A stretch of DNA of 64,000 nucleotides, taken from the sequence record PZ212788.1. One strand, written 5' to 3'. The notes beneath the pieces are model-generated. The model did no database searches and was not told where the DNA came from. It was given only the letters and a program-made list of their open reading frames with translations. The number at the start of each line of letters is the position of its first letter. Positions within the stretch are counted from its first letter, which is position 1. Of the stretch, positions 1 to 64,000 are shown piece after piece. The position numbers were made by a program, and so were the translations under genes. Source of the stretch: a phage.

Positions 1-182
1 CATGCCTTAACGGAGCTATCCTCCCAGAGTCCACTATTTATCTTAAAAGCAAGCAATATACAGGCTTCTATAAGGTGATCACGGTGCATCATAAGGGCAC
101 CATAGAAGGTGGTGATTACACTACAGAGCTTGGCCTTGGGGAAACAGTGGGTGGAGTTGTTGACAAAACTGAGGAGGTATGA
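1..182 (+). CDS. 3' end of an upstream ORF truncated by the window edge (hypothetical, probably tail-associated)
   Basis: Open frame from position 3 to TGA at 180-182, overlapping the ATG of the next gene in an ATGA arrangement; no start within window. Confidence 0.35.
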   Translation, partial: CLNGAILPESTIYLKSKQYTGFYKVITVHHKGTIEGGDYTTELGLGETVGGVVDKTEEV

Positions 183-859
183 TGGCAATAAATAGGAAAG
201 ATGCTGCTGTAAGATCTTTTATAGAAAAAATAATGAGGGACTACCACACCAGTATCAGGGCCAGAGTTGTCAGTGTAGACTACAGTATACCTTCTGCAGC
301 CGTGCAGCCAATAGCTGAAACTACGTTTGATGACGGAGATGTGGAGAGATACCCTCTTATCTATGACGTTCCAATTCAGGTGATGTCTGCAAACAGCGGA
401 AAGGCAAGGTTAACACTCCCTATTAAGGCTGGAGATGTTGTAGGATTGCAGTTTTCAGAGAGAAATGAAAACAATAACGACGATCAACAAACTCACGGCC
501 TGTTTCCAGGGTGGGCAATCACCTCTGTTCATTCAGACTCAAACGCCTTACAGATCGATCCTGATAACGTAGAGTTATGGAATGATAGGGTTTATTTTAA
601 ACTGACACCTTCTGGCGATTTTGAGCTTCAAACACCTGGTGGGACATTACGGTGCGACAGCAGCGGGGAGTTTTCTTTCACTAACGGGGCTGCCAATTTG
701 CGAGCTGCTGTGGATGGGAATATCAGAATGAATGGTGCTACAATAGACCCATCTGGTAGAATTATAACTGCTGCTGGCGTGGATTTGGATTCATTCTATG
801 CAGAATATAAAGGTCATACCCACTCTTGCCCTGATGGCGAGACAAGTGGACCGCACTAA
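179..859 (+). CDS. baseplate central spike protein (P2 gpV / Mu gp45-like)
   Basis: 226 aa; C-terminal apex contains GHTHSCPDGETSGP (HxH followed by Cys) as in metal-loaded spike tips; sits at head of a tail gene operon. Confidence 0.5.
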   Translation: MMAINRKDAAVRSFIEKIMRDYHTSIRARVVSVDYSIPSAAVQPIAETTFDDGDVERYPLIYDVPIQVMSANSGKARLTLPIKAGDVVGLQFSERNENNNDDQQTHGLFPGWAITSVHSDSNALQIDPDNVELWNDRVYFKLTPSGDFELQTPGGTLRCDSSGEFSFTNGAANLRAAVDGNIRMNGATIDPSGRIITAAGVDLDSFYAEYKGHTHSCPDGETSGPH

Positions 860-871
860 TAGAGGGCTTTC

Positions 872-1588
872 ATGGCTACGCTTTATAGTGATATATTGAT
901 GGACCCGCAGACAGGCGATTTGGCGATAGACAAAGGTCTTGAGTTGATAGATTCAAACCAGGTAAGTCTGCGCCAGCGCTTGTGGATGAGGTTTAATACG
1001 TGGAAGGGGAGCTGGTACTTTGACGAGCTGTTTGGCTTCCCTTATATGGACTTTCTCAGCAAGAAGGTCATGAAGACTGTTCTTGATAACAAGATCATGG
1101 AAGTGGCAAGACAAGAGCCGGATGTGCTAAACATCATAAACTTCCAGTCTACCATGGACCGAAGATCGAGAACATACCAAGCGTTCTTCGAGGTTGTTAC
1201 CAAAGAGAACGAGATTGTAAGGCTGGCTTTCGTAGGTCTTGATCAGTTCACCTACCCACAGCCTGATTCTGGGACAACCTCTCTCTGTGATGATGAGGGT
1301 TGGATTAAGTGGGCTAATAAACTGTACTATCTGATCAACTTCAGATTGCCTAGAACAGGAGATGCCACATGGTGGAACCAGTATGCTGGCCCTGAGATGG
1401 AAAACCCGATCCCTGTAGGCTCTCTGTTGACTCAGGATAAAGATCTGCTGATGACTGAGGCAGAACAAACCATTAACCGCAATACCTGGACGCTTGCTCC
1501 AGATGAGCGCGAATACTCTGGTGTTATTGCTACCTCCAATGATGAGGCTATTGCCAACCAGTCTGGTCGTGCTATTGATGTTAACTAA
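872..1588 (+). CDS. baseplate wedge protein, gp25/GPW-like N-terminal domain
   Basis: N-terminal segment LIDSNQVSLRQRLWMRFNTWKGSWYFDELFGFPY resembles the gp25/GPW signature; 238 aa is longer than classic gp25. Confidence 0.45.
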   Translation: MATLYSDILMDPQTGDLAIDKGLELIDSNQVSLRQRLWMRFNTWKGSWYFDELFGFPYMDFLSKKVMKTVLDNKIMEVARQEPDVLNIINFQSTMDRRSRTYQAFFEVVTKENEIVRLAFVGLDQFTYPQPDSGTTSLCDDEGWIKWANKLYYLINFRLPRTGDATWWNQYAGPEMENPIPVGSLLTQDKDLLMTEAEQTINRNTWTLAPDEREYSGVIATSNDEAIANQSGRAIDVN

Positions 1589-1597
1589 GGAGAAATC

Positions 1598-2266
1598 ATG
1601 GCTGTAGCTTATCCTACAATACCAATTCCAGATCTTGAAGATGCAGAAACAGTCCTGAGTGATGACTTCTTGGTTGTCAACCAGACTGATGGGACAAGAA
1701 AGGCTAAGATTGACGATGTTGTCAACGATCTTAGTATTACTAAGATAGTCTATTTCACAGAGGGTGGTTATCTTAAGAGCAAGAAGGACTTTGCTTATGA
1801 CCCAGAGACTAAGCGCTACTACACGTGGAACGGGGATTATCCTAAAATAATCCTCCCAGACTCCACCGTAGAGGGTGCTGGGGGCGTGTCTGCAAATGCC
1901 TGGTCTGTTTTTGGTGAGCTTGCTGCAACTTCTTCTGGCAGAATAGTTGATTACGGATCTATCGGTGGTCAGCTTGATATGGATCTTGAAGTTGCGGATA
2001 CCTTTAAGGTTCGACTAACTTCAAATACCACAATCTCTTTTGAAAATCAAACAGAAGGTCTTGAAGGGGTGGCGAGAACTATAACCGTATGCATTACTCA
2101 GACCTCTGGCGGCAACAAAGTCTATTGGCCTGGTAATGTTAAATGGTCCTACGGAAGAGATCCTATCCTAACATTTACAGCTGGTGCAACAGATATTTTC
2201 AAGTTGGAAACCTACGACAACGGGTTAACTTGGTACGGGGCACTGATTATCGCAGGAGCTATCTAA
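1598..2266 (+). CDS. tail fibre-related protein sharing an N-terminal anchor domain with the 4901-8713 fibre
   Basis: First ~100 aa align with the N-terminus of the 1270 aa fibre (LVVNQTDGTRKAKIDDVV vs LVVQQPDLTRRVKIGDVV; FTEGGYL...DFAY vs FKEGGKL...DFAY); AGGAG RBS. Confidence 0.5.
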   Translation: MAVAYPTIPIPDLEDAETVLSDDFLVVNQTDGTRKAKIDDVVNDLSITKIVYFTEGGYLKSKKDFAYDPETKRYYTWNGDYPKIILPDSTVEGAGGVSANAWSVFGELAATSSGRIVDYGSIGGQLDMDLEVADTFKVRLTSNTTISFENQTEGLEGVARTITVCITQTSGGNKVYWPGNVKWSYGRDPILTFTAGATDIFKLETYDNGLTWYGALIIAGAI

Positions 2267-2267
2267 G

Positions 2268-4865
2268 ATGCGTATTCAACATAACATTGATAACGTATTT
2301 CAGATGATTGAGGGGCACAGGAAGTGCCTCGATAACAACACAGGTATTACCAACACCTCTACACAAAATAAGCTAGTAAACCCTGATGGTCTTATAGCTG
2401 CAGGGTGGGCAGGTAATAAGATAAATAATGATTGGGCAATGCATGAGTCCCAAGCTGTGTTGATTCTGGGATACATTGAAGCATACAGGGCATCGAAAAG
2501 CGATTTCTATCTGGATAGGGCAAAAGATGCTTGGGAAGCTTACAATAGCCATCTTCTGGGTGCATATGCAGTAGAAAGTAAAATGCAAAGATTGTCCCAC
2601 TACCCTCTATCCACAGATGGGGTTCCATCACATGGTGGGTTTAAAGATGTGGTGGTGTCTTTTACCAACGGTAGAGGAAAAATCCCAGCTGGATCTCCGA
2701 CATGGGGGGAATACCTTGACAAGGCATTCCAAGCGTATAACGGTGTGTTAGGAAGAAACACTGTAGACTCTGATGTTTACGGTGGCACAGATGCTAACCC
2801 AGATTGGACAACATCCGGATTAAGTTGGTGGGTTGAGTGGTACATAGCATGGGATGGTAACCGCTATTGGGCTAACGGTAGCATAGCCGACAGTGGTCAT
2901 ACGTCTGTAGAGTTCGGCACAATCCAATTACAAGATAAGGGTGTTACAGGCAGCCACAAGGTGACCTATTGTGTAAGATTACCTCAAGAGCAGGGCGGAT
3001 CGGTGATACCTGCAGGATCCCCTGTAATTGTAAATCCTATAAACGTGGTTGCAGATAATCAGGCCCCAGAGTTGGACGGGGAAGAAATGTGGTGTGACGC
3101 TTGTTATCAACTCTACACCTTGACAGGTGAGGAAAAGTATTACACCGCGTTTAAACAGTCTTACAACAAATTGCTTAATTTCAGTGATATAAACGCCTAC
3201 GACAAACTGTTTAGGAAGACCACGTTGATTAAGGCACCGTTTACAGATGGTACTTGCCTTGTTGCAGGAACAGTTCCTGCCATGAGCAGGGACAGTGACG
3301 GGTATATCAATTTTAGAATGAACGCACGCCAGCCTTGCGAAATAATTCAAAAAGGGACTACATACAAAATAGGCAGAGATGCTGAAATTGTTATGAATTT
3401 CGGAGGAGAAGGGGTTCTGTTCCAGCCACATTTCATCCTTAATGATGGCAACAATAACAAAAAACAGTACAGGATAGGGGTTCCTTTTGGAGGGGCAGAG
3501 GTAACAGAAATAGTTGCCAAGGTTACTGATTTCGTAGAGGTAGTTGGTAAAGACGGTAATCCGTATCTCTTACCTAAAGAGGAAAACATTGTCGTAAGCG
3601 GTGGCGCTAGTGTTAGTATGCAGTATGATACCGACATTTACAACCACTCTGACAACTTCACCCGTTGTAATATAGCAAGAGGTAAAGTAACTTTCAATTT
3701 TGGGAGAGAGATTTCTTTAAACTCAGTAACTTATCGATCAGATGATGAGATGGTAAGGGTCAAATTTCTTGACAAAGATAGGTGGTTATGGTATGCTGAT
3801 CTATATGCCACTAATGGACAATGGATAACAGAAACTCTTACTCTAGGAGATTTCAAACTAGATCCGACACAACCTCATCACACCGAAGAAGAGATTAAAC
3901 CTTTCTTTGCTAATCCTAAGGGGCTCACCTCTGTAGATTTCAGCCTAAGCGACAGGCAGATAGGTAATGGCTTGTTTGATCTGTACTGCGTAAACACGCT
4001 GCCGCAGTTCTATATTGCAGATAGGGATGCTTATCTGATCTGGTTTAGCGTATGGATGGCAAGCAAGACAGAATCAACCGCTAAGGTTGGTGATTGCTAT
4101 GTCAGAAACTACAAGCAAGGTGCATACAGGCACACACCAGGTGTGTTCCCTGCCGGAAAGGTGATAGATAAGGAAAACTATCTCTTAGAGGAAAGGCCAA
4201 ATTGGCCCTACCCTGGCATGCAATACCCAGCAGTCTACTGCATGGGTGCAGAAAACATAGATCGCCATAGATTGTCAAATACAATAGGCTTTCTGTATGA
4301 CTCTCAAGTCTGGTATAATAATACGTTTAAGACAGAGGGTCCAGTTGCCTCACGTTATGTATGGCAGAGAGGCAATGAAGGGTTGACTGGTTGGTGGGAG
4401 ATGGTAGATAACTCTAAGCTCCAGTCAAGATCTTTTGTTGCTGCGTGCCGCACAATATATGAGCTCAAGAAACATAAAGAACCTGTTGATGAAAGACTAT
4501 TCCTGTTCTGCCAGAAATGGGCATGGTTCCTCAACAGATTCCAGTCATCTCATTCAGGAAATCTGCCTACAGACTTTAACACCTCTGGGGGATATTCTTA
4601 TCAGGACAGAGGAGACAGGATGTGGGTGGTAGGTGAATGGCTTGCAGGTTGCTGCTGGCTAGGTCTGTGCGGGTATTCAGAGACAATACCTCAAATAGAT
4701 ATTGTTGTGGAAGCCTGTGTGAAGCTACTGCAAAAGCACCACTTCATTAATGGGGATAATATTTTAAACGGCTGCTGGGCAGTTTCTGATCCGGTAGGCT
4801 ATCACTCTGGCGAAATCCTTCGCGGTCTGGGCCTTTATGCTCAATACCGTGGATTGTACCTTTAA
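2268..4865 (+). CDS. large tail-associated protein, possible polysaccharide-degrading tailspike
   Basis: 865 aa ORF translationally coupled (TAAGATG) within the tail operon; no fibre-type N-terminal anchor; enzymatic nature is inference only. Confidence 0.3.
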   Translation: MRIQHNIDNVFQMIEGHRKCLDNNTGITNTSTQNKLVNPDGLIAAGWAGNKINNDWAMHESQAVLILGYIEAYRASKSDFYLDRAKDAWEAYNSHLLGAYAVESKMQRLSHYPLSTDGVPSHGGFKDVVVSFTNGRGKIPAGSPTWGEYLDKAFQAYNGVLGRNTVDSDVYGGTDANPDWTTSGLSWWVEWYIAWDGNRYWANGSIADSGHTSVEFGTIQLQDKGVTGSHKVTYCVRLPQEQGGSVIPAGSPVIVNPINVVADNQAPELDGEEMWCDACYQLYTLTGEEKYYTAFKQSYNKLLNFSDINAYDKLFRKTTLIKAPFTDGTCLVAGTVPAMSRDSDGYINFRMNARQPCEIIQKGTTYKIGRDAEIVMNFGGEGVLFQPHFILNDGNNNKKQYRIGVPFGGAEVTEIVAKVTDFVEVVGKDGNPYLLPKEENIVVSGGASVSMQYDTDIYNHSDNFTRCNIARGKVTFNFGREISLNSVTYRSDDEMVRVKFLDKDRWLWYADLYATNGQWITETLTLGDFKLDPTQPHHTEEEIKPFFANPKGLTSVDFSLSDRQIGNGLFDLYCVNTLPQFYIADRDAYLIWFSVWMASKTESTAKVGDCYVRNYKQGAYRHTPGVFPAGKVIDKENYLLEERPNWPYPGMQYPAVYCMGAENIDRHRLSNTIGFLYDSQVWYNNTFKTEGPVASRYVWQRGNEGLTGWWEMVDNSKLQSRSFVAACRTIYELKKHKEPVDERLFLFCQKWAWFLNRFQSSHSGNLPTDFNTSGGYSYQDRGDRMWVVGEWLAGCCWLGLCGYSETIPQIDIVVEACVKLLQKHHFINGDNILNGCWAVSDPVGYHSGEILRGLGLYAQYRGLYL

Positions 4866-4900
4866 CATAGGGGGCTGTTTGCCCCCTTTCAGGAGAAAGA

Positions 4901-7900
4901 ATGGCTGATATTAAAGTTGTCAGAATTGAATCTCTTCCTGCCACTACCGCAGTGACAGAGGATGATTACCTGGTTGTTCAACAACCAGACCTGACTCGTC
5001 GTGTAAAAATTGGCGATGTTGTCCATGTGGATGGGACTGTTTCTCATGTAATCTCCTTTAAGGAAGGTGGTAAGTTAAACGGCCCAATGGATTTTGCCTA
5101 CTTCGAAGAGGAAGACCTCTACCTGCGTTGGAAAGGCGAATTTCCACACACTGTTCCTGCACTGTCTTCACCGTACTCCGATGGTGGGATTACTGACGCT
5201 GCATGGATGGTATATACAGATCCGTCCTTAAGGGAGGAGCTGGAATCTACTATTGGCGCATCTATGATCATGACAGCCGAAGGGCAGTCTGTCCAGGATG
5301 TGATGGATGTTACGGTTCAGACAGCTAACGATGCTAAAGCACTTGCACAGCGGGTAGATTTTGGTACAGTACATACTGTAGGCGATGTTATTCACCTTGT
5401 CAACTTTGTGGGTCCTGCAGTTATTGAGGAGGGAAGAACCACCAACTACCCTTCCGTAGCAGCTGGTGAAAGATTTCTGAACGGTGTGGTATCTCGTCGT
5501 GATACTACAACTGTTGATGGTATTTTCCGTGGCGCTACCACCGGAGCCATGTACACCATTGCAGTAACCAACGGTGTAGCAACAACGAAAAGAATAGCAC
5601 TTCGTGATGAATTTAAACGCCTAGAGGCAAACAACCCAACAAGAACAGTTATCCGTGCTGGAGATGATTTAAATACGGCAGGGTACTTGCAGCTTGATGC
5701 AACAGGCCGTTGGGGTATGTGGAACCAACAAACAGCTTCGTGGCAACCTCTTGCTATAGAGCAAGGCGGCACAGGGGCTAGAGATGCCGCTGGAGTCCGT
5801 ATCAATATCGGTGCTTTCTATAAGCAACGTGCAGCCCTTGAGCCAAATTTCAATATCAATAACTTGACTGGTAATCAGGATGGTGTATACTATCAGCCAA
5901 TGACTGCTTATGCAACTGAGGCGAATGGTTACCCTGCAGGTTCTGGTGCGGGTCACTTGATTGTTTGGCAGAACAATGCTAACGGCGGTACAGGTTGTCG
6001 TCAGGAATACTATCCATTCTCTAACGTAGATGTTTGGTATTTGAGAACCTATCAGGCCAACACAAATCAGTGGACTGCATGGCAGCCGATGGTCAGACCT
6101 CGTAACGATGATACCTTCAGATCTCATATTGGCCTTGGTAAAAACAACTCGCCAGCCTTCGGGCACCTTTACTTAGCTCAATACTCGGGAGATGTTAAAT
6201 CGGCCTCAGGTATTCTCCATGGAGATAAATATAATACTGACGGTGTCCTTGAGCATGGATATAGGATCTATTCTGAGGTAAGAAACGACAATAAGGCTTG
6301 GTTGACAATCCACCTGCACAAAGGCGCAAAAGGATCTGAAACTCATAGATATTTAGGCTTCCGTGAGGATGGGGTCTTAGATTGTCCTAAATATATGCAG
6401 GTTGGTGATCTGAACGGTCAGATGGCAAACTGGGGACTTGGAGAATGGATCCGCAGTTCAGGAGCAGAAAGAGGTTTCTGGGGATCTAAGAAAGCCGCCA
6501 AGATGGTCATCTGGGATGGCGGTATGGACGAGCAAGGTGAAGGAACGCTTGAGTGGGGTGTTTATAACAACCGGAAAGCCAAATGGGAACCACTACCGAT
6601 AGCTTGTGGTGGTACCAGTGCCAGGACTGTAGGGGATGCTCAAGCACAATTCAGAATCCCTCTGGCAGCAGGTGCTAGACCATATGTAAACCTGCCTAGA
6701 ACTGCAGCTATGCAGGACGGTAAGTATTATCCTATTATCGTCAGAACTGACCCCAACTTTGCAGCAACTATCGGGACAGATTTAACCATTGTCACCAGAT
6801 CTTCTTCTGGCGGCGACCCAATGAACTGTGCTACACTACAGTGTCACTACAGAACTGGTGGCTGGACAGACAGAGGTGATTCTTTCCAAGGGGTTATTAA
6901 TTTCTACCAAAACGAGAAAGCAATCCTCGGATGTGTATCTCCAACCAGAGGTAAGCAGGAGTATGTTGCATTCTATGTAGAGGCACGTGCATTCCCTGTT
7001 ACAGTATATGCTGGCGCTACTGTAATAGAAGTGTCAACCAGGGAGGCTGATTGGCAGGTAGGCAACGTGACAGGTAACCAAGATGGTGTCAAGTTCTGTG
7101 CTCCTCTGGAATCTGCAGATTTGAGTCTTGCAATCAAAGGTGATGATGTAACAAACACCAGACCTCTGGTTGAGTTCAAAGGAACATCAGGTTTCTACAC
7201 TGGTGGTGGAACTATGTGGCACTACCTGGGGACTCCTGAACGCTATGCAGTGATGAGCAAAATGAACATGCCTAAAGTCGAGCTTTGGGCAGACGGTATT
7301 GACTACATTTGTCCTGGTAGTCAGACCACTAGAAAAGCACTGTTCTCTAACGCAGGGTTCCAAGCTGCATCGGAAGGAACAGAGGATCTGATCAACAACA
7401 CCTTTACCTCTAAATGTGGTAATGGTGCAAGACTGCAAGGCCAGGCAGAGTTCAGATCTACTCCGGAAGCTGGTCAAGTTATCGTTCGCGATGTTGTAGG
7501 TACAGCTCATAAGTTCTACAATTTCAACAAAGACGGCACATTTTTCCCTCCTGGAGGCTATGTTTGCCAGACAGGTGCTGACTGGAACAATCAGTTTGGT
7601 AATACAAACCCCTCCAAGATAATGGCTGGCAATGTCAACGGGCCGGAAGGTTCGATGGTTGTTGGTGGACTGTCTGTGGCGTTTTCTGGAAACTATGCTT
7701 TCCAAATGGCTGGTCGCCTTGATCAGTTATACACTAGGTCTATCGAAGGTGGTAACCATAGGGCATGGAACAAGGTTATTCAGCACCGTGGTCAAGGTCT
7801 GGGGACAGAAGACCTTAATGCCTACGATGGTAGCCGTGAAGGTTTCTATCACCAGGGTTCAAACGCTGACGCACTTGTAACAGATCGTCACTACCCTGCT

Positions 7901-8713
7901 CCGTACGCTGGTACACTGCTTGTTTACAAAAACACAGCTAACAGACCTCAAGGTTGTGTGCAGGAATATATCACCTATTTTGGTGACAGATATACTCGTG
8001 CTGGTAACTACGTTGGCGATGTCTTTACTTGGGAAGAATGGAGACACGATGCTGGTAAGGGCATCCAGTTAAGACCTAATTACACTTTTGGTGAAACCAG
8101 TAATCAACTGGAAATTCATATCGGTGCTAATGGTCTTCCCTCCAACGCAGATGGCTTACCTAAGGATGATGCTGTACTCCATTATTGGGGTAACGGCAGC
8201 ACAGGGGATCGTCCAAACGTGTTAGAGTTTAAGGTTCGTGACGAGTCTCAAGCAAATTGGGTATGGCATTGCGGTACCTTGCCGGATAAATCAAGATATC
8301 TTTCTGTAAACGGTGCTGTGAATTGCACATCTGTCAATCAGAGTTCTGACAGAGACCTGAAAGATAACATAGCTGTTATTCCTGATGCGTTAGAAGCTAT
8401 CCGGAAGATGAAGGGTTATACTTACACTCTTAAAGAGAACGGTATGCCTTATGCAGGTGTTATAGCACAAGAGGTGCTTGAAGCGCTGCCGGAAGCAGTT
8501 AGCTCTTTCGTGCAAAGAAAGGAAATCCCAAACCCTGATCAGGATGGAACTCCTTTAGTAACAGAGGAAAGATTCTACAGCGTGGATTACGCAGCCGTAA
8601 CAGGCTTGCTTGTCCAGGTTTGCAGGGAACAGGACGATAAAATAACCGCCCTTGAGGAGCAGGTTAAAAAATTGACAGAGGTTGTTACTGGGTTGCAAGA
8701 GAAACTTAAGTAA
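4901..8713 (+). CDS. long tail fibre with C-terminal intramolecular chaperone (peptidase S74-like) domain
   Basis: 1270 aa; C-terminus ...DLKDNIAVIPDALEAIRKMKGYTYTLKENGMPYAGVIAQEVLEALPEAV... followed by a coiled coil matches the endosialidase/T5 pb1-type autoproteolytic chaperone; N-terminal anchor shared with 1598 ORF. Confidence 0.7.
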   Translation: MADIKVVRIESLPATTAVTEDDYLVVQQPDLTRRVKIGDVVHVDGTVSHVISFKEGGKLNGPMDFAYFEEEDLYLRWKGEFPHTVPALSSPYSDGGITDAAWMVYTDPSLREELESTIGASMIMTAEGQSVQDVMDVTVQTANDAKALAQRVDFGTVHTVGDVIHLVNFVGPAVIEEGRTTNYPSVAAGERFLNGVVSRRDTTTVDGIFRGATTGAMYTIAVTNGVATTKRIALRDEFKRLEANNPTRTVIRAGDDLNTAGYLQLDATGRWGMWNQQTASWQPLAIEQGGTGARDAAGVRINIGAFYKQRAALEPNFNINNLTGNQDGVYYQPMTAYATEANGYPAGSGAGHLIVWQNNANGGTGCRQEYYPFSNVDVWYLRTYQANTNQWTAWQPMVRPRNDDTFRSHIGLGKNNSPAFGHLYLAQYSGDVKSASGILHGDKYNTDGVLEHGYRIYSEVRNDNKAWLTIHLHKGAKGSETHRYLGFREDGVLDCPKYMQVGDLNGQMANWGLGEWIRSSGAERGFWGSKKAAKMVIWDGGMDEQGEGTLEWGVYNNRKAKWEPLPIACGGTSARTVGDAQAQFRIPLAAGARPYVNLPRTAAMQDGKYYPIIVRTDPNFAATIGTDLTIVTRSSSGGDPMNCATLQCHYRTGGWTDRGDSFQGVINFYQNEKAILGCVSPTRGKQEYVAFYVEARAFPVTVYAGATVIEVSTREADWQVGNVTGNQDGVKFCAPLESADLSLAIKGDDVTNTRPLVEFKGTSGFYTGGGTMWHYLGTPERYAVMSKMNMPKVELWADGIDYICPGSQTTRKALFSNAGFQAASEGTEDLINNTFTSKCGNGARLQGQAEFRSTPEAGQVIVRDVVGTAHKFYNFNKDGTFFPPGGYVCQTGADWNNQFGNTNPSKIMAGNVNGPEGSMVVGGLSVAFSGNYAFQMAGRLDQLYTRSIEGGNHRAWNKVIQHRGQGLGTEDLNAYDGSREGFYHQGSNADALVTDRHYPAPYAGTLLVYKNTANRPQGCVQEYITYFGDRYTRAGNYVGDVFTWEEWRHDAGKGIQLRPNYTFGETSNQLEIHIGANGLPSNADGLPKDDAVLHYWGNGSTGDRPNVLEFKVRDESQANWVWHCGTLPDKSRYLSVNGAVNCTSVNQSSDRDLKDNIAVIPDALEAIRKMKGYTYTLKENGMPYAGVIAQEVLEALPEAVSSFVQRKEIPNPDQDGTPLVTEERFYSVDYAAVTGLLVQVCREQDDKITALEEQVKKLTEVVTGLQEKLK

Positions 8714-8720
8714 CTGTTTT

Positions 8721-8750
8721 GCCCTCGCTTCGGCGGGGGCTTTTTGTTTG
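8721..8750 (+). terminator. rho-independent terminator (GC stem with TTCG loop plus T-run)
   Basis: gccctcgc-ttcg-gcgggggc followed by tttttgtttg immediately after the fibre stop codon. Confidence 0.7.
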
Positions 8751-8752
8751 TA

Positions 8753-8781
8753 TTGCGTATTAACTCAAAATCTGGTAAAAT
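8753..8781 (+). promoter_or_regulatory. sigma70-like promoter with extended -10 (TTGCGT-17-TGgTAAAAT)
   Basis: -35 TTGCGT 8753-8758, 17 bp spacer, TGg TAAAAT 8773-8781; same TGnTAAAATA motif recurs at 14284, 20615 and 56290. Confidence 0.55.
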
Positions 8782-8812
8782 AGCTATCATGATTGTTTAA
8801 CCTGGAGGCACA

Positions 8813-9403
8813 ATGTTTTTATGGGAAAGGCCTAGATACCTTCCAGATATTAGATTAGAGCTGCTGGCAGATATTGTTACGTTTAAAAGTCCGTTTACAG
8901 GTAAAACGCAAAAAGTAACCTATGCCACACCTAACTGGAAAGGCACTTTGACGGTCTCCAATATCAGCGAATCCCAGTTGCTAGAGCTTAAGAGCTTTGT
9001 TGATCAGGTGTATAAAGATGGGAACATCTTTCTCATTAAAACTTACGGTCACTCAGTAACAGCTAATGAGCCAATCGCCCTTGGGCCTACTGGTAACGAC
9101 GATTTTTTGAAGACGGTCGGGTGGGAGCCAAACAGAGACATAGCCAGAGCTGGAGATAAAATATCTGTCAATGATGAATTGAAAGTGGTAACAGCTCCAG
9201 TGCGTAGTGATGGTGTTGGGTCTGCTGTTATAGGCATATCTCCAAGACTTAGAAAACCTATTGCCGCAGGGGACACCATGAAGATAATAACTCAATCTCC
9301 GAAGGGTAGGTTTCATATCAGAGATATTTATAAAATTAAGCAAAAAGTCGATGCTATGCAAAAAGGTGATAATATAGTTATCAACTTCTTTGAGGATTTC
9401 TAA
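8813..9403 (+). CDS. minor tail protein (possibly lambda gpM-like)
   Basis: 196 aa; FLW...TLTVS...LLELKSF segments loosely resemble lambda gpM; first gene after promoter, upstream of K-like and J-like genes. Confidence 0.3.
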   Translation: MFLWERPRYLPDIRLELLADIVTFKSPFTGKTQKVTYATPNWKGTLTVSNISESQLLELKSFVDQVYKDGNIFLIKTYGHSVTANEPIALGPTGNDDFLKTVGWEPNRDIARAGDKISVNDELKVVTAPVRSDGVGSAVIGISPRLRKPIAAGDTMKIITQSPKGRFHIRDIYKIKQKVDAMQKGDNIVINFFEDF

Positions 9404-9404
9404 G

Positions 9405-9956
9405 ATGATCAGAGCGCCATTAGATAATTTATTTCTTGAAAAGCTGGAGCTTGATGGTGTTGAGATCTTAATTGCTGCAAAGCTGGAGCTACCGACAGGA
9501 ACTGTCAGGGTGTGCTCAGGCACTGGTGTTGTAGTAATTGAGGGGCAACATTTTATAGGGATAGGTGGATCAGCAACATTGACCGCTGTGTCTGAGAAAG
9601 ATGCCACCAACTTCGGATCTGTGGTAGCAACATTGAACGGGTTTGATCCTAAGTATGTAGGTGATCTGCTGAAGACGGAGTATTCTGGTTGTCGTGCCAC
9701 GTTGTACATTACCGCTATGGAGAATGGTTTGCCTGTTACAACTAATGGCTTGTTTGACGGACTTATAACAGATATGGCTATTCAGACAGGCGAGAATAGT
9801 GCTTTGTCCATATCCATCTCTTCCATCTTCAACAGCTGGTTAAGAGGTTTTCCTTATCGGTACACGGAGGAAAGCCACAGCTCAAGAAACGATAACGACA
9901 GATTTTTTAAATATGTGGATCAGGTGGCGAGCCGCCCGATCATTTGGGAGGTTTAA
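9405..9956 (+). CDS. minor tail protein (tail-tip assembly position, L-like by context)
   Basis: Start trimmed to ATG 9405 directly after upstream stop; positional analogue only, no sequence signature recognised. Confidence 0.3.
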   Translation: MIRAPLDNLFLEKLELDGVEILIAAKLELPTGTVRVCSGTGVVVIEGQHFIGIGGSATLTAVSEKDATNFGSVVATLNGFDPKYVGDLLKTEYSGCRATLYITAMENGLPVTTNGLFDGLITDMAIQTGENSALSISISSIFNSWLRGFPYRYTEESHSSRNDNDRFFKYVDQVASRPIIWEV

Positions 9957-10381
9957 TGAGCACACACCCTCGTTTAGTGGATTGGCAAGAAAGATTGTGG
10001 AAAGTGTTTGACGAAGAGGCCACCATACCTTTTGAATGGGGATTCCACGATTGTTGCACCTTTGCAGCTAAGTGTGTTGATGCCCAATACGGAACAGATT
10101 TTCTTTCTAACTTTGAAGGAACGTATAAAACAGAGTTGGAAAGCAAGAGATGGTGCATGCTTCATTTCAAAACCACACATCTGCCCACTATTTTTGATTT
10201 CTTTATGACTCGACTGGACACTCCTAAACAGGTTCAGCGTGGTGATATTGTTATTTTCGAAGGCCTGAACGGGCTCACCGCTGGTGTGTTCTGGAACAAC
10301 CAGATTTGGGCGAAAGGGGATAAAGGGGTCTTTATGTTCGACATGAAAGATTCTATCGTTGTTGATGTCTGGAGGTATTAA
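9956..10381 (+). CDS. NlpC/P60-like tail assembly protein (lambda gpK C-terminal domain-like)
   Basis: FHDCCTF (catalytic Cys context) and downstream GDIVIFEG resemble NlpC/P60 motifs; start trimmed to ATG 9956 with GGGAGG RBS; TAATG coupling to J-like gene. Confidence 0.5.
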   Translation: MSTHPRLVDWQERLWKVFDEEATIPFEWGFHDCCTFAAKCVDAQYGTDFLSNFEGTYKTELESKRWCMLHFKTTHLPTIFDFFMTRLDTPKQVQRGDIVIFEGLNGLTAGVFWNNQIWAKGDKGVFMFDMKDSIVVDVWRY

Positions 10382-13300
10382 TGCCAATTGCAATGATTGA
10401 TAACATCGTTGCTTCTGCAAGATCTTCAAGTTATGACTGGAACGCATCCAAGGCAGCTCTGGCTGACAGCCTGAACACTGTTACCACCAGAACTCTGGAT
10501 AAGATTTTTGAGGGCAACAAATCTTACAGAAGTCAGCAAGATAGACAAAAGCTTCTCAGATCTTCTGCTGCACCTTGCTCTGTAGTGTATGGGAAGACAC
10601 GCACATCTGGATTACTTGCGTTTTTGGAGCAGGACAGGGACAGGACCCTCCATTGTGCTATTGTTCTTGCCAATCATCCCCTGGAAGGTATAGAAGATAT
10701 ACTCATCGACGGTAATCCTATTTCCTCGTATGGAGATTTGATATCGTGGGAGCTACATAACGACAGAAAAACATCTGATCCTTTCATGGGTACACACTGC
10801 CCGTCGTGGTCACCAGACATGATAGGTAGAGGGATCAGTTGGCTACGTGCCAGCTTCAGGTTTGACCCTAACAAGTTCCCTTTTGGGTTGCCAAACGTTA
10901 CACTCGTCAAGGTTGGTAAAAAATGCTATGATCCTCGTATCAGTAAAGAGGTGTATACCAATAACGCGGCCTTGGTGATTCTAGACTATTTAAGAACGTA
11001 CCTTAAATGTCCTGACGAAACCATCAACTGGGAGTCCTTCAAGGAGGCTGCTAACATATGCGATGAGGCGGTAAGAAACGCGGACGGAACTAGTGAGCGC
11101 CGTTACACCATTAATGGTGAGTTCGATATGGATGAGGCCCCAGCAAGTATTATGGCAGAAATGCTGAAAGCTTGTGGTGCAGATCTCAGCTATGTAGCTG
11201 GTAAGTATGGACTGCTGGTAGGTGCATATTATGGTCCGGCAACAATGACACTGAGTGAGGACTGTGTCTGTGGTGAGGTTAAGATCTATCCGGAAGCCTC
11301 GTTTGACAAAAGATCCAACACAATAACTGGCAGATTCACCAGTCCGACTAAAGGGTATTCTGAAACAGATTTTCCATCAGTATTTGTCCCAGAGTGGATA
11401 GAGAAGGATGGAGAAAGAAAGATAATCGATATAGACTACCGCTTTGTTACCAGTCCTTACCAAGCTCAGCGTGTTTCTGCAATCTTCTTAAGACGTGCTA
11501 GAGCTGGCAGGATTATTGAAGTCACCTGCAATATGCGAGGTTTTAAATTTAAGCCTGGTAGTTACGTTACAATGGACCTTCCAAGTATTGGTATAGTGGG
11601 CCAAGAAATGAGGGTTCTTGAGTGGGAGTTCACTAAAAAGGGTGGTGTTAAGGTAAAACTTCGCCAAGATGCTAAAGAGTGGAATGATGCCACAGGGCAA
11701 CTTCCTGATTCCGGCGATGTAGATATTCCGATATCCCCGTCCGGTGTAGCTCAACCGCAAAACTTCAGATACTCCGTTCTCCAAGCTGGGGAAGTAACTC
11801 ACGGTGTTTTGGCTTGGGACAACGTTGGAACTTACGCTCAAAATATTGTGCAGGTAAGAAAGAACGGAGAGATTGTTTGGACAGCACAGACAGTTGAGCA
11901 GTTTGTCCGAGTAGAAGGCTTGACCAAAGGGTCATACACAGCAACCGTGGTTGCAACATCTTATAAAGGTGGTGTATCTCCAGAAGCCTACTGCGAGTTC
12001 AACATTCAAGCACCTGAAGCTCCTGTTTCTGTAGAAGTTAAGCAGGGATACTTTGCTATCACCTTGATTCCGCATAGTAGGGATTTAGCAAGTGTTAGCA
12101 CCCAGTATGACTTTTGGACATCCGGTATGACAAGGTTGCCAGACACCAGTGATGCAACCGTTACTTCAAAAGCCACCCGTATGGGTGTTGGTTCAACTTG
12201 GACATCTGAAGGTCTGCAGAACGATAAGATTTATTATTGGTATATTAGAACCACAAACGCTTTTGGTAGTTCTCAGTTTGTAGAATGCGCTGCACGCTGC
12301 TACACCTCTATTGAGGATTTGATGCCTCAGATAGATGCTGAATTCAAAAAGACAGAAACTTATAAAGAGTTGATGAGTACTTTGGATTCCTCTATTGAAG
12401 AGGTTGAAAATCGTGTCACAGAACTTAACAGGTACATGGATGGTAGGGTAGATGAAGCGTTCCAGCAACTTGGGGACAGAATAGGTGCGGTAGTTACAGA
12501 AACAACTCAGAAGTTTGAAGATGTCAATGGTAACATTACAGCGCTGGATAGGAAACTTGTTGCTGCACAGAACAAATTCACCAACGATCTGAACACTGAA
12601 AGTGGCAGACTGGCATCTCTGATCGAGACAACCAATAAAGCAACTACTGATCTTCTGAACAAAAAGACAGAGGCTTTAGATGAGAAATTGGTTGCCGCCA
12701 AAGGTGAGCTGGTAGAGCAGATAGAGGGAGTTGAGAGCGGGTATTTAGCCGGAGATAAAACTCTGGATGGTAAGATCAATACTCAGAGAACAGAACTTGA
12801 CGCAAGCATCTTGAGCACTAACCAGGCAACTGTGGATCTTTTGAACAGGACATCTGAAACTCTGGATCAAAAGATCAGTCAGACAAACGCGACGGTATCT
12901 AAAAACTATACCACCCTGGATGGCAAGATAACCACCGCAAAAACTGACCTCAACACCTTGATTGCCAATACCAACAAGGCCACCACTGACTTGTTGAATC
13001 AGAAAACATCTGCACTGTCAGAGCAGATAACTTCTGCACGTGGGGAGATTTCTACCAACAAGCAGGCGATTGATGCTTTGGATGGAAAACTGACTTCCAC
13101 AAAAACAGCGCTGGATGCTACAATTTCCGATACCAACAAAGCTACTGTGGACCTTATCAACGGCACAGCGTCAGCTATTCGTCAAGAACTTGCTGTTGCT
13201 AAGCAGGAGATCATTGATGATGTTGGGGATGTGTCCGAAATCAGGGCTGCAGTAGCTACAACATCTAAGGCTGTAACCGACTTAGAGGGTAAAGTAAATG

Positions 13301-14220
13301 CTCAATGGGGCACAAAAATACAGGTAGACTCCGCAGGGAATAAATATGTTGCAGGTATCCAGTTGGGGATGGAAGGGTCTGGAGGCCAAGTTCAATCCTA
13401 CTTCATGGTTAGTGCAAACAATTTTGCGGTATACAACCCTGGAAATGGAACAGCAACCCTTGCTTTCGCAATCAAGAACAACCAAGCGTTCTTGAAAGAT
13501 GCTTTTATAGAGAACGGGACGATTTCATCTGCCAAGATCGCACAAGAAATTTCGTCAAACAACTACGATGGCAACGGGTACCATAAATACGGTTGGTATA
13601 TTAACAAGAACGGGCACGCCCAATTTATGGATGTATGGGTGAAAGGCAACATCAACGCCAGTTCTGGTAACTTCACAGGGGCAGTTAACGCCACTAGTGG
13701 TACCTTCCGTGGGGATGTTTATGCCAATAATGGTAGCTTTAGGGGCACCATAGATGCAACTGGAGGTACCTTCCGTGGACGTGTAGAAGCTTCCGTTATC
13801 CGTGCTAACCAGTTCGAAGGTGCAATCGTTGCACATAGGACCTACGGTGACTGTTCTCCAGTGTACAACTCGCAGCAAAGGGTTTGCCGTTGGAGGTGGA
13901 GATATGTGGACAACGTGCAAGGCCAAGGTAAGAACGTAACATTCTTCTTTAAACTGAATGGTACTCTTGCCAGCTCACAACTGAATGCATGGATAGCTGG
14001 TCATCAGATCCTTGCTGGCAAGAAGTATTTTAACGACAACAACGGCATGTGTGCGGTAGGGATAACAGGTCTGGGTGAACAAACTATAGACATTGTTATC
14101 GAGATTTACACACCGTGGTCAACGTCTAGCGTGACAGGTGTCACAATCTCCTGTCCTACTGTGATCGTTAGTCGTTCTAACTCAAGCTTCCAGGGACCTT
14201 GGAACGAGTCTCACGACTAA
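10381..14220 (+). CDS. central tail fibre / host specificity protein, lambda gpJ-like
   Basis: 1279 aa; colinear matches to lambda J (YFAITLIPH vs YFQITATPH; YYWYIRTTNAFGSSQFVE vs YYFYIRSVNTVGKSAFVE; KYVAGIQLGMEG vs HYVAGIGLSMED; SYFMVSANNFAVYNPGNG vs SQFLVAANRIAFIDPANG). Confidence 0.8.
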   Translation: MPIAMIDNIVASARSSSYDWNASKAALADSLNTVTTRTLDKIFEGNKSYRSQQDRQKLLRSSAAPCSVVYGKTRTSGLLAFLEQDRDRTLHCAIVLANHPLEGIEDILIDGNPISSYGDLISWELHNDRKTSDPFMGTHCPSWSPDMIGRGISWLRASFRFDPNKFPFGLPNVTLVKVGKKCYDPRISKEVYTNNAALVILDYLRTYLKCPDETINWESFKEAANICDEAVRNADGTSERRYTINGEFDMDEAPASIMAEMLKACGADLSYVAGKYGLLVGAYYGPATMTLSEDCVCGEVKIYPEASFDKRSNTITGRFTSPTKGYSETDFPSVFVPEWIEKDGERKIIDIDYRFVTSPYQAQRVSAIFLRRARAGRIIEVTCNMRGFKFKPGSYVTMDLPSIGIVGQEMRVLEWEFTKKGGVKVKLRQDAKEWNDATGQLPDSGDVDIPISPSGVAQPQNFRYSVLQAGEVTHGVLAWDNVGTYAQNIVQVRKNGEIVWTAQTVEQFVRVEGLTKGSYTATVVATSYKGGVSPEAYCEFNIQAPEAPVSVEVKQGYFAITLIPHSRDLASVSTQYDFWTSGMTRLPDTSDATVTSKATRMGVGSTWTSEGLQNDKIYYWYIRTTNAFGSSQFVECAARCYTSIEDLMPQIDAEFKKTETYKELMSTLDSSIEEVENRVTELNRYMDGRVDEAFQQLGDRIGAVVTETTQKFEDVNGNITALDRKLVAAQNKFTNDLNTESGRLASLIETTNKATTDLLNKKTEALDEKLVAAKGELVEQIEGVESGYLAGDKTLDGKINTQRTELDASILSTNQATVDLLNRTSETLDQKISQTNATVSKNYTTLDGKITTAKTDLNTLIANTNKATTDLLNQKTSALSEQITSARGEISTNKQAIDALDGKLTSTKTALDATISDTNKATVDLINGTASAIRQELAVAKQEIIDDVGDVSEIRAAVATTSKAVTDLEGKVNAQWGTKIQVDSAGNKYVAGIQLGMEGSGGQVQSYFMVSANNFAVYNPGNGTATLAFAIKNNQAFLKDAFIENGTISSAKIAQEISSNNYDGNGYHKYGWYINKNGHAQFMDVWVKGNINASSGNFTGAVNATSGTFRGDVYANNGSFRGTIDATGGTFRGRVEASVIRANQFEGAIVAHRTYGDCSPVYNSQQRVCRWRWRYVDNVQGQGKNVTFFFKLNGTLASSQLNAWIAGHQILAGKKYFNDNNGMCAVGITGLGEQTIDIVIEIYTPWSTSSVTGVTISCPTVIVSRSNSSFQGPWNESHD
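12530..13230 (+). repeat. intragenic tandem repeats (about 42 aa / 126 bp period) encoding a coiled-coil insert in the J-like fibre
   Basis: Recurring units ...LDGKI.T..T.L......TN.AT.DLLN..T..L...I... at least four times; not present in lambda J. Confidence 0.55.
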
Positions 14221-14227
14221 CCTTTAA

Positions 14228-14255
14228 AGCCCCGCTTCGGCGGGGTTTATTTTTA
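14228..14255 (+). terminator. rho-independent terminator (same family as 8721)
   Basis: agccccgc-ttcg-gcggggt followed by ttatttttat after the J-like stop. Confidence 0.7.
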
Positions 14256-14263
14256 TGCTCAGA

Positions 14264-14292
14264 TTGACTATTGTTACAAAATTTGGTAAAAT
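14264..14292 (+). promoter_or_regulatory. sigma70-like promoter with extended -10 (TTGACT-17-TGgTAAAAT)
   Basis: -35 TTGACT 14264-14269, spacer 17, TGG TAAAAT 14284-14292; near-identical spacer/-10 to promoter at 8753. Confidence 0.6.
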
Positions 14293-14325
14293 ACCTTGTA
14301 GAGATTTTCATACCGGAGGAGTGAC

Positions 14326-15816
14326 GTGGCTAAGTATGGATTGACAGAGGCTGGTTTCGTTATACCAACCCTAAATGACCTAATCGTTGAAACTAAGCAA
14401 AGCCTGATCCGTGCTTTTGGCGAAAACTTCAACGTACAGAGTAACTCCGTTGCAGATAAGCTGACCACTATCTTCAACGAGCGAGAGTATCAACTTATTC
14501 TTATGGCAGCATCTGTATACGCATCACAGACGCTGTATGGGGCAGAAGGTATCTACCTAGATGAGCTTCTTGGAAGACAGGGTATTTACCGAAGAGGCCG
14601 TTCTAAATCATCAGGTACCTGCCAGTTGACAATCAACACAACTGTGCCGTACAATATGATTTATGATTCCAAAACTTATACGCTGGACAGTGGCAACTTT
14701 GTTCTTAGCAACGATGTGCAAGTAGCAGGGAATCTTATTGCTCACAGAATAAATGCTCCAGACCTAAGGATTGGGAAATACAACTTCCAAATTACCAACC
14801 AGACAGATGGAAGTATCAAAACAAAAAGTCTGGTTTTAACAGATAAGTCTCTGGACTCTTCTGATTTGCCAAGCTTTTACGGAGAGATTAAGCAATTCAT
14901 TGTCGATAATACAACCCTGTTGAACGACGATTTGATTCAGGTCGATATGTTGACAGGAACGTTGTGGATAGGGTACAATTCGAATCTTGATCAAGTTGGA
15001 CTTAATAGTAGAGTAGATTTCAGAGTATCCCCGATTGTAGGGGAAAGAACTATCACCCTGGATGTTATCGCTAACGAGGCTGGTGAGCTGTCAAGAGAGG
15101 CAGAAACCGTGACAACAATGTCACCTACTCCCAGTGGATTTATCAAGCTTACCAACCGAGAAAGATTCAACGAGGGCAGGGATGTTGAGAAAGATTCCGA
15201 GTATCGCTTAAGAGCTTCCAGCACAAAACAGTTAACATCGAAGGCTACCCGTCCTGCAATCCTTAGCGCTGTAAGCGAGGTGAAAGGTGTTGAGAAAGTG
15301 AGAGTGTTCTCCAACAACACTGATAAAACTGATGCTAAAGGTATACCTCCTTACAAGTTCCAAGTGGTTGTGTTTGGTGGTGCAACGGAGGACATTTGCC
15401 AAGCACTTTACCAAACTATAGCCTGTACGAACAGGACTTATGGTAATATTTTCTACGATGTCACTACATCTGACGGTCAAACTGAAAGAATTTATTACTC
15501 CAAGGCAAATACCTACCGCCTAGATGTAAGAATTACCTATTCCGGCGCTGCGCTTTCCACAACCGAAAAAGATGCCATTGTAGAGGCTCTTTTGCAGGTT
15601 GTTAACGGACTGGATGTTGCAGATACGTTGTACAATATCCAATTGGTCGGTGCTGCATCCGCTGCTGTGTCGATAGGTAGATTTAATAGACTGGTAATTC
15701 AAGTTAAACCAGTAGGAGCTTCTGATGAAGCTTACACTACAAACGATATTGTTGCGAACATGACCGAGGTGTTTGACCTCGACGAAAGTAATATAACTTT
15801 CCAACAAACTATTTAA
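14326..15816 (+). CDS. baseplate J-like (gp6/P2 gpJ-like) wedge protein
   Basis: 496 aa; GTG start with GGAGGA RBS; domain order and C-terminal beta-rich segment resemble Baseplate_J proteins; assignment by motif impression only. Confidence 0.4.
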   Translation: MAKYGLTEAGFVIPTLNDLIVETKQSLIRAFGENFNVQSNSVADKLTTIFNEREYQLILMAASVYASQTLYGAEGIYLDELLGRQGIYRRGRSKSSGTCQLTINTTVPYNMIYDSKTYTLDSGNFVLSNDVQVAGNLIAHRINAPDLRIGKYNFQITNQTDGSIKTKSLVLTDKSLDSSDLPSFYGEIKQFIVDNTTLLNDDLIQVDMLTGTLWIGYNSNLDQVGLNSRVDFRVSPIVGERTITLDVIANEAGELSREAETVTTMSPTPSGFIKLTNRERFNEGRDVEKDSEYRLRASSTKQLTSKATRPAILSAVSEVKGVEKVRVFSNNTDKTDAKGIPPYKFQVVVFGGATEDICQALYQTIACTNRTYGNIFYDVTTSDGQTERIYYSKANTYRLDVRITYSGAALSTTEKDAIVEALLQVVNGLDVADTLYNIQLVGAASAAVSIGRFNRLVIQVKPVGASDEAYTTNDIVANMTEVFDLDESNITFQQTI

Positions 15817-15827
15817 GGCGGCGAGAT

Positions 15828-16514
15828 ATGGCAGAGATTAAGTCGGATGTTAACCACATCCACACTCTGCCAGATTTTGTTCAGGGAGGTCTTGACTACC
15901 TGCCTGGAGATTTTCTGGCTGAGAAGGTTAATTTAGTCACATTCTTAACCGTATACCTTAAAAGGTTGGAGGATGTTGATAAGATGCTGGTAGGTTTGGC
16001 TGAAGGAAGATTGCTTAACAATGCCAGCGGAAGATACCTTGACGAAGTTGGTAATCAACTTGGTATTCTTAGGAATGGACTTTCAGATGCTGATTTTCGT
16101 GCCACACTAATTATTCAGCAGGCCGCAGCATCAAGGGGCGGGACTCGCGAAGATGTCATCTCCACCTTGCGACAATTGTTCGGAAGAGACAATTTCGATA
16201 CGTGGAAAGGAGACAACTTCAGGTTTGACATAAATATTAGAAAAACTTGCTTTGACATATTGCAGTCTATCGATCAGATCTTAGATATGCTACCATTGCC
16301 TTGTCATTTGCGTCTTACAGAATCGCAAGGGCAAGCTTTTGGTTTTGAAGGGGACTCTACAGCTCTTGGCTTCGGATCAGTATGGGAAGAAAACCAGTTT
16401 GGAGTTGGTGGGCTGGCTACTTTGCTGTATGTTCCTGACGTAAGACCTGATTGGGACACCACAACCATTTATTGTGAAAGTATTACAGTAAACGCAACTA
16501 GACAGGAGGGTTAA
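15828..16514 (+). CDS. tail/baseplate protein (gpI-like position)
   Basis: 228 aa ORF following J-like baseplate gene; no recognisable signature. Confidence 0.3.
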   Translation: MAEIKSDVNHIHTLPDFVQGGLDYLPGDFLAEKVNLVTFLTVYLKRLEDVDKMLVGLAEGRLLNNASGRYLDEVGNQLGILRNGLSDADFRATLIIQQAAASRGGTREDVISTLRQLFGRDNFDTWKGDNFRFDINIRKTCFDILQSIDQILDMLPLPCHLRLTESQGQAFGFEGDSTALGFGSVWEENQFGVGGLATLLYVPDVRPDWDTTTIYCESITVNATRQEG

Positions 16515-18586
16515 TGGCAACAGCTGTTTTTAAACCTTACCGTGATTACTCTACAATGGCTGCACGGTTTCATTACCGAACAGTTCAGGATACTGCCGTT
16601 CCTGGTAGGGATTATGATCATGTTGAGGGCGATGTAACTATCCCAGTTGGGGCAACCAGTATTGAGATCCCCGTGGAAATTGTTGACAAATTACCCAACA
16701 GGTTGCCAAGAAGCTTCTTTATGGAGTTTTCATCAAAATCTCAAGGGGTGATGATTGGAACACAAAGGGCGAAATGTACAATAGTTTCAGATGAGAATCT
16801 TGACAGGATATCTTGGGATACTGTTGAGGAGAGAATGTTTCACCCAAGATATTGGGTTACAACCACTCAGCAGACTGAAAGTACCTGTATTGTTGCAGAT
16901 AACAACTGTTGTATTAACCGTTTAGTGTCAAGAACATATGGAGGTATGGCTGGGTGCATTTGGGAAACAGTTGACAAGTATGACCATTTCGGTATTGGGT
17001 TTGATGATCACTATGAGATGAGAAACACCAAGCTTTGGTTCAGAATGTCAATAACCAATGCCAGCAACTTCTCCACCCCTGAAAAGATGATTATGACTGT
17101 AGACCTTGTTGATGGCACAATCATCTATGTTCCTTTAGCTCAATATGCTGTCAGCATCTCAGAGGATAAGAATGTTGCAGAGATTCATATTGATTTCGAG
17201 GACTGCGTCGGGATGGATCAGAACAACAACATGATGGGTGTTGATCCTCGACAGGTGAGAAGGATTTTAATACCGCTTATGCCTAAAGACTGGGTAAGTA
17301 ATAGCACAGACCCGAGAACGGAAAATGTAGAGTGTGAGTTGCGCCTAGATCTGCTCCAGCCAGACACAGGCTGGAAAATGATGCAACTTAACAATATTCA
17401 GGTTAAAGAGCACGACGTTGGGATCTGCACCGCATATGACGATATGTGGAACGTATCTCCTTTAAGGGTGTTGAACAATATCAAGCGTCTGGGCTATACC
17501 GGAACCATAAACCATTATGTTGGTATGAGTCATTATTATGACTACACATGGTCAGGAACCCAATGGTCTATAAACAGAACAGGGGCGCTAAACGCTGCAG
17601 CTTATAAATGGCATGATGATTTTATGTACAATGCCAAACGACATAACTTCGACGTTATGCAATCTGTAAGTTTTGAGCTTTTCAGCGATGCCTGCCCGTT
17701 GGAATGGACCCAAAGAGACTGGAACGATAACTACGCTAAAACAGGGTATACACCCTGTAGCTACCTCCTGTCTCCAACCATTGAAGAGGGTATGAATTTC
17801 CTTACTGCAGTATTTAAGAATTTTGCATCAGCCGCTATGAGAAACAACCTGCCAGTGATTATGCAGGTTGGTGAACCGTGGTGGTGGTACAATACCGATA
17901 CTCGTAGACCTTGTATTTATGATTACCCTACAAAGCAGGCGTTTTATGATGAGACAGGTGAGTATGCATTAGATATTGGGACTATTGACGATCCTAAAAC
18001 TGGCGGTGTTTACGACAAGTATGTAGCATTTTGTCGTGGTAAGCTTGGCGCTCGTATTGCGGCTATTTCAAAGGCAATAAAGGCACACGCTGCATCAGCT
18101 CAGATGACAGCTTTGCTGTTTTTCCCAACCATCATGGAAACCGAGCTTACGCAAAAGCTGAACCTTGCTGACCAATATAAAAAGGAAGCAGGTGCTCTTG
18201 ATTTCTTCTGCACCGAGTGCTACGATTGGGTGATGCAGGGAGGTATTGAAAAGGCAAAAGAGTCTGTAAACATACCTATCGTTAAGTTAGGTTGGCAACC
18301 GTCTGAAATACAATACCTTGCAGGGTTCGTTCCTAGTAAAGAGCTTGCTCCGGTATATGGCTACGACCCAACCAGGAATTACCAAGAATTTTTATGGAGA
18401 TGTATCTGCGGAAACATGGCAACCATAGAGTATAGATACCCTGAGGTAAAACAGTATGTGTGGGCATACCCGCAAGTAATGTCTGACAGCATCACTGTTA
18501 CAGCCAGAGATTCTACCGTGCTTCATATGGGGCAGGTTGCTCTGAAAGGGTATGTAGAAGATGTTGTCCCTCCAGACTTCTCATAA
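16514..18586 (+). CDS. tail-associated protein with possible glycoside hydrolase (TIM-barrel-like) domain
   Basis: 690 aa; central region with FELFSDACP ... MQVGEPWWWYNT patterns reminiscent of acid/nucleophile strands of clan-A glycosidases; translationally coupled in tail operon. Confidence 0.35.
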   Translation: MATAVFKPYRDYSTMAARFHYRTVQDTAVPGRDYDHVEGDVTIPVGATSIEIPVEIVDKLPNRLPRSFFMEFSSKSQGVMIGTQRAKCTIVSDENLDRISWDTVEERMFHPRYWVTTTQQTESTCIVADNNCCINRLVSRTYGGMAGCIWETVDKYDHFGIGFDDHYEMRNTKLWFRMSITNASNFSTPEKMIMTVDLVDGTIIYVPLAQYAVSISEDKNVAEIHIDFEDCVGMDQNNNMMGVDPRQVRRILIPLMPKDWVSNSTDPRTENVECELRLDLLQPDTGWKMMQLNNIQVKEHDVGICTAYDDMWNVSPLRVLNNIKRLGYTGTINHYVGMSHYYDYTWSGTQWSINRTGALNAAAYKWHDDFMYNAKRHNFDVMQSVSFELFSDACPLEWTQRDWNDNYAKTGYTPCSYLLSPTIEEGMNFLTAVFKNFASAAMRNNLPVIMQVGEPWWWYNTDTRRPCIYDYPTKQAFYDETGEYALDIGTIDDPKTGGVYDKYVAFCRGKLGARIAAISKAIKAHAASAQMTALLFFPTIMETELTQKLNLADQYKKEAGALDFFCTECYDWVMQGGIEKAKESVNIPIVKLGWQPSEIQYLAGFVPSKELAPVYGYDPTRNYQEFLWRCICGNMATIEYRYPEVKQYVWAYPQVMSDSITVTARDSTVLHMGQVALKGYVEDVVPPDFS

Positions 18587-18598
18587 TCAGGAGATAAA

Positions 18599-19639
18599 AT
18601 GTCAAAACCTAGTTTTCCATTAGAGATTTGGGCAGAGGAGGATCAGGTTCTGCCTAACACCCACAGACAGAACAGGCTACGCCCGATTGATGATTTGTGG
18701 AGAAAAGGTTGGGATCTTGGTCAAAAGCCATCCTGTGAAGAACTTAACTATATTTTCAATATGCTCGGAACTTGGGCAAAATACATTGCTGACGAGCAGA
18801 TCCCCGCTCAAGAAGGCCGTTATCTGGTACGTGATAATAACTTGAGCGATCTTTTGAACATCCCTGTTGCCCGTAGAAACCTTGGGATTATCACTAAGGA
18901 AGAGGCAGACGCCAGGTATGTAAAAGTTACAGGTGATACAATGACAGGCCCCTTGGGGTTGCAACGTATCAACTTTAAAGCTGCCGAGACAGATAAGGCT
19001 TGGATAGAGACAACTATTGGCCCAGATAAGACAACTCTCGACTTTGGGTTAAGTGATAATACCGGGTCGTTTGATGATGGTGGTACATCTACAGTAGATG
19101 CGTTTCGTTGGAGATTCCAGCCAACTCAGCCGGATATTAATCCAGAGTTCACTTTGATGTACCTTAACGCGATCACGGCTAATCGTGCGCTGTTGAAAGT
19201 GGTAGGCAATGTTGAAGTTGTCGATAACATGAGGTGCAATAACCTTACTATCAGCAATACAGCAACATTCACCAACTGTAATGTGGCTAGTCAGTTGACG
19301 GCTGGGTCAGTATATGTTAATGGTGGTGCAAGTTGTGACAGTATGGTTGTAAGAAGCCAGCACTGTGTTGTCGGTAACAGAAATGTGGTGCGCTCCGTGA
19401 ATGGAGTGACGGCTAACGGTAACGGTGATGTAACGATCACTATCCCGCAGACAGGTGTGCAAGACATCAGAATCGGTGCAAGACTTGTGGACGGCGTTTC
19501 TGAATCTCCAATCCGCAACGGCTACGTTGTCACAGGCTGGCATTTCGGTGACAAAAAAGAGATGCGTGGTTCAACCTACTGGGCAGGACCTTTACAAAAA
19601 CTTGTAAATGGTCAATGGATCACTGTTAATTATGCATAG
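18599..19639 (+). CDS. tail fibre protein (paralogue A)
   Basis: 346 aa; N-terminal ~200 aa and C-terminal YWAGPLQKLVNGQWITVNYA shared with 20654-21697; followed by a Tfa chaperone gene. Confidence 0.6.
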   Translation: MSKPSFPLEIWAEEDQVLPNTHRQNRLRPIDDLWRKGWDLGQKPSCEELNYIFNMLGTWAKYIADEQIPAQEGRYLVRDNNLSDLLNIPVARRNLGIITKEEADARYVKVTGDTMTGPLGLQRINFKAAETDKAWIETTIGPDKTTLDFGLSDNTGSFDDGGTSTVDAFRWRFQPTQPDINPEFTLMYLNAITANRALLKVVGNVEVVDNMRCNNLTISNTATFTNCNVASQLTAGSVYVNGGASCDSMVVRSQHCVVGNRNVVRSVNGVTANGNGDVTITIPQTGVQDIRIGARLVDGVSESPIRNGYVVTGWHFGDKKEMRGSTYWAGPLQKLVNGQWITVNYA

Positions 19640-19653
19640 ATCGGAGGACTAGC

Positions 19654-20238
19654 ATGAAAATACTTCAAGAGTTTAAACTTTACCAACCGGGATCTGGCGA
19701 ATACCACTCCAACAAGGAAACCAAGGAGCTGACCCCTCAAGAGGTCGAGGATTACACCGCATACACTGGGTATTTTTTACGTAATGATGATGGTGATTGG
19801 TATGTGCAGTCACGAACATTACGACAAGAAAATCCAGGGTGTATCTTCCTACTTGTTGACGAGAAGGGAATTCTTAAGACATCTACAGAAGAACCTGATG
19901 CCTTATGGCCTGCTCCAGGTCTTCGTGTGGTTATCGCCAAAAAAGAAGAGGTACCAGAAAACATTATGCTTCACCACGACGCTTTGCGTTTAGTTGGTGA
20001 TGAATTTGTCACAGACAATGAATTCTTTGTTCAACAGGCAGAGGGTGTCATAGAGACAGAACTTGCTTGGGCTACTGCTAGAATTGGTGCCTATCAAGAC
20101 ATGATTGACCTTGAATATGATCTTACTGATGACCAGAAACGTAACATCAGAGATTTGAAAATGTACAGGGTAAAACTTCTTGAAATAGATACATCTAAAG
20201 CCCCTGACATTTTCTTCCCGGAGCGACCTACCCTCTAA
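19654..20238 (+). CDS. tail fibre assembly chaperone (Tfa/gpG-like)
   Basis: C-terminus ...DLKMYRVKLLEIDTSKAPDIFFPERP matches the conserved tail-fibre-assembly protein C-terminal motif (KxYRVxLxxxDxSxAPDIxWPxxP). Confidence 0.7.
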   Translation: MKILQEFKLYQPGSGEYHSNKETKELTPQEVEDYTAYTGYFLRNDDGDWYVQSRTLRQENPGCIFLLVDEKGILKTSTEEPDALWPAPGLRVVIAKKEEVPENIMLHHDALRLVGDEFVTDNEFFVQQAEGVIETELAWATARIGAYQDMIDLEYDLTDDQKRNIRDLKMYRVKLLEIDTSKAPDIFFPERPTL

Positions 20239-20249
20239 GAGGAGGTGTT

Positions 20250-20564
20250 GTGGAGTTGGATTTGGCGGCATTGTACGGTATCTGCATGGGTACCGTTGTC
20301 CCGATCTGTGTATGGGCTTTCAACCAGTGGCACACCAAATGGAAAGGCATTTCCAAGAGGTTGGATGAGCTGGAGAAAGACCTCATCTTAGTGAAAAACA
20401 GTATGGTTACAAAAGATAGACTTGATTCCGTTATCGAGACTCGGTTAAGCAAGCTAGAGGCCGATATTAACGACCTTAAGCAGGATGTCAGGACAGATGT
20501 CTCCGGCATCCGAGCTGATGTACAAAAGATTTTGCACATGCTCGTAGAGCATAGTAAAAGGTAA
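20250..20564 (+). CDS. membrane-anchored coiled-coil protein (holin- or spanin-like candidate)
   Basis: 104 aa; hydrophobic N-terminal helix (ALYGICMGTVVPICVWAF) then charged heptad-like region; GAGGAGG RBS. Confidence 0.3.
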   Translation: MELDLAALYGICMGTVVPICVWAFNQWHTKWKGISKRLDELEKDLILVKNSMVTKDRLDSVIETRLSKLEADINDLKQDVRTDVSGIRADVQKILHMLVEHSKR

Positions 20565-20572
20565 ACAAAGGT

Positions 20573-20607
20573 CAGAACGGAAAGGACTCCGTTCTTGCAT
20601 TTTGTTC
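20573..20607 (+). terminator. rho-independent terminator
   Basis: cagaacgg-aaaggact-ccgttcttg followed by cattttgttc. Confidence 0.55.
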
Positions 20608-20623
20608 TCTAAAGTGTTAAAAT
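20595..20623 (+). promoter_or_regulatory. sigma70-like promoter with extended -10 (TTGCAT-17-TGtTAAAAT)
   Basis: -35 TTGCAT 20595-20600 overlapping the terminator stem; TGt TAAAAT 20615-20623; shares TAAAATAG with other promoters. Confidence 0.5.
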
Positions 20624-20653
20624 AGTCCTAAGGAATTTTCTCAGGAGAACGTG

Positions 20654-21697
20654 ATGACTAAACCAGTTATCCCTCTTGATATTTGGGCCAATCAGGATGT
20701 TGTGCTTGAAAATACGGGAGAGTTGAATAAGTCTCAACCAAAAAAAGAAGAGAGATTGAAAGGTTGGGATATGACACAAAGAATGGCATGTGAAGTTGTT
20801 AACTTTGAACTTCACATGCTTTCTGCGTGGTTGAAGCATTTAACAGAAGATGTTGTCCCAGGATGGGATAATAGATTCTTAAAGGTCACTAATAATCTAG
20901 CAGACGTTCCAGACAAAGCTGCTGCACGTCAAGTTCTCAATGTATACTCACCTGAAGAAATGGACGATCTATATGTTGACAAGTCTGGAGACATAATGAC
21001 TCAGACTCAAACTTTAGGTCTCCAAAGAATCGAGTTTGCATCTGCGTCAACAGACAGTGCGGCAATATATACCACCATAACGCCAGACAAGACGACGATG
21101 GATTTCTGGATTATGGACAACATCGGTGGTGCTGACGGCACAGACCTTGATGATCCTTCTCACCAAATAGACGGGTTCCGTTGGAGATTTCAACCTTCTG
21201 GTGGGCAGCCTGTGTTTTCGGCTATGAAGCTCAATGCTATAACTGCCAACCGTGCAAGACTGGCTATCCAAGGAAATCTTGAATGCAACGATGCAAAAAG
21301 TTCCTCTGCAAATGCCAATGCGGTCACGATACCAAGAGCCACTGTTAACGGACAACAATCCTGCGGAAGCGCTCAAATAGGTGGAAGAGTTGATTGTAAC
21401 GATGAAACCGTTAGAGGCCAATATGCAACCGTTGGTGGAAGAAACGTGGTCCGCAGGGTAAACGGTAACAGCGCAGACGGTAGTGGTAACCTTACTGTCC
21501 CTATGCCCAGTAGAGGGGTTGACGATGTAAGGATAGCAAACCGTTTCAAAACCACCTACAGAGAGTCAAGAGTCTACCCTGGACATGTGATGTGCTCTGG
21601 TAACTACGCTTATAAACACCCTTATCAAGGTGATTACTGGACAGGTGCTATCCAAAAACTTGTAAACGGTCAATGGATCACTATATCTTATGCTTAA
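20654..21697 (+). CDS. tail fibre protein (paralogue B)
   Basis: Start trimmed to ATG 20654 (AGGAGA RBS); N-terminus and C-terminal YWTGAIQKLVNGQWITISYA homologous to 18599 ORF, central region divergent. Confidence 0.6.
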   Translation: MTKPVIPLDIWANQDVVLENTGELNKSQPKKEERLKGWDMTQRMACEVVNFELHMLSAWLKHLTEDVVPGWDNRFLKVTNNLADVPDKAAARQVLNVYSPEEMDDLYVDKSGDIMTQTQTLGLQRIEFASASTDSAAIYTTITPDKTTMDFWIMDNIGGADGTDLDDPSHQIDGFRWRFQPSGGQPVFSAMKLNAITANRARLAIQGNLECNDAKSSSANANAVTIPRATVNGQQSCGSAQIGGRVDCNDETVRGQYATVGGRNVVRRVNGNSADGSGNLTVPMPSRGVDDVRIANRFKTTYRESRVYPGHVMCSGNYAYKHPYQGDYWTGAIQKLVNGQWITISYA

Positions 21698-21708
21698 AAA
21701 GAGGGTAA

Positions 21709-21975
21709 ATGAAACTAACTCAGTTTTTATGGGGACTGGTTGCGGCATCTGATGACCCTACGAAAGTATCCCAATCTAAGCTATGGTCGAACATAGGCAT
21801 GGCGGTGATGACTGGGGTGTTTATTCATATGGGGTATAATGATACGCTTCCTGAATGGTATGCGTGGATATATGCACCTTCAGTAGCCTGCCCCCAGCTT
21901 ATTAGCAAATTCATCTCGCTCCGGTGGGGTTGCCAGCACCCTGACCACGTTAAAAACGAAGAGCAAAAAGCTTAA
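21709..21975 (+). CDS. small membrane protein downstream of fibre paralogue B
   Basis: 88 aa with one hydrophobic segment (IGMAVMTGVFIHMGY); RBS AGAGGG. Confidence 0.3.
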   Translation: MKLTQFLWGLVAASDDPTKVSQSKLWSNIGMAVMTGVFIHMGYNDTLPEWYAWIYAPSVACPQLISKFISLRWGCQHPDHVKNEEQKA

Positions 21976-21984
21976 GGAGAAATC

Positions 21985-23730
21985 ATGGCGCAAGACATGA
22001 CAAGCTTCGAGCAGGCGGTAGATCAAGTAATTGTTGATTCTGAACGTTTGCACTTGATTGTCAACGGTAACGCTGTGGATGAAGTTGTCGTAGAGGATGG
22101 GACCACTATCCCTACGGTACGAAAAGCCATGCTTGACACCCTTTATTTTAAAACGCCACCAATCCCTTGGGCGTATGGTGCATCCACAACAGTTTTTAAC
22201 CAGTTGTATGAGTTTAAAGGGGATACAGGCACTCAGTGGTGGTACGCCCCAGCAGCATCAAAATCTAACCCGGTTAGAATGCCAGCAGATCCTTCACAAT
22301 CTCCAAACTGGAGATTATACACCGACTCTGCAGTAATGGCAAAATACTACGCAAAACTTAACAGCCCAAGGTTCGAAGGTGACCCGCGAGTACCTACACC
22401 TCCAATGGACGACAAATCCGAGTCTATAGCAAACACAGAGTTTGTTGTTGACTATGTGGATAGCATATTTGAAGCCATGGAGGGAATGAAAGTTACTGTA
22501 GGGTCTTTGGTGGTAAAAGGTCTTACAGAACTTGCTAACACTATAGTTGGTGGCACACTCACCTTACATGGGCCTGTTAATGGAGCAGATTCTACTGCAC
22601 GCTTCAGGAACCTAATCCTCACGGCAAATACTTCTACACTTACTTTTGCGTGGAGTGATCCTAAGCATGCAGACTGGAGAAGCACAGAGCTGCAACCTCA
22701 TGAAGTGTCCACCCACAGGGTTATAGCTGACACTATAACTTCTGGGAAACCAGTGGCTAATAATAACGATGTGCATTTTGATGGTCTAGGTAATAACTTT
22801 TTTGACTACGTGTACATTCGTGGTAATGCCATGAAGGCAGCAACCGAACCGACATTGCAGGTAGATGGAACCACCAGGGTTAAGAACCTTGAGGTGACAG
22901 GCACTGTTACAGGGATAACCTACTCTGTCGATGGCACCATGATTTACCCTAGCTATATTGAAAGCACGGGGGACGCATTAATAAATGGTGATTTAGAAGT
23001 TGGCGGATCTGTAGTTATTCGAGGTACAGCCTCTATCCAAAACATAGCTCTGAATACCCTAAGAGTCAATGAGCGTGCAACTTTTGAAGGGGAAGGGCTT
23101 ACAGCCAACAAAGGTGTAATTACCGAGCTGACAACCACTACTTTAACTGCAACAACTGCAAACTCTGAAAACTGCAACGTTACCAGAAACTTGCAGGTAA
23201 ATGGAGATGTTAGTTTAAACGCAGCAGGGACGGGCACCACCTACCTTCACAACCTTGAAATATCCGGCACAGTGACTGGGTGGCTGCCAGACTTCTCTAA
23301 TGTCAACTTTGTTTGTAATGGCATTAACTCCAGTGGCAAGATAACCACCTCTCAAGAAATTGAGGCGGGTAAAACCATTACTGCCCCTACTTTCCACGCA
23401 GGAAAGGTAGATTTTGATTTAGAGGAGGTTGACGCGTCCAGTGGGACATGGACACCTAACGGGCAGGCCAGTATGTATGTTGTCCACGCGAAAGGGGATT
23501 TTACAATAGGACAATGGCCTGGTACATCAGCGGAAGATAAACCTTATCCATTCACTGCGGTTATCTATGTCATTCAGGATGCTGTAGGTCACAACGTGAC
23601 TTTGCACGATAAGTATGCTATCCTGTCGGCAACGCCTGTTATTAATAACAAGGCTAATAGTGTTACCTTGCTGCAATTAACATATTGTGGTGTTGGTGAT
23701 ATCGTAGACGTAGTAATTGCACAACGTTAA
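21985..23730 (+). CDS. tail fibre protein
   Basis: 581 aa; N-terminal region contains the fibre collar-type motif PRFEGDPRVPTPPMDDKSESIANTEFV seen in side tail fibres; AAGGAG RBS. Confidence 0.55.
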   Translation: MAQDMTSFEQAVDQVIVDSERLHLIVNGNAVDEVVVEDGTTIPTVRKAMLDTLYFKTPPIPWAYGASTTVFNQLYEFKGDTGTQWWYAPAASKSNPVRMPADPSQSPNWRLYTDSAVMAKYYAKLNSPRFEGDPRVPTPPMDDKSESIANTEFVVDYVDSIFEAMEGMKVTVGSLVVKGLTELANTIVGGTLTLHGPVNGADSTARFRNLILTANTSTLTFAWSDPKHADWRSTELQPHEVSTHRVIADTITSGKPVANNNDVHFDGLGNNFFDYVYIRGNAMKAATEPTLQVDGTTRVKNLEVTGTVTGITYSVDGTMIYPSYIESTGDALINGDLEVGGSVVIRGTASIQNIALNTLRVNERATFEGEGLTANKGVITELTTTTLTATTANSENCNVTRNLQVNGDVSLNAAGTGTTYLHNLEISGTVTGWLPDFSNVNFVCNGINSSGKITTSQEIEAGKTITAPTFHAGKVDFDLEEVDASSGTWTPNGQASMYVVHAKGDFTIGQWPGTSAEDKPYPFTAVIYVIQDAVGHNVTLHDKYAILSATPVINNKANSVTLLQLTYCGVGDIVDVVIAQR

Positions 23731-23739
23731 TATATCTAA

Positions 23740-23765
23740 CCGCTCCTGACGGGGCGGTTTTCTTA
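23740..23765 (+). terminator. rho-independent terminator
   Basis: ccgctcc-tgac-ggggcgg followed by ttttctt. Confidence 0.55.
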
Positions 23766-23778
23766 TCTGGAGAACACA

Positions 23779-26700
23779 ATGCTTCCAATCCCTTTGCTAA
23801 AACTTGGTCGTCATTTCCTCGATAAGAGGGGTGGAATTAAGGAACTTGCTGTTCTGTCATACCCAATAGACAACAGTGATGGTACAAGCAACACAGTATC
23901 CTATGTAAATAGCTTAGCTATACTTTTTGATGATGGTCAGCTTAATATTACTGGCTATAATAGGTTCGGAGAGTGTCGGACTGGAGATCTTGATACAATA
24001 AACTATCCTAATGAGGCAGCTTGGAACGTAGACCATGTTTGGAGAGCTGACCGTGCATTTGTAATCCGCACATTCGATAATAAATTTTTCTATATTGGTT
24101 GCACAGCTGGTCTTATCGGATCGGAGGCAGCAGGTGGAAACGATGTTTGTGTCAGAGAGTGGACACCTTTGCCGGAACAGATCGTAACAGGGTTGCATTT
24201 GGACACCCATCCTGAGAGACTTGTTGAAGTAATGGGTGGCGTAAACAATACCGTGTGGGTAATTGCTGCACCAGAGGCTGATGGTATGCTTCACCTGTAC
24301 GGCTCTGGCAATAATACTTACGGCTCTCTTCATGTTGACAAAAGTCAACACGCTACTCCAGTTAAGATCGGTGAAACATCTGAAAGTCCAGAGACAGGTC
24401 CTTGGAAAAATCCAAGAATTAATTGTGAAGTTCATGACAACTCGGTTATTTTTGGTGGTCCTAACGGATTCTGGATTGCAGGTTACGACTTTCTGAGAAA
24501 TAACAGTAGAAACGACCTTGTTTGGCCTCCTGTGCAGATTACTCGTAACGATTTGAGGGGCATTCCTGCAGATGAGGAGTGGAAAGGGTTTATGTGTGGT
24601 CCTAACGGGGCAGTAATTGCTACACAGAGGATGCATAGACCCGATGACCAGCAGCTTGTTAACGTATTTTATGGTCAAAACATTTGGGGAGATGATACAT
24701 GGCGGGAACTGAATATCACCTACACCCATGAGGTAATGATGGCTCGTGGGTACGGCACAAGTGGCATTTTCTTCAATAATGGCACCAAGCAGTATCGTGG
24801 ATTCTCTCGCAACTTGTGTAATGATATTGGTGCACAATCTGCAAACAATAGTCCTAGGTCCGATTTTATCCACTATCAAGCTCTTGCTACAGCTAAATAT
24901 GTTGAGCAACGCCTGCCAGTTAGCTGGACAGAGAGTGTTTATTTCCAAGGCATCCATAGAGAAGGTTTCTTAGGGACCTTTACTGTTGTTAATGGTAAAC
25001 TTTGGTGGTCAGGCATCCCAAGGGGAAGTTTTGCAGGCTCTAACAACCTGTTTGGAGGCAGACTTAATAGCCAGGGGTTCACAGAGGTTCCTGAGAATTG
25101 GTATAAAAATGTCCCGGTAGACAGTTGGGGTGTTGAGGATATTTTCGACGTTAACGGTGTTAGCAGCGTTAGCAATATTTACATTGGTGACACGGTCAAG
25201 ATGAAGTTGAAGCCTCAGCCAGAGGGGGCTACGTTCATTATTGACAAGATTGAACTGGTAAATGCTGCAGGTACGGTTGTTACAGATGCAAATTACCAAT
25301 TCTCCACCAACTGGAACCACGGAGGGGCCAATGAAGTTGTTGTCACCCAGTATAACAGAAATGTTAACAGACGTGGCCTGTACTCTGTAAAAATAACCTA
25401 TCATGACAAGCATGGCACAGGCAGAACCCATACGACAAGGACTTTGAACTGGAACACCATAGTTCCTGCGTACCCGTCTGATGGTAAATGGCATACTGTC
25501 GGTAGAAACAAACAGTTCCATGTCAACGATACTGTATACTTTGGGTTGAATGCGGCTCAGCCTGCAGTAGAAGGGGATACATCGTATATGGTCAGACTCC
25601 ATAGAATGGATGCCGGATCAGTAACTTATGATGTTACCCAAGAGATTTATAATCAGCGACGAAATACCTATGATAACTTGGTGCAGACACAGGCCTTATG
25701 GGAGTTCAACCCAAACGGCAGAGGTGGTAAAATGTTGCAGGTCAATGAACAAAACGGGACATCGTTAACTGTTCACGAACACCCAAACCCTTGGCCTGAT
25801 CCTGGAAAACCTAACTCTGGTGCTCGTACACTGAAAATTGTCAGCCATGATGTAGGATATTTCGGAATACGCTGGGAAGCTACAGTAAGATATGCCGACG
25901 GGACAACAAACAACATAGGGATCACTCTTGGTGGCACTAGTGAGGATAACTCACTGAAAATTGCCTACACCCCTAGAGGCATCTCTATTGACAATATGGA
26001 TGTTGTTCGCAACGGTTACGGCGATGTGAATGTCAAAGTTACTCTTGGCGAACATCTTGGTGGGGAAAGGATCATCATGTATGCCTTTGATCATGACCCT
26101 CGCACCAACGGAACCTATGCAGACCAGGCGTGGAGCTACCTGATAAGCGCACCTGAGCCAAATACTAAAGAGTTCTACTACGGTATGAAGCGAGATGTGT
26201 GCAAGAAAACAGGAACACATGACTGGATTGCTATCTGCGTTAAAGATGAGCGCACAGCTTGGGACGAGCCTGTTAACAGATGGTTCATAGGGATTCCTAC
26301 CAGAAGTGATAAATACGTTGAAGACTATATCGTGTGTATGGGCGGCACCAACCTCAACATGTGTTGGAACGAGGATGCTGCAAACAAATACTCTGACTAT
26401 GACTATATGAGGGACTACTCTTGCAATCAATGGTTTAACCAATCCGGATATGCTAATCGACAGTCAAGAGTAAATCCTGCAATCTTTACAGATACGCAGG
26501 TTTTCTTGTTGAAACAGGCAAACGAGGTTCAGACCTTCAAGAATAACTATGACCCTAATAAGTGGTTCTACAACTGTTACGGGGCATACTTTTGGGGACC
26601 TGCTGAACTGCCTGACAGCGGCTCTTGCTTCGAGGCTGCAACCTACGGCAGCGACTATATCATGGGACAGGTCAAGAAGTACAAGATGATCCCAGGGCCT

Positions 26701-29406
26701 GAAACTTTAGGTAACGCTGTTGACCCATACATAAATTTCGCAGCTTTGCATGCGAATATGGATGGTGCAAGGTATCCGTTCAACGTTCCAGTCGCCAATG
26801 GGTACAGACGTGTCGTGATGATTATCAAATGCGATCTGATCGGAAAGCAAGTTCTTGCAGAAAACGGAACATCCACACATCCTTTTGAAGTTGCTCTGCA
26901 CTACCAGTTTGCAGACTCACCATATGCGGGAGATAAAAGAATCTCCGACACAGACTCTAAGCGCTGTAAGAAAGTTTTACTTGGAGCCGGGTGGTGGTGG
27001 TACGAGTTTGATTTAACAGATAAGTTCACAGATGATACCAAAACTCTCACAGGTATCCGTCTGGACCTTGGTGAGAACATGCACAAAGCTGTTTGTGATG
27101 GCACCTACGGTGATCCTACAGTATACTTGAAGTATGTCTCTCTTGAGCATCCAGAGGATGCCGTAATCGGTCCTAAACTGAAATTGTTCGGCTCATGGAT
27201 TGCCAAGGATAGAGTAGGAATGGGTAAGAAAGTGAGAGGATTCCTGATAGACGCAGGGACAGAGGACATGCTGGTTAATGCAGTGTGGCCTACGCTAGAA
27301 GGCACTGCCTACAACAATGCAGCTAGGTCTATAAATTGGTTCAACATTCACAGAGCTATGTGGACCACTAACTGCTACTTGTGGAGAGAGCTTAACGATC
27401 AGGCCTTTGGCTTTAGTGACGGCAGAAGGATGGCGATCATTTGCTGGACAACACTGCAAAGATGTTATGACCATGACTACGAGATTGGCGGTAGAGCATG
27501 GAAAGATATCAGAGATAGAATCATATACAATTTTGCAGATGATAATGGTGGCGGGGCATATAACTTTGGCACAAGCCGACTTATCCACTTGAACGGATCT
27601 TTAGCCTACAAGAAAGAAGGTTACTCTGGGTCCATGATCGAGTGGGGCCTGGTAAAAGATGCTCGTATATTGATGGGCCAGCAACTTGCTGCCGCAATAG
27701 GACCTAGCGCAGTGCAGTCTGTTAAACCAGCGTGGTTCGATATTCCATTGTGGTCACCTGGAACACCAGGAACTGCTGCAATCAACCCTACCACTGGGGA
27801 TCTAGAAATCTCATGGGAGGACTTGAAGCAGGTCGGTGGTTGGGATAAAACAGGGTATCAGGTTCAGTGGTGGAGGCCTGATGGATCTTTAGCCGCTGAT
27901 GAGTTTGTTAAGGACAATTTCTACACTATGTCTTCTGCAAAAGCACAGCAATTGTTCGGTCAGGCCACTCCGTCAACGATCACCATGTCTATGTGCTGTA
28001 AAGACAACAGGACTGGAGCTCTGGGACCGAGGGTTGCTAAGGTTTTCTCAGGTATTAAATGGAATCTTCCTGTTCAAAGTGTTTCATGGAAGCAAATAGG
28101 TGATAACAAGCTGCTGGTTACCCCTGCCTGTCAGTTCAACGCAACTCTTAACGTTGATCCTGCTGTTGCGGCAAACTCAGCTAAAGCTTCTGACTTCTCT
28201 GTGTCTAACACTGCTATGGCAGATGTGAGGAAGATTGACACACTGAACGCCAGAATTACCTGTAAAAACACTTATGGCACATTCCAAATCATCAACAACT
28301 TCACAGATGCTGATTCTAAGGTAGTAAGGACAGCAAGCCAGACTCTGAGTTTAGGGACTCTGGCCTATGCGGCCCTGATCACCGAGCAGTCGGCAACACT
28401 CCAAGGAGGTGGTGTAGGCAAGTCCATTGCAACACCTGTGTGGAAGCCAAATGAGTGGGTTGTGTTTGATTTGACTGTGGACTTCTCCAGCGATAATAAC
28501 TGGACATGGGTAAGGAATTGTTTGTCACAATTGATGGGAGGTCCAAGCTCCGTTAGTGATAGTCACGACTCTACTGACCCGAGTGTGTTCCAGGTAGGTA
28601 AAACTCACCCAGAGACTGGAGAAACGTTGCCTGACAGGAAGTATGCGTTGGTTTGCATCTCTTACGGGAAGGCAGATGTCACCTTCTCGGGGACACACAC
28701 TTATAACGGAACATACAATTTCTCAAGGAAGTATAGTCTCAAAGCAGGGAACATTATAGACGAGGTTGGTGCACTGTATAATCCTGGAAACGGCATAGGG
28801 ATTGTGGGTGGTCAACTGCAGATGCAGGAACCTTCTATTACCCCTTCCAACGTATCTGGGATTAGAAAGACTTGGGAAAGTAGCAATACCAACATTGCAA
28901 CAGTGGATGCTACCACAGGGCTGGTAACATTTAAAGCTACTGGGAATGTCACCATAAAGTTTGTAGTTACAGATGATGCAGGCCGCAAAACGTCCTCAAC
29001 ATCATTCACTGTCAAACAGATGGCACCTCAGTGGTTTATTTGGGAAGGAAATCCTCTTGACGGGGCCTACCCTAGACCTGCAGGAACGTCTAATATGAGG
29101 GTCTTTACCGGTCCGGTAATGAACAATCCGACCACAACCACCAACCCTACATTTTTTGGTGCTTACATACCTGAAATTATTGGCCTACCAAGGAACCAGA
29201 TACAACTGCTTTTCGGAGCAGGTGTTGATGGTCTAGCCACTTTTGGGTACAGTGACAACATTGATGCAGCCAGAAGCTCTGGTTGGATTGGATTTAAGTT
29301 TCAGTGGAACCCTGGTGGTAGAACATTAGGTATTGCAAGCATAGGTGTTATGCTACCTGGTAACCAGCAATACCATCTCGAAGCTTATACAAACTTCCCT
29401 AGTTAA
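23779..29406 (+). CDS. giant tail fibre/adhesin-like protein with bacterial Ig-like (Big_2-type) domain
   Basis: 1875 aa; C-terminal segment ITPSNVSGIRKTWESSNTNIATVDATTGLVTFKATGNVTIKFVVTDDAGRKTSSTSFTV resembles Big_2 domains; last gene of late operon. Confidence 0.5.
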   Translation: MLPIPLLKLGRHFLDKRGGIKELAVLSYPIDNSDGTSNTVSYVNSLAILFDDGQLNITGYNRFGECRTGDLDTINYPNEAAWNVDHVWRADRAFVIRTFDNKFFYIGCTAGLIGSEAAGGNDVCVREWTPLPEQIVTGLHLDTHPERLVEVMGGVNNTVWVIAAPEADGMLHLYGSGNNTYGSLHVDKSQHATPVKIGETSESPETGPWKNPRINCEVHDNSVIFGGPNGFWIAGYDFLRNNSRNDLVWPPVQITRNDLRGIPADEEWKGFMCGPNGAVIATQRMHRPDDQQLVNVFYGQNIWGDDTWRELNITYTHEVMMARGYGTSGIFFNNGTKQYRGFSRNLCNDIGAQSANNSPRSDFIHYQALATAKYVEQRLPVSWTESVYFQGIHREGFLGTFTVVNGKLWWSGIPRGSFAGSNNLFGGRLNSQGFTEVPENWYKNVPVDSWGVEDIFDVNGVSSVSNIYIGDTVKMKLKPQPEGATFIIDKIELVNAAGTVVTDANYQFSTNWNHGGANEVVVTQYNRNVNRRGLYSVKITYHDKHGTGRTHTTRTLNWNTIVPAYPSDGKWHTVGRNKQFHVNDTVYFGLNAAQPAVEGDTSYMVRLHRMDAGSVTYDVTQEIYNQRRNTYDNLVQTQALWEFNPNGRGGKMLQVNEQNGTSLTVHEHPNPWPDPGKPNSGARTLKIVSHDVGYFGIRWEATVRYADGTTNNIGITLGGTSEDNSLKIAYTPRGISIDNMDVVRNGYGDVNVKVTLGEHLGGERIIMYAFDHDPRTNGTYADQAWSYLISAPEPNTKEFYYGMKRDVCKKTGTHDWIAICVKDERTAWDEPVNRWFIGIPTRSDKYVEDYIVCMGGTNLNMCWNEDAANKYSDYDYMRDYSCNQWFNQSGYANRQSRVNPAIFTDTQVFLLKQANEVQTFKNNYDPNKWFYNCYGAYFWGPAELPDSGSCFEAATYGSDYIMGQVKKYKMIPGPETLGNAVDPYINFAALHANMDGARYPFNVPVANGYRRVVMIIKCDLIGKQVLAENGTSTHPFEVALHYQFADSPYAGDKRISDTDSKRCKKVLLGAGWWWYEFDLTDKFTDDTKTLTGIRLDLGENMHKAVCDGTYGDPTVYLKYVSLEHPEDAVIGPKLKLFGSWIAKDRVGMGKKVRGFLIDAGTEDMLVNAVWPTLEGTAYNNAARSINWFNIHRAMWTTNCYLWRELNDQAFGFSDGRRMAIICWTTLQRCYDHDYEIGGRAWKDIRDRIIYNFADDNGGGAYNFGTSRLIHLNGSLAYKKEGYSGSMIEWGLVKDARILMGQQLAAAIGPSAVQSVKPAWFDIPLWSPGTPGTAAINPTTGDLEISWEDLKQVGGWDKTGYQVQWWRPDGSLAADEFVKDNFYTMSSAKAQQLFGQATPSTITMSMCCKDNRTGALGPRVAKVFSGIKWNLPVQSVSWKQIGDNKLLVTPACQFNATLNVDPAVAANSAKASDFSVSNTAMADVRKIDTLNARITCKNTYGTFQIINNFTDADSKVVRTASQTLSLGTLAYAALITEQSATLQGGGVGKSIATPVWKPNEWVVFDLTVDFSSDNNWTWVRNCLSQLMGGPSSVSDSHDSTDPSVFQVGKTHPETGETLPDRKYALVCISYGKADVTFSGTHTYNGTYNFSRKYSLKAGNIIDEVGALYNPGNGIGIVGGQLQMQEPSITPSNVSGIRKTWESSNTNIATVDATTGLVTFKATGNVTIKFVVTDDAGRKTSSTSFTVKQMAPQWFIWEGNPLDGAYPRPAGTSNMRVFTGPVMNNPTTTTNPTFFGAYIPEIIGLPRNQIQLLFGAGVDGLATFGYSDNIDAARSSGWIGFKFQWNPGGRTLGIASIGVMLPGNQQYHLEAYTNFPS

Positions 29407-29416
29407 CAGGAGGAAA

Positions 29417-29449
29417 ATAAAAAAGGGGCCAAACGGCCCCTTTCTTTTT
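29417..29449. terminator. bidirectional rho-independent terminator between convergent operons
   Basis: A-run, GGGGCC-aaac-GGCCCC hairpin, T-run; lies between the + strand giant gene and the - strand block. Confidence 0.75.
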
Positions 29450-29453
29450 ATAA

Positions 29454-29654
29454 TTAGTAATATTCCCAACATGCCCCATCTTCAGACGGCTTGACGCGCT
29501 TACCTTTATGGTCAACATAGGTATAGCCACAACCTTCACAAATAACAGGTGCTGCATAGCCTTCCTTCCACTGATCCTCAGTGATCAGACCTTCCAAATC
29601 TTTGCAGTCAAAGCCAAACAACTCTTCAGAGCAATCTTTACAAAAATCAGCCAT
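29454..29654 (-). CDS. small Cys-rich (putative zinc-binding) protein
   Basis: 66 aa with CxxC...C...CxxC pattern; RBS present. Confidence 0.4.
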   Translation of the reverse strand: MADFCKDCSEELFGFDCKDLEGLITEDQWKEGYAAPVICEGCGYTYVDHKGKRVKPSEDGACWEYY

Positions 29655-29657
29655 TTC

Positions 29658-30065
29658 TCAGTCCTCGCATTTAACAAATTTTTCTATAGATCCACCAAGC
29701 ACAGCTTGTTGTTTGATGGCACTTTCTTCATCATAGTGGATAGACTTATGTTCCGTACCTCCAAACTTACCTGTGTGGAAGGTGTGCACCCAAATCTCTT
29801 TAGGAAGGGATTTATTCTCTTCCTCCACCAACTCCCACATACCCCACAAGTGATCTGTGATATCTCTGATGAAATATCCCTCGCCGAGGTTTGTATTCAC
29901 ACTGTAAGCTGATTCGTGATCTCCGCAAATATAACGGAAGGCAGTGTACTCTTTACCTGGTGTGAAGTGAGTATCCATTAGTATGGCTGTTAAAGAATAA
30001 GGGTCTCGAAAGCCCAAGAACTTTAGTTTAACAATTTCGACATTTACATCTGCAAGATTATCCAT
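29658..30065 (-). CDS. hypothetical protein
   Basis: Start trimmed to internal ATG (MDNLADV...) preceded by GAGGAG RBS. Confidence 0.4.
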   Translation of the reverse strand: MDNLADVNVEIVKLKFLGFRDPYSLTAILMDTHFTPGKEYTAFRYICGDHESAYSVNTNLGEGYFIRDITDHLWGMWELVEEENKSLPKEIWVHTFHTGKFGGTEHKSIHYDEESAIKQQAVLGGSIEKFVKCED

Positions 30066-30226
30066 GACGATCTCCTCTGTTTGGTTGGTGAGAATTATAT
30101 ATAGATCTGGTGGTGGTGTCAAGCTTAATTTTAAGAGATCTGAGAGGGTATTTTATTCAGGAAGGCAATCGCACAGGGTGGAGAAATTTATGAAGGCACA
30201 GGCCTCGTTTGAGGCCTTAAATTCTA

Positions 30227-30607
30227 TTATGACACTTTGACATAGCGCTCTGACAAAGCTGGGAAGCCAAAAGTAGTGCCTATACTACCATAGGCTATCC
30301 ACCATTGGAGTTCATCGTGACACCATTTTCCGATCAGGAAGGTGCTGGGATAGCGGGTCAGTATTTTGGCATAAGCTTTAGGATCTGCATCTTCTGGGAT
30401 AATGATGCTTGGAATATCTTTGTTATGACCACAGCAGCAGTTTAGCGTTTTCAAACCTGCTGCCCACAAACTCATGATAGGCTTAGCCATACACTTATCA
30501 AGGCACACACGTTTTTTGCCGTCACGAAGATTTTTAGGCACATCAACGATAACATTTGGATGCTTGGCACCTTTCACTTTCCAATTATAGGATTTACACT
30601 TGCACAT
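30227..30607 (-). CDS. Cys-rich hypothetical protein
   Basis: 126 aa, multiple Cys including CCCGH cluster; GGAGA RBS. Confidence 0.4.
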   Translation of the reverse strand: MCKCKSYNWKVKGAKHPNVIVDVPKNLRDGKKRVCLDKCMAKPIMSLWAAGLKTLNCCCGHNKDIPSIIIPEDADPKAYAKILTRYPSTFLIGKWCHDELQWWIAYGSIGTTFGFPALSERYVKVS

Positions 30608-30833
30608 TTAATCAGTCTCCGTCTAGAAAGCCGCACTATACGTTTTTGAGGTATACTTTACTTAAAGTCTTTATCACCTGCCACGATTGCATGAATCCAC
30701 TCATTGTGATGCTCAATAGCGGTGAGATGTAACATGATGTAGTGATCGTCATTGCCAAACATGATATGATAGGCTTTGGCAGCATTTTGATATAACTTCC
30801 ACATCAGGTAATGATATCTTCGCCTCATGGCTC

Positions 30834-31298
30834 TTACTCCGGTGCAGGATCTGGGTAATCTTCAATAATAAAGGGCCATCCGTTCCGCTTAGCCTCAGAC
30901 TTATACTCAATCTCCTTCATTGCAAACTCTAACTGATTCTTAGCCGGAATACATGCCGGAGAATCATCAATCCAGATATCTGGGTAGATATCAAACTGCG
31001 CCAGGTAGGCTGCCTTCTGAACACCACCTGTGTAGAACACACCAACATCGAGCTCCTTGCGCCAATACTCAATGTCTACATTGTCTTGAGTAATGAATCG
31101 GAAAGTCACAAGGTAGACTGTCCACCCCTCCTTCTTCAGATCCCTGATCAGGCGGGAGAAGATGAAAGGGCTCGCATTAAACGTTCCATCAAAGTCGATG
31201 GCAATGATGTGCGTGCCGTGGCGAGTCTCATATGGATTGCTCGTGGTAAGATTGCTGTAATTAAAAGGGACTTCTTCCCCGCAGTAGCTGTAGTCCAT
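30834..31298 (-). CDS. HAD-superfamily hydrolase (putative nucleotidase/phosphatase)
   Basis: IAIDFDGTF (HAD motif I DxDGT) and IWIDDSP (motif IV DD); start trimmed to ATG 31298. Confidence 0.5.
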   Translation of the reverse strand: MDYSYCGEEVPFNYSNLTTSNPYETRHGTHIIAIDFDGTFNASPFIFSRLIRDLKKEGWTVYLVTFRFITQDNVDIEYWRKELDVGVFYTGGVQKAAYLAQFDIYPDIWIDDSPACIPAKNQLEFAMKEIEYKSEAKRNGWPFIIEDYPDPAPE

Positions 31299-31300
31299 AT

Positions 31301-31576
31301 TCACACCTTCTCGTTGATAAATTTACGGGCGGTTTGGTGAGTTGTTTCTGCTGTCTTCAGAATGATATTAATTTTATCGTCAAGATCATTCATCTCGGCA
31401 GTTAATTCAGGAATCTCTCCGGCATGCATGGTGAAATCATACATAGACATGCCCAAGATCTCATTGATGCGGCGGTTGCATTCTGCAGCACGCTGGTTCA
31501 TTTTCCAAGCTAACACCAAAGCCTCCTGCGTAGCCTCTAGTGCAAAATCTAATACGTCGGCCTCTTCTTTCGTCAT
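31301..31576 (-). CDS. hypothetical protein
   Basis: 91 aa ORF with AGGAGA RBS. Confidence 0.4.
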   Translation of the reverse strand: MTKEEADVLDFALEATQEALVLAWKMNQRAAECNRRINEILGMSMYDFTMHAGEIPELTAEMNDLDDKINIILKTAETTHQTARKFINEKV

Positions 31577-31633
31577 CTTAGTCTCTCCTGTTGTATTGTT
31601 GGTAGGTGTATGAATACCTTATAACTCACCTTT

Positions 31634-32200
31634 TTATTCAAACTGCAATAGTAAGTCCACCACCGCGCTAGGTCTGTCAACAAATTCCCCAGGTCCACAT
31701 GCCCACAGAGGGTATCCGTCTACATACCGCCAAATCCAACCTGCAGTGTGGAGTTCGAGCAGGGCAGTACCGTCCTTACTGTCAACCACTCTTTCCCACA
31801 GTGTCGGGCAGCGAAGCTTGAGGATCGGATCCCCTCCCTTATACCCATCCATGTAGATACCCATTGCAAAGTTCAGCATCATCTTTTTGTGCACTGATCT
31901 TTTACTGAGGGTACTCATCACTTCCTCTTTGTGAATGTTTGTAAGCTTCTCCTTGGCTACCCGCAGATCGTTGCAACCATTGTTCAGCAGATCTTCCAGA
32001 CACTTGATCCGAAGGTCGTGAATGTCTTTGTCGTGTACCGTTGGCACAGGGTCGTAGCGGTATAGCACTGTTGATACAAGGTTGCTCGGGTGTGGGTCTG
32101 ACAGCAACCCATAACCCCAATACTCTTCTGTATCTGAAAGGACAAGACACCCAATGTCTCTGTCAAGCTTTCCTGTGTTGTAAGCCACATTGACCGCCAT
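31634..32200 (-). CDS. hypothetical protein
   Basis: 188 aa ORF with RBS; no motif recognised. Confidence 0.4.
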   Translation of the reverse strand: MAVNVAYNTGKLDRDIGCLVLSDTEEYWGYGLLSDPHPSNLVSTVLYRYDPVPTVHDKDIHDLRIKCLEDLLNNGCNDLRVAKEKLTNIHKEEVMSTLSKRSVHKKMMLNFAMGIYMDGYKGGDPILKLRCPTLWERVVDSKDGTALLELHTAGWIWRYVDGYPLWACGPGEFVDRPSAVVDLLLQFE

Positions 32201-32202
32201 GA

Positions 32203-32448
32203 CTATAGCTCCACTAGCAAAGTGCTTTCAAAGTGCCGTTCATGCAAACCGTTGTAAGGGACCACTTCTACAACGCCATCACGGACATATGGGGCCATCA
32301 TGGTGGTATAATCTCCAAACGGGTTGGTATTGTCACTAACCACAACCACCTTCTGCCCTTCCTTGGCAGAGTGCCAAATAGATCTGCACTTCATCAGGTG
32401 TTCGAGAGCTCCAGGTAAAATTTTGTTACGTTCTTTACGGGTCTTCAT
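32203..32448 (-). CDS. hypothetical protein
   Basis: 81 aa ORF with AAGGAG RBS. Confidence 0.4.
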   Translation of the reverse strand: MKTRKERNKILPGALEHLMKCRSIWHSAKEGQKVVVVSDNTNPFGDYTTMMAPYVRDGVVEVVPYNGLHERHFESTLLVEL

Positions 32449-32894
32449 AACAGATATAGCTCCTTATGAAAGTGGTCTTTTAATTTCTCACTGAGAAACT
32501 TCTTGATACCTTCCTCTAAAGTGTTTTCGATGTAGTCCAGCTTAACTGCTTCGATGGACATATCATAGATCGCCAGCTCTAAGCTGTCAAGTCCCATCAT
32601 AGCATGAACCATAAGATTTTCATCTTCAGATACATTCAGGGGGCTTCCTATAACATCTGGAGGCAGAATAGTTTCCCAATTATTCTGGGCGGTAGTTCTC
32701 CCTCCCTCTACTTTACGGCGCAGTTCGAATGTGTTCTTAGTGTAGAACACTTCATAAGAAACGATACGACTGTCGCTCTCGTAATAAACGAAGTTCAGGT
32801 AGGAGCCTAGCCGCAGTCGGCAAACTTCTACCCCAAACCATTGTTTCTTATAAGAATTCAGGCTAATGCTGTCGCATTCACGTTTGCTCAACAC
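32445..32894 (-). CDS. hypothetical protein
   Basis: 149 aa ORF, GTG start with AAGGAGAGA RBS. Confidence 0.4.
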   Translation of the reverse strand: MLSKRECDSISLNSYKKQWFGVEVCRLRLGSYLNFVYYESDSRIVSYEVFYTKNTFELRRKVEGGRTTAQNNWETILPPDVIGSPLNVSEDENLMVHAMMGLDSLELAIYDMSIEAVKLDYIENTLEEGIKKFLSEKLKDHFHKELYLL

Positions 32895-32910
32895 GGCTCT
32901 CTCCTTTTTG

Positions 32911-33147
32911 TTAATCTTCGTAAATCAGGATTTCTGCTTTAGGTTTTCGTGCTTTCATGTCCAGCTCTATCCAGTGCACCATAGCTGTTTCAAGAAAAAC
33001 AGCCTGGATGCATCCGTCCTCAGCAGCGTGTCCTAGCAGCATAACAAGATCTTCTCCTTCGTCATCTGCATCACGAACATACAGAATCTCCCCGGGTTCA
33101 AAATCTTTAACAACCTGATTGTTGGATAATTTACGAATTTTCGCCAT
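32911..33147 (-). CDS. hypothetical acidic protein
   Basis: 78 aa ORF with RBS. Confidence 0.4.
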   Translation of the reverse strand: MAKIRKLSNNQVVKDFEPGEILYVRDADDEGEDLVMLLGHAAEDGCIQAVFLETAMVHWIELDMKARKPKAEILIYED

Positions 33148-33148
33148 A

Positions 33149-33412
33149 TCAGAAACCCTCTAAAAAGCTCTTGTAGAAAACAATCTCAGTATCCACACCA
33201 GTCACAATCTTGTCGTTCCTGATTTCATCGGTAAGATAGGTGTCAAAACGCAGAACCTGTGTGGTGTTGTCACACATCCACTCAGCTGTGACCATTGCGA
33301 AAATCTTAGCATCTTCATTATCTGGTGTGAATGTTACCACCTCACCGCACTTAAACTTTTCGATAGGCTGAGTGTTAGCTTTCGGTTCTGCGATAGTGAT
33401 TTTTGTGGTCAT
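33149..33412 (-). CDS. hypothetical protein
   Basis: 87 aa ORF, coupled to upstream gene. Confidence 0.4.
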   Translation of the reverse strand: MTTKITIAEPKANTQPIEKFKCGEVVTFTPDNEDAKIFAMVTAEWMCDNTTQVLRFDTYLTDEIRNDKIVTGVDTEIVFYKSFLEGF

Positions 33413-33669
33413 TACTCTTCCTCCATAGTTTCACCAAATACTTCGATACGAGCATCGAGCTCGGTTGCTTTCAGCTCCCCAACAAAATCTTTTAGTTCTT
33501 TCTCGTCCAGATCGTAAGCCCACACACAAGAAGAACATGCAGATTTCACAATCAGTAGAGTAGATACACGACCTGACTCTGTGATCATGCTCACAATGGT
33601 CCCCACAGGGAACGTGTTGATAGCTTTTTTAACTGGGCGTTCAGCTTTAATTACTACCTCTGTTGCCAT
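33412..33669 (-). CDS. hypothetical protein
   Basis: Start trimmed to second ATG (MATEVV...) with better RBS spacing. Confidence 0.35.
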   Translation of the reverse strand: MATEVVIKAERPVKKAINTFPVGTIVSMITESGRVSTLLIVKSACSSCVWAYDLDEKELKDFVGELKATELDARIEVFGETMEEE

Positions 33670-33684
33670 AAATAACATCCTCTC

Positions 33685-35145
33685 TTACTTAGCGTACTCG
33701 ATTAATTCCACAGTTTTACCAAAGCTAGGGATATAATTTTTATTATACCCTTCGGTGAGAACCCATAAAGTATCGTACTTTTTCCACCTGTTGTCAACAG
33801 CCTTTTGTTCAAAGTTATGCTCAAAGTATAGGTCGGTCAGGACGATGACATCTTTTGCATTTGGTATGTTGGCATCCAGATACTCGAACACGCAAGCAGC
33901 TGTTGTGCCCCATGTTGAGTGGACCTCATAGTTGATCATCTCGTCTATGTTGCCGCGAGTATATACTTTAACCTCTCCGACTTCAGTTGACCAACAGAAC
34001 ATTGTAACCTTAAACTCTTTATACAGGTTGCACAATCCGGTGATTTCATTGAACATTTTCTTTAAAGTTCTTTGAGAGATCGAGCCAGAAACGTCTAAAG
34101 CCACCACAATATCTATAGTGTTTTCCGGATTACGACCCGGAACAATAACGTGTTGGTTCTTGTTTATAGCTCCAACTTTTCGCATTGTGCTGGTCAAAGA
34201 CCCAGATCGGCGACCAGGTTTTCTGTAGGTCAGTTCGGCCTTTCGTTTAGACAACATGCGTTGCTTGATGATGTCTATATAATTGATTACAGGCTTACCT
34301 CTGTTCTTGACAAACTCACGAACCGCCTCAGGGCAACGACCTCCGGAAGCTTGCATTGCTGCCTCCAGCATGTCACCAGAGTCCTGCATGGCCTGATCTT
34401 TATCAGATTGGCTGATTACAGGTTGTGGCTGATCATACCCCATAGCCTTTCCAAGATCATCACTAGTGCCACCGTTCCCACTCATGTGATCATCGGTTTG
34501 TCGCTTATCACCTTGAAAGTTCTCACCTTTACCGTTCTTACTTTTACCGTTATTTTGATCTCTTTGCTTATCAAGAACTGCATAAACGTTCTCAGCAATC
34601 CATCCATGAAACTTCATGTCGCAGTAGCAGCTGGCTAAGAAGCCAAAAGGCTTACCTTTTACGAACGTAGTGCTTTTCCCTTTTGGGAAGAAAACACAAG
34701 GAGGCTTGCTAAAGTCAACCACAAGGCCTGTGTTGATGACGTGATCACAAGCAATGTTGAACAGTTCCGGTTCAAAGCTTTTACCACGGACCAGGTGATC
34801 ACAGATAATATGCCCCACCTCATGTGACAGAAGAAAGGCCACCTCTTTCACAGATTTGGGGGAATAGAAAACCTCAGCCATCTCAAACTGCTCGTCAGTT
34901 AGAGAAGCCTTAAGAATAGCCTTGCGTTCATCAGCCAACCCCATAATGAACTCAGGACTGTAATAGATGCGTTTATGGTCGGTTGCCATGGTGGAGCACC
35001 ATGTGTGGTTTTCTACGAACTGCAACCCTGACAGTAGTGTGCCATAAAACGGCAGCTTTTCAAGGAGATACATACGTGCAGCCTGCAACATTCTCAGGGC
35101 ATCATCTTTCTGTGAGGCAATGATTTCTGAACTTCTGCTATCCAT
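33685..35145 (-). CDS. metallopeptidase-like (HExxH) plus von Willebrand factor A domain protein
   Basis: HEVGHIICDH zincin-type motif in N-terminal half; VVALDVSGSIS (MIDAS DxSxS) in C-terminal half; start trimmed to ATG 35145. Confidence 0.6.
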   Translation of the reverse strand: MDSRSSEIIASQKDDALRMLQAARMYLLEKLPFYGTLLSGLQFVENHTWCSTMATDHKRIYYSPEFIMGLADERKAILKASLTDEQFEMAEVFYSPKSVKEVAFLLSHEVGHIICDHLVRGKSFEPELFNIACDHVINTGLVVDFSKPPCVFFPKGKSTTFVKGKPFGFLASCYCDMKFHGWIAENVYAVLDKQRDQNNGKSKNGKGENFQGDKRQTDDHMSGNGGTSDDLGKAMGYDQPQPVISQSDKDQAMQDSGDMLEAAMQASGGRCPEAVREFVKNRGKPVINYIDIIKQRMLSKRKAELTYRKPGRRSGSLTSTMRKVGAINKNQHVIVPGRNPENTIDIVVALDVSGSISQRTLKKMFNEITGLCNLYKEFKVTMFCWSTEVGEVKVYTRGNIDEMINYEVHSTWGTTAACVFEYLDANIPNAKDVIVLTDLYFEHNFEQKAVDNRWKKYDTLWVLTEGYNKNYIPSFGKTVELIEYAK

Positions 35146-35178
35146 TAAAACTCCAGAAGGGGACAATGGCCCCTGTCA

Positions 35179-36156
35179 TTATTTAACGTGTTTGAAAATA
35201 CCTGCCAACTCGGTCATTGTCATGCGGGTGGTCTTCATAAGATCTGTCATAGCTTTCTCCATAATTGGAGATACTACCATAAAGTTTCCTTTAGTGAAAC
35301 CTTTATTCCAGTCGGTCACCAACAGTGGTTTAAGTCCAGCTCCGAGACGTTCACCAGTTAAAGCACAGCATTTGCGAATATACGAACTCTTAAATTGGCT
35401 GAACGACAGATCAACTTTCATACCTGCATCGTAGAACGTTTGACAATAGAAAGTGTAAGCCTTAGCAATCTCAACATCATCAGGCAGTGCAGGAACTTCT
35501 TCTGTAATATCCTCTTCGACCTCCTGAGGATCTTTTTCCTCTTCAGAGTTCTGTTCTTCAATTTCTTCTGTCACAGTCTCGTTTACGATGTCTGAAATGT
35601 GTTTGTTGGCTGCACGATCAGCCATGAAATTTTTAAAGTCCTGCATTGGTGACATATCTTCCTCCTCTTCGTCAAATAGTGCTAGTTTATCTTCTTCTGT
35701 CCCGTATTGCAAGATGAAATCTTCAAAAGTATAATCACCTTTCAATTTCTCCATACGCTCTTCGCTCAGGTGGAGCATCATCTGCTGGACAATTTTTCGA
35801 TCAGTTTTATCTTTTATCAAGATTGCAGTCTTTTTATCTACCAGACAGTCCTTCAGAGCGTTGCACCTCAATCCCACCACACAACAATTATCAATTGAGT
35901 AAGGACCTTCATCATCTATCCGCTCCAGAGATGGATAGAAAGGATTTCCCAGCCCGTTTTCATCTGTGTGCATGTCAAAAGGTATAAGGGTGTAATCGCA
36001 CACTCCATCTCCTAAAAGTTTTTTACCAAATAGGAGGTATTCTTCCCATGACAGGTTGAACTCTATATCCCGTTTCCGTGCATTATTCTGTTTGCGTCTA
36101 TATTTTTTGAGCAGGCGCTCTAACTCTTCTGGTGTATAATATTTTTCAAGATTCAT
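35179..36156 (-). CDS. HNH-like nuclease/DNA-binding domain protein
   Basis: N-terminal region ...SLERIDDEGPYSIDNCCVVGLRCNALK resembles HNH-type loops; acidic central linker; track start is TTG without RBS, trimmed to ATG 36156. Confidence 0.35.
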   Translation of the reverse strand: MNLEKYYTPEELERLLKKYRRKQNNARKRDIEFNLSWEEYLLFGKKLLGDGVCDYTLIPFDMHTDENGLGNPFYPSLERIDDEGPYSIDNCCVVGLRCNALKDCLVDKKTAILIKDKTDRKIVQQMMLHLSEERMEKLKGDYTFEDFILQYGTEEDKLALFDEEEEDMSPMQDFKNFMADRAANKHISDIVNETVTEEIEEQNSEEEKDPQEVEEDITEEVPALPDDVEIAKAYTFYCQTFYDAGMKVDLSFSQFKSSYIRKCCALTGERLGAGLKPLLVTDWNKGFTKGNFMVVSPIMEKAMTDLMKTTRMTMTELAGIFKHVK

Positions 36157-36187
36157 GAGTTGTCTCTTGTGCTCTGTAGGTGAAGAA

Positions 36188-36216
36188 ATCTTATCAAGTG
36201 CCTCAACAGATGTCAA
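36188..36216 (-). promoter_or_regulatory. leftward early promoter (TTGACA-17-TAAGAT on minus strand)
   Basis: Reverse complement of 36211-36216 is TTGACA; 17 bp spacer; TAAGAT; about 25 nt upstream of trimmed start 36156. Confidence 0.5.
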
Positions 36217-36229
36217 CCTCAAAAACGTG

Positions 36230-36258
36230 TTGACTTTACCCTAAATCCACGATATAGT
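36230..36258 (+). promoter_or_regulatory. rightward early promoter (TTGACT-17-TATAGT)
   Basis: -35 36230-36235, spacer 17, -10 36253-36258; 40 bp upstream of ATG 36299 with AGGAG RBS. Confidence 0.6.
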
Positions 36259-36298
36259 GCACCCATTCGAAAGAAAACGAACACAGGAGTACTTAATC

Positions 36299-37198
36299 AT
36301 GGCAAATCTTAACAGCTTTAGCACTCGGTGGAAACAAGATATCACAACCAATCTCTCAGCAGGCGATATCCTTTCTGCAATTTACGAGGCTTTGGATGAT
36401 AAAGCTACTTCAAAAGCGGTTTGTACCAACCCACTAATTCCTGTAGTGATGAAGGTTATTGAGCGTAGATTGGTATCCGGGTCTGATAAGTGGACATATT
36501 TAGATAATGAAGGACACACCTATTCCAATGGGTACGTCGATATAAAAGTAGAATACGCGGTATCATACCGCCGGAGCGGTTCTGTAACTTTCAACTTCTC
36601 TGGAGGTTTTCGATCTCTGGCTACCTCACCTTTTGTTTCCTCAGAGGAGAAGTATGAGCTTCCATTTCTTTGGATGATGGCTAACGCGACAGGAAAAACC
36701 CCCGTTAGCATCCGAGTAAAATACAACTACAACGGATCTAGTAAGATCTATGCCGAGAGTGTCTCAGCAAGTTTTTATTTTGTGATGGGGGATGGAATCC
36801 TCAAACATATAAAGATGTGCGATATGCATGATGTTATAAATGAAGTGACTGATAAGAATGTTCTGGTGAAGGATCTCAACAATTTTTATACACCCGGAGA
36901 CTATTACGTCAGCCGTCCACTGTGCATCTTTAATGCCGCACACCCTCTAGGTGAGTATTTGATCGCCAATAGCGATATTGCCAATAACCGCTTCGAGGTA
37001 GCAAGAGTACAGAATGAGGTATTGACATCTTGCAAGAGCGGTGATAAGTTTACCGAAGAAGAGATGGGTGTTTTAGAAATGATGGGATATAAGTGTAGCC
37101 TTTGGGTAGATGAGGTGTTTAATGATTGCATCTATGGACAGGATATTTACCCATTAAAGAAGTATACTGATTCCAGTTTAATTTACGCGGAGATTTGA
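36299..37198 (+). CDS. hypothetical early protein
   Basis: Start trimmed to ATG 36299 (AGGAG RBS); 300 aa, no motif recognised. Confidence 0.5.
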   Translation: MANLNSFSTRWKQDITTNLSAGDILSAIYEALDDKATSKAVCTNPLIPVVMKVIERRLVSGSDKWTYLDNEGHTYSNGYVDIKVEYAVSYRRSGSVTFNFSGGFRSLATSPFVSSEEKYELPFLWMMANATGKTPVSIRVKYNYNGSSKIYAESVSASFYFVMGDGILKHIKMCDMHDVINEVTDKNVLVKDLNNFYTPGDYYVSRPLCIFNAAHPLGEYLIANSDIANNRFEVARVQNEVLTSCKSGDKFTEEEMGVLEMMGYKCSLWVDEVFNDCIYGQDIYPLKKYTDSSLIYAEI

Positions 37199-37200
37199 CT

Positions 37201-37473
37201 ATGATGAAGTCATGTGGTAGTGTATATTATGTTGGTGAGAATGTTCAGGCAGATAGTGTGTGGAAATCCATTAAGTCCACCACCGATGATGCCTTTCTGA
37301 GCGGGTTATGCTTTCCCAGCCCAGGGGACACTCTCCCTTACCCTGGAGATTTTGTTGTCAACAAGATGGACGGTTATACCGTGTGCCTGATGGTTGAAAA
37401 AATCTTTTTAGACACTAGACACAATCACCGTCTTGTGTTAAAATTTCAAGAATGTAAAATGACAATTTCCTAA
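37201..37473 (+). CDS. hypothetical protein
   Basis: Start trimmed to ATG 37201. Confidence 0.4.
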   Translation: MMKSCGSVYYVGENVQADSVWKSIKSTTDDAFLSGLCFPSPGDTLPYPGDFVVNKMDGYTVCLMVEKIFLDTRHNHRLVLKFQECKMTIS

Positions 37474-37486
37474 GGAGACCTTGCCG

Positions 37487-37843
37487 ATGTCTAAAGTTAC
37501 TTATCGTGCAGCTATTTACTGCAATGAACACCCAATCTATAATGATGGTCACTGCCTTTTTAAAGAAAATCAATTGGGCTGTATTGTCCTACCTGATGAA
37601 GGGAAAGGTTATCTGATTGCATTGACAGGGTTCGAGCCTGAAGCTCTGGAAGCCAATCTGGACTATCTGGTAGAAGAGGGTGCTGCAGACCTGGTTTCCA
37701 ATGGCCTCGCCATAAGCCTTGACGAGGTGGAGCGCTTCATGGGCAATTACCGTGTAGTGCGTGAGTTTACTATCGAGGTGGAAACTCCAGAGTGGGGTAG
37801 CACTGAAACTAACGCCGAAGAAAAAGAAGAGGAGGCAGAATAA
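37487..37843 (+). CDS. hypothetical protein with acidic C-terminus
   Basis: Start trimmed to ATG 37487 (AAGGAG RBS). Confidence 0.45.
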   Translation: MSKVTYRAAIYCNEHPIYNDGHCLFKENQLGCIVLPDEGKGYLIALTGFEPEALEANLDYLVEEGAADLVSNGLAISLDEVERFMGNYRVVREFTIEVETPEWGSTETNAEEKEEEAE

Positions 37844-38100
37844 TGAAAGTGCAGATCTTGACTAATGCCGAGAAGATGTTTATTGAAGATACACCTTTTG
37901 AAGCTGGTGAGCTACAGTTCGTTTATTTTGTTGACTTAGATAAGGTGTTCCCTGCACTGAATCTGGGTCTGGATGAAGTCCCTCATAAAGTTTTGTGCCA
38001 AGTTGTTCGTGCCTTAGCGGCAGATGGGGATTTCCACACCCTTGAAGATATCCAGACCTACGGGTATCTTGAACTGCAACGAGAAGAAGAGGTGGACTGA
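37843..38100 (+). CDS. hypothetical protein
   Basis: 85 aa, translationally coupled. Confidence 0.4.
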   Translation: MKVQILTNAEKMFIEDTPFEAGELQFVYFVDLDKVFPALNLGLDEVPHKVLCQVVRALAADGDFHTLEDIQTYGYLELQREEEVD

Positions 38101-38102
38101 TA

Positions 38103-38483
38103 ATGGCCCGGTGGAAGACAACAGTTGACCTTCATGATCAGTGGTTAGGACGCATCGCTGAAGACGGGAAACTAGTAGAGTGGGACAATAAGCATGTTAG
38201 CGAGTTGGCAAGCATTGTGGCTGGCAAGTTACGCTCCAAGTTCCCTGAACAACTGGATCCTGATAATTCAAAGTTCGATCCTGAGTTGGAGGATGTTGTA
38301 TACTACTTCGATACCGTGGATGACTACGATGCGTGGCTTGCAGCACGGGAGCTTTACCCACAAGGCTCTGCTATGCGCCAGATGGAAGAAGATTATCCTC
38401 CGTGTGAGCAATTCAATAGCGCAATGACTTGCCTCTATGATTGGGCAGATAAGAACCTTGTCTGGATTCGGACTGCATTTTAG
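38103..38483 (+). CDS. hypothetical protein
   Basis: 126 aa ORF. Confidence 0.4.
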   Translation: MARWKTTVDLHDQWLGRIAEDGKLVEWDNKHVSELASIVAGKLRSKFPEQLDPDNSKFDPELEDVVYYFDTVDDYDAWLAARELYPQGSAMRQMEEDYPPCEQFNSAMTCLYDWADKNLVWIRTAF

Positions 38484-38527
38484 TGGGCAGGAATGGCGGC
38501 AAGGATGCCGCTTAAGGAGTAGTAGAG

Positions 38528-38797
38528 ATGTTATACCAGCAATATGAACTTCGTGCAGAAAAAGAGTTAAATTTTGACAAAGATATTCACAGATATTATT
38601 ATGGGAAAGTTAGAGGGCAAGCAAGAAAGTGTACTCCAACACTCTTTTATGCCAGCAGACGACTAGCGCCAGAAGAGGCAACAGCAGAAAGGGTTGCGTA
38701 CAACTGGAGAGTCACGTATGATATTGACAGATTCGATGTGATATCTGTTTTGGAAAACTTTGAAAACACTTACACACAAGTAGAGGACTTTTACTAA
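38528..38797 (+). CDS. hypothetical protein
   Basis: 89 aa ORF with GGAG RBS. Confidence 0.4.
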   Translation: MLYQQYELRAEKELNFDKDIHRYYYGKVRGQARKCTPTLFYASRRLAPEEATAERVAYNWRVTYDIDRFDVISVLENFENTYTQVEDFY

Positions 38798-39981
38798 TGT
38801 CAAGAAACGTATTCGAAAGTGGTCAAATCACTGTCCGTGAGTTGCCAGCTATTATTCAGTTTGCCCAACGTCATAGCCGATCTGTCCTAATTTTGGGACC
38901 AATGGGTGTGGGTAAAAGCCAGGTGATGAAGCAGATCGCTGATAATATGTTCGGTGAGCGAGATGACAACCTTGTTGACGTGCGACTGTCAGATAAAGAT
39001 CCTGCCGACTTATCTGGGCTACCTATCCCTGTAGAAGCGGATGGAACTACACGTACAGTGTTTGCAATTCCAGAATTTTGGCCTGCGGATCCTGACTGGA
39101 GCGGAATTATCTTTCTGGATGAGCTCACTCATGCAGATAACTACCTGCAAAAGGTTGCAATGCAAATTATGCTTGACCACAAGTGCGGCACCTATGCATT
39201 CCCTAAGGGTTCTGTTTTTGTGGCTGCGGGTAACCGTTCTACAGATGGTGCGGTTCTTTCGGCGCTCGAAGCCCCTCTGGCTAACCGTTTTATCATTGTA
39301 GAGGTTACAAGCAATGCAGAGGTGTTTATTGAGGACTACGCATTCCTCAACGGGGTTCACTCCTCTGTAATTGGGTATCTGAAAAGAGTTCCATCAGCTA
39401 TTGATAATTATGAGGCTATGGCTGAGATTAATTGTCCATCTTTTGCCACACCACGATCTTGGGTTGCTGCATCTGACATCTTGCACGATTTTGACAGCGG
39501 TATTATTTCTGACGCTATGGCCCGTGTTCTTCTGCAAGGTGCTATTGGTCACACTGCAGCGGTAGAGATCTGGACATACCACACCAAGAAACGCAATTTA
39601 CCGGAAATCGGTCGGATTATGGCAGGTGGCTGCAAAGAATACGTAGGTCCTAAGCAGCCAGACATTTTGTGGATTCTTGGATCTGAAGGTTGTATCGCTA
39701 TTCGTAATATGATGGAAAATGCAAGTATCTCAGACGAAGATCTTGTCAGCTGTGTGGCAAACTTCCTCGATTTCCTTTGGGAAAACTTCAAGGACGAGAA
39801 CCGAGATTTTGTATTCTCAGTCTTTATGGCGATGATGAAACCTAATGCCTTAGGAAATGCCTTGCTTATCGGTAAAGGGCGTGACAAGATTGTTGCTCAG
39901 CTGATCAAAGCATACCCAAACCTGATGAAGATTGTAAAAGAGTTTGGTGAAGAGTTTAGCGCCATTTTGGCTAAAGCTTAA
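38797..39981 (+). CDS. AAA+ ATPase, MoxR/AAA_5-like
   Basis: Walker A LILGPMGVGKSQ; Walker B IIFLDELTHA; 394 aa. Confidence 0.7.
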   Translation: MSRNVFESGQITVRELPAIIQFAQRHSRSVLILGPMGVGKSQVMKQIADNMFGERDDNLVDVRLSDKDPADLSGLPIPVEADGTTRTVFAIPEFWPADPDWSGIIFLDELTHADNYLQKVAMQIMLDHKCGTYAFPKGSVFVAAGNRSTDGAVLSALEAPLANRFIIVEVTSNAEVFIEDYAFLNGVHSSVIGYLKRVPSAIDNYEAMAEINCPSFATPRSWVAASDILHDFDSGIISDAMARVLLQGAIGHTAAVEIWTYHTKKRNLPEIGRIMAGGCKEYVGPKQPDILWILGSEGCIAIRNMMENASISDEDLVSCVANFLDFLWENFKDENRDFVFSVFMAMMKPNALGNALLIGKGRDKIVAQLIKAYPNLMKIVKEFGEEFSAILAKA

Positions 39982-39991
39982 GGGGGGTTGT

Positions 39992-40372
39992 ATGGCTAAA
40001 GTAGGTAAGCGGGGAAACTACCTGGTGGTATTGACCGAGGAGCCGGAGAAGGAGTACGAATGCAGCTCCACTTGCGTGATCGATATCCGAGAAAAAGATG
40101 TAGATGAAATCTGGTTTAAAATATTGGACGCTTGCGATAGCAGTGATTATTTCTTCATTTATGTCAACGATAAGGCTGGATTCTTCCATGACGACGGAGA
40201 GTTGCCGTATGAAATCTATGAACTTGTAGAGGCTTGCCATCGTGGAGATGCGGAGTTGTTTGGCCTACGGCTGAAAAGCGGTAAATTCTTCTATCAAGAT
40301 GAGTGCATGAATCTTCATAACTTTGTAGAGGGAACTTGCAACGATGGAGAGATTTTGGCACACTACGATTAA
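39992..40372 (+). CDS. hypothetical protein
   Basis: Start trimmed to ATG 39992 after GGGGGG RBS-like run. Confidence 0.4.
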   Translation: MAKVGKRGNYLVVLTEEPEKEYECSSTCVIDIREKDVDEIWFKILDACDSSDYFFIYVNDKAGFFHDDGELPYEIYELVEACHRGDAELFGLRLKSGKFFYQDECMNLHNFVEGTCNDGEILAHYD

Positions 40373-40383
40373 TTTCTAAGACC

Positions 40384-40411
40384 TCCCCCGCTTCGGCGGG
40401 GATTTTCTATT
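40384..40411 (+). terminator. rho-independent terminator (TTCG-loop family)
   Basis: ccccgc-ttcg-gcgggg followed by attttctattt. Confidence 0.65.
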
Positions 40412-40421
40412 TGGAGTCATT

Positions 40422-40922
40422 GTGAAAATTAAGATCTTTGCTATTATTTTGAGCGCACTTTTATCGCTGCCTGTTGTTGCAGCACCAAAACAAAAAGTAT
40501 ATCATACTTGCAAGCCCTCAGATACTAAGGAAAACATTCTGGCATGCAATATCTACAGGGAGGCTAGAGGGGATGGCACGATGGGTATGCTGGCATCAGG
40601 GTTTGCCACACTAAACAGGAAATCTCACCCCAAATACCCAGACACTATAAGAAACATTGTCTACCAACCTAACCAGTTTTCGTGGACAAACCACGGCAAA
40701 ACTTTTAAGGTGACAGAAAAAGATTCATGGGATCACGCTAAAAGTCTTGCAAAGATGCTTCTAAAGGTCTATAATAACAACCATGTTGCATACATGGCTA
40801 TGGACATAACAGGTGGAGCAACACACTACCATACAACCAAAGTACGACCGAAATGGGCAAAAAAGATGCAGAGGACAGCTCAATTCGGGAGTCATATCTA
40901 CTACAAGGAGCGCAATAAATGA
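40422..40922 (+). CDS. secreted cell-wall hydrolase, SleB/CwlJ (Hydrolase_2)-like; candidate signal-peptide endolysin
   Basis: N-terminal signal-like peptide MKIKIFAIILSALLSLPVVAAP; catalytic-domain motifs NIYREARGDG ... GFATLNR ... IVYQPNQFSW; GTG start with GGAG RBS. Confidence 0.6.
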   Translation: MKIKIFAIILSALLSLPVVAAPKQKVYHTCKPSDTKENILACNIYREARGDGTMGMLASGFATLNRKSHPKYPDTIRNIVYQPNQFSWTNHGKTFKVTEKDSWDHAKSLAKMLLKVYNNNHVAYMAMDITGGATHYHTTKVRPKWAKKMQRTAQFGSHIYYKERNK

Positions 40923-42901
40923 TTGTAAACAGTAATGAAACTAAAGCAGTACTAACCGGAAATATGGAGGTCACCAGGGGCTCAATTTCTCTGAACAAAG
41001 AGACTTTTGGGCTAATCATTAAAGGGATTTACGAAGATAAGGTGCTGGCAAGCTGCCGTGAACCAATCTTCAATGCTGTGGACTCCCATGTTGAGTCTGG
41101 ACGGGGTGATGTACCTATCATCATTCACTCTCCTACAGACCTTGAACCATACTTCTTTGTGCAGGACGTTGGATTGGGCATGTCAGAAGAGATGGTCCGC
41201 AACACTTTCATGAATCTCGGGGAGTCAACCAAGCGCAACAGCAACGCTCTGGTAGGTAATAAAGGTGTTGGTTCAAAGGCTCCGTTCAGTATGGTGGACA
41301 CTTTCGATGTTATCAGTGTGCACAATGGTGTTGAAAGCACATATCTATTGTTCTTGGATCAGGGTATCCCAAACGTTACCAAGATCCGCGAGCGAAAGAC
41401 TGAAGAGCACAACGGGGTAAAAGTTCAGTTCCATGTTAAGAAAGAGCATGTTCTGAAATATCGCACTGCTATTGCGTCATGCCTACGCTATGCAAAGTTT
41501 CCGTTTACCGTTACCGACCCTATGACCAGTAAGATGCTGGAAGGTGACAAGGTTGAGGCGCAGTATCGCTACGAGAAAGATGGTTGGAAAATGACTATCC
41601 TGAAAGGTTATACCAGCTCTGATGAGAGCCGTGTGGTGATGGGACACCAACCTTACCGCTCTAAGTTTCTGGAAACATTGACAGACTACCCTGCAATCTG
41701 TGTAGAGATCCCTATCGGGGATTGCAATATTAACCCTGGGCGCGAATGGACCATAGAGGGGCACGACGATGGTGGATTCCAGGATCGCCTGGAGGCCTTT
41801 GTCAAAGAAGGTATACGTCTTCGTGGGGCAGAAGTTGTTGCGGAATTGGAGACAGCAAAAACATCCTCAGAAGCACGTGAGATGATGAAGAACAGTGGAG
41901 TGTTCGGACACATCTTCGGCAAAAACTTTATGTGGAACCGTTGGGAAGAAACAGGGCTTGGCGACTTAGGCGATTGTGAAATTTTCGCTGGCGGCTTAAA
42001 TAAAGGCCGCATAGGCTATGCTCGTTACGGAAAGTCGGAGTTCTTACGAGGTGTATACCTTGTATTTAACGACGGAGACGGCAAATATAACCGAAATAAG
42101 TGTAACTACTTAAGCGAGATCACCGGACGCAACGTTTTCTATTGCCGTAACACGGATCTGATGGAAGAGTTTAAAGAAGCGGCACACCACCCGTTCTTTG
42201 CAGATACGGTCAAATTGTTATCAGAGCTCCCTCGCCGTCCTGTAAAGAAAGGTGAAACAAAAACTCACTATGAGCCAGGGTATTGGGTTAAAAAACTTGA
42301 GAAAGATGGTTACTTCCGTCGTGAGCGTATTACTAAGGCAGAGTTCAAGAAGATTAAGCACTGCATTCCTTATGAGGGTGATATCCAACGTGGAAGTTGT
42401 TGGCTGGGACAGCTAAGTAACATCTACCAGCAAAATTATGACCGTGTGCGTGCGGCACTCAAGATTCCTGAAGGGGAAGATCTGTACCTGGTATCAGAAT
42501 CTCGTCTGCTTTGGACTGATCCTGATTGCCAGTATGTTACAGAGAAAAATGTGGAACATTTGTTGAAAGAGGACGCCTGGAAATTCTTACTGACTCGCGC
42601 AGCAAATGAAACTTCATATGACAGCCTGTATAGACAATTAGGGAAAATTATCCCCATGCAAGATTTTGGAAATTATCGGCCACATTTCCACAAGTGGGAA
42701 GGTAACACCGCGTGGAAGCACAGTGAGCTAAATCATCGTGCCAAAATCTTAATCGCCAACCGAGTCAAGTGCGGGAAGGCCTATATTGCAAGATTGGAAA
42801 AGAAATATCCACTTTTGAAGCATGTGGGCTTGAAATATTGGGACACTCCTGCTATGATTGAATACCGTGAACTGATCGACGCAAAGAATAACACCAAATA
42901 A
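40919..42901 (+). CDS. GHKL-type ATPase domain protein (rIIA-like)
   Basis: N-box REPIFNAVDS, G1 box QDVGLGMS, G2 box GNKGVGSKA in N-terminal region of a 660 aa protein. Confidence 0.5.
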   Translation: MIVNSNETKAVLTGNMEVTRGSISLNKETFGLIIKGIYEDKVLASCREPIFNAVDSHVESGRGDVPIIIHSPTDLEPYFFVQDVGLGMSEEMVRNTFMNLGESTKRNSNALVGNKGVGSKAPFSMVDTFDVISVHNGVESTYLLFLDQGIPNVTKIRERKTEEHNGVKVQFHVKKEHVLKYRTAIASCLRYAKFPFTVTDPMTSKMLEGDKVEAQYRYEKDGWKMTILKGYTSSDESRVVMGHQPYRSKFLETLTDYPAICVEIPIGDCNINPGREWTIEGHDDGGFQDRLEAFVKEGIRLRGAEVVAELETAKTSSEAREMMKNSGVFGHIFGKNFMWNRWEETGLGDLGDCEIFAGGLNKGRIGYARYGKSEFLRGVYLVFNDGDGKYNRNKCNYLSEITGRNVFYCRNTDLMEEFKEAAHHPFFADTVKLLSELPRRPVKKGETKTHYEPGYWVKKLEKDGYFRRERITKAEFKKIKHCIPYEGDIQRGSCWLGQLSNIYQQNYDRVRAALKIPEGEDLYLVSESRLLWTDPDCQYVTEKNVEHLLKEDAWKFLLTRAANETSYDSLYRQLGKIIPMQDFGNYRPHFHKWEGNTAWKHSELNHRAKILIANRVKCGKAYIARLEKKYPLLKHVGLKYWDTPAMIEYRELIDAKNNTK

Positions 42902-42911
42902 GGAGACAGCT

Positions 42912-43493
42912 ATGATTTTCATCTACGAACATTTCAAAACTCGTAAAGAAGCACGCGACCGCCGTGCAGAACTTGAGAAGAAGGGTTTCACATGTGCTAT
43001 TGAGAAAGGTACTACAACATGGACACTGGCAGTAGGTGCCCCAGAGCTGTTTGATCCTGACCGAGACAGTGTCTGCTATACCCGTGAGGATTTTGAAACC
43101 CGCGAAGAGGCCCGTTTATTCCGCTACGGACTGGAAGACAACGGTAAGTACGCCATGATCTTAGATTCAGGTGAAGGTTCCGTTAAACGTTGGGGCGTGG
43201 TATACCCACTGTGTGTTGTTCACGGTGTGGGGGTCACTGGGGTAGCAATCAAGTCAGAAGAACCTTTAGTAGAAGTCAAAGATCCGGTGCTGGAAGTGGT
43301 GAGCAGTGTGTCTCAGCAACAGTCTCGAAGCATCGAGCCTTTGGTAGTTATTTGCGGGGAACTCCTCCAGATCACCTGCAACGAAGGCATTTTTGAAATT
43401 CGCCGCAGCGAAAGTGAGGAAGTTTACCAGAAAGTCTTCGACCATATTTCTGTTCAGGAATATGATGAGGCAATTGGTGAAATCCTTGTCTAG
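42912..43493 (+). CDS. hypothetical protein
   Basis: 193 aa ORF with AAGGAG RBS. Confidence 0.45.
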   Translation: MIFIYEHFKTRKEARDRRAELEKKGFTCAIEKGTTTWTLAVGAPELFDPDRDSVCYTREDFETREEARLFRYGLEDNGKYAMILDSGEGSVKRWGVVYPLCVVHGVGVTGVAIKSEEPLVEVKDPVLEVVSSVSQQQSRSIEPLVVICGELLQITCNEGIFEIRRSESEEVYQKVFDHISVQEYDEAIGEILV

Positions 43494-43538
43494 CTGGAAC
43501 GCAAGAATGAGTTCACCACACTTGCAGACAACCTGATC

Positions 43539-44117
43539 ATGAAAGATGGTAAGCTCTACTACTACGGTGTAGAGATGCGATCCACCATTGCAAAGAAAAT
43601 TGAGAAAGATTATGCAGACGGAACGCTGGATGACCGCTATGTGAAATTCCTCGTTCGCCTGCTACGCAATCCTTCTGCAAAATCTGTAAACATGCTCTAC
43701 GATTTTATGCAGGCCAACGATATCCAGATTGCAGAAGATGGTCGAATCATTTGCTACAAAGGGGTTCAGTTTAACGGCAGCAAGTGGGTAGATTGGCACA
43801 GTGGTAAAGTTCCACAATACCAGGGTGCTTTTGTATCCATGCCTCGTAACTTTGTAGAGGATGATCCGGAAGCTGCGTGCTCCTATGGCTTACACTGCGC
43901 CAGCAAAGAGTATGCAAAGAGCTACGGCACTGTAATGACTGTCATGGTTGACCCTGCAGATGTGGTTAGTGTGCCATACCAACACAATAGCGCCAAGTGC
44001 CGTGCATGCCGCTATGAGATTGTGGTAGCTCCGGAAGCACGCAAAGATGGAGACCCTATTGAATATGTAGTTGATCGTGACGGTAACACTATCGACATTC
44101 TTTACGAGGAGGCGTAA
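43539..44117 (+). CDS. hypothetical protein
   Basis: 192 aa ORF; weak RBS. Confidence 0.4.
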   Translation: MKDGKLYYYGVEMRSTIAKKIEKDYADGTLDDRYVKFLVRLLRNPSAKSVNMLYDFMQANDIQIAEDGRIICYKGVQFNGSKWVDWHSGKVPQYQGAFVSMPRNFVEDDPEAACSYGLHCASKEYAKSYGTVMTVMVDPADVVSVPYQHNSAKCRACRYEIVVAPEARKDGDPIEYVVDRDGNTIDILYEEA

Positions 44118-45487
44118 TGGAAAAAGGGCAGTATGATGTAGGCACAGATGCTGCCCTCGTTGCAATCATGAGCGGTGAGAATGTCTTCGTTTCAGGACCT
44201 GCAGGTTGTGGGAAGACGTATCTCATCAACATGATCCAGTCGATGTATGGAGACTCTTGCATAACGGTTGCCCCGACAGGGGTAGCCGCTTTAAACGTTA
44301 ATGGAGCAACAGCACACCGAACCTTCGATCTTGCAGCAGGTGTGAGCATGGAGTCAGACTGGACCGCAATAAGGGCAAAAACAGCAAAGCCTTTGAAAAG
44401 CAAGGCATTTACCATCCTAATTATCGATGAAATCTCTATGATCCGTGCTGATAAGTTTATAGAGATGGATAGGAAACTCCGCTTCCTTCGAAAAAATGAC
44501 AAACCTTTCGGAGGCATACAGGTCATATTGTTTGGCGATTTTTACCAGGCACCTCCTGTTGTCTCTTCTATGGAGAAGGAAGCCTACTTCAACTTCTACC
44601 ATACGGACCTGTGTTGCTATACCGAATCTTGGAAAGAGCTTGACCTCCACAACATAGCCCTAATAGATCAGTTCCGACAGGAGTCTATTCGATTTGCTAC
44701 AATGCTCAACTGTGTTCGTGAGGGTCGTCGCATAAAAGAGGTTGTAGCAGAACTTAATGCTCGCTGTTACAAAGGAGGTGTACCAACAGACGCTCTCACA
44801 ATTTGCGCCACCAACAAACAAGCAGAGGAAGTGAACAGAAGGTTCTATGATGCCATCAACGCCCCAGAGAAGGTATACACTGGTGAAATGAAGGGTAAGT
44901 TTCCCTCCACCCTGCCAGTTGAGCAGGAGATGAAGTTGAAAATTGGCATGAAAGTTATGATAACCGCCAACGATGTTGACCCGACGCACAAAGTACCTTA
45001 TTATGTTAACGGAACACGTGCTACAATTGTTAAATTTAAGAACAAGGCGGTGGTGGTAGAGCTTGAAGATGGAACACAGGTTGACATAGAGCAGAGGTTG
45101 TGGGAGAATAACGAGTATAAGCCATCCCAGAGATACAACATTGCAGAAAGGAAGATGGAGAAGTTTATAGAGAGGGTAGTGATTGGGTCATACAAGCAAC
45201 TTCCTCTGAAATCTGGGTACGCTGTAACATCTCATAAAAGTCAAGGACTTACACTAGATTGTTACAACCTAGACCTTGGAAAGAACGGAGCTTTCTCTCC
45301 TGGGATGACGTATGTCGCTTTGAGTAGAGTTAAGACAATACAAGGAATAAACTTGTTGCGTCCACTAAGAGAGGTTGACATTATTGTTGACCCGCGAGTC
45401 GTAGAGTTTTACAATACAACATTCCCTGACTTAGACAAAATTGTCAGGAAAGATTTTGAAACCAGAGCAGAAGAGGGGGACGTATGA
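44117..45487 (+). CDS. Pif1/RecD-like (Dda-type) DNA helicase
   Basis: Walker A SGPAGCGKTY; IIDEISM; ILFGDFYQAPPV; VTSHKSQGLTLD; YVALSRVK. Confidence 0.75.
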   Translation: MEKGQYDVGTDAALVAIMSGENVFVSGPAGCGKTYLINMIQSMYGDSCITVAPTGVAALNVNGATAHRTFDLAAGVSMESDWTAIRAKTAKPLKSKAFTILIIDEISMIRADKFIEMDRKLRFLRKNDKPFGGIQVILFGDFYQAPPVVSSMEKEAYFNFYHTDLCCYTESWKELDLHNIALIDQFRQESIRFATMLNCVREGRRIKEVVAELNARCYKGGVPTDALTICATNKQAEEVNRRFYDAINAPEKVYTGEMKGKFPSTLPVEQEMKLKIGMKVMITANDVDPTHKVPYYVNGTRATIVKFKNKAVVVELEDGTQVDIEQRLWENNEYKPSQRYNIAERKMEKFIERVVIGSYKQLPLKSGYAVTSHKSQGLTLDCYNLDLGKNGAFSPGMTYVALSRVKTIQGINLLRPLREVDIIVDPRVVEFYNTTFPDLDKIVRKDFETRAEEGDV

Positions 45488-45825
45488 GTTTGTGGAGAAA
45501 TATCGTTAACTACGTGTGCGGCAATCCAACTCCTGAAGAGAAGGATGTTGTGATTCACGATTTTACTAAAAGATCTCGTGAAAAAGATCTACTGCTAACA
45601 AAGGTGACTGATAAAGATCCTGCAGTAGGGGACTGGGCAGGTTTTGCGTTTACATCGGACAAATACACCTTTAACAAAGGTGACTACCTTGTTGTGGATT
45701 TTAACGAAGACATTGAGGGTGCTGAACCTTACTATCAAACCCTTATTGTTGCAGGGTGTGTTGATCTCTCTGCAGGCATGCACAGTTTGATTCTTTTTGA
45801 GCTTGACTCTGAAGACCTTGAGTAG
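45484..45825 (+). CDS. hypothetical protein
   Basis: 113 aa, coupled to helicase gene. Confidence 0.4.
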   Translation: MSLWRNIVNYVCGNPTPEEKDVVIHDFTKRSREKDLLLTKVTDKDPAVGDWAGFAFTSDKYTFNKGDYLVVDFNEDIEGAEPYYQTLIVAGCVDLSAGMHSLILFELDSEDLE

Positions 45826-45885
45826 TAAGATGTGAGTATAAAGGGGAGGCACTCCTCCCCACAAAAACTAAGGAAGCACTAAACG

Positions 45886-46188
45886 ATGAAACGTTATAAA
45901 CCATACACTTTTGAAATCGATTTCGAACTTGACGATATGTTTACTGTGGAAGCTCAGGCAGTTGTCCAGTTGCCAGACTCGGAGTGCCGTGACTCTGATG
46001 TTGACTATTACGGGTTTAGACAAATTACCGATGTGCGTGTTTACCACAACGGTGAAGAGGTGGACTTCCACCAACTGCCAAACGATATGCGCCACTCAAT
46101 TTACAAACGTGCAGCCCGTGAACTAGAGTCCTATCTGGATGCAGCGACGACAGCAGCTGCATTTGCTGAAGAAGTGGGAGGTTTCTGA
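45886..46188 (+). CDS. hypothetical protein
   Basis: 100 aa ORF with RBS. Confidence 0.4.
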   Translation: MKRYKPYTFEIDFELDDMFTVEAQAVVQLPDSECRDSDVDYYGFRQITDVRVYHNGEEVDFHQLPNDMRHSIYKRAARELESYLDAATTAAAFAEEVGGF

Positions 46189-46583
46189 TGATTACAGGTG
46201 TGAAGATTATCCAATACCACTTAACCAAATTGGAAGATGCTGAAAAAGAGCTTGCAGAAGTTCTGAATAGTGGATATACTTTGCTATCATGCGCCTGCTC
46301 AGACACATACGCTGTGTGGACACTTATCCGGAAGGAAGAGCCTGCGGGGATCTTGGTGCCAAACCCTAAGATCATTAGTGAGGTGGATGACTACGCTCAG
46401 GACGGCCTGCCAGAAGGCTGGGAAGTATGGGAAGGTGGTGAAAACCCTGCACCAGGTAAGTGGGTAAAATACAAACTGCGTAGTGGCGCACAGTACGCTG
46501 ACTATTCTGATGACCTGGACTGGAGTCATTCTTCACCAGAATCATCTGCAAGTTCCTATGATATCATAGCTTTTAAGGAATAA
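46188..46583 (+). CDS. hypothetical protein
   Basis: 131 aa ORF, coupled. Confidence 0.4.
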   Translation: MITGVKIIQYHLTKLEDAEKELAEVLNSGYTLLSCACSDTYAVWTLIRKEEPAGILVPNPKIISEVDDYAQDGLPEGWEVWEGGENPAPGKWVKYKLRSGAQYADYSDDLDWSHSSPESSASSYDIIAFKE

Positions 46584-46595
46584 GGAGAAGGTGGT

Positions 46596-47078
46596 ATGTC
46601 AGATTTTATGTGGAAAGTTGGTTATTCCTCCCCTGAAATGTGTAAGGCCTGTTTTGTGAAAATAGGTCGCGAGGATATCGACAAAGTGATTCTTAAGTTT
46701 CGTGATGTGGCTGTAATCGGCAACCGAGTGCTTAAGCACTTAAAGAATCTGAAGCTCACCAAAAAGAAGTTCTTTGGACTTTTCGAAGAGAAGGTTGATG
46801 CTTGGACCCATTGCATTCAGGAAGCTAAATCTCACTACAGTGCTATCATTACCCCAGAACGGGTAGCCAAGATGGAAGGATTCATCAACAGCACAGAGTT
46901 TGAGTGCCTGAAAGCTGCACTTGATAGTTATCCGAAATGCCTCAAGCACTTGGACAAGTATGTAGAAAAGGATGGGGAAATGTACCTAACCCTGGACGCA
47001 TATTATGAGATGCAAGAAATTTTAAATTTAGATTTGACATTGGTATCCACCGAGTATACAATAGGTATCCAGGTTTAA
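46596..47078 (+). CDS. hypothetical protein
   Basis: 160 aa ORF with AAGGAGAAGG RBS. Confidence 0.4.
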   Translation: MSDFMWKVGYSSPEMCKACFVKIGREDIDKVILKFRDVAVIGNRVLKHLKNLKLTKKKFFGLFEEKVDAWTHCIQEAKSHYSAIITPERVAKMEGFINSTEFECLKAALDSYPKCLKHLDKYVEKDGEMYLTLDAYYEMQEILNLDLTLVSTEYTIGIQV

Positions 47079-47084
47079 CACTAG

Positions 47085-47112
47085 GCCCTGCCCGAAAGGG
47101 TGGGGCTTTTTG
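47085..47112 (+). terminator. rho-independent terminator (GAAA-loop family)
   Basis: gccctgccc-gaaa-gggtggggc followed by tttttg; identical stem-loop recurs at 58590. Confidence 0.7.
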
Positions 47113-47129
47113 CATTAGGAGACAGCAAA

Positions 47130-47894
47130 TTGAAATTCATCTACAAAGAACACTACCACAAAGGTGTTGTGTGGAGTCTATTTGACGGGTCTGGTGGTGC
47201 AGTTATTGACTGGGCAAAAGCTGGGTACCTGTGCCTGTGCTTTAATGCAGAAGGTGCTGACCACGGCAGTTATGCAGAGGTGATAACCGATCATCCTAAC
47301 ATTCACTATGTGGATTATTGGATTGACCCATGGTTCCCTCAGGAAACTTTTTGCATGTATCCAGCTCCAGACTTTATTCTTGCATTTCCTCCGTGCACGC
47401 ATTTAGCGGTATCAGGTGCTGCACATTTTAAGAAAAAGCTGGCTAAGGATCCTTTGATCCAAATTAATGCTGTAAAGGATGCTCGGGTTGCGGAAGAGTT
47501 GGGAGAGATTTACGATTGCCCGTGGCATGTAGAGAATCCTGTAGGGGTTATGTCCACACTGTGGCGAAAACCTGATTACCGTTTTCATCCTTCGGATTAT
47601 GGTGGGTATTTACCGGAGGATGATGTAAACCCCTGGTTTCCTGAATTTATAGCTCCACGTGATGCCTATCCAAAAATAACTTGCGGCTGGATAGGCAATG
47701 GATTTATAATCCCGGCCACAAAACCTGTCCCGCAAATAGTTGACGCGGTTAGCGGGTATTCCATGCAACACGCCAAGCTGGGTGGAAAGAGTGCAAGAAC
47801 GAAGATGATCCGAAGCCTCACGCCACGTGGCTGGGCAAAAGCCGTATTCTTAGCAAACGAGCCTGTAGTAAGGAGCAGAATTAATGGGAAGTAA
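47130..47894 (+). CDS. C5-cytosine methyltransferase-like enzyme with variant catalytic motif
   Basis: Motif I SLFDGSGG, motif IV-like FPPCTH (PC-T instead of PCQ), motif VI-like HVENPVG; track ORF start lies inside the terminator, so start placed at TTG 47130 after AGGAGA. Confidence 0.5.
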   Translation: MKFIYKEHYHKGVVWSLFDGSGGAVIDWAKAGYLCLCFNAEGADHGSYAEVITDHPNIHYVDYWIDPWFPQETFCMYPAPDFILAFPPCTHLAVSGAAHFKKKLAKDPLIQINAVKDARVAEELGEIYDCPWHVENPVGVMSTLWRKPDYRFHPSDYGGYLPEDDVNPWFPEFIAPRDAYPKITCGWIGNGFIIPATKPVPQIVDAVSGYSMQHAKLGGKSARTKMIRSLTPRGWAKAVFLANEPVVRSRINGK

Positions 47895-49962
47895 ATTTAT
47901 GGCATCTGCATACAACCGTTTCGGTGAGCCAAACCCGAAAGCAACTAAGTATAAAAGTGGGGGAAGTGTGAAACGAGACTATCGTGATGAAAAAGAGGTT
48001 GAAACTGTAGAGACTGTTTTAGAAAATACTAAAATTGTCCCTGTCCCACAACAAAATATCGGTCTGATGGCTGCACAATATTTTGGTGTGCGATCAGCAT
48101 TGTCACAAGAAGACGGTGTGACAGTCACTGCAACATATTTCCCATATTACGACCGCTACGGAAATCTGTCCGGTTTCAAAAAGCGTGACTGGACTATTCC
48201 TAAAGAACAAAGGGGCCACTTCTCCGTTGTTGGCATCGTAAAGGCCAACTCCCAGATGTTTGGTCAAAAGCTGTGTGCATCTTCCAACAACCGTAAGCAG
48301 ATTAACGTTTGTGAGGGAGAAGGTGATGTTATTGCAGCATGGCAGGCTGCATATCAGATACAAGTAAAAGGGATTCTCACCAACGCTAAAGCCCCGGCAA
48401 AGGTGAAGCAGTGGGCTAAAGAGGTCCAGGACGGGATCGACGCAGTTATCAACGGTGGTGATCTGGCAGGAAAACCCTGCCTGCCTTTTGTTGGAATTAA
48501 CTGTGGATGTGCAAACGCAGTAGATACTTTTGCAAACAATGAGAAGTTTATCCGTAGCTATGGAACAGTTGTGCTGGCAATGGATAACGATGCAGCTAAC
48601 GAGGTAGAGAAGCAAAAACACGTCATTAAAGGTGTTGAGGCCACGCACAATATCGCAGCATTTTTGATGGCTGATAACGTTTACCACGTAGAATACCCTG
48701 GTGAAGTAAATGACCCTGACGGGGTAAAAGATATCCGTGACATGCTGAAGGCTAAAAAGCTGGAAGATATTGTCAACATGTTCCGGCATCCTGTTAAATA
48801 TGTGCCTGATGCTGTGTCGGACTTAGAAGACTTCTCTATCGAGTCTTTGCGGAAAAAGACTTCCAACGGGGTAGATATCAGCGCAGAGTTCCCAAAACTG
48901 CAAAAAATGCTAAAAGGCTTGCACAAAGGGACACTCGTAATGCTTACAGGTCCATCAGGCGGTGGTAAAACAACCGTGGCTAAAAAACTGGAACACTGTA
49001 TTGCAAGATATCTAATGGACCCGACATGCCCGAAGGCTGATGACTATGAAGAGGATGATCGTCTATGTATGATCCATCTTGAGGAGGACCCAGAGGAAGC
49101 AATTAACTCCTTGTATGCAAACCAGTTAGGGTTTGATGTTAAAGAGTTTGTTGAAGATCCTAGCCAGTTTTTAACTGATCAAGAACACGCAGAGATTCAC
49201 CAATCATGGGCAAAAGCTGGAAAAATCAAAGTGTTCAAACATTTCGGATCTATTCCGGTGGACGAGTTGATTACTAAGCTTAAGCAAATGGTTTGCCTGT
49301 ACCATTGTCGTTATATTGTGCTGGATCACCTGTCCATGGTAATTTCAGGGCTTAATGTTAAAGATGAGCGAAAAGAACTGGACATGGCTATGACCCAACT
49401 GGCTGCGTTTTGTAAGCAGTTTAACGTGTTTATCTTGGTGATCGCTCACCTCAAACGTACAGAGATTGTGCCTCCTAAGGACAAGGATGGTAACCCATTA
49501 CCTTTCTGGTATCCTGTGCGAAAAGAGAATTTGCGAGGATCGGCTGGGCTTGAACAGTTGAGTTGGGTAGTCATAGGTGTCGAGGCCGAAGAAATGGTGG
49601 ATCGTTCTCGTGGGCGTGTCCGTCTGGTAGGTCTTAAAAACCGTCCAGCAAAAACTTTAGGTATTGCTGACACTTTAGTTATGGATCCGCATACAGGTAA
49701 GTTCCATGATGCCAGTAATTGGTACTGGGACAAAGAAATGCAGATGTTTACAGACGGAGAAGGTGGGGAGGTTGTTTGGAGACCTCAGGCCATGTTTGAG
49801 GACCAAGAGCATGCAGTTGTAGAAACACCTATGGGCAAGGTTGTAGCCGATAAGGTTGTAACTCCTACTATTAAGCCTGTTGACACGCAGGAAGACCTCC
49901 AGTACGATGATCCATCCTCTGACCCGGTCCCTGGTTTTGAGGATGATGAAACGCCTTTTTAA
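47884..49962 (+). CDS. DNA primase-helicase (TOPRIM primase plus DnaB/T7 gp4-like helicase)
   Basis: TOPRIM motifs NVCEGEGDVIAA and LAMDNDAANE; Walker A MLTGPSGGGKTT; acidic C-terminus ending DDETPF. Confidence 0.8.
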   Translation: MGSKFMASAYNRFGEPNPKATKYKSGGSVKRDYRDEKEVETVETVLENTKIVPVPQQNIGLMAAQYFGVRSALSQEDGVTVTATYFPYYDRYGNLSGFKKRDWTIPKEQRGHFSVVGIVKANSQMFGQKLCASSNNRKQINVCEGEGDVIAAWQAAYQIQVKGILTNAKAPAKVKQWAKEVQDGIDAVINGGDLAGKPCLPFVGINCGCANAVDTFANNEKFIRSYGTVVLAMDNDAANEVEKQKHVIKGVEATHNIAAFLMADNVYHVEYPGEVNDPDGVKDIRDMLKAKKLEDIVNMFRHPVKYVPDAVSDLEDFSIESLRKKTSNGVDISAEFPKLQKMLKGLHKGTLVMLTGPSGGGKTTVAKKLEHCIARYLMDPTCPKADDYEEDDRLCMIHLEEDPEEAINSLYANQLGFDVKEFVEDPSQFLTDQEHAEIHQSWAKAGKIKVFKHFGSIPVDELITKLKQMVCLYHCRYIVLDHLSMVISGLNVKDERKELDMAMTQLAAFCKQFNVFILVIAHLKRTEIVPPKDKDGNPLPFWYPVRKENLRGSAGLEQLSWVVIGVEAEEMVDRSRGRVRLVGLKNRPAKTLGIADTLVMDPHTGKFHDASNWYWDKEMQMFTDGEGGEVVWRPQAMFEDQEHAVVETPMGKVVADKVVTPTIKPVDTQEDLQYDDPSSDPVPGFEDDETPF

Positions 49963-50020
49963 TGTTTAACAAAGAGTGGGAGGGGTAGTACAACCGCCTC
50001 CCCTTTAAGGAGAACACTTT

Positions 50021-50755
50021 ATGAACGAGTTCAGAGATCACTGTGTAGCCAATCACTTGTGGTCAGAAATATTGGAGTATGACGGTCAAAATCTTTTTTG
50101 GAAGATAGACATTCTGGCAGGTAGCGGTGTAGGATATGTTAAAACTTCAGCAGGCTCCAGAGCCGACAAGGGGCAAGATGCTGATGGCAGGCCTGTGGTT
50201 AGCCTAGGAAAGCATTGCACTAAAGGTGCCCACGTCATAATTTGGGAAATGTTTAACGGTCCTGTACCGGAAGGGTATGAGGTTGACCACATCAAGGAGA
50301 TAAGGGAAACAGGTGGTGTGGCTGATAACAGTATTCAAAATTTGCAACTACTCGAGCCCACAGATAACAAAAAGAAAAGTTGCAAGATACCTCGTAGCAA
50401 CAACAAATCTGGCAGGGTCGGGGTGCACTATTCTGAAGAAAGAGAGGCATGGGTAGCTCAAGGCACAGACTCTGTAGGGGAAAGGGTCTGGCTAGGCCAG
50501 TACAGAACTTTCGAAGAGGCAGAGTGGGCAAGAAAGTTCTTCGAAGATAATGGTTTTTCGCACAAGAGTGGAAGAGCCGTGCAGTATAATAACACCAGCG
50601 GTTGCTCAGGGGTGAATTGGGATAAAACCCATGAGAGATGGGTAGCCAGAATTTATGTAGATGGTAAAAGGAAATGCCTTGGGTATTTCAAGAATAGGGA
50701 CGATGCAATAGCTGCAAGAAAGAATGCTGAGAAGAAACAGGAGGAGACAGTATGA
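50021..50755 (+). CDS. HNH homing endonuclease with tandem AP2-like DNA-binding domains
   Basis: HNH core around GYEVDHIKEI; two AP2-like repeats (SGRVGVHYSEEREAWVAQ..., SGCSGVNWDKTHERWVARIYVDGKRKCLGYF). Confidence 0.65.
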   Translation: MNEFRDHCVANHLWSEILEYDGQNLFWKIDILAGSGVGYVKTSAGSRADKGQDADGRPVVSLGKHCTKGAHVIIWEMFNGPVPEGYEVDHIKEIRETGGVADNSIQNLQLLEPTDNKKKSCKIPRSNNKSGRVGVHYSEEREAWVAQGTDSVGERVWLGQYRTFEEAEWARKFFEDNGFSHKSGRAVQYNNTSGCSGVNWDKTHERWVARIYVDGKRKCLGYFKNRDDAIAARKNAEKKQEETV

Positions 50756-53529
50756 GTAATTGGTGCTTCGATCTGGAGGCCTCCGGGCTTTTGGAAGACC
50801 CAGATCTTTATTATCACTGCGGCCTGTTTAAAGAGCTGAATAAGAACCGTTTTATGCTGTTCCTTCCTCTAAATGACCGCACACACTACTCCGAGGAGGA
50901 TATAGAAAAGGCTAAGAACTTCATTCTGGCAAAGAAAACTCTTTATAAAGATTTTGAAGTTCGCATAGCAGATTTTTCAGAGTTGGAAGGTTGGCTTACA
51001 GGAAATTCTGACTGGTCACCAACAGCTTTGAACTGCCATAACTGCTACAGTTATGACTTTATGCTGATGGAAAGATTATCTGGTATTCATTTTGATATGT
51101 TCCGTGATCCTAAATGTATGGGGACTATCAACGATCACCAGGTTAACCTGTTTGATACGTTGGCGATGAGCCGAATCTTGTGGCCTGATCGCCCTTTACC
51201 AAAAGGTTGTCCGGACTCTGTATTCAACCCGGTTACTAAGAAAATGCAACCTGTTGGTCCTCACGGCCTTATGGCATGGGGCTACGCCCTTGGTAACCAG
51301 AAAGTTCAAATTGATGACTGGCGCGATCTTCCGTTGTGGAAGTATGTGGATCGTGTATTCGAGGACGTTATCATCCAGGAGCTGCTCTGGAAAGAGCTGG
51401 TAGCGGAATCAAAAGGTGTATTCTACGGCAAATCTGACATGCAGAACTTTATGTACGATCCAGCCAAAGAGAAGCCGAAAGGGTTCAAGAAAATCACCTG
51501 GAAGAACGCATTACGCCGAGGCATGCTGCAGCACTTCCTGATGGAGCTGCAGGCCCGTCAGGGTGTGTATTTCGACATAGATGGGGCTATTGCTTTACGT
51601 GACCGTTGCGATGCGTGGATGAAAGAGATCGCTGATCGTGTTGAACCTCAACTTCCTTTAAAAGAGTTGTCAATGTCTCAGCGGCCCAAGTTCCCTGAAA
51701 AGCCGTTTAACCAAGATGGGACAATCTCCAATAATGGTTGGAAATGGTTAAAAGATAAGCTTGGCTATCCTGTAGACATGAGCGCTTTAGAATTCAAAGC
51801 CCCGCCTAAGCGAGCATTTACCTCCACAGGAGATGTCAGCAAGATGGGGATAAAATGGTGCGAAGAGATGGGCTGCAAAGACCCCGACAAGATGGCTGAT
51901 TTCTTGAGAGGTTATATTAAGGGCACCTCCACACCACAACCTTTACCTAAAGAGCTGATGGATCAGGCAATAAGTGATCTGCAGCAGAAGCGAATGCCTG
52001 ACTGCAAGATACCTATGAAAATCAGCAATCAGGACGACATTAAGCGATACCTGATCAGTGCTGGTTGGCTCCCAACAATGTGGAGAACTAAGGATGTAAC
52101 TAAAGACAGCAAGAAGAAAGCTCTACCTGATGCAGATGTTGATGCACGAGTGTATGCATATATGGACGAGCTTTTAGAGTCAGAGTATTGTGACCTAATT
52201 ATCAACTTCTGGAACAAAACTGATGCTAAGTTCCAGACAACCGTGCACAAGTTCCGAAGCTTTCCTAACTCCGAAAGGATTAAAAAGGAAGTATTCGGGA
52301 AAATACGTAGAAAAGCTAGGGCACTTATTACTTCTCCGCAACTGAAAGATACGTTTGGACACCTATGCCCGAATCTTGAAAAATTGAACGGAGAGATGGC
52401 TAAAGATATCGTCTTGTGGTTATCATTGCGAAACCGCAGATCGGTCCTTGATCCAATTAAGGAGGATAAGGTTGATACTGGTCTTCTTAATCACCCACGT
52501 TTGAAGATTGACCATAAGCTTCCTGCTAAAAGCTCTGGATTAACAAACACTTCCAGACAGAAACACAGTATTTGTGCAAACATGCCTAAACCATCTCCTA
52601 AAGTGGTTATGGGTAAAGAGATGCGTAGTCTGTGGGGTGTTCCTCCGGGATACTTTGAGATCGGTATTGACGGGTCCAACTTAGAGCAGCTTATCGGGGC
52701 TTGGGGTGCCTTTGAGTTCGACAACGGCTTGTATTATGATGTTGTAAGTAACGGAGACGCACACCAAAACAATGCTGAGGCATATACAAAAGTGGCAGGC
52801 AGAGAGGTGTCCCGTAACGACGGTAAACCTATCACGTATGGGGTTATGTACGGGGCACAAAAAGATAAAGTTGCAGATATGCTGGACATCTCCCCAGAGT
52901 TGGGACAAAGGGTAATCGATGCACTCTGGGATGCCAACCCAGGTCTTAAGGGGCGCAAAGAGGATCTGGAGAAATTCTGGGAAGCAACAGGTAAGAAGTT
53001 TATCTACTCTTTTGATGGTCATGCTATCTGGACCCGATCTAAACACTCTTTACTTAATGCATACCAACAAAATGGCGGTGCATCGTTGTGTGACTTAGTT
53101 GGAATACTCATGCACCACCAGATGGTGAAGCGTGGGTGGTACGATGAAGGTGTTCGTCGTATTATCTATTACCATGACGAATATCAGCTTCAAGTCCCTG
53201 ACACACCGAAGTATAAGACTGTGTACACCTTCGACACAATCGAAGAACTGGAAGCATTTAAGGCAGAGCAGGAGGCCAAACTTCATGTGTTCGACGGTCA
53301 TAAGTACAAAAAGGCACGCAAGGATGAGGACGGAAACGAAGTGGTTGACAGAGACGGAAACACGGTGTACGATCCTATCCTGAATGATGACGGAAAGCTT
53401 GAACTTATCTGGAGCCCTGTGGGTGAAATGGTGGTGCATTGCTTCTGGCAAGCTTCTAAAATGATGGGCGTCCCGTTCCAGATCACAGGTGAATACTTGT
53501 GTGGTCGTAATTGGGGCGATTGTCACTAA
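50752..53529 (+). CDS. DNA polymerase, family A with 3'-5' exonuclease domain
   Basis: Exo I FDLEASGL; motif A-like IGIDGSNLEQLIG; motif B-like R..GKPITYGVMYGAQ; motif C YYHDEYQL. Confidence 0.8.
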   Translation: MSNWCFDLEASGLLEDPDLYYHCGLFKELNKNRFMLFLPLNDRTHYSEEDIEKAKNFILAKKTLYKDFEVRIADFSELEGWLTGNSDWSPTALNCHNCYSYDFMLMERLSGIHFDMFRDPKCMGTINDHQVNLFDTLAMSRILWPDRPLPKGCPDSVFNPVTKKMQPVGPHGLMAWGYALGNQKVQIDDWRDLPLWKYVDRVFEDVIIQELLWKELVAESKGVFYGKSDMQNFMYDPAKEKPKGFKKITWKNALRRGMLQHFLMELQARQGVYFDIDGAIALRDRCDAWMKEIADRVEPQLPLKELSMSQRPKFPEKPFNQDGTISNNGWKWLKDKLGYPVDMSALEFKAPPKRAFTSTGDVSKMGIKWCEEMGCKDPDKMADFLRGYIKGTSTPQPLPKELMDQAISDLQQKRMPDCKIPMKISNQDDIKRYLISAGWLPTMWRTKDVTKDSKKKALPDADVDARVYAYMDELLESEYCDLIINFWNKTDAKFQTTVHKFRSFPNSERIKKEVFGKIRRKARALITSPQLKDTFGHLCPNLEKLNGEMAKDIVLWLSLRNRRSVLDPIKEDKVDTGLLNHPRLKIDHKLPAKSSGLTNTSRQKHSICANMPKPSPKVVMGKEMRSLWGVPPGYFEIGIDGSNLEQLIGAWGAFEFDNGLYYDVVSNGDAHQNNAEAYTKVAGREVSRNDGKPITYGVMYGAQKDKVADMLDISPELGQRVIDALWDANPGLKGRKEDLEKFWEATGKKFIYSFDGHAIWTRSKHSLLNAYQQNGGASLCDLVGILMHHQMVKRGWYDEGVRRIIYYHDEYQLQVPDTPKYKTVYTFDTIEELEAFKAEQEAKLHVFDGHKYKKARKDEDGNEVVDRDGNTVYDPILNDDGKLELIWSPVGEMVVHCFWQASKMMGVPFQITGEYLCGRNWGDCH

Positions 53530-53578
53530 TGTAAACTATCAACACATGGAAGTGTTGTTGAGCAAAGAGGAGACTTTT

Positions 53579-53863
53579 ATGGTAGTAGAGCCAACAAAAA
53601 CATTTACATCCATGACCATTCCTGTTATTATGCAGGTGGAGTGTGTTCAGGTATCTCAAGTGTGGCCTGGCACCAAAATCCCAACAGGGCCTGATTTCTT
53701 TCAGGTTGGGAAAGTGTACAATGTCTGGAAGGCACCAGATTGTTACCCTTTCATTAAAGATGACCGTGGGATGCTGTGGTATCTTGGAAATGACTTGACA
53801 CTGCACCTTGGGAATGCTATTATTGCAGTATTCAGACTTAACAAGAAGGAGACCGATCAATGA
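53579..53863 (+). CDS. small protein, member of a local paralogous family
   Basis: Start trimmed to ATG 53579 (AAGAGGAGA RBS); contains FIKDDRGMLWYLGND matching the family (K/E)DD.G..W motif. Confidence 0.45.
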   Translation: MVVEPTKTFTSMTIPVIMQVECVQVSQVWPGTKIPTGPDFFQVGKVYNVWKAPDCYPFIKDDRGMLWYLGNDLTLHLGNAIIAVFRLNKKETDQ

Positions 53864-54087
53864 CGACTTTGGTTAAAGCTACCTTTGTAGAAGAAAAGAT
53901 GACAGACCTGTCATTCTTTAAAGAAGGAAAGACCTACGAGGTTTATTACGATAAAGCTCGTGCAAACAAAATGATTAAAGACGAGGAAGGGGTTGCCTGG
54001 TATATCTCTCACCTGGCAAACGGTGAGTATCATATCTACGGAACCACTTTGCTTGCCAAGTTTGTAGTTGTTGAAGAGGACCTATGA
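53860..54087 (+). CDS. small protein, paralogous family member
   Basis: 75 aa; MIKDEEGVAWYISHLANGEY. Confidence 0.5.
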   Translation: MTTLVKATFVEEKMTDLSFFKEGKTYEVYYDKARANKMIKDEEGVAWYISHLANGEYHIYGTTLLAKFVVVEEDL

Positions 54088-54278
54088 AAGTAAAGTATCT
54101 TGCTGAAGGTATGAATAGGTATTTTACCCTTGGGGAAGAATATTGGCCCTTTACAAACAACGGTGATGTCTACGTGAAAGATAATTTCGGCACGCCGTGG
54201 TTTCTGCACTCTAATGGGCTGGGATACTCCATTTACTGCGGTGCAGTGAACAACACAACTCTTGCAGAGTTCGTTTAG
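54084..54278 (+). CDS. small protein, paralogous family member
   Basis: 64 aa; YVKDNFGTPWFLHSNG. Confidence 0.45.
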   Translation: MKVKYLAEGMNRYFTLGEEYWPFTNNGDVYVKDNFGTPWFLHSNGLGYSIYCGAVNNTTLAEFV

Positions 54279-54288
54279 AGGAGGTAGG

Positions 54289-54660
54289 ATGTTAGTAAAA
54301 GGTACCCACACAGTCAAACAACGTATTGAAGTTGAGATTGATGATTGTGAGCTGAAGCATATTTTACGGTCATGCTCCAACGTTTTGCTCCTTAGTATTC
54401 TTCAGGAGCGAGCGGAGAACGAGTTCTTAAATGCATTGGCAGGCCGTCCCGGTGACTTCTGTGTGCGTAAGCGTGGTGACAACAAGTCGTGGTTGTGGGA
54501 GATCGATGCCGACTGGGATTACCACAAAAATGAGGGTATAGATGAGCCTATTCGTGAACTGACGGACAAAGAGATTCAGATGTACAATGAAGTTTGTCAT
54601 TGGGCAACACGCCAACAAATTTACCTAGACCCTGTGTGGCTGATTGAAAATAGTCGTTGA
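54289..54660 (+). CDS. hypothetical protein
   Basis: Start trimmed to ATG 54289 (GAGGAGG RBS). Confidence 0.4.
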   Translation: MLVKGTHTVKQRIEVEIDDCELKHILRSCSNVLLLSILQERAENEFLNALAGRPGDFCVRKRGDNKSWLWEIDADWDYHKNEGIDEPIRELTDKEIQMYNEVCHWATRQQIYLDPVWLIENSR

Positions 54661-54736
54661 CAAGAAGTAAGGTTAGATGTAAGATACTCCTCACAAACAG
54701 AGTATTGATTGTTAAATAATTAAGGAGACCTCTAAG

Positions 54737-54991
54737 ATGAAAATCATGTTGAAACCAGAATGCGTTGCAAACGACCGAGCTTTTAAAGATTGCACACTTG
54801 GCGCTACTTATGAAGCAGAGTTTTGTGAGAACCCTTTGGTAAAAGCCCTTTTGGAAGAAGGGGCCCCTCTATCACAAGAAGAGCTTGATGAGCTGGAAAA
54901 CTCAGCACAGTGCCTTACCTTTAAAGATGATGAAGGAGACTCTGTCTGGTGCACTGTTAACGAAGTAGTTTTTGTAAAAACTGAACATTAA
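54737..54991 (+). CDS. small protein, paralogous family member
   Basis: 84 aa; KPECVANDRAFKDCTLGATYEA ... FKDDEGDSVWCTVNEV, clearly alignable with 55055 ORF. Confidence 0.5.
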   Translation: MKIMLKPECVANDRAFKDCTLGATYEAEFCENPLVKALLEEGAPLSQEELDELENSAQCLTFKDDEGDSVWCTVNEVVFVKTEH

Positions 54992-55054
54992 TACTTGACA
55001 ACAGCGATAGGACCTAATACAATGGTCCTATCAAAACGAAAGGGGACCACAGCA

Positions 55055-55315
55055 ATGACCAAACAATATCAACGAATTAAAGCCAAGGTTAAGCCAGACT
55101 ATCTAGAGAAGGACTCTGCTTTTCGGGACTGCACAGCTGACAAAGTTTACACAGGGGCCGTCCTGTTGAACGATAAACTTGAAGTAGATGTGCTGGGTAA
55201 AGAGGCCGTTATCGAGGATGACAACGGTGACTGTGTTTTCTGCACCACACGAGAGCTAGAAGTCTTAGAATATTTCGGTGAAATCTTCAACTCCTTAGAC
55301 GACGAGGAAGCGTGA
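55055..55315 (+). CDS. small protein, paralogous family member
   Basis: Start trimmed to ATG 55055; KPDYLEKDSAFRDCTADKVYTG ... IEDDNGDCVFCTTREL. Confidence 0.5.
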   Translation: MTKQYQRIKAKVKPDYLEKDSAFRDCTADKVYTGAVLLNDKLEVDVLGKEAVIEDDNGDCVFCTTRELEVLEYFGEIFNSLDDEEA

Positions 55316-55704
55316 TGAAAAATATTTGGGATATCGATATCTTTGAAGCCTCTAAGCTTGACGGTGCTGATGGAGTGATTATGGTGTCTGATGGCAAGGC
55401 AACACTAACTTCCGGAGATATCATCTATGCCTTGGACGAGCTGGCGCTTCTGAAATCTACCGGTAACACTTTGGAGGAGCGTCTTCAGGGATTCGCTTTC
55501 AAAGAAGGTACAAATACAGCCATGATGTGCACCACACGGACAGTTCAGGTTGGTAACGGTGTCTATATGATTATTGCTGTGTGTCCTAAATTCAGCAACG
55601 TCAACAAAGATGATGCTGACGCGGTCAACGATGTGGTTGTTCTCTTCGTGGGTGACGCTATGGCAGATCTGATGAATGCAGGAGAAGCAGCAAATGAAGA
55701 CTGA
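55315..55704 (+). CDS. hypothetical protein
   Basis: Start at ATG 55315 overlapping upstream stop. Confidence 0.4.
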   Translation: MKNIWDIDIFEASKLDGADGVIMVSDGKATLTSGDIIYALDELALLKSTGNTLEERLQGFAFKEGTNTAMMCTTRTVQVGNGVYMIIAVCPKFSNVNKDDADAVNDVVVLFVGDAMADLMNAGEAANED

Positions 55705-55996
55705 AAACATCACCCCAGCAGGGTTCTTAAAAGTATACCGTGAACTGCTATATACTACAGAGGACAGTGTTCTAGAGTATCCAGAATATCTTTTGCTGTA
55801 TAAGTATCTGCAGGAGGCTGGTGAAAATCTGCCAGTTAGTGCAGAAGGTGGTCCAAACTGGATATACAGCGCATGGAGAAAGGTTGACATTCTCCCAGAC
55901 CCAGGTAAAGATATGGTAGTTTGGCAGCTTATCAACAACATCGGGATTCCAATCTTTGATGAAGCTGTTAAAATCTATTTTGAACTTGACGATTAA
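55694..55996 (+). CDS. hypothetical protein
   Basis: Start trimmed to ATG 55694 with AGGAGA RBS. Confidence 0.4.
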   Translation: MKTENITPAGFLKVYRELLYTTEDSVLEYPEYLLLYKYLQEAGENLPVSAEGGPNWIYSAWRKVDILPDPGKDMVVWQLINNIGIPIFDEAVKIYFELDD

Positions 55997-56013
55997 TATC
56001 AGGAGACCTTAAG

Positions 56014-56259
56014 ATGACTGAAGCAGTTGCTCGCGCAGGACAGAAAGTACGTTGTGTTGAAGTAGGTTTTGGTGGCAAAGGGTGTCAAAACTTGACTCAA
56101 GGCAAGGAATATGCTGTTATCTCTGGTGGTGGCGACGAAAGTATTGTGTTCGAGGGCCACATCCTGGATGCTGAAAACTTTGAAATCTTTGACGACGATG
56201 GGGATCCGATCACCTGCCTGCTGGACGGGAATTGGGGAACTTTCGAAGTGATTGGCTAA
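56014..56259 (+). CDS. small protein, distant paralogous family member
   Basis: 81 aa; IFDDDGDPITCLLDGNWG; CAGGAGA RBS. Confidence 0.4.
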   Translation: MTEAVARAGQKVRCVEVGFGGKGCQNLTQGKEYAVISGGGDESIVFEGHILDAENFEIFDDDGDPITCLLDGNWGTFEVIG

Positions 56260-56269
56260 CAAATACCTA

Positions 56270-56298
56270 TTGTAATTTACAGAAGGGGATGCTAAAAT
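56270..56298 (+). promoter_or_regulatory. sigma70-like promoter with extended -10 (TTGTAA-17-TGcTAAAAT)
   Basis: -35 56270-56275, TGc TAAAAT 56290-56298, followed by AG as in the other TAAAATAG promoters. Confidence 0.5.
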
Positions 56299-56342
56299 AG
56301 TGTCTCCTTCTATGTTGTTCAAATAAAATCGGAGATTCCATA

Positions 56343-56711
56343 ATGGAACAAATGAACGATCAAGAGTCGGTTGCGATGAACGAGCAAGAACAACCTCAAG
56401 AATTTTTCTTAGGGTTAAGTAAAGATCAAGTGTCTCTTTTGCTAGTGCTTTCTTCTTTCATGGGAAGACTTCAGGAGCTCACACAACAACCGGAGGCTGA
56501 ACAATTATTTCAGGCTCTGCGTGAAGAAGAAAAATATCGTCGTTTGGACTATGCCTTAGGTTGGGTAGCTCAACAACGAGATATGTTGATGGCCCTCTCT
56601 GGGACCACAAGTTTTGCAATGGGCCTGTTGGCTCAAGTTCAGGACAAATTAATTCAAGCAGGGTTTGCACACACGGCAAACACTAACGAAGAACAAGGAG
56701 ACAAAGAATGA
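56343..56711 (+). CDS. hypothetical protein
   Basis: 122 aa ORF. Confidence 0.4.
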   Translation: MEQMNDQESVAMNEQEQPQEFFLGLSKDQVSLLLVLSSFMGRLQELTQQPEAEQLFQALREEEKYRRLDYALGWVAQQRDMLMALSGTTSFAMGLLAQVQDKLIQAGFAHTANTNEEQGDKE

Positions 56712-57979
56712 GCGTTATTCAACAATTCGCTAACCCGATGAATCCGCGTGAAACTGTTTTACTGGCTCACGGCATGATTAAACGCGTCAGCATCAAGCCT
56801 ATCAAAGGTGCTGATCCTACAACAGGTATTAAAACCACTGTGTGGCAAGGTAAGAAAATTGAGTCCAGCCACACCATCTCTTTACTGATTTCTGAACTGG
56901 ATTCCTCTGATAACCTACTTCAAGGTGGTGAAGAAGTTTGGATCAGTATGGGCGATAAGCTGCTTAAACCGGGTCATCAAGACTCTGTCTCTGTTAAAAT
57001 TGATGACAAGTGGGAAACCGTAACGCCAGGATGGATCGTAAATATCCCTTTGAAGGCAAACGAGCATAACGGTAAGACCTACTACAAAGGCTCACTGGCT
57101 AAGATGGTTAAGCTGGGTGCAGGAGAGGCTCCAGCAGCGACTCAGCAGCAAAAACAGCAACAAGGTGCACAATCACAAGGCCAGAAGCAGAAACCTCAGC
57201 AGAATGCCAATCAGGACGTTTTACGCATCTATGGTGATGTGACTCAGATTGTTGGCAACGTGGTTACTGTTAATGACCACAAGATTGGCGAAGGTGCTAT
57301 GGTTGTAACTGATGAGCAGCTTAAAGACCTGGTGGTAGGTGGTCGTGTTGCAGCCATTGTTGACAAAGACACCGGAAACATTATCAGTGGTTTCAAAGCC
57401 TATCCTCCTAAGGCAGAGAACGGCACTCAAGGCTCTGGTGGCAAGCGTAAATCCTCTTACGACCCTATCGGTGTGGAGACGGGACATAGCATCAATGCGT
57501 TGCAGATCATCCTGGATCGCGGGTTTAAGGTAGACGACCCACTGGGCGTGGCTAAAACACTGCACGTAGTCACCATTGAGCTTAAGAAAGAGTATGCTCA
57601 AGCCACCAACCGAACTGAAGATGAAGTAGGTGCCAGTGTCGGTAATGCGGTGTTGAACGCTTGTCGCCGTATTGACAAGAAAACGAAAGTTGATGATTTT
57701 GCAGTGGCAATTACTGCAGAAGCAAAAGATGTCTTGACTAATCTAGCTGAGCCGTTGTACGATTGGATCAAGAACGGTGCTGAGTCCACTGACCATCAAG
57801 AACCTCAGGCTGCCAAACAGGAAGCAGCTCCACAGCAAAACACTGTAGACGCTCCTCCTGTAAATGATGGGGAAGATGACCCGATGGATCAGAATCCAGC
57901 ACAGTATGACTTCTGTGATGACATACCTTTCGCTCCGGTGGGTTTGCAATATGGAAAAAGCAGAATCCACGCATTGTAA
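56708..57979 (+). CDS. single-stranded DNA-binding protein-like, with internal acidic DDIPF motif
   Basis: Gln-rich linker ([26 protein letters not shown]) and acidic region ...[19 protein letters not shown] typical of SSB C-terminal tips, but followed by 15 extra residues before the stop. Confidence 0.5.
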
Positions 57980-58574
57980 GAGGTGCATCAAGTGCGGAGA
58001 GGTGAAAAACCTCTCCGAGTTCTACAAACACCCAAAGATGTCTGACGGTCATCTTAATAAGTGCAAAGAGTGTTGCAAGAAGGCCAGCAGGGAGGCTGAC
58101 AGGTTTTCCCACGACTCTTCAGAAAAAGGTGTAATACGCGTGCTGTACAAGGCTCAAAAGTGCAACAGCAAGCAAAGAGGCCACCCTCCTCCGACTTACA
58201 CCAAAAAAGAGTTTAAGGAGTGGCTATACCTGAACGGTTACAAAGAGTTGTATGATCAGTGGGTAGCCAGCGGATACGACAAAAGGAAAAAGCCTTCTTG
58301 TGACAGGATAGATGATTTCAAAGGGTACTCTTTTGATAATATCCGTTTAACGACTTGGGGAGAAAATAAAGACAAGCAGACGGAGGATATTCTGTTGCAT
58401 AGAAGCACCAGCGGTAGACGGTGTAAAAATGTAAGAAGGCTGGACATGAATGGAAACGTTCTTAAAGAATGGGTATCCCACAATTCTTGTAGAAGAGAAA
58501 CCGGAATATGTGTTGATTACTACATTCATGAAAAAATTCCAGCCCCCGATGGATACCTCTATGAATACTTTTAG
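57951..58574 (+). CDS. HNH-family endonuclease (free-standing, zinc-finger N-terminus)
   Basis: [10 protein letters not shown]...CKECC cysteine cluster; [27 protein letters not shown]-like core; start trimmed to ATG 57951, overlapping the 3' end of the SSB-like gene. Confidence 0.5.
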
Positions 58575-58589
58575 CACCTAACTAACATA

Positions 58590-58618
58590 GCCCTGCCCGA
58601 AAGGGTGGGGCATTTTTG
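58590..58618 (+). terminator. rho-independent terminator (GAAA-loop family, copy 2)
   Basis: gccctgccc-gaaa-gggtggggc followed by atttttg. Confidence 0.7.
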
Positions 58619-58636
58619 TATAAGGAGATCTGAAAA

Positions 58637-59053
58637 ATGACATTAGAAGATATCATTGTTAAACCTGAGAACTATGACCAATACAACCTGTCAACTCAAT
58701 CTGTAGACCTTGGATGCGCCACAGTTAGTGCGTGGCTGGTTAACGGAAAAGAGCTGGACAAGTGCTTAGAAGCTCACATGTCTGTTAACAAGTTTCTGGA
58801 TGAAAATACTCACTGGCTTGAGGGTGCAGGAGTATATGCTTCATGGTTGGAAAGTATGGGATTCGACTACCAATCTGAAGAAGGGTGGTGGAGCTATTTA
58901 GCTATCTGCCCAGAGACGCTGCAATGCTTCATGAAATATTCTGAAGATTTGGAGTACCGGGCGGTGGTTGATAGTGCTATTGCCCGTTATAGCCGTAAAC
59001 CTTTTTCCCACGACATTAAAACTGTGGAAGAGTTTGTTGAAGTTTTCTGTTGA
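58637..59053 (+). CDS. hypothetical protein
   Basis: 138 aa ORF with AAGGAGA RBS. Confidence 0.45.
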   Translation: MTLEDIIVKPENYDQYNLSTQSVDLGCATVSAWLVNGKELDKCLEAHMSVNKFLDENTHWLEGAGVYASWLESMGFDYQSEEGWWSYLAICPETLQCFMKYSEDLEYRAVVDSAIARYSRKPFSHDIKTVEEFVEVFC

Positions 59054-59078
59054 CACAGGTGGAAAGGTGTGCAATTAT
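59050..59078 (+). promoter_or_regulatory. possible promoter (TTGACA-17-TGcAATTAT)
   Basis: Consensus -35 59050-59055; weak -10 with upstream TG. Confidence 0.3.
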
Positions 59079-59149
59079 AACTTCATAGAACGGGAGGACG
59101 TGATGAACGAAGAAAACTGGGATGTATAACTAACAGGAGGCCACTGCCC

Positions 59150-59347
59150 ATGATTTATCGAATCCGTGTAAGAGAAGATGCACCAGGCTGTTACTTTGAC
59201 TGGCGTGGGTGGTGGTTTCTCCACCCAATGGATGGACTCACAGATAGAATGCTGGATGCTGCCCTTTATACAGATACCGACATAGAATATAATCTCTATC
59301 TGAAGGACGGTATAGATAACGGCCTGTTTGAAGCAATTCCTGTGTAA
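59150..59347 (+). CDS. hypothetical protein
   Basis: 65 aa ORF with AGGAGG RBS. Confidence 0.4.
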   Translation: MIYRIRVREDAPGCYFDWRGWWFLHPMDGLTDRMLDAALYTDTDIEYNLYLKDGIDNGLFEAIPV

Positions 59348-59415
59348 GAGACTGTGATAGCTATGTTTTATGATCTTCCTGTAGCACCACCACCTGTTGA
59401 ACCCGGAGAACTAAG

Positions 59416-59841
59416 ATGATCTATGAAATGCCAAAACTGATTCGTGACGATGCCCAAAACGCCCACACCTTTATCATGGGCAAGCGCATGGATATTATTT
59501 GTCATAAAGATTTCTGGGAAGGTAGTTACTTCACAGAATATTTTGGTAAACTGGATAATGGTCTGCTGATCCAGTTCTACACCGATGCGGAAAACAATAT
59601 CTGCTGGGAGTTCGAAACTGAAGATATCCATAAACTTTTCACCTTCCTAGGTATTAAGGTTGAGGCCAAGTTTGAAGAAGGCGAGTGCGACGATTGTGGA
59701 TTCTACGAGGTAACAGATTTCTATCTCCCAAGTGGTGAGAACCTTTACTATGAAAGCCACTTCGGCAACTCAAATATGCCACAAGGTTGGGATGAGTTTT
59801 TTGAAATTGCGGAAGAGGAGCTGACATACCGTGATTATTGA
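59416..59841 (+). CDS. hypothetical protein
   Basis: 141 aa ORF with GGAGAA RBS. Confidence 0.4.
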   Translation: MIYEMPKLIRDDAQNAHTFIMGKRMDIICHKDFWEGSYFTEYFGKLDNGLLIQFYTDAENNICWEFETEDIHKLFTFLGIKVEAKFEEGECDDCGFYEVTDFYLPSGENLYYESHFGNSNMPQGWDEFFEIAEEELTYRDY

Positions 59842-60289
59842 TACTGTAGCGGGAGATTTAATCTCCCTTTTTAAGAGCGGTGCTGGTCACCTGATCCACG
59901 GTTGTAACTGCTTTCATACAATGGGTGCAGGCATAGCGAAAGATATTGCCCGTGAGTTCCCTCAAGCACTGGCAGCCGACAAAGAGACTGCCTATGGTAA
60001 TCTGGACAAGCTGGGTATGTTTTCTTGTTGGGAGCATTTTGCCAAGAACAGGGTCGTATATGGAATCAACCTGTATACCCAGTTCTACCCAGGGCCCAAT
60101 GCTGAATACTTCTCAATAATGAAAGGTTTTGAGCGAGTCAACGAGGTATTCAAAGGTGTGTCATTGCCGTTCTACATTCCTAAAATTGGATGCGGTATTG
60201 GCGGTCTAAAGTGGGAACATGTAGAAGATGTAATTAATCTTGCAACCACAGATATTGATGTGGTTGTAGTAGAGTACAAAAAGTGTTGA
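59831..60289 (+). CDS. macro domain protein (ADP-ribose binding/processing)
   Basis: HLIHGCNCFHTMGAGIAKDIA matches the macro-domain NAAN..L..GGGVA.AI region; later KIGCGIGGLKWEHV matches the G.GI.G motif; GTG start. Confidence 0.6.
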   Translation: MIIDTVAGDLISLFKSGAGHLIHGCNCFHTMGAGIAKDIAREFPQALAADKETAYGNLDKLGMFSCWEHFAKNRVVYGINLYTQFYPGPNAEYFSIMKGFERVNEVFKGVSLPFYIPKIGCGIGGLKWEHVEDVINLATTDIDVVVVEYKKC

Positions 60290-60343
60290 CGACCATCTTC
60301 TGAGGTGATATAGTTTCCACAACAACTAAGAGAGGAGAGCACT

Positions 60344-60514
60344 GTGGAGACTAAAATCTTAATTCTTGCTGTGGTAGATACAACCGAAGGAGCTATATTC
60401 GAATCTGCAGGGGGGTATTTCTACCTACCATACGGAAAAAGAACTTCCGAGCCAAGTAAAGATTCAATCCTCAAGGTGTTCCCGTGTGCTTTCTGGCTGG
60501 AGATTTTGGTATAA
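60344..60514 (+). CDS. small ORF (56 aa) not in supplied track
   Basis: GTG start 5 nt after AGAGGAGAG; open to TAA 60512-60514. Confidence 0.25.
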   Translation: METKILILAVVDTTEGAIFESAGGYFYLPYGKRTSEPSKDSILKVFPCAFWLEILV

Positions 60515-60540
60515 GATTGCAGAGGATTTGGGAGAGAATT

Positions 60541-60735
60541 ATGAGAAACAAGAAAGAGCTTTACTCTGGTGAGTGGATCAACGATCAACAGGTGGGAGAG
60601 GTAACCTGCTTCCGATGTTTTACCAGGTACAATCTTAAAACTGCACCAAAAAGTGTTCCAAAGACTGATGGTTATTACATAAAAGAACCTCATTGCCCAA
60701 AATGTAAATGCCGATTATACTGGAGTAACCTGTAA
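60541..60735 (+). CDS. small zinc-ribbon protein
   Basis: Start trimmed to ATG 60541; CFRCF ... CPKCKC pattern. Confidence 0.45.
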   Translation: MRNKKELYSGEWINDQQVGEVTCFRCFTRYNLKTAPKSVPKTDGYYIKEPHCPKCKCRLYWSNL

Positions 60736-60798
60736 AAGATTGACATCTGAAAACTGCAGTGTATAATATATGCATAAACTAACAGAGAGTGATGTATT

Positions 60799-60990
60799 AT
60801 GGTAATTTTTAACCGGGATGGTATCATAGTTAGACAGCACCCCTTCCTTGAATACTATCAAATTGAGCAATGGTGCTACGGGGATTGCAGTCACTCCTAC
60901 GGGCAAAGTTGGGGATATCGCACAGTTTTTGAATCAACAGATCTTGATAAAGTAAAACAGAAAGTTTTAGAACTTCTTAACAACAAGTGA
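60799..60990 (+). CDS. hypothetical protein
   Basis: 63 aa ORF. Confidence 0.35.
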   Translation: MVIFNRDGIIVRQHPFLEYYQIEQWCYGDCSHSYGQSWGYRTVFESTDLDKVKQKVLELLNNK

Positions 60991-61000
60991 GTATCGTGCC

Positions 61001-61333
61001 ATGGTAACTTTGGAAAGACGTAAAGCTATCGCCGCCACACTGGCAGACATCTTTTGGGATTGCAACTTAAAAGATACCCGAAATTGTGGTGCATCTGTAG
61101 ATGTATTATTCCCACGGCCTACTATTGTTGCAATGGGCAACCTGCTCGATGTGGTATATGGAGCATGGGACAAGGAAGGTGGATTCTATATCTGGCAACC
61201 TGACTACGGGACTTGGAAAGAGGTTAGTGGTTCTTCGGACTTCACTCCTGCAGTGGCTAAAATGGATGGCTGGAAAATCTATGTCGGTAACGACATGGAA
61301 CTGAAAGGCGAAATTGTTTACTGGTTACCTTAA
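61001..61333 (+). CDS. hypothetical protein
   Basis: 110 aa ORF. Confidence 0.4.
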   Translation: MVTLERRKAIAATLADIFWDCNLKDTRNCGASVDVLFPRPTIVAMGNLLDVVYGAWDKEGGFYIWQPDYGTWKEVSGSSDFTPAVAKMDGWKIYVGNDMELKGEIVYWLP

Positions 61334-61354
61334 GAAAGTCCAGGAGATAAAGTT

Positions 61355-61600
61355 ATGAACAAAGGGTGGACATTTGTAGACGGCGTTAAAAACATGCCTC
61401 TAGGAAAGTATATTGTAGCCATGGCAGATGAGAATGGAAAGGTTGATTTCGGAGTTTGCGAGGTTGTTCTTGCAGGATCTGGTGACTATGCTCACAAAAC
61501 TGGGATAATTAACGGTCATTTCTACTTTGATTACAACCCTGTTGTGGCGTATATGGCTATGCCAGAGTTCGAGCTCCCAAAGGAAGGTGCAGATGTTTAA
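61355..61600 (+). CDS. hypothetical protein
   Basis: 81 aa ORF with CAGGAGA RBS. Confidence 0.45.
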   Translation: MNKGWTFVDGVKNMPLGKYIVAMADENGKVDFGVCEVVLAGSGDYAHKTGIINGHFYFDYNPVVAYMAMPEFELPKEGADV

Positions 61601-61790
61601 GCTTAAATCTGCATGGAACATCGCTGTGGGGGACGAGATCCGTATCCCAGGTGGAAAGACCATTATGAAAATATCTCGTATCGAGTACGAAGGTGATCGT
61701 GTATTTCATATCTTTGCAGAAGATGGTCGAGAGATTTATATACAGGCAGGATCTCACATCTATATTCGTAAGAAAGAGGAGGACAAATGA
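61593..61790 (+). CDS. hypothetical protein
   Basis: Start trimmed to ATG 61593 (AAGGAAGG RBS). Confidence 0.4.
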   Translation: MFKLKSAWNIAVGDEIRIPGGKTIMKISRIEYEGDRVFHIFAEDGREIYIQAGSHIYIRKKEEDK

Positions 61791-62116
61791 CAGAGATCAT
61801 CATTTCAACTGCAGGGTATGTATTCCTGACAATCATTGCACTGGCTATTTTGGTGACAGTGTATGGGTTTGTTATCCTTCCTATCCTTGAGACATTTAGT
61901 TTGTGTCGGTGTTGGAGAAAAGCTTACGGTCCACAACCATGGAAGGACTGGCCCCACCTGGTGCGCTTAGCGTTCTCTTATGCTTACGATCACTCCAGTA
62001 GTGCATGCATAACCGGATACCACGCCCACAACTGGAGCTGGGAAGGGTTGAGGAAATGGAATGTTACAAAGACCATACCTCTGCGCATGTACAAACCTAA
62101 AAACAAAGACAACTGA
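61787..62116 (+). CDS. membrane protein
   Basis: N-terminal hydrophobic helix AGYVFLTIIALAILVTVYGFVILPIL; GAGGAGG RBS. Confidence 0.45.
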   Translation: MTEIIISTAGYVFLTIIALAILVTVYGFVILPILETFSLCRCWRKAYGPQPWKDWPHLVRLAFSYAYDHSSSACITGYHAHNWSWEGLRKWNVTKTIPLRMYKPKNKDN

Positions 62117-62640
62117 TACTTGAAAATTCCTGGCATATCAAGTATAAGGGGGATTTCTAAAATGGATTTCCTCCTTTTGATATTTCACCGGGCTGGATAT
62201 TTTAAAATTCTTAGAAAATCAGAAAATGGATCGAAAACTAAAATGGATTTTTCAGAGTAGGCGCGACAAGCTGAATAACTCATCCTATCGTTTGCACCAT
62301 ATTCCAGGCCACCATTATAGATTTCCCACACATGCTAACCTCTCTCTACTAGAACTTCCTCCACTTACCCTTGACCTTCTATGGTAACAATCTAACCGCT
62401 ATCTTGAAGTTGCGGTGCAGCTTTCCAGGTACTCGATCTACTTTTCATTTCAGGGCTTGGATTTTCTGAAAATTTTTCTCGATAAATTTCTCAGTACTCG
62501 ATCTGTTTTTCGTTTTCTGAATCGGATTTTCTGGAAATCGTTCCGGCTCTCAACCTGAAATTTTTGGGGACGAAATCGATTTTTCGTTTTCAGAAATGGA
62601 TTTTTAAAATTTCTATATGGGAATATTTTAGTGGATACTA
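62116..62640. repeat. repeat-dense non-coding region (iteron-like direct repeats and hairpin), candidate origin or terminus
   Basis: No ORF over about 600 bp; AAAATGGAT(T/C) at 62158, 62221, 62238, 62591; ACTCGATCT twice; GGATTTTCTG(A/G)AAAT twice; TTTCGTTTTC(T/A)GAA twice; inverted repeat ATACTTGA/TCAAGTAT at 62116-62145. Confidence 0.55.
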
Positions 62641-62665
62641 TTTTATAGTAAATTGTTACGGAGGG

Positions 62666-62683
62666 TAATTAGCGTGCTAATTA
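62666..62683. promoter_or_regulatory. perfect 8-2-8 palindrome TAATTAGC-GT-GCTAATTA (operator-like)
   Basis: Read directly from sequence; lies about 40 bp upstream of the first Fur-box-like site. Confidence 0.35.
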
Positions 62684-62720
62684 AATTTATTAAATGCGAG
62701 GAGTTCTCATTTAGAATTTT

Positions 62721-62735
62721 GAATGATAATCATTC
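62721..62735. promoter_or_regulatory. Fur-box-like palindrome GAATGATAATCATTC
   Basis: Perfect 7-1-7 palindrome; core AATGATAATCATT identical to the centre of the enterobacterial Fur box GATAATGATAATCATTATC. Confidence 0.5.
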
Positions 62736-62851
62736 TCGTTTGCAGAATAACGGGCAGGCCCGGTGATTGTCTCCCGGCCCCTGTTGCCCCGGCTTGTTAT
62801 TATAGTATCACACAGGACAAAGAAAGCAAGGATTTTTTGCATAAATTTTTA

Positions 62852-62866
62852 AATGATAATGATAAC
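62852..62866. promoter_or_regulatory. second Fur-box-like element AATGATAATGATAAC
   Basis: Tandem GATAAT/GATAAC hexamers, preceded by TTGCAT at 62837-62842; followed by TTCTC..TTT..TGCAG as after the first element. Confidence 0.4.
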
Positions 62867-63278
62867 CGTTCTCATTTTATGCAGCGCCCATCCCCAGTGG
62901 TTGTCTCCCCCGTCACCGGTGCCTGCCGTCCTTTCGATAGGTATATTGTGCCACCTGGCGGGGCCGCTGTCAACACCTTTCAAAAAAAAAAAATTATAAC
63001 CAGGTGCGCCCACTGCCAGGACCTGGCGGGGGAGAGTGAAAGCTTGCAAACCTGGTAGGGCTATGCTATAGGGTAGGCAACAACTGGAGAGGAGGTACAA
63101 AAATGAAAGGTAATATAATCCCCTGGAAAATGTAGCGACTAATGACGCTGAGGCTATCGCCATGGTTGAAAAGGCTATGGCGGGAGCGTTGGAACATAAA
63201 GAAGAGTACGAAAAAATGGTGGTTAACCTGGCGGGGGCGGCAGGTGGATTCTATCATAAAAATAATTTAAAATAGTCG

Positions 63279-63306
63279 TTGACAACAAGGTTAATCATGG
63301 TATTAT
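63279..63306 (+). promoter_or_regulatory. strong sigma70-like promoter (TTGACA-16-TGgTATTAT)
   Basis: Consensus -35, extended -10 TGg TATTAT 63298-63306; about 50 nt upstream of ATG 63357. Confidence 0.6.
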
Positions 63307-63356
63307 TACCCTACAAGGTGAACAACACCGCACTAACCAGTAAAGAGGATAAATTT

Positions 63357-63554
63357 ATGAACGCATACGGGATCAAAGTACGTCGCAACACTCGCCAGGT
63401 GGTCACCAATCAAGTGATTTGCCGGGTGGATGTAACCATCAACAACGGGCAAGGCCTTTATAAATTTCGTCGCGGTCATAGCTATACCCTGCAACAGCTT
63501 AATCGTTGCGCCCTGACAAAAGGTCAGATCAACCACTGGTTTAATAAAAAATAA
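63357..63554 (+). CDS. small basic protein (66 aa)
   Basis: Track ORF trimmed to ATG 63357 (AGAGGA RBS) downstream of promoter. Confidence 0.45.
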   Translation: MNAYGIKVRRNTRQVVTNQVICRVDVTINNGQGLYKFRRGHSYTLQQLNRCALTKGQINHWFNKK

Positions 63555-63557
63555 GTA

Positions 63558-63586
63558 TTGACATACAGTCAGACACCAAATACACT
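63558..63586 (+). promoter_or_regulatory. sigma70-like promoter (TTGACA-17-TACACT)
   Basis: Consensus -35 63558-63563; -10 63581-63586; upstream of ATG 63619. Confidence 0.5.
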
Positions 63587-63618
63587 AAAAGCACAAAAGA
63601 CACTAAGAGGATAAAATC

Positions 63619-63999
63619 ATGAAAACCACTACCTTTAATTTTGATAATGCAGACTTTTCTTTTTCTGATGTCAAGAACTGCCGCCGTGATCGTGGATTTT
63701 ACAAGGCTTATAATCTGGTGGGCCTGGACGATGACAATAATTTGCACGAAGTAGCTGAGATCCGGTATTATGCCGCCGCCAGCGGGAACACTTACTACTG
63801 CGTTTTTTGGATACACGACAACAAGAACAACAAGTACGGCTATACTGGCGGCAAGGCGAGCGGTCACGGTTATGATAAAGCTAACGCAGCACTTGAGAGC
63901 GCATTAAATGCTATGGGGATCACTGCCGACGGCTGGATCTACGAAGAAGAGTTTTTGTCGGCACTTGCTGACCACCTAGGCTATAAAAAGCACATTGTA
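63619..63999 (+). CDS. hypothetical protein, 3' end beyond window
   Basis: ATG 63619 with AGAGGA RBS; open frame (MKTTTFNFDNADFSFSDVKN...) runs to window end; not in supplied track because no stop codon. Confidence 0.45.
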   Translation, partial: MKTTTFNFDNADFSFSDVKNCRRDRGFYKAYNLVGLDDDNNLHEVAEIRYYAAASGNTYYCVFWIHDNKNNKYGYTGGKASGHGYDKANAALESALNAMGITADGWIYEEEFLSALADHLGYKKHIV

Positions 64000-64000
64000 A

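Follow-up and report, generated by a model that had tools for sequence, protein, structure and literature searches.

Two paralogous short tail fibre genes and a single tail fibre chaperone gene in an rV5-like coliphage

Genes and features of the locus

The window analysed here, a 64 kb stretch of phage DNA (record PZ212788.1), shows ~98–99% nucleotide identity to >100 Vequintavirus genomes in a comparison of the region, and in those genomes the annotation gives two copies of a 'short tail fiber protein' and a 'tail fiber chaperone'. The DNA is that of an rV5-like coliphage, a myovirus of the genus Vequintavirus, and the region is its short tail fibre (STF) locus. The ORF at 18599 (fibre A) is rV5 gp33 and the ORF at 20654 (fibre B) is rV5 gp30, with the tail fibre assembly chaperone Tfa (gp32) between them (Table 1). 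Both fibres give full-length matches to PHROG 4465 ('tail fiber protein'), A with residues 1–346 on profile positions 1–342 (E = 1.8e-171) and B with residues 1–347 on the same positions (E = 7.5e-166). Translation of B starts at the ATG at 20654, six nucleotides past an AGGAG, and not at the GTG at 20651.

Table 1. Features of the short tail fibre locus (positions in the window)
Feature	Position	Strand	Remarks
Short tail fibre paralog A, rV5 gp33 ortholog	18599..19639	+	346 aa; PHROG 4465; canonical copy
Putative N-terminal baseplate-attachment domain of A, aa 1–108	18599..18922	+	phmmer to phiTE STF
Mu-S-type C-terminal tip of A, aa 286–346	19454..19636	+	contains loop TGWHFGDKKEMRG
Last 20 codons of A, YWAGPLQKLVNGQWITVNYA	19577..19636	+	family-wide C-terminal motif
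Tfa, tail fibre assembly chaperone, rV5 gp32 ortholog	19654..20238	+	194 aa; Caudo_TAP
orf104, rV5 gp31	20250..20564	+	104 aa; PHROG 5345; N-terminal hydrophobic segment, charged tail
Conserved 8-bp hairpin then T-rich run, terminator-like	20574..20595	+	terminator scan; in 89-nt spacer upstream of B
TGnTAAAAT, extended -10-like element	20615..20623	+	conserved in distant lineage L006; consensus match alone
Short tail fibre paralog B, rV5 gp30 ortholog	20654..21697	+	347 aa; PHROG 4465; derived copy
Last 20 codons of B, YWTGAIQKLVNGQWITISYA	21635..21694	+	direct repeat D1
orf88, rV5 gp29	21709..21975	+	88 aa; PHROG 1322 'membrane protein' (E = 2.7e-32)

The genes run in the order baseplate J, baseplate, NCTSP-like, STF, Tfa, orf104, STF, orf88, fibre, and the tail-module order of the window is identical in DrSchubert, rV5_ev146, FV3 and AlexBoehm. 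Amino-acid identity to rV5-type phages is 99.7% for A and about 98% for B, with lengths and order unchanged; A, which carries the annotation 'short tail fiber protein' in rV5 and the BASEL phages, is 99.7–100% identical there. Set beside gp33, gp30 and gp32 of rV5, the window holds the same genes with nothing materially different, and it represents another isolate of the genus. Much about these genes has been described before. Kropinski et al. (2013) reported 42.3% identity for the rV5 fibre pair, both virion proteins, proposed that the two serve "two chemotypes of LPS", and detected gp30, gp32 and gp33 in rV5 virions by mass spectrometry (PMC3606486). Paralogous short tail fibres with a Mu S/U-like chaperone were noted in the BASEL collection (Maffei 2021), RBPseg (2025) found matching cryo-EM density for the pair (class TC1), and Bas49/Bas54 cryo-EM shows STF-class density (PMC12143355); at the 7.3–9.5 Å of the Vequintavirus baseplate maps, A and B are indistinguishable. 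The pair, the Mu S/U homology and the idea of dual specificity are thus all in the earlier literature and the finding is real but ordinary; what we add is incremental and consists of the insertion site, the relative rates and the spacer hairpin.

Tfa matches Pfam Caudo_TAP (PF02413) at 45.7 bits against a cut-off of 22.1, with residues 121–192 on profile positions 60–130, and PHROG 136 at E = 2.2e-36. The first-pass annotation had stated that only the first fibre is followed by such a chaperone, and this is borne out: the gene after B is the 88-aa ORF, and searches across the 64 kb window found neither a second Tfa nor extra copies of either fibre. The two small ORFs that flank B had been called membrane-associated, which holds for orf104, with one clear N-terminal hydrophobic segment (residues 5–23, Kyte-Doolittle 1.91) followed by a charged tail that is probably helical, but not evidently for orf88, where no segment passed a crude hydropathy threshold and the name 'membrane protein' comes only from PHROG 1322 and the PVP-SE1 annotation. 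An NCBIfam scan of all five locus proteins and PVP-SE1 gp43 gave no matches. For orf104, roles as an i-spanin or as a gp57A-like chaperone were considered and neither was adopted; the phi92 analogue has only a weak PHROG 'Rz-like spanin' match (E = 9e-4), and no partner lipoprotein is evident.

A special tie of either small ORF to B is not supported. Orthologs of orf104 lie directly 3′ of the Tfa gene in PVP-SE1 and Mydovirus, in phi92 that position is taken by a protein of like architecture with 20% identity, and the orthologs of orf88 are PVP-SE1 gp42 and phi92 gp144. The order in PVP-SE1 and Mydovirus is STF, Tfa, orf104, 4-TM gene, orf88, fibre, so that B occupies the slot held in these single-fibre relatives by a 157-aa 4-TM gene (PHROG 7451). 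Since their orthologs flank the 4-TM gene there, orf104 and orf88 predate B and are ancestral to the locus, orf104 as an old neighbour of the Tfa gene. The window was searched for remains of the 4-TM gene, with noise as the only result (best E = 0.79).

The spacer in front of B has features of its own. Its hairpin has an RNA fold z-score of -2.8, and among four distinct sequences 96.8% of cells are paired with compensatory changes at 3 of the 8 pairs, while slid controls for covariation all gave 0. The TGnTAAAAT element was seen directly in the alignment and sequence and was not reported by a -35/-10 scan; it is a possible promoter for B and the genes downstream.

The two fibres compared

In composition-adjusted BLASTP, A and B align end to end with 43% identity and 59% positives (E = 1e-95). 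The two are therefore paralogs over their full length, as the first-pass annotation had proposed, and their similarity is not of the low-complexity kind. The distribution of that similarity is different from the proposed picture of conserved termini around a divergent centre. By residues, identity is 43% at 1–60, 33% at 61–115 (about 38% over 1–115), 54% at 116–205, 24% at 206–250, 53% at 251–293, 21% at 294–326 and 75% at 327–346, a mosaic with two short divergent patches rather than one central domain. The first ~200 residues, described as shared, are just 46% identical, against 34% for residues 201–326. Of the two termini only the C-terminal 20 residues are conserved as claimed, and the N-terminal anchor is one of the regions with lower conservation.

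For the C-terminal motif the description is exact, YWAGPLQKLVNGQWITVNYA in A and YWTGAIQKLVNGQWITISYA in B, and Mu S, Mu S′, the phiTE STF and phi92 gp147 end in this motif too. At the DNA level it is seen as direct repeat D1, 62 nt at the end of B with 82% identity to 19577–19638. In the last 20 codons pS between A and B is 0.35, against about 0.85 elsewhere, identical codons are used at 12 of the 15 shared residues (P = 4e-4), and in the distant lineage co-variation by genome is seen at three synonymous sites. We considered gene conversion between A and B on these grounds, but a four-sequence site-pattern test was unsupportive, with 23 'by genome' sites in total against 29 homoplasy-control sites and, in the last 20 codons, 3 against 0 (not significant), and the low pS is suggestive only.

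The A and B clades were sisters in 199 of 200 neighbour-joining bootstraps when all columns were used. This grouping was not recovered from the N-terminal 115 columns (1/200) or from columns 116–290 (18/200), so the case for duplication is made chiefly by the tip and by the signal over the full length; long-branch effects on the grouping are possible. Duplication with a diverged receptor-binding tip is a reasonable reading of the pair, and is also that of Kropinski et al. 2013 (PMC3606486).

Comparison with other phages shows which copy is the canonical one. The N-terminus of A matches residues 1–111 of the phiTE STF (PDB 9cuy chain c) in phmmer at E = 1.4e-19 and 73 bits, and that of B at E = 3.7e-8 and 36 bits; in the phiTE structure it is residues 3–92 that make up the joint on baseplate wedge 1 (PMC11972413). 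Against outgroup proteins, residues 1–110 are 54–59% identical in A and ≤47% in B (45% to most), and it is in the N-terminus that B strays furthest from the wider family. At the other end, residues 286–343 of A align with residues 440–501 of Mu fibre S (PDB 5yvq; E = 1.7e-6 for the full protein, 2.4e-4 for an 84-aa fragment). An AF2 monomer of A, built from a 32-sequence alignment and used for Foldseek only, was of low confidence (mean pLDDT 62.5, pTM 0.35), and we treat domain boundaries as approximate for this reason; its top match was 5yvq_A, with E = 1e-7 and probability 1.00 at a TM-score of just 0.16. The tip of A is about 60% identical to those of phi92 gp147 and PVP-SE1 gp46, and all three have the loop GVSES..TGWxFGxKKExRG, in place of which B carries CSGNYAYKHPYQGD. 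B has no direct match to Mu S (5yvq) at E ≤ 10 and is linked to it only via A (40% identity over aa 294–346) and the terminal motif. The PVP-SE1 fibre is 45% identical to A, end to end, and 36% identical to B. With an N-terminus and a tip that match the single fibre of PVP-SE1 and phi92, A is the canonical copy; B, which is 95–99% identical in most members of the genus where A is ≥99%, is the derived and faster-evolving one.

Relatives, variation and selection

PVP-SE1 gp46 (Seunavirus), the Mydovirus fibre and phi92 gp147 are orthologs of A in the same STF-Tfa-orf104 module, and these phages have one fibre copy and the 4-TM gene where Vequintavirus has B. More distantly, the STF of phiTE (Certrevirus) is homologous to A and B over its N-terminal ~110 aa; it differs in being a 554-aa protein with a coiled coil and Ig-like domains, from a flagellotropic phage, and beyond the anchor only its last ~20 residues give a weak, non-significant match. 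The Mu system (S/S′ and U/U′; PDB 5yvq; North et al. 2019) has in common with A and its Tfa the C-terminal tip fold and terminal motif, and a Caudo_TAP chaperone directly downstream of the fibre that is retained in virions. In Mu, the tips are switched by inversion of the G segment, each with its own chaperone, behind one constant N-terminal part, whereas the window has two complete, co-expressed genes and one chaperone, with no inversion. A and B are both complete and on one strand, unlike the arrangement of an invertible or shufflon-type switch, and a search for inverted repeats of the kind used in Mu G or P1 C switching gave just two weak pairs of 14–18 nt, at chance level. T4 gp12 has an analogous role, committing the baseplate by binding the LPS core. 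HHpred linked gp30 (B) and gp33 (A) to 1PDI with probabilities of 98.4% and 97.7% (Kropinski et al., PMC3606486), and our phmmer searches of A and B against all PDB sequences returned no gp12 chain at E ≤ 1; we therefore take gp12, which is folded by gp57A and not by a Caudo_TAP protein, as a functional analogue and not as a member of the family.

Within-genus variation was taken from GenBank phage records, because an IMG/VR scan with B gave just four loci, and dN/dS from within-genus comparisons, because dS against L006 was saturated for most genes. Across 10–11 Vequintavirus genomes A has a dN/dS of 0.019 with 7 variable residues and B one of 0.067 with 24, and neither shows a hot spot at the tip or centre. 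Both fibres are under strong purifying selection. Gene order is the same in a lineage at about 75% nucleotide identity, where identity is 87% for A and 78% for both B and Tfa, and from this and the low dN/dS we conclude that both copies are functional. The exchange of cassettes between related phages, which the first-pass annotation had proposed to look for, finds no support within the genus.

Roles of the two fibres

The reading we consider probable is that the phage has two short fibres with distinct roles, A canonical and B duplicated and diverged, and one Tfa. It builds on the homology, synteny, domain matches and purifying selection found here and on virion presence as reported in the literature, while the docking site, the use of one chaperone by both fibres and a separate receptor for B are inferred. 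Both fibres would be built into the virion, each docking with its N-terminal domain on the baseplate wedge protein and each with a β-rich shaft that includes the variable segment at aa 206–250. The Mu-S-type C-terminal tip would bind a cell-surface receptor, most likely LPS core, and the adjacent Mu-U-type Tfa would fold and trimerise the tip and stay on the particle. B probably arose by duplication of an A-like gene prior to the split of the known Vequintavirus lineages, landing at the site of the 4-TM gene with its own spacer (hairpin and -10-like element) and then diverging most in the anchor and the distal tip loop; the likely outcome is another glycan specificity, another mode of docking, or both.

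Mu and P1 have an own chaperone for each alternative fibre. Here the single Tfa probably serves both A and B via the retained C-terminal motif, although it is not assured that one Tfa can fold two tips so different at aa 294–326. A stronger version, which we put forward only tentatively, has B neofunctionalised in every respect: its own terminator/promoter spacer, a remodelled anchor at a site other than that of A, a second glycan read by the rewritten tip loop, and folding by the same Tfa via the C-terminal motif, which occasional micro gene conversion would keep matched.

Genetic data bear on the receptor. LL12 depends on WaaC, WaaF and WaaG, which amounts to a need for Glc I of the LPS outer core (PMC7229145), and none of the BASEL Vequintavirinae succeeds on waaC or waaG mutants (PMC8594841). 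These data show one LPS-core dependence and not two, and redundancy or a non-LPS role for B fits them equally well. If A and B were redundant, both would bind the same LPS-core structure and the duplication would add dosage or robustness rather than specificity, in keeping with the uniform waaC/waaG phenotype, the lack of allelic variation between genomes (PMC8594841), the strong purifying selection on both genes and their common C-terminal motif. We think this quite unlikely, as the tip loop (aa 294–326) is just 21% identical, B is without the TGWxFGxKKExRG motif conserved over three genera, and redundant copies rarely both last at 43% identity with dN/dS <0.1 across lineages at ~75% nucleotide identity. 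The reading of the first-pass annotation, in which central receptor-binding domains are swapped between phages with the conserved termini as recombination anchors, is highly improbable and largely refuted within the genus, where the genes are nearly invariant; nor does the 5′ end, with 33–43% amino-acid identity and no DNA repeat, look like such an anchor, and the site-pattern test, with fewer genome-pattern than control sites overall and a non-significant result for the last 20 codons, also counts against it. Among more distantly related phages the fibre is modular: only the N-terminal ~110 aa are shared by Certrevirus and Aeromonas phages, aa 1–291 are shared by the Mydovirus fibre, and in phi92 and 52-kb Salmonella phages similarity is strong only over aa 287–343; this and the unusually low A–B synonymous divergence in the last 20 codons are what speak for exchange.

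It is also unlikely, in our estimate, that B is a structural or adaptor fibre and not a receptor binder, docking off the wedge-1 site, e.g. on another lateral fibre, and contributing to the organisation of the multi-fibre 'Swiss army knife' apparatus, with the LPS core read only by A. The anchor is indeed the most diverged part of B and matches phiTE less well than that of A, the genetics point to a single LPS-core dependence, Vequintaviruses hold extra fibres absent from the PVP-SE1 locus, such as the 690-aa NCTSP-like protein, and in phiTE the long fibre touches the short fibre (PMC11972413). Yet B keeps the full Mu-S-type C-terminal motif, and no part of it is better conserved between lineages than the tip, with 94% identity to the distant B ortholog at aa 294–346 against 72–79% elsewhere, a pattern that suits a ligand-binding surface under constraint.

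Should the stronger version, with its neofunctionalised B, be true, Vequintaviruses would offer a natural example of two receptor-binding tips served by one chaperone, and fibre engineering would gain a portable chaperone tag in the C-terminal 20 residues. Therapy and biocontrol often consider rV5-like phages as candidates. These phages have roughly nine fibres, and the canonical tip on A and the unique tip on B can guide which gene to knock out or swap first.

The fibre pair and its locus

The two short tail fibre proteins of the locus, A (346 aa) and B (347 aa), align end to end with 43% identity and 59% positives (E = 1e-95, composition-adjusted statistics), and each matches PHROG 4465 over its full length, so that they are paralogous, as the first-pass annotation proposed, and their similarity is not confined to low-complexity segments. 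For B, the start was taken as the ATG at 20654, six nucleotides 3′ of an AGGAG, and a GTG at 20651 was rejected. The C-terminal motif of both proteins is exactly as first described. The observation is real, and its picture of conserved termini around a divergent centre is accurate in part only: the last 20 residues are 75% identical, the N-terminus (33-43%) is not especially conserved, and a conserved block lies between two short divergent patches. Since the terminal motif P-x-Q-K/Y-x-V/I-N-G-x-W also ends Mu S, Mu S′, the phiTE short tail fibre and phi92 gp147, the conserved last 20 residues characterise this type of tip throughout the family and are not specific to A and B.

Features of the fibre locus, with rV5 counterparts and A-B identity by segment
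Feature	Position	Assignment, value or basis
A	ORF 18599 (18599-19639)	rV5 gp33
Tfa chaperone	ORF 19654 (19654-20238)	rV5 gp32
orf104	ORF 20250 (20250-20564)	rV5 gp31
8-bp hairpin, then T-rich run	20574-20595	terminator scan
TGnTAAAAT element, conserved	20615-20623	consensus match only
B	ORF 20654 (20654-21697)	rV5 gp30
orf88	ORF 21709 (21709-21975)	rV5 gp29
581-aa fibre	ORF 21985 (21985-23730)	rV5 gp28
Segment of A	residues 1-60	43% identity to B
Segment of A	residues 61-115	33% identity to B
Segment of A	residues 116-205	54% identity to B
Segment of A	residues 206-250	24% identity to B
Segment of A	residues 251-293	53% identity to B
Segment of A	residues 294-326	21% identity to B
Segment of A	residues 327-346	75% identity to B
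Tip loops of the fibre pair		TGWHFGDKKEMRG and CSGNYAYKHPYQGD

The region 18000-22500 shows 98-99% nucleotide identity to more than 100 complete rV5-like (Vequintavirus) coliphage genomes, including naswa, DrSchubert, LL12 and rV5 derivatives, and the matching records annotate two copies of ‘short tail fiber protein’ and a ‘tail fiber chaperone’, along with small proteins listed as hypothetical or membrane. The rV5 gp numbers follow from the PVP-SE1 and phi92 records, which cross-reference them. Between 16 and 21 GenBank ‘Campylobacter phage’ records (MG0656xx, ~135-150 kb; host Campylobacter jejuni) also match; the majority are ~98% identical to the locus, at least one (B15) matches the fibre tip alone, and the host label looks like a mis-assignment or contamination. 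Immediately upstream of A, a 690-aa protein (16514-18586) carries Calx-beta, NCTSP_N and NCTSP TIM-barrel domains and resembles the N4 gp65 non-contractile sheath/deacetylase receptor-binding protein; it has no counterpart at the same position in PVP-SE1 or the Mydovirus, and recent work has reportedly tied the NGR/ECA glycan receptor to it. Downstream, orthologs of the 581-aa fibre in comparison records L006-L008 have precomputed matches to the Pfam Phage_phiTE_241_N/C domains, which connect this fibre with phiTE's third and unmodelled fibre candidate.

The fibre pair itself is already known. rV5 gp30 (347 aa) and gp33 were reported as 42.3% identical and related to short tail fibres (Kropinski et al. 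2013, PMC3606486), and the Vequintavirinae sensu stricto were later described as having two paralogous short tail fibres and a chaperone, at a locus with a single-copy homolog in phi92-like phages and ultimate homology to Mu S/U, and with no notable allelic variation (Maffei et al. 2021, PMC8594841). Literature available since 2013 is broadly in line with the first-pass reading, except on two points: the part assigned to the membrane ORFs, and cassette exchange.

Anchor, tip and chaperone

Pectobacterium phage phiTE has a short tail fibre (PDB 9cuy) that is matched by the N-terminal ~108 residues of both A (E = 1.4e-19) and B (E = 3.7e-8); in the phiTE structure, residues 3-92 make up the joint that is bound to baseplate wedge 1 (PMC11972413). 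At the other end, residues 286-343 of A align with residues 440-501 of Mu fibre protein S in the fibre-chaperone complex 5yvq, more strongly than with Mu S′. The AF2 monomer model of A is poor (pLDDT 62.5), and with this poor model the sole significant Foldseek match in the PDB was 5yvq_A (E = 1e-7). The RBPseg study places the fibre in structural class TC1, with a Mu-like C-terminus and a likely need for Tfa, and finds matching fibre density in cryo-EM maps at 7-9.5 A for Bas49 and Bas54 (PMC12143355).

The identity of the Tfa gene is solid (PF02413, 45.7 bits; cut-off 22.1), and it is indeed present only after the first fibre, as the sole such gene within the 64 kb window. In the summarised literature on Mu-type Tfa proteins, a variable N-domain binds the fibre tip and remains on the particle, while trimerisation is driven by the conserved C-domain. 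Around residues 13-26, near the N-terminus, the Tfa of Vequintavirus contains ~12 inserted residues that are missing from the Tfa of single-fibre relatives; of the 12 residues of this protein that vary within the genus, six fall at positions 8-23, within or beside the insertion.

By sequence comparison, A is the canonical copy. Salmonella phage PVP-SE1 has a single fibre, to which A is 45% identical over the full length and B 36%, and in the N-terminal 110 residues, where A and B are ~38% identical to each other, A reaches 54-59% against outgroup proteins and B at most 47% (45% to most). The tip loop of A, GVSES..G(H/Y)V.TGWxFGxKKExRG, is common to PVP-SE1 gp46 and phi92 gp147; at this position B has TYRESRVYPGHVMCSGNYAYKHPYQGD. 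Evolution is faster in B than in A, with genus-wide identity in most records of 95-99% against at least 99%, 24 against 7 variable residues among 10-11 genomes, and 78% against 87% conservation in a lineage with ~75% nucleotide identity. Both copies are under strong purifying selection (within-genus dN/dS 0.019 for A and 0.067 for B). More divergent A-type sequences also exist: 38 phage records are 60-80% identical to A, and a metagenomic variant (P0002; 346 aa, 159 member sequences), 73-74% identical to A, is carried on ENA contigs of up to 13 kb.

Origin of B, its neighbours and exchange

In a neighbour-joining tree of 32 homologs (200 bootstraps), the A and B clades group together in 199 replicates when all columns are used. 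By region, the grouping is recovered in 157/200 for the tip, 18/200 for columns 116-290 and 1/200 for the N-terminal 115 columns. Duplication within the lineage is the simplest reading of B, unproven domain by domain, and synteny is more telling than the tree. The gene order in PVP-SE1 (Seunavirus) and VLCpiM5a (Mydovirus) is short tail fibre, Tfa, orf104, a gene for a 157-aa protein with four transmembrane segments (PHROG 7451; gp43 of PVP-SE1, at 6997-7470 of comparison record L003, and 6838-7311 of record L005 in VLCpiM5a), orf88 and fibre. Vequintavirus B occupies the exact slot of the four-transmembrane gene, of which no remnant was found in the window. Because orf104 and orf88 flank that gene in these single-fibre relatives, they are ancestral to the locus and not, as had been supposed, tied to the second fibre.

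Orthologs of orf104 (~104 aa, with an N-terminal transmembrane segment and a charged helical tail) directly follow the Tfa gene in Vequintavirus, in PVP-SE1 (L003 6686-7000) and in the Mydovirus (L005 6527-6841). In phi92 the slot holds gp149 (L004 5757-6098), of the same architecture but only 20% identical; it is annotated ‘lipoprotein’, belongs to a different PHROG family and has a weak ‘Rz-like spanin’ match. Some GenBank records name orf104 a tail fibre assembly protein.

Neighbouring genes are separated by 9-14 nt, and the 89-nt spacer before B (20565-20653) is the only long intergenic one in the gene block. Its hairpin keeps 96.8% of pairs in four distinct sequences and has compensatory changes at three of eight pairs, altered on both sides; every slid control gave zero. 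With the TGnTAAAAT element, the stretch 20574-20623 may be a terminator followed by a promoter, in which case a transcription unit would begin at B.

Cassette exchange, also raised in the first-pass annotation, was not observed within the genus, where 10-11 genomes contain neither a variable hot spot nor alternative alleles. Over larger distances the fibre is made of modules: with Certreviruses and Aeromonas phages the anchor alone is shared, with Mydoviruses aa 1-291, and with phi92-like and 52-kb Salmonella phages strong similarity (~60%) is confined to the tip, phi92 gp147 aligning weakly elsewhere (27% identity overall). Over the last 20 codons, pS between A and B is 0.35 versus ~0.85 elsewhere, the same codon is used at 12 of 15 conserved residues (P = 4e-4), and in the distant lineage QKLVNGQW has three synonymous sites that co-vary by genome. 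A four-sequence site-pattern test was not significant (23 vs 29 control sites overall, 3 vs 0 locally). Micro gene conversion between A and B at the 3′ end is possible.

Proposed roles of the two fibres

Homology, synteny and selection are established in this analysis; the presence of the fibre proteins in the virion is taken from the literature (PMC3606486). Genetics of LL12 and the BASEL phages points to Glc I of the outer core of LPS as terminal receptor (PMC7229145, PMC8594841). What is inferred is the receptor that each copy binds, where the two dock and their sharing of one chaperone. Between lineages, B is best conserved at its tip (94% identity, aa 294-346), as would be expected of a working ligand-binding surface and not of a decaying copy. 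Of the two main rival readings, we consider it unlikely that B acts as an adaptor and not as a receptor binder, and more doubtful still that A and B are redundant copies.

In the model that we favour, two homotrimeric short fibres, A and B, would be built into the baseplate. A would combine the canonical anchor of the group with the canonical LPS-core-binding tip, whereas in B, the derived copy, the anchor is remodelled and the distal loop rewritten. B probably contributes a second mode of docking or an additional specificity. Tfa, present as a single gene and found in virions, would most plausibly serve both fibres through the retained C-terminal strand.

Follow-up and report, generated by a model that had tools for sequence, protein, structure and literature searches.

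Putative ATP-driven protein-remodelling machine encoded by a zincin-VWA gene and a MoxR-class ATPase gene on divergent arms of a Vequintavirus genome

The window analysed here is a stretch of phage DNA of 64,000 nucleotides (sequence record PZ212788.1). Two of its genes, for a MoxR-class AAA+ ATPase and for a protein in which a zincin-like metallopeptidase domain is fused to a VWA domain, probably specify the components of a single ATP-driven machine for remodelling and processing proteins. On balance, the arrangement is best explained by a machine that acts in trans, tentatively with a phage client and an assembly or proteostasis role. The window belongs to Vequintavirus (an rV5-like coliphage) and is about 97% identical to more than 100 deposited phages, in which the two genes are already annotated as 'putative metallopeptidase' and 'MoxR ATPase'. 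The module is already annotated and widespread, and the sequence finding is an expected one. No experiments on any member of this phage family were found in the searchable literature, and no functional data on the pair were found, including in the literature on Vequintavirus transcriptomes, CRISPRi-ART and phage transposon screens. The features of the locus are collected in Table 1.

Table 1. Features of the zincin-VWA and MoxR-class ATPase locus
Feature	Position	Strand	Basis
149-aa gene travelling with the VWA gene	32445..32894	-	BLASTP, hhalign
Zincin + VWA gene, 486 aa, DUF2201_N + DUF2201	33685..35145	-	Pfam; N4 gp25 homologue
MIDAS DxSxS (DVSGS), D351 S353 S355	34081..34095	-	translation
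HEVGH zinc-binding/catalytic motif, H108 E109 H112	34810..34824	-	translation
Back-to-back sigma70-like promoter pair	36188..36258		consensus scan; 142-bp intergenic region
Leftward sigma70-like site, TTGACA-17-TAAGAT	36216-36188	-	consensus match only
Rightward sigma70-like site, TTGACT-17-TATAGT	36230-36258	+	consensus match only
89-aa ORF	38528..38797	+	PHROG 13164; stop codon overlaps ATPase start (TAATG)
Promoter-like site, possibly the ATPase's own	38574-38602		consensus scan
MoxR-class AAA+ ATPase gene, 394 aa	38797..39981	+	PHROG 1297, folds; N4 gp24 homologue
Walker A, GPMGVGKS	38896-38919	+	translation
Walker B, FLDE	39112-39123	+	translation
Strong intrinsic-terminator-like hairpin, 6 G-C pairs then T-run	40386..40401	+	consensus scan

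Domains and Active Sites of the Zincin-VWA Protein

The zincin-VWA gene starts at the ATG at position 35145; the mechanical open reading frame extends to a TTG at 35166. Matches to DUF2201_N (PF13203; residues 88-314, E = 8.4e-28, 98.2 bits against a cutoff of 23.2) and to the VWA-like DUF2201 (PF09967; residues 346-481, E = 2.8e-11, 44.1 bits against 26.4) appear in N-to-C order, both above the Pfam gathering thresholds, and the two domains read from the HEVGH and DVSGS motifs in the first-pass annotation are confirmed. Residues 1 to ~330 make up a putative zincin domain, which is helical and includes a disordered, low-complexity loop (residues 200-228), and residues 344-486 a minimal VWA domain of ~140 aa. 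The fusion of a protease domain to a VWA domain, first noted as a departure from ordinary MoxR-VWA pairs, is not peculiar to this phage. It defines a two-domain family of 27,502 clusters at 50% identity with the COG name 'predicted metal-dependent peptidase', has been on record for jumbo phages since a 2021 paper (PMC7824862) and is already annotated in GenBank genomes nearly identical to the window. The labels 'HNH endonuclease', 'anti-sigma factor' and 'DNA repair ATPase' given to this gene in PHROG and GenBank are annotation errors.

The HEVGH motif is followed by conserved residues H117, R120, N130, D134 and N138, and all of these positions are invariant across 14 phage lineages; H117 or D134 is the candidate third zinc ligand. 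Among 145 cluster representatives, the complete HExxH is kept in 135, the zinc ligands H108 and H112 in 144, and D134 and N138 in 144 each. The DxSxS of the MIDAS is present in 145 of 145, and the site is completed by T414 (139/145) and D438 (144/145), so that the VWA domain carries the DxSxS...T...D pattern on a Rossmann-like fold by which a functional MIDAS is recognised. From these counts, the catalytic sites appear to be under strong constraint (purifying selection). The catalytic glutamate is substituted in 10 of the 145 representatives, and in one lineage (P0029) HExxH has disappeared with the ATPase gene still adjoining; therefore, proteolysis is not always required.

The best sequence-profile matches of the N-terminal domain are M48/minigluzincin peptidases (MJ1213/projannalysin, HtpX, BepA and Ste24). 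They are weak (E = 2.8e-4 to 0.5) and cover ~50 residues around the HExxH helix. The homologue from phage Callisto matches Pfam Peptidase_M48 with an E value of 0.0011. These weak hits suggest an M48/minigluzincin-like zincin fold, although the window protein, unlike those peptidases, has no membrane segments and is fused to a VWA domain. No obvious NorD-like 'finger' for entering the ATPase pore is seen in the predicted secondary structure of the VWA domain, and the mode of docking of this minimal domain on the ATPase may therefore differ.

The MoxR-Class ATPase

Beyond its AAA+ core, the ATPase has a lid and, over about residues 270-394, a helical C-terminal extension specific to the family. 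Every match to a Pfam AAA family falls below the gathering score, AAA_5 reaching 16.7 bits against 22, and AAA_3 is not matched. The protein matches PHROG 1297 with an E value of 2e-110, and homologues at 31-38% identity carry AAA_3, AAA_5 and bpMoxR domains; it is therefore a divergent MoxR member. The best PDB profile match is to the AAA domains of Midasin, and the top 14 Foldseek matches of the AF2 model (pLDDT 80.4) are NorQ and CbbQ2. Short beta elements appear in the model at 76-89 (pLDDT <50) and ~129-134 and are predicted, by position, to be the helix-2 insert and the pre-sensor-1 hairpin. Membership of the MoxR class, as first proposed, and of its helix-2-insert clade is supported by the PHROG match, the homologues, the Midasin profile and the NorQ/CbbQ2 folds. 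Walker A, Walker B, sensor 1, the arginine finger and sensor 2 are all intact, and G37, G39, K40, S41, D108, E109, N146 (sensor 1), R164 and R220 are invariant in 32 ATPase sequences.

Searches of NCBIfam and PADLOC gave no meaningful match for either protein. Identification of the pair as a CobS/CobT chelatase was rejected because the family-specific domains are absent, and no CobN/BchH-like neighbour was found at any locus examined. The RavA-ViaA identity was rejected because neither RavA nor ViaA was returned by any sequence-family or fold search.

Co-occurrence, Gene Order and Co-divergence

The VWA partner is present in 11 of the 12 phage records sampled from the ATPase match list. Both genes were found in all of five further metagenomic contexts, with the ATPase gene upstream on the same strand in 5/5, directly adjacent to its partner in four and ~4 kb upstream in the fifth. 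Over 50,697 phage records, the matches per host genus are nearly equal for the two proteins (Escherichia, 214 versus 216; Pectobacterium, 26 versus 26; Achromobacter, 17 versus 17). The pairwise identities of the two proteins co-vary (r = 0.90, Mantel p at most 2e-4), with no sign in this analysis of relaxation in the split genomes, among which the two proteins show comparable identities (46-63% and 51-60%). The suggestion that the genes form a functional pair is strongly supported by the shared occurrence and by the correlation.

The pair was found in four Vequintavirinae genera and one unclassified member sampled, in many jumbo phages and in marine cyanophages, and it is conserved among phages whose hosts are Proteobacteria, Cyanobacteria, Bacillus or Thermus. 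A further homologue search returned almost exclusively TIM5-like marine cyanophage proteins and did not widen this taxonomic breadth. The only match in a single-protein genome scan was the MAG contig from which the protein came (Saccharofermentans sp.). The annotation 'similar to S. coel. protein 1/2' in the N4 record is the only lead on bacterial, non-phage relatives.

In most other lineages, the two genes are co-directional and adjacent or nearly so. A split across back-to-back sigma70-like promoters was seen in three genera, Vequintavirus, Mydovirus and Avunavirus, with a single representative of each. The split arrangement to which the first-pass annotation drew attention is real in the window; it is a derived state confined to a single clade and is not general to the module. 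Elsewhere, the pair has Hsp20 among its neighbours in cyanophage S-TIM54 and in a 578-kb contig, which also has ClpS and ClpP nearby, and in phage SHEFM2K the neighbours include an Hsp70-like gene and virion protein genes.

Organization of the Locus

The two genes lie on opposite strands 3.7 kb apart, with seven genes and the divergent promoter region between them, and were correctly described at the outset as not co-operonic. The two sigma70-like sites are consensus matches in a region with 21 promoter-like sites against 15.4 +/- 3.8 expected, which is not a significant enrichment. Mydovirus, Avunavirus and phage SSBI34 have, at the corresponding position, a leftward TTGACA site whose spacer is 16 or 17 nt long. 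The rightward site precedes the ATPase gene by ~2.5 kb and six genes, and a further promoter-like site closer to the ATPase gene may be its own promoter. The 89-aa open reading frame and the ATPase gene may be translationally coupled, given the overlap of stop and start codons. No homologue of this frame was found outside the genus at the loci examined, and its BLASTP matches are confined to the Vequintavirus locus. The terminator-like hairpin would end the unit comprising the ATPase gene and a small gene at 39992-40372.

In the Vequintavirinae examined, split-type and adjacent-type alike, the gene immediately downstream of the VWA gene is a homologue of the 149-aa gene. The Av-05 homologue is matched by BLASTP (E = 1.6e-7), and hhalign of split-type against adjacent-type copies gives a probability of 84.7% (E = 6.7e-6). 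These alignments give moderate support to the proposal that this gene travels with the VWA gene.

An Srd-like 'anti-sigma factor' gene is found alongside the pair in the window, and rIIA/rIIB are found further downstream. In the window and in N4 alike, the pair is located among early/middle replication-linked genes (rIIA/rIIB, helicase, dCTP deaminase) and outside the structural modules, a location that counts against an assembly role. The description of the genes as 'early' draws only on their position and the promoter-like motifs; set against it are the middle-gene status of the N4 homologues (PMC4193335) and the possible separate promoter of the ATPase gene. Since both genes are in non-structural arms diverging from sigma70-like promoters, synthesis of the machine probably precedes late gene expression.

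Related Systems

[quoted passage not shown] Profile HMMs built around the window proteins match gp24 and gp25 with E values of 4.4e-57 and 8.3e-52, respectively, although identity is only about 23-25%. The partner has the same two domains, and rIIA/rIIB are downstream in both genomes. The N4 genes are adjacent, co-directional and transcribed by N4 RNAPII, whereas the window genes are on opposite arms with sigma70-like promoters. The same architecture, a MoxR ATPase with a vWA protein bearing an N-terminal metallopeptidase domain, was described as a 'chaperone-cochaperone' pair in group 2.2 jumbo phages (Iyer, Anantharaman, Krishnan, Burroughs & Aravind 2021, PMC7824862), where a role in virion assembly with peptidolytic processing was proposed by analogy only. 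The pair in that paper is encoded by adjacent genes; rV5-like phages and the split arrangement are outside it. Direct matches obtained here include members from the 121Q-like phage SHEFM2K, K64-1, Atu_ph07 and Callisto.

Two further comparisons are NorQ-NorD, whose MoxR AAA+ and VWA proteins insert FeB into nitric oxide reductase, and CbbQ-CbbO. Neither NorD nor CbbO carries a zincin domain, and both possess a VWA 'finger' that is not evident in the window protein; NorQ (~260 aa) does not have the ~125-aa C-terminal helical extension of the window ATPase, and sequence identity is 15-21%. Acidianus two-tailed virus provides another viral MoxR/VWA pair, p618 (MoxR ATPase) and p892 (VWA), implicated in virion (tail) morphogenesis according to work cited in PMC7824862 and PMC7159879. 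ORF892 is a weak structural match (E = 1.2e-4), and this archaeal virus differs in that its 892-aa VWA protein has no zincin domain and in that the system is virion-associated and acts extracellularly. The vWA-MoxR-VMAP ternary conflict systems contain a third VMAP component and variable effectors, among which a metallopeptidase is only rarely found (Kaur et al. 2020, PMC7159879).

Proposed Machine and Alternative Explanations

In the proposed machine, the ATPase would form a MoxR-type hexameric ring on which the partner docks, the two proteins being made from separate arms and assembling in trans. The Mg2+-dependent MIDAS of the partner would grip an acidic residue of the client, and the fused M48/minigluzincin-like zincin would cut the client or a neighbour laid open by remodelling. 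ATP hydrolysis would supply a twisting or stretching force as in NorQ-NorD, for which the NorQD cryo-EM structures are the precedent (PMC13036017). The client is tentatively taken to be a protein or complex encoded by the phage and in need of maturation or quality control. This assembly or proteostasis role is the most likely one in view of the Hsp20, ClpS, ClpP, Hsp70-like and virion-gene neighbours, the Acidianus two-tailed virus precedent and the core status of the pair in N4-like phages.

The same machine might instead act on a host protein or complex, in host takeover or counter-defence, by remodelling and cleaving a conserved bacterial target soon after infection. The divergent sigma70-like arms, the adjacent Srd-like 'anti-sigma factor' gene, the position upstream of rIIA/rIIB and the assignment of the N4 homologues to middle rather than late genes (PMC4193335) all favour such a client. 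It is nevertheless somewhat unlikely, because counter-defence genes are usually accessory and variable whereas this pair is core across phages of four host groups, whose target would need to be nearly universal, and because the PADLOC defence models give no match to the VWA protein and only P-loop-level matches (E > 0.002) to the ATPase. A further point in favour of a host client is that M48/M56-type zincins include regulated, site-specific proteases, although the profile matches here are weak. An uncharacterised type of ATP-dependent protease, in which a MoxR ring and a MIDAS-bearing zincin adaptor cut one near-universal bacterial target as an early takeover step shared by N4-like phages, rV5-like phages, many jumbo phages and cyanophages, is unlikelier still.

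Insertion of a metal cofactor, by a system of the chelatase or NorQD/CoxDE type that matures a phage or host metalloenzyme and whose HExxH binds metal without cutting peptides, is improbable: CobS, CobT, BchD and NorD family matches are absent in Pfam and NCBIfam, the lineages examined show no conserved linkage of the pair to a metalloenzyme gene, and the N-terminal profile resembles that of peptidases. The different strands and transcription units, and the possible separate promoter of the ATPase gene, would also fit independence of the genes after the split in Vequintavirus, each working alone or with another partner. This is very improbable, since all catalytic residues are retained by both genes in representatives of all three split-type genera, the split-type identities are consistent with the overall co-divergence and loss of either gene was not seen.

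Implications

The zincin-VWA/MoxR pair is among the most widely conserved yet uncharacterised phage modules. E. coli K-12 is a host of Vequintavirus members (Bas57 and other BASEL phages), and the location of the two genes in separate transcription units makes each separately accessible to knock-down or mutation and hence a convenient experimental entry point. Identification of the client would supply a missing piece of the basic life cycle of many phages, therapeutic and environmental, and would also yield the first MoxR/VWA machine coupled to a protease.

Active Sites of the Two Proteins

The partner gene encodes a 486-aa protein in which both DUF2201-type Pfam domains are found above their gathering scores, DUF2201_N ("putative metallopeptidase") at E 8e-28 and DUF2201 ("VWA-like") at E 3e-11. 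The first-pass annotation had described a zincin-like HEVGH domain fused to a VWA domain with a DVSGS MIDAS motif, and both motifs are encoded in this gene. The positions of all features of the window are listed in the table. Residues H108, E109, H112, H117, R120, N130, D134, and N138 are invariant among 14 partner proteins of widely differing phage lineages. Conservation was also counted in 145 representatives of 50%-identity clusters. The MIDAS DxSxS motif is intact in 145/145 representatives and the zinc-ligand histidines are kept in 144/145, with D134 (144/145) and N138 (144/145) similarly retained. The full HExxH is present in 135/145, and the catalytic Glu is lost in a minority of partner lineages. 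By these counts the MIDAS is the most constrained feature and the zincin site the second. With the N-domain profile, weak but consistent matches to minimal gluzincins and M48 peptidases are obtained, MJ1213 (E 2.8e-4) being followed by HtpX, BepA, and Ste24.

The ATPase gene, likewise located as the first-pass annotation had it, has a 394-aa product that contains Walker A (GPMGVGKS) and Walker B (FLDE) motifs. The Pfam AAA matches of the window ATPase itself all fall under threshold. Its MoxR class is supported by a match to PHROG 1297 (E 2e-110), by the AAA_3, AAA_5, and bpMoxR domains present in homologues at 31-38% identity, by Midasin AAA domains as the best PDB match for the family profile, and by an AF2 model (pLDDT 80.4) whose nearest solved folds are NorQ and CbbQ2. 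Walker A, Walker B, sensor 1 (N146), the arginine finger (R164), and sensor 2 (R220) are invariant in 32 ATPase homologues.

PHROG 1314, the zincin-VWA family, carries the label "HNH endonuclease", which has been copied into many GenBank records; "anti-sigma factor" and "DNA repair ATPase" are further labels of the same gene. For the ATPase, the record of SSBI34 gives "ribosomal protein uS19" and that of Internexus "putative transcription factor". Such names on the two genes are wrong and are propagating through annotations.

Features of the window
Feature	Coordinates	Strand	Remarks
Small gene travelling with partner	32445-32894	-	window copy of the 125-149-aa group
Tandem small ORF	33149-33412	-	87-88 aa
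Tandem small ORF	33412-33678	-	87-88 aa
Partner gene	33685-35145	-	486 aa
DVSGS	34081-34095	-	translation of partner gene
HEVGH	34810-34824	-	translation of partner gene
First leftward-arm gene	35179-36156	-	annotated "anti-sigma factor"
sigma70-like site, leftward	36216-36188	-	consensus match only
sigma70-like site, rightward	36230-36258	+	consensus match only
First rightward-arm gene	36299-37198	+	named "putative alpha 1-3 fucosyltransferase" in many records
Terminator-like hairpin	38460-38473		before promoter-like site 38574-38602
Near-consensus sigma70-like site	38574-38602	+	TTGACA-17-TATTAT, 11/12; consensus match only
ATPase gene	38797-39981	+	394 aa
Strong terminator-like hairpin	40386-40401		after ATPase; consensus match only
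rIIA and rIIB	40919-44117		after MoxR gene region

Co-occurrence and Co-divergence of the Pair

Both proteins were compared with 50,697 phage records using tblastn. Matches numbered 683 records for the partner and 821 for the ATPase, and the counts per host genus are closely alike. Twelve records spread down the ATPase ranking were then picked, and a DUF2201-family gene was sought within the fetched flank. Such a gene was found in 11 of the 12; none was present in the fetched flank of a 635-kb uncultured megaphage. Distant partner proteins were also examined in five metagenomic contexts. The ATPase is upstream and on the partner's strand in every case (5/5); in four it directly adjoins the partner, and in the remaining one the distance is about 4 kb. 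One of these five partners has lost HExxH. The co-occurrence on which the first-pass annotation had made its proposal depend was thus found in the sampled records and in the metagenomic contexts. The pairwise identities of partner and ATPase across 16 genomes are correlated with r = 0.90 (Mantel p <= 2e-4), and with r = 0.61 when restricted to pairs below about 35-45% identity. Given the co-occurrence and the correlated identities, the two genes behave as a single evolutionary unit.

Origin of the Split Arrangement

The ATPase precedes the partner on one strand in N4-like phages, Alcyoneusvirus, 121Q-like jumbo phages, Arenbergviridae, PBS1-like phages, TIM5-like cyanophages, Thermus phage phiYS40, and the metagenomic contigs examined. 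In these lineages 0-4 genes, some of them homing-endonuclease-like, separate the two. Within the Vequintavirinae, Certrevirus P7_Pc and Salmonella phage SSBI34 retain this order in the rightward arm. The partner is leftward and the ATPase rightward in the Vequintavirus window and MaxTheCat, in Mydovirus BIS47, and in Avunavirus Av-05. The sign of the GC skew in the window flips at two points, close to 28 kb and to 36 kb. These agree with a leftward arm (~28-36.2 kb) that holds the partner and a rightward arm (from 36.3 kb) that holds the ATPase; the two genes are not co-operonic, as had been claimed. Judged from gene order, the split arrangement is a derived state of one clade. In both arrangements the partner gene is followed by a gene of 125-149 aa, and the copies from the two arrangements appear to be homologues (hhalign probability 85%, E 7e-6), which suggests that the partner plus this small gene probably moved as one block.

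In some lineages, endonuclease-like genes have entered the interval that separates the ATPase from the partner. In Certrevirus P7_Pc it contains an annotated homing endonuclease (L009 13188-13685). The same interval holds a 498-aa protein with weak Vsr/REase-like matches in Callisto (L011 7405-8901) and a 500-aa gene without Pfam matches at the same position in a further compared locus (L021 4450-5952). This interval may be a hotspot for mobile genes.

Transcription Signals and Neighboring Genes

The intergenic region of 142 bp between the arms contains back-to-back sigma70-like sites, identified as consensus matches only. A leftward TTGACA site whose spacer is 16 or 17 nt is also present at the corresponding position in three other genera. 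The near-consensus site ~195 nt upstream of the ATPase start lies within an 89-aa ORF that overlaps the ATPase start with its stop codon, and could give the ATPase its own transcript. Such promoter-like consensus sites are not significantly enriched in the region. Of the earlier description of two early genes flanking a divergent promoter pair, the divergent sites stand as consensus matches, and early expression of both genes is plausible rather than proven.

The VWA gene is immediately followed by two small tandem ORFs, of which the 88-aa one shares ~40% identity with two copies in MaxTheCat (Bas57). That phage has three ORFs of this type versus two in the window, so the number of copies seems to be variable within the genus. 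In the product of the first leftward-arm gene, ~110 N-terminal residues match PHROGs labelled Srd anti-sigma factor, "decoy of host sigma70", and endonuclease VII/HNH, followed by a long acidic low-complexity middle; there is no Pfam match. The "fucosyltransferase" name of the first rightward-arm gene has no Pfam, NCBIfam, or PADLOC support, and only a PHROG of unknown function is matched. After the MoxR gene region, the window and N4 (L019 6461-10001) both carry rIIA and rIIB, with different genes intervening. This may be a trace of an ancient early/middle block of genes common to phage families that are otherwise unrelated. The pair is found among Hsp20, ClpS, and ClpP genes in a megaphage-sized 578-kb JGI contig (L002 1592-8591) and directly after Hsp20 in cyanophage S-TIM54 (L010 4476-7108), surroundings that are proteostasis-flavored.

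The 6.3-kb region 33685-39981 is 96-98% identical, by nucleotide comparison with deposited records, to more than 100 rV5-like Escherichia phages (Vequintavirus), including YN3, isim, and MaxTheCat/Bas57. It is also matched by 16 GenBank records named "Campylobacter phage" (accessions include MG065647, MG065654, MG065658, MG065666, MG065674, and MG065682), 15 of which give Campylobacter jejuni as host. Two of them, among the best matches listed, are 96.9% identical to this region, which suggests mislabelled or contaminating rV5-like coliphages. The NCBI protein "ATP-binding protein [Escherichia coli]" (P0031), 87% identical to the window ATPase, comes from an E. coli assembly with contigs up to 45.8 kb and is probably encoded by phage DNA inside a bacterial assembly.

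Proposed Function

The ATPase and the partner are homologues of N4 gp24 (E 4e-57) and gp25 (E 8e-52), respectively. These are middle genes in N4 and belong to the 14 core genes of N4-like phages, where they have been listed since 2014 (PMC4193335). The MoxR plus metallopeptidase-vWA architecture was described in 2021 with an assembly proposal for jumbo phages (PMC7824862). No experiment on what this phage protein family does was found in the literature searched. From homology with MoxR/VWA systems, especially the 2026 NorQD structures (PMC13036017), an ATPase hexamer would grip the partner and, powered by ATP, twist or stretch it against a client that the partner MIDAS site has bound. Since the partner also carries a conserved zincin, remodelling is probably coupled to client cleavage by this predicted peptidase. 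The minimal VWA domain is without an obvious NorD-like finger, so the docking element need not be of that type; the variable, disordered, acidic, Gly-rich loop at residues 200-228 of the partner is one candidate.

The client may be phage-encoded, with a role in assembly or proteostasis. An archaeal-virus precedent and the 2021 jumbo-phage proposal (PMC7824862) point this way, as do the Hsp20, ClpS/ClpP, Hsp70-like, and virion genes that adjoin the pair in some lineages and the core status of the pair in phages whose hosts are unrelated. A host protein is the less favored candidate, and the position of the genes beside an Srd-like gene and rIIA/rIIB, early or middle and non-structural, would fit it. 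A chelatase-like system for metal insertion is less likely, since the pair has no chelatase-family matches in Pfam or NCBIfam.

The first-pass observation is a correct reading of an ordinary, known type of module. In near-identical records the partner gene is already named "putative metallopeptidase" or "VWA-like domain containing protein" and the ATPase gene "MoxR ATPase". What is added here is the explicit link of the rV5-like pair with N4 gp24/gp25 and the jumbo-phage pair, the measures of how the two genes co-occur and co-diverge, the counts of conserved residues at both active sites, and the recognition of the split as derived in one clade, with the small gene moving along.

What the first reader, a model, noticed from the sequence alone, without database searches (positions are those of the whole stretch)
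47130..47894. Short C5-methyltransferase-like enzyme with PC-T in place of PCQ
Motif I (SLFDGSGG) and an ENV-like motif (HVENPVG) with a Pro-Cys dipeptide (FPPCTH) indicate the C5-pyrimidine methyltransferase fold, but the catalytic PCQ is PCT and the protein is only about 255 aa. It may be a compact Dcm-like anti-restriction methylase or an enzyme with altered chemistry on DNA pyrimidines. The track ORF start includes the upstream terminator hairpin; a TTG after AGGAGA is the likely start.
Basis: partly seen in the sequence, partly recalled or inferred. Interest (0 to 1): 0.6.

Follow-up and report, generated by a model that had tools for sequence, protein, structure and literature searches.

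The report
Compact phage cytosine-C5 DNA methyltransferase
This gene encodes a small, stand-alone DNA cytosine-C5 methyltransferase found in over a thousand phage genomes and already annotated in near-identical rV5-like coliphages, so its unusual 'PCT' motif is the family's normal form and not a sign of new chemistry.

Summary
Window 47130-47894 (+) encodes a 254-aa protein with SLFDGSGG, FPPCTH and HVENPVG, starting at a TTG behind AGGAGA and a terminator-like hairpin.

The window is an rV5-like Escherichia myovirus (Vequintavirus, 99% identical to phages SophiaRose and AlexBoehm). In AlexBoehm the same coordinates are already annotated 'Dcm-like C5 cytosine methyltransferase'.

The protein belongs to PHROG 757 (E = 8e-87). 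This is a large family of 210-260-aa phage and prophage proteins: 1,504 phage records, and 2,046 clusters at 50% identity.

- PPC-T is the family norm: Cys89 and Glu135 are in 81/81 diverse members, Thr90 in 73/81.
- A 54%-identical homologue from a KarlJaspers-like phage was reported to put 5-methylcytosine on retron Ec86 msDNA. Its mutated residues C82 and E128 correspond to C89 and E135 here.

The 'altered chemistry' idea is not supported. No cmoA homologue turned up in this phage group, and no conserved basic residue was identified at the candidate cofactor position.

Still open: the target sequence (no similarity to E. coli Dcm beyond one short motif), the missing canonical motif X, and the biological role, since Vequintavirinae remain very sensitive to restriction.

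Verdict: already known, low interest.

The parts
47034..47062 (+). Sigma-70-like promoter candidate (TTGACA-17 nt-TACAAT) at the end of the upstream ORF
   Evidence: 11 of 12 consensus matches, the best site in 45400-48200. Function not shown. Related Certrevirus phages are reported to have sigma-70-like early promoters in the helicase/methylase/polymerase region (PMC7344957).
47083..47108 (+). Terminator-like hairpin (11-bp stem, GAAA loop, followed by a T-rich tail) between the upstream ORF and the methyltransferase gene
   Evidence: terminator scan; fold of -22.8 kcal/mol, z = -2.2. The alternative GTG start at 47100 lies inside its 3' arm.
47117..47122 (+). Shine-Dalgarno sequence AGGAGA, 7 nt upstream of the TTG start
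   Evidence: Read directly from the sequence.
47130..47894 (+). Coding sequence of the 254-aa compact orphan DNA cytosine-C5 methyltransferase (TTG start, TAA stop at 47892-47894)
47175..47198 (+). Motif I, SLFDGSGG (residues 16-23): SAM-binding loop after strand beta-1
   Evidence: Aligned to motif I of DNMT3B/3A and M.HaeIII/M.HhaI. L17 is in 77/81 members, F/Y18 in 74/81, D19 in 62/81, T/S21 in 76/81, G22 in 61/81.
47385..47402 (+). Motif IV, FPPCTH (residues 86-91), with the predicted catalytic nucleophile Cys89 (47394-47396)
   Evidence: C89 is in 81/81 members, P87 in 75/81, T90 in 73/81. Aligns with PC of DNMT3A/B (PCN), M.HhaI and Dcm (PCQ). Corresponds to C82 of the K42 enzyme, one of the four residues mutated together in the inactive quadruple mutant of the preprint.
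47526..47546 (+). Motif VI, HVENPVG (residues 133-139), with Glu135 (47532-47534)
   Evidence: E135 is in 81/81 members, N136 in 77/81, P137 in 80/81. Aligns with ENV of M.HhaI, Dcm and DNMT3A. Corresponds to E128 of the K42 enzyme.
47667..47690 (+). Motif VIII-like strand, YPKITCGW (residues 180-187)
   Evidence: Y180 and W187 are in 81/81 members, K182 in 80/81, T184 in 79/81. hhalign places it on the DNMT3A R790-A-R792-Y-F-W segment (low-confidence region). K182 and I183 correspond to K175 and K176 mutated in the K42 enzyme.
47811..47882 (+). Motif IX-like RSLTPRG (residues 228-234), running straight into the long C-terminal helix (233-251). No separate motif X can be recognised.
   Evidence: The best BLASTP segment against E. 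coli Dcm is RSLTPRGWAKAV against RRLTPRECARLM. The same register is found against M.HhaI. R228 is in 79/81 members, P232 in 77/81, G234 in 79/81, A238 in 76/81. The helix is from the AlphaFold secondary structure.
47884..49962 (+). Downstream DNA primase/helicase gene, whose ATG overlaps the last 11 nt of the methyltransferase gene (replication module context)
   Evidence: Pfam DnaB_C and AAA_25. Annotated as DNA primase/helicase in MZ501048.

Best explanation
The gene encodes a stand-alone (orphan) SAM-dependent DNA cytosine-C5 methyltransferase of the compact phage family PHROG 757. It sits in the replication module of an rV5-like coliphage.

Expression (inferred): the gene lies behind a terminator-like hairpin and possibly a sigma-70-type promoter. 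It uses a strong Shine-Dalgarno sequence with a weak TTG start, and it overlaps the primase/helicase gene that follows.

Chemistry (inferred by homology to M.HhaI and DNMT3):
- The N-terminal Rossmann half binds SAM, using motif I SLFDGSGG, Asn39 and Asp66.
- The target cytosine is flipped out of the helix.
- The Cys89 thiolate (motif IV, PPC) attacks C6, while Glu135 (motif VI, ENP) protonates N3.
- The methyl group is transferred to C5, and beta-elimination releases the enzyme.

DNA recognition (inferred): a very short and highly conserved recognition region (about residues 188-227) and the RSLTPR motif contact the DNA. The long C-terminal helix probably packs back where motif X sits in larger enzymes.

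What is shown, and for which protein: 5-methylcytosine formation on DNA was shown for a 54%-identical homologue, not for this protein. That activity was lost when the residues equivalent to C89, E135, K182 and I183 were mutated together.

Biological role (inferred): post-replicative methylation of phage DNA at one short motif gives at most narrow protection against particular nucleases. The cost is that the phage becomes visible to methylation-sensing defences such as retron Ec86/Eco1 or type IV restriction.
For: - Family membership: phrog_757 'DNA methyltransferase' at E = 7.7e-87.
- Near-identical genes are annotated as cytosine methyltransferase in SophiaRose, AlexBoehm, FFH2 and others.
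- 20 of 29 close relatives hit Pfam PF00145 at E <= 1, and of the relatives checked individually three score above its gathering threshold of 22 bits: 24.7, 28.5 and 25.4 bits.
- The AlphaFold model has pLDDT 88.6 and pTM 0.89.
- hhalign of the family profile against the DNMT3A catalytic domain gives E = 1.5e-4, with motifs I, IV and VI in register.
- Cys89 and Glu135 are invariant in 81 members down to 32% identity.
- Experiment on a homologue: the 711-bp dcm gene of KarlJaspers-like phage K42 raised 5mC on Ec86 msDNA by LC-MS, and the C82A/E128A/K175A/K176A mutant did not (preprint 10.1101/2023.08.16.553469).
- KarlJaspers bas06_0055 is 54% identical to this protein over 235 aa, and those residues map to C89, E135, K182 and I183.
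- Orphan context: neighbours are replication genes with no nuclease partner. An E. coli chromosomal homologue sits in a lambdoid prophage nin region next to Dam, NinG and RusA.
Against: - No experiment exists on this protein or on any rV5-like phage DNA.
- Its own sequence does not reach any Pfam or NCBIfam threshold.
- Canonical motif X (GN[AS]V) cannot be found by sequence.
- The motif II acidic residue (Asp in 76/81 members) is Asn39 here, although the active K42 enzyme has the same Asn.
- The second Lys mutated in K42 is Ile183 here.
- The protective role is doubtful. Vequintavirinae are reported to be exceptionally sensitive to type I, II and III RM systems (PMC8594841).
- The homologue's evidence is a preprint. 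It measured total 5mC on msDNA in a dcm+ host and assumed the CCWGG site without mapping it.
Confidence: 0.85

Rival explanations
1. It transfers a different group: a CmoX-like DNA cytosine C5-carboxymethyltransferase that uses carboxy-SAM, or another non-methyl chemistry. This is what the first reader suspected from PCT.
For: - CmoX enzymes carry a Pro-Pro-Cys motif (SPPC), and this family has FPPC.
- The E. coli host makes carboxy-SAM through CmoA (PMC12783734).
- A basic residue (K237) lies in the C-terminal helix, and R233 is common in the family.
Against: - A PPCT homologue gave 5mC in cmoA+ E. coli.
- CmoX was reported to accept only carboxy-SAM, and it is defined by SPPC plus an Arg replacing M.HhaI Asn304.
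- Here position 237 is variable (R16, K15, I10, E10, Q9, L8) and R233 is present in only 62/81 members.
- CmoX usually travels with a phage cmoA. tblastn of CmoA found 86 phage records, and the organism groups named in the output (82 of the 86) include no Escherichia phage, whereas this methyltransferase family is in 1,504 records dominated by Escherichia and Klebsiella phages.
- No ligase or cmoA is annotated in the matching 64 kb of AlexBoehm.
Confidence: 0.04
2. It is an RNA (tRNA) cytosine-C5 methyltransferase of the DNMT2 type, not a DNA enzyme.
Against: - DNA enzymes score higher: DNMT3B 13.4, DNMT3A 11.9, M.HhaI 10.8.
- The homologue methylated the DNA part of msDNA.
- The gene sits in DNA replication modules, next to or fused with helicases.
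Confidence: 0.02
3. The enzyme is catalytically active, but restriction evasion is not its main role. Instead the mark might serve phage DNA replication, packaging or gene regulation, or counter a defence that is not classical restriction.
For: - Vequintavirinae are exceptionally RM-sensitive despite carrying the gene, and no link was found between methyltransferase genes and RM resistance in Drexlerviridae (PMC8594841).
- The gene is conserved in 113 of 121 related records.
- It is tightly embedded in the replication module and overlaps the primase/helicase gene.
- The domain is fused to large helicase proteins in some uncultured phages.
Against: There is no direct evidence for any alternative role. 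Only six RM systems were tested in BASEL, so protection against an untested enzyme with a matching site remains possible. Orphan phage methyltransferases are classically protective (general knowledge).
Confidence: 0.25
4. The rV5-clade copy is a decayed, inactive remnant.
For: It has subclade substitutions: Asn39 for the usual Asp, His91 for Asp, and Ile183 for Lys/Arg. Its start codon is a weak TTG.
Against: - Every invariant and nearly invariant family residue is retained.
- The ORF is intact and 95-100% conserved in more than 100 phages.
- Asn39 is shared with the active K42 enzyme.
- His91 occurs in 9/81 members.
Confidence: 0.04

Closest known systems
Dcm of KarlJaspers-like phage K42 (= bas06_0055 of phage KarlJaspers, Drexlerviridae), the trigger of retron Ec86/Eco1; PHROG 757
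   Same: Same family. 54% identity over 235 aa. Same size class (236 against 254 aa). Same PPCT, ENP, YxKxTxxW and RSLTPRG motifs. Same Asn at the motif II position. Both are orphan genes in a phage replication region next to a helicase gene.
   Different: This protein has a 7-residue longer N-terminus, His91 for Asp, and Ile183 for Lys176. It comes from a 135-kb myovirus, not a 51-kb siphovirus. No experimental data exist for it, and it is not known whether rV5-like phages trigger Ec86.
Catalytic domains of mammalian DNMT3A/DNMT3B
   Different: Only 13-15% identity. DNMT3 has clear motifs IX and X and a TRD loop for CpG, and it works as an oligomer with regulatory domains. This protein is 30 residues shorter and ends right after the RSLTPR helix.
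Canonical bacterial C5-methyltransferases (Pfam PF00145): M.HhaI and E. coli Dcm / M.EcoRII
   Different: - No significant sequence similarity (BLASTP E = 1.2; hhalign E about 0.2).
- PCT instead of PCQ.
- No GN(A/S)V motif X.
- 254 aa against 327 and 472 aa, with no large target-recognition domain.
- No vsr partner.
'Dcm-like' is therefore a label and does not show orthology or CCWGG specificity.
SpCmoX, DNA cytosine C5-carboxymethyltransferase of Synechococcus phage S-B43 (PDB 8yf3)
   Different: CmoX has SPPC plus a conserved Arg at the M.HhaI Asn304 position, uses carboxy-SAM only, and is usually linked to phage cmoA and an amide ligase. None of these was found here.

Membership tests
DNA cytosine-C5 methyltransferase superfamily (PF00145-type) | Class I methyltransferase fold, with C5-methyltransferases as the closest structures | tested here: met
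DNA cytosine-C5 methyltransferase superfamily (PF00145-type) | Motif I SAM-binding loop (F-x-G-x-G type) | tested here: met
   SLFDGSGG at residues 16-23, aligned to motif I of DNMT3A/B, M.HaeIII and M.HhaI.
DNA cytosine-C5 methyltransferase superfamily (PF00145-type) | Motif IV Pro-Cys with the catalytic cysteine | tested here: met
   FPPCTH. C89 is invariant in 81/81 members and aligns to the PC of DNMT3, M.HhaI and Dcm. The residue after Cys is Thr, not Gln.
DNA cytosine-C5 methyltransferase superfamily (PF00145-type) | Motif VI Glu-Asn-Val with the protonating glutamate | tested here: met
   VENPV. E135 is in 81/81 members and N136 in 77/81, aligned with ENV.
DNA cytosine-C5 methyltransferase superfamily (PF00145-type) | Score above the Pfam PF00145 gathering threshold | tested here: not met
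   No PF00145 hit for this protein even at E <= 10. Relatives P0054, P0069 and P0072 pass (24.7-28.5 bits against 22), but only over profile positions 4-94. 20/29 relatives hit at E <= 1.
DNA cytosine-C5 methyltransferase superfamily (PF00145-type) | Motifs IX (R-x-L-T-x-R-E) and X (G-N-[AS]-V) after the recognition domain | tested here: inconclusive
   RSLTPRG matches the first half of motif IX of Dcm and M.HhaI. No GN(A/S)V follows, and the protein ends 20 residues later. Whether helix 233-251 replaces the motif X helix could not be checked, because the tools do not give model coordinates.
DNA cytosine-C5 methyltransferase superfamily (PF00145-type) | SAM-dependent formation of 5-methylcytosine in DNA | not testable with these tools
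   Reported for a 54%-identical homologue only (preprint 10.1101/2023.08.16.553469).
PHROG 757 compact phage 'Dcm-like' methyltransferases | Full-length match to the family profile | tested here: met
   E = 7.7e-87, residues 2-251 on profile positions 5-226 of 247. A profile search found 2,046 cluster representatives, and nearly all of the 150 listed are under about 300 aa (most 210-260; some are shorter fragments and a few are longer).
PHROG 757 compact phage 'Dcm-like' methyltransferases | Family signature residues (PPCT, ENP, Y-x-K-x-T-x-x-W, R-S-x-T-P-R-G) | tested here: met
   All are present in this protein.
E. coli Dcm / M.EcoRII orthologues (CCWGG) | Significant sequence similarity that includes the target-recognition domain | tested here: not met
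   Best BLASTP E = 1.2, and only a 12-residue motif IX segment. hhalign E = 0.23.
E. coli Dcm / M.EcoRII orthologues (CCWGG) | Methylation of the inner cytosine of CCWGG | not testable with these tools
   This was assumed, not mapped, for the K42 homologue. CCWGG is only mildly under-represented in the window, 107 observed against 158 expected, which says nothing either way.
CmoX DNA carboxymethyltransferases | SPPC motif plus a conserved Arg at the M.HhaI Asn304 position | tested here: inconclusive
   FPPC, not SPPC (F86 in 74/81). Candidate positions are not conserved as basic residues: position 237 is variable and R233 is in 62/81. The exact Asn304 equivalent cannot be fixed without a superposition.
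CmoX DNA carboxymethyltransferases | Linkage to a phage-encoded carboxy-SAM synthase (CmoA) and/or an amide ligase | tested here: not met
   No Escherichia phage appears among the organism groups named for 82 of the 86 phage records with a CmoA homologue. None is annotated in the corresponding AlexBoehm region.

The most novel reading that the evidence does not exclude
This roughly 230-250-aa family may be a minimal C5-methyltransferase architecture. Its recognition region would be only about 40 residues, and motifs IX and X would be fused into one terminal helix.

Its true target may not be the CCWGG of host Dcm, as its label suggests. It could be a different, possibly very short, motif, or a particular substrate form such as hairpin or single-stranded DNA, which is what the retron msDNA result hints at.

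If so, the 'Dcm-like' annotation carried by phages in more than a thousand records that encode this family would be misleading about specificity, and the enzyme would be a useful minimal scaffold.
Probability: 0.15. Interest if true: 0.45.

Novelty: already known. Interest (0 to 1): 0.13.

Why it matters
As it stands this is a routine annotation. It confirms that rV5-like coliphages carry the compact orphan cytosine methyltransferase found in T1-like, Dhillonvirus, Webervirus and many other enterobacterial phages and prophages.

The practical points are modest:
- Such phages probably carry 5mC marks. These can affect nanopore basecalling, methylation-sensitive cloning, and sensitivity to type IV restriction or methylation-sensing retrons (Ec86/Eco1).
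- The 'Dcm-like' label should not be read as CCWGG specificity, because the protein shares no recognition domain with Dcm.
- The family is a very small natural C5-methyltransferase whose target motif and C-terminal architecture have not been mapped.

Tried and rejected
- Direct Pfam, NCBIfam and PADLOC scans of the protein gave nothing useful.
- Sequence and profile searches of the PDB gave only insignificant hits. In the single-sequence and close-family profile searches they pointed to motifs I-IV of DNMT3B and M.HaeIII; the broader profile hit only unrelated dehydrogenases.
- hhalign of the family profile against M.HhaI and against E. coli Dcm was not significant (E about 0.2). Motif registers from those alignments are used only as suggestions.
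- A homologue search seeded with M.HhaI, meant to build a canonical profile, returned only proteins more than 70% identical to the query and added little.
- I tried to decide whether the C-terminal helix is motif IX or motif X, and which residue equals M.HhaI Asn304. The DNMT3A-based and HhaI/Dcm-based alignments disagree, and no model coordinates are available, so this is unresolved.
- Oligonucleotide statistics were tried as a clue to the target site. CCWGG has an observed/expected ratio of 0.68, which is uninformative.
- Literature searches for a mapped motif, or for restriction-digest data on rV5-like DNA, found none.
- An RNA methyltransferase, a carboxymethyltransferase and a dead remnant were each considered and rejected (see the rival explanations).

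Full report
**What is there**

Window 47130-47894 (+) is an intact ORF. From TTG 47130 it encodes 254 aa, with these motifs:
- SLFDGSGG: residues 16-23.
- FPPCTH: residues 86-91, Cys89 at nt 47394-47396.
- HVENPVG: residues 133-139, Glu135 at nt 47532-47534.

The longer reading from GTG 47100 starts inside the 3' arm of an 11-bp GC-rich hairpin with a GAAA loop and a T-rich tail (47083-47108).

Four things support the TTG start:
- It is preceded by AGGAGA at a 7-nt spacing.
- The 80%-identical homologue P0002 begins at the same place.
- The 254-aa product is an exact database protein (P0001).
- GenBank MZ501048 annotates exactly this interval as bas56_0071.

The stop codon overlaps the ATG of the DNA primase/helicase gene that follows (47884-49962).

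**Where the window comes from**

Bases 46000-50000 are 99.3% identical to Escherichia phages SophiaRose and AlexBoehm, and 95-99% identical to about 90 further rV5-like phages (Vequintavirus).

The gene lies in the replication module: rIIA/B, helicase, four small unknown ORFs, this gene, primase/helicase, then DNA polymerase. In those records it is already labelled 'Dcm-like C5 cytosine methyltransferase', 'putative DNA cytosine methyltransferase', 'putative site specific DNA methylase' or 'DNA methyltransferase'.

**Family**

The protein itself hits no Pfam or NCBIfam model. It matches PHROG 757 'DNA methyltransferase' over its full length at E = 7.7e-87.

The family is large:
- tblastn finds it in 1,504 phage records, mainly Escherichia, Klebsiella and Salmonella phages of many genera.
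- A word-indexed search finds 3,546 homologues.
- An exhaustive profile search finds 2,046 representatives of 50%-identity clusters. Among the 150 best that are listed, most full-length members are 210-260 aa.

An E. coli chromosomal copy lies in a lambdoid prophage nin region next to Dam, NinG and RusA. That is the usual setting for an orphan phage methylase. No nuclease partner is visible in the window.

**Is it a C5-methyltransferase?**

By sequence the link is weak but real:
- 20 of 29 close relatives hit PF00145, and three exceed its gathering score, always over motifs I-IV.
- The family profile aligns to the DNMT3A catalytic domain at E = 1.5e-4, with motifs I, IV and VI in register.
- Comparisons with M.HhaI and E. 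coli Dcm are not significant, although PC and ENV line up.

By structure the link is clear:
- The AlphaFold model is confident (pLDDT 88.6, pTM 0.89).
- Foldseek gives DNMT3A/B at about 1e-5.

In an 81-member alignment reaching down to 32% identity, Cys89 and Glu135 are invariant. Pro87, Thr90, Asn136, Pro137, Lys182, Thr184, Arg228 and Gly234 are nearly so.

**The PCT point**

Thr follows Pro-Cys in 73 of 81 diverse members, and in most of the 270 family sequences fetched. PCT is therefore the family's signature and not a lesion. PCQ is also not universal among active enzymes: DNMT3A/B have PCN-D-L, close to this family's PCT-D-L.

**Experimental anchor from the literature**

A preprint on retron Ec86 (10.1101/2023.08.16.553469) reports four results:
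- Escape mutants of a KarlJaspers-like phage (K42) disrupt a 711-bp 'Dcm-like' gene.
- Expressing that gene is toxic only when Ec86 is present.
- Expressing it raises 5-methylcytosine on msDNA, measured by LC-MS.
- The quadruple mutant C82A/E128A/K175A/K176A is inactive.

KarlJaspers bas06_0055 is exactly 711 bp and 54% identical to the window protein over 235 residues. With the one-residue offset of my translation, the mutated residues map to C89, E135, K182 and I183 here. Later papers cite this as established (PMC12640716).

So ordinary methyl transfer to C5 of DNA cytosine has been shown for the family, though not for this protein.

**Alternative chemistry**

The recently described phage carboxymethyltransferase CmoX is the second-best structural hit, and like this family it has Pro-Pro-Cys. 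CmoX is defined by three features (PMC12783734):
- an SPPC motif,
- an Arg replacing M.HhaI Asn304,
- linkage to a phage cmoA gene.

None of these is found here:
- The motif is FPPC.
- The basic residue K237 sits at a variable position, and R233 is present in only 62/81 members.
- tblastn with E. coli CmoA finds 86 phage records; the organism groups named in the output (82 of them) include no Escherichia phage.
- The AlexBoehm region matching the window contains no cmoA or ligase.

I put this rival at about 4%. An RNA (DNMT2-like) role is less likely still, because DNA enzymes score higher and the homologue acted on DNA.

**What remains unsettled**

1. Specificity.
   - The protein shares nothing with E. 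coli Dcm beyond a 12-residue R-x-L-T-P-R segment, so 'Dcm-like' is only a label.
   - The preprint assumed CCWGG without mapping it.
   - Its assays used dcm+ MG1655, yet the vector control had little 5mC on msDNA. This suggests the phage enzyme differs from host Dcm in site, substrate form or efficiency.
   - The recognition region is highly conserved across the family. By inference, members may therefore share one target.
2. Architecture.
   - No GN(A/S)V motif X can be found.
   - RSLTPRG runs directly into a 19-residue terminal helix.
   - C5-methyltransferases lack an N-terminal helix before beta-1 and fill that position with the motif X helix. I therefore infer that the terminal helix does that job here.
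   - The DNMT3A-based and HhaI-based alignments disagree in this region, and I could not superpose coordinates.
3. Role.
   - BASEL phenotyping found Vequintavirinae 'exceptionally susceptible' to RM systems.
   - It found no pattern linking methyltransferase genes to RM resistance in Drexlerviridae (PMC8594841).
   - Any protection must therefore be narrow, and the mark can be a liability, since it triggers Ec86.

**Verdict**

The finding is real and its core reading is right: this is a compact orphan C5-cytosine DNA methyltransferase. It is already annotated in near-identical genomes and belongs to a family with published activity. The PCT motif does not indicate new chemistry.

Novelty is 'already known' and interest is low. 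The only moderately interesting loose ends are the unmapped target motif and the minimal, motif X-less architecture.

Noticed in passing
window 47034-47108 (+): A near-consensus sigma-70 promoter (TTGACA-17-TACAAT, 11/12) ends only 20 nt before the terminator-like hairpin. Transcripts from it would therefore begin about 13 nt upstream of a hairpin with a T-rich tail, directly ahead of the methyltransferase RBS. This could be a chance match, a 5' stabilising hairpin or an attenuator-like arrangement.
   Followed up: partly
window 50021-50755 (+), compared with L003 (MZ501048) 10023-13291: A 244-aa HNH_3 + AP2 homing endonuclease ORF sits between the primase/helicase and DNA polymerase genes and has no counterpart in phage AlexBoehm. 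AlexBoehm instead has an endonuclease-bearing insertion inside its polymerase gene, which the window lacks. This is mobile-endonuclease turnover around the polymerase gene.
   Followed up: partly
whole window (1-64000): Several GC-rich 6-bp palindromes are strongly avoided relative to a Markov expectation: TGGCCA 0 against 7.7, CGATCG 0 against 6.7, GGCGCC 0 against 5.0, YGGCCR 2 against 17, RCCGGY 3 against 15, GRCGYC 3 against 16. GATC (0.87) and CCWGG (0.68) are only mildly depleted. This looks like restriction-site avoidance, not protection by modification.
   Followed up: no
BFVD entries A0A6J5SE15 (1397 aa) and A0A6J5NPY6 (1126 aa); proteins P0243, P0255, P0270: The compact methyltransferase domain also occurs as part of much larger proteins, some annotated as helicase/UvrB N-terminal (longer hits). 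As a free gene it lies next to helicase or primase/helicase genes in several unrelated phage groups. This hints at a functional link with replication helicases.
   Followed up: no
protein residue 39 (window 47244-47246); alignments A1 and A2: The motif II position is Asp in 76 of 81 diverse family members. It is Asn in the rV5-like and T1-like subclade, including the experimentally active K42/KarlJaspers enzyme. This is a subclade-wide change at a residue that normally binds the SAM ribose.
   Followed up: partly
literature: preprint 10.1101/2023.08.16.553469, in relation to L002:40087-40797: The msDNA methylation assays were done in dcm+ E. coli MG1655, yet vector controls showed low 5mC, and Ec86 is not self-activated there. 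The natural Ec86 host (BL21) is, from general knowledge, dcm-negative. The phage enzyme's site or substrate preference may therefore differ from host Dcm, and the CCWGG assignment is untested.
   Followed up: no
window 45484-47078 (+): The four small ORFs directly upstream of the methyltransferase (113, 100, 131 and 160 aa) have no Pfam match and are 'hypothetical' in all annotated relatives.
   Followed up: partly
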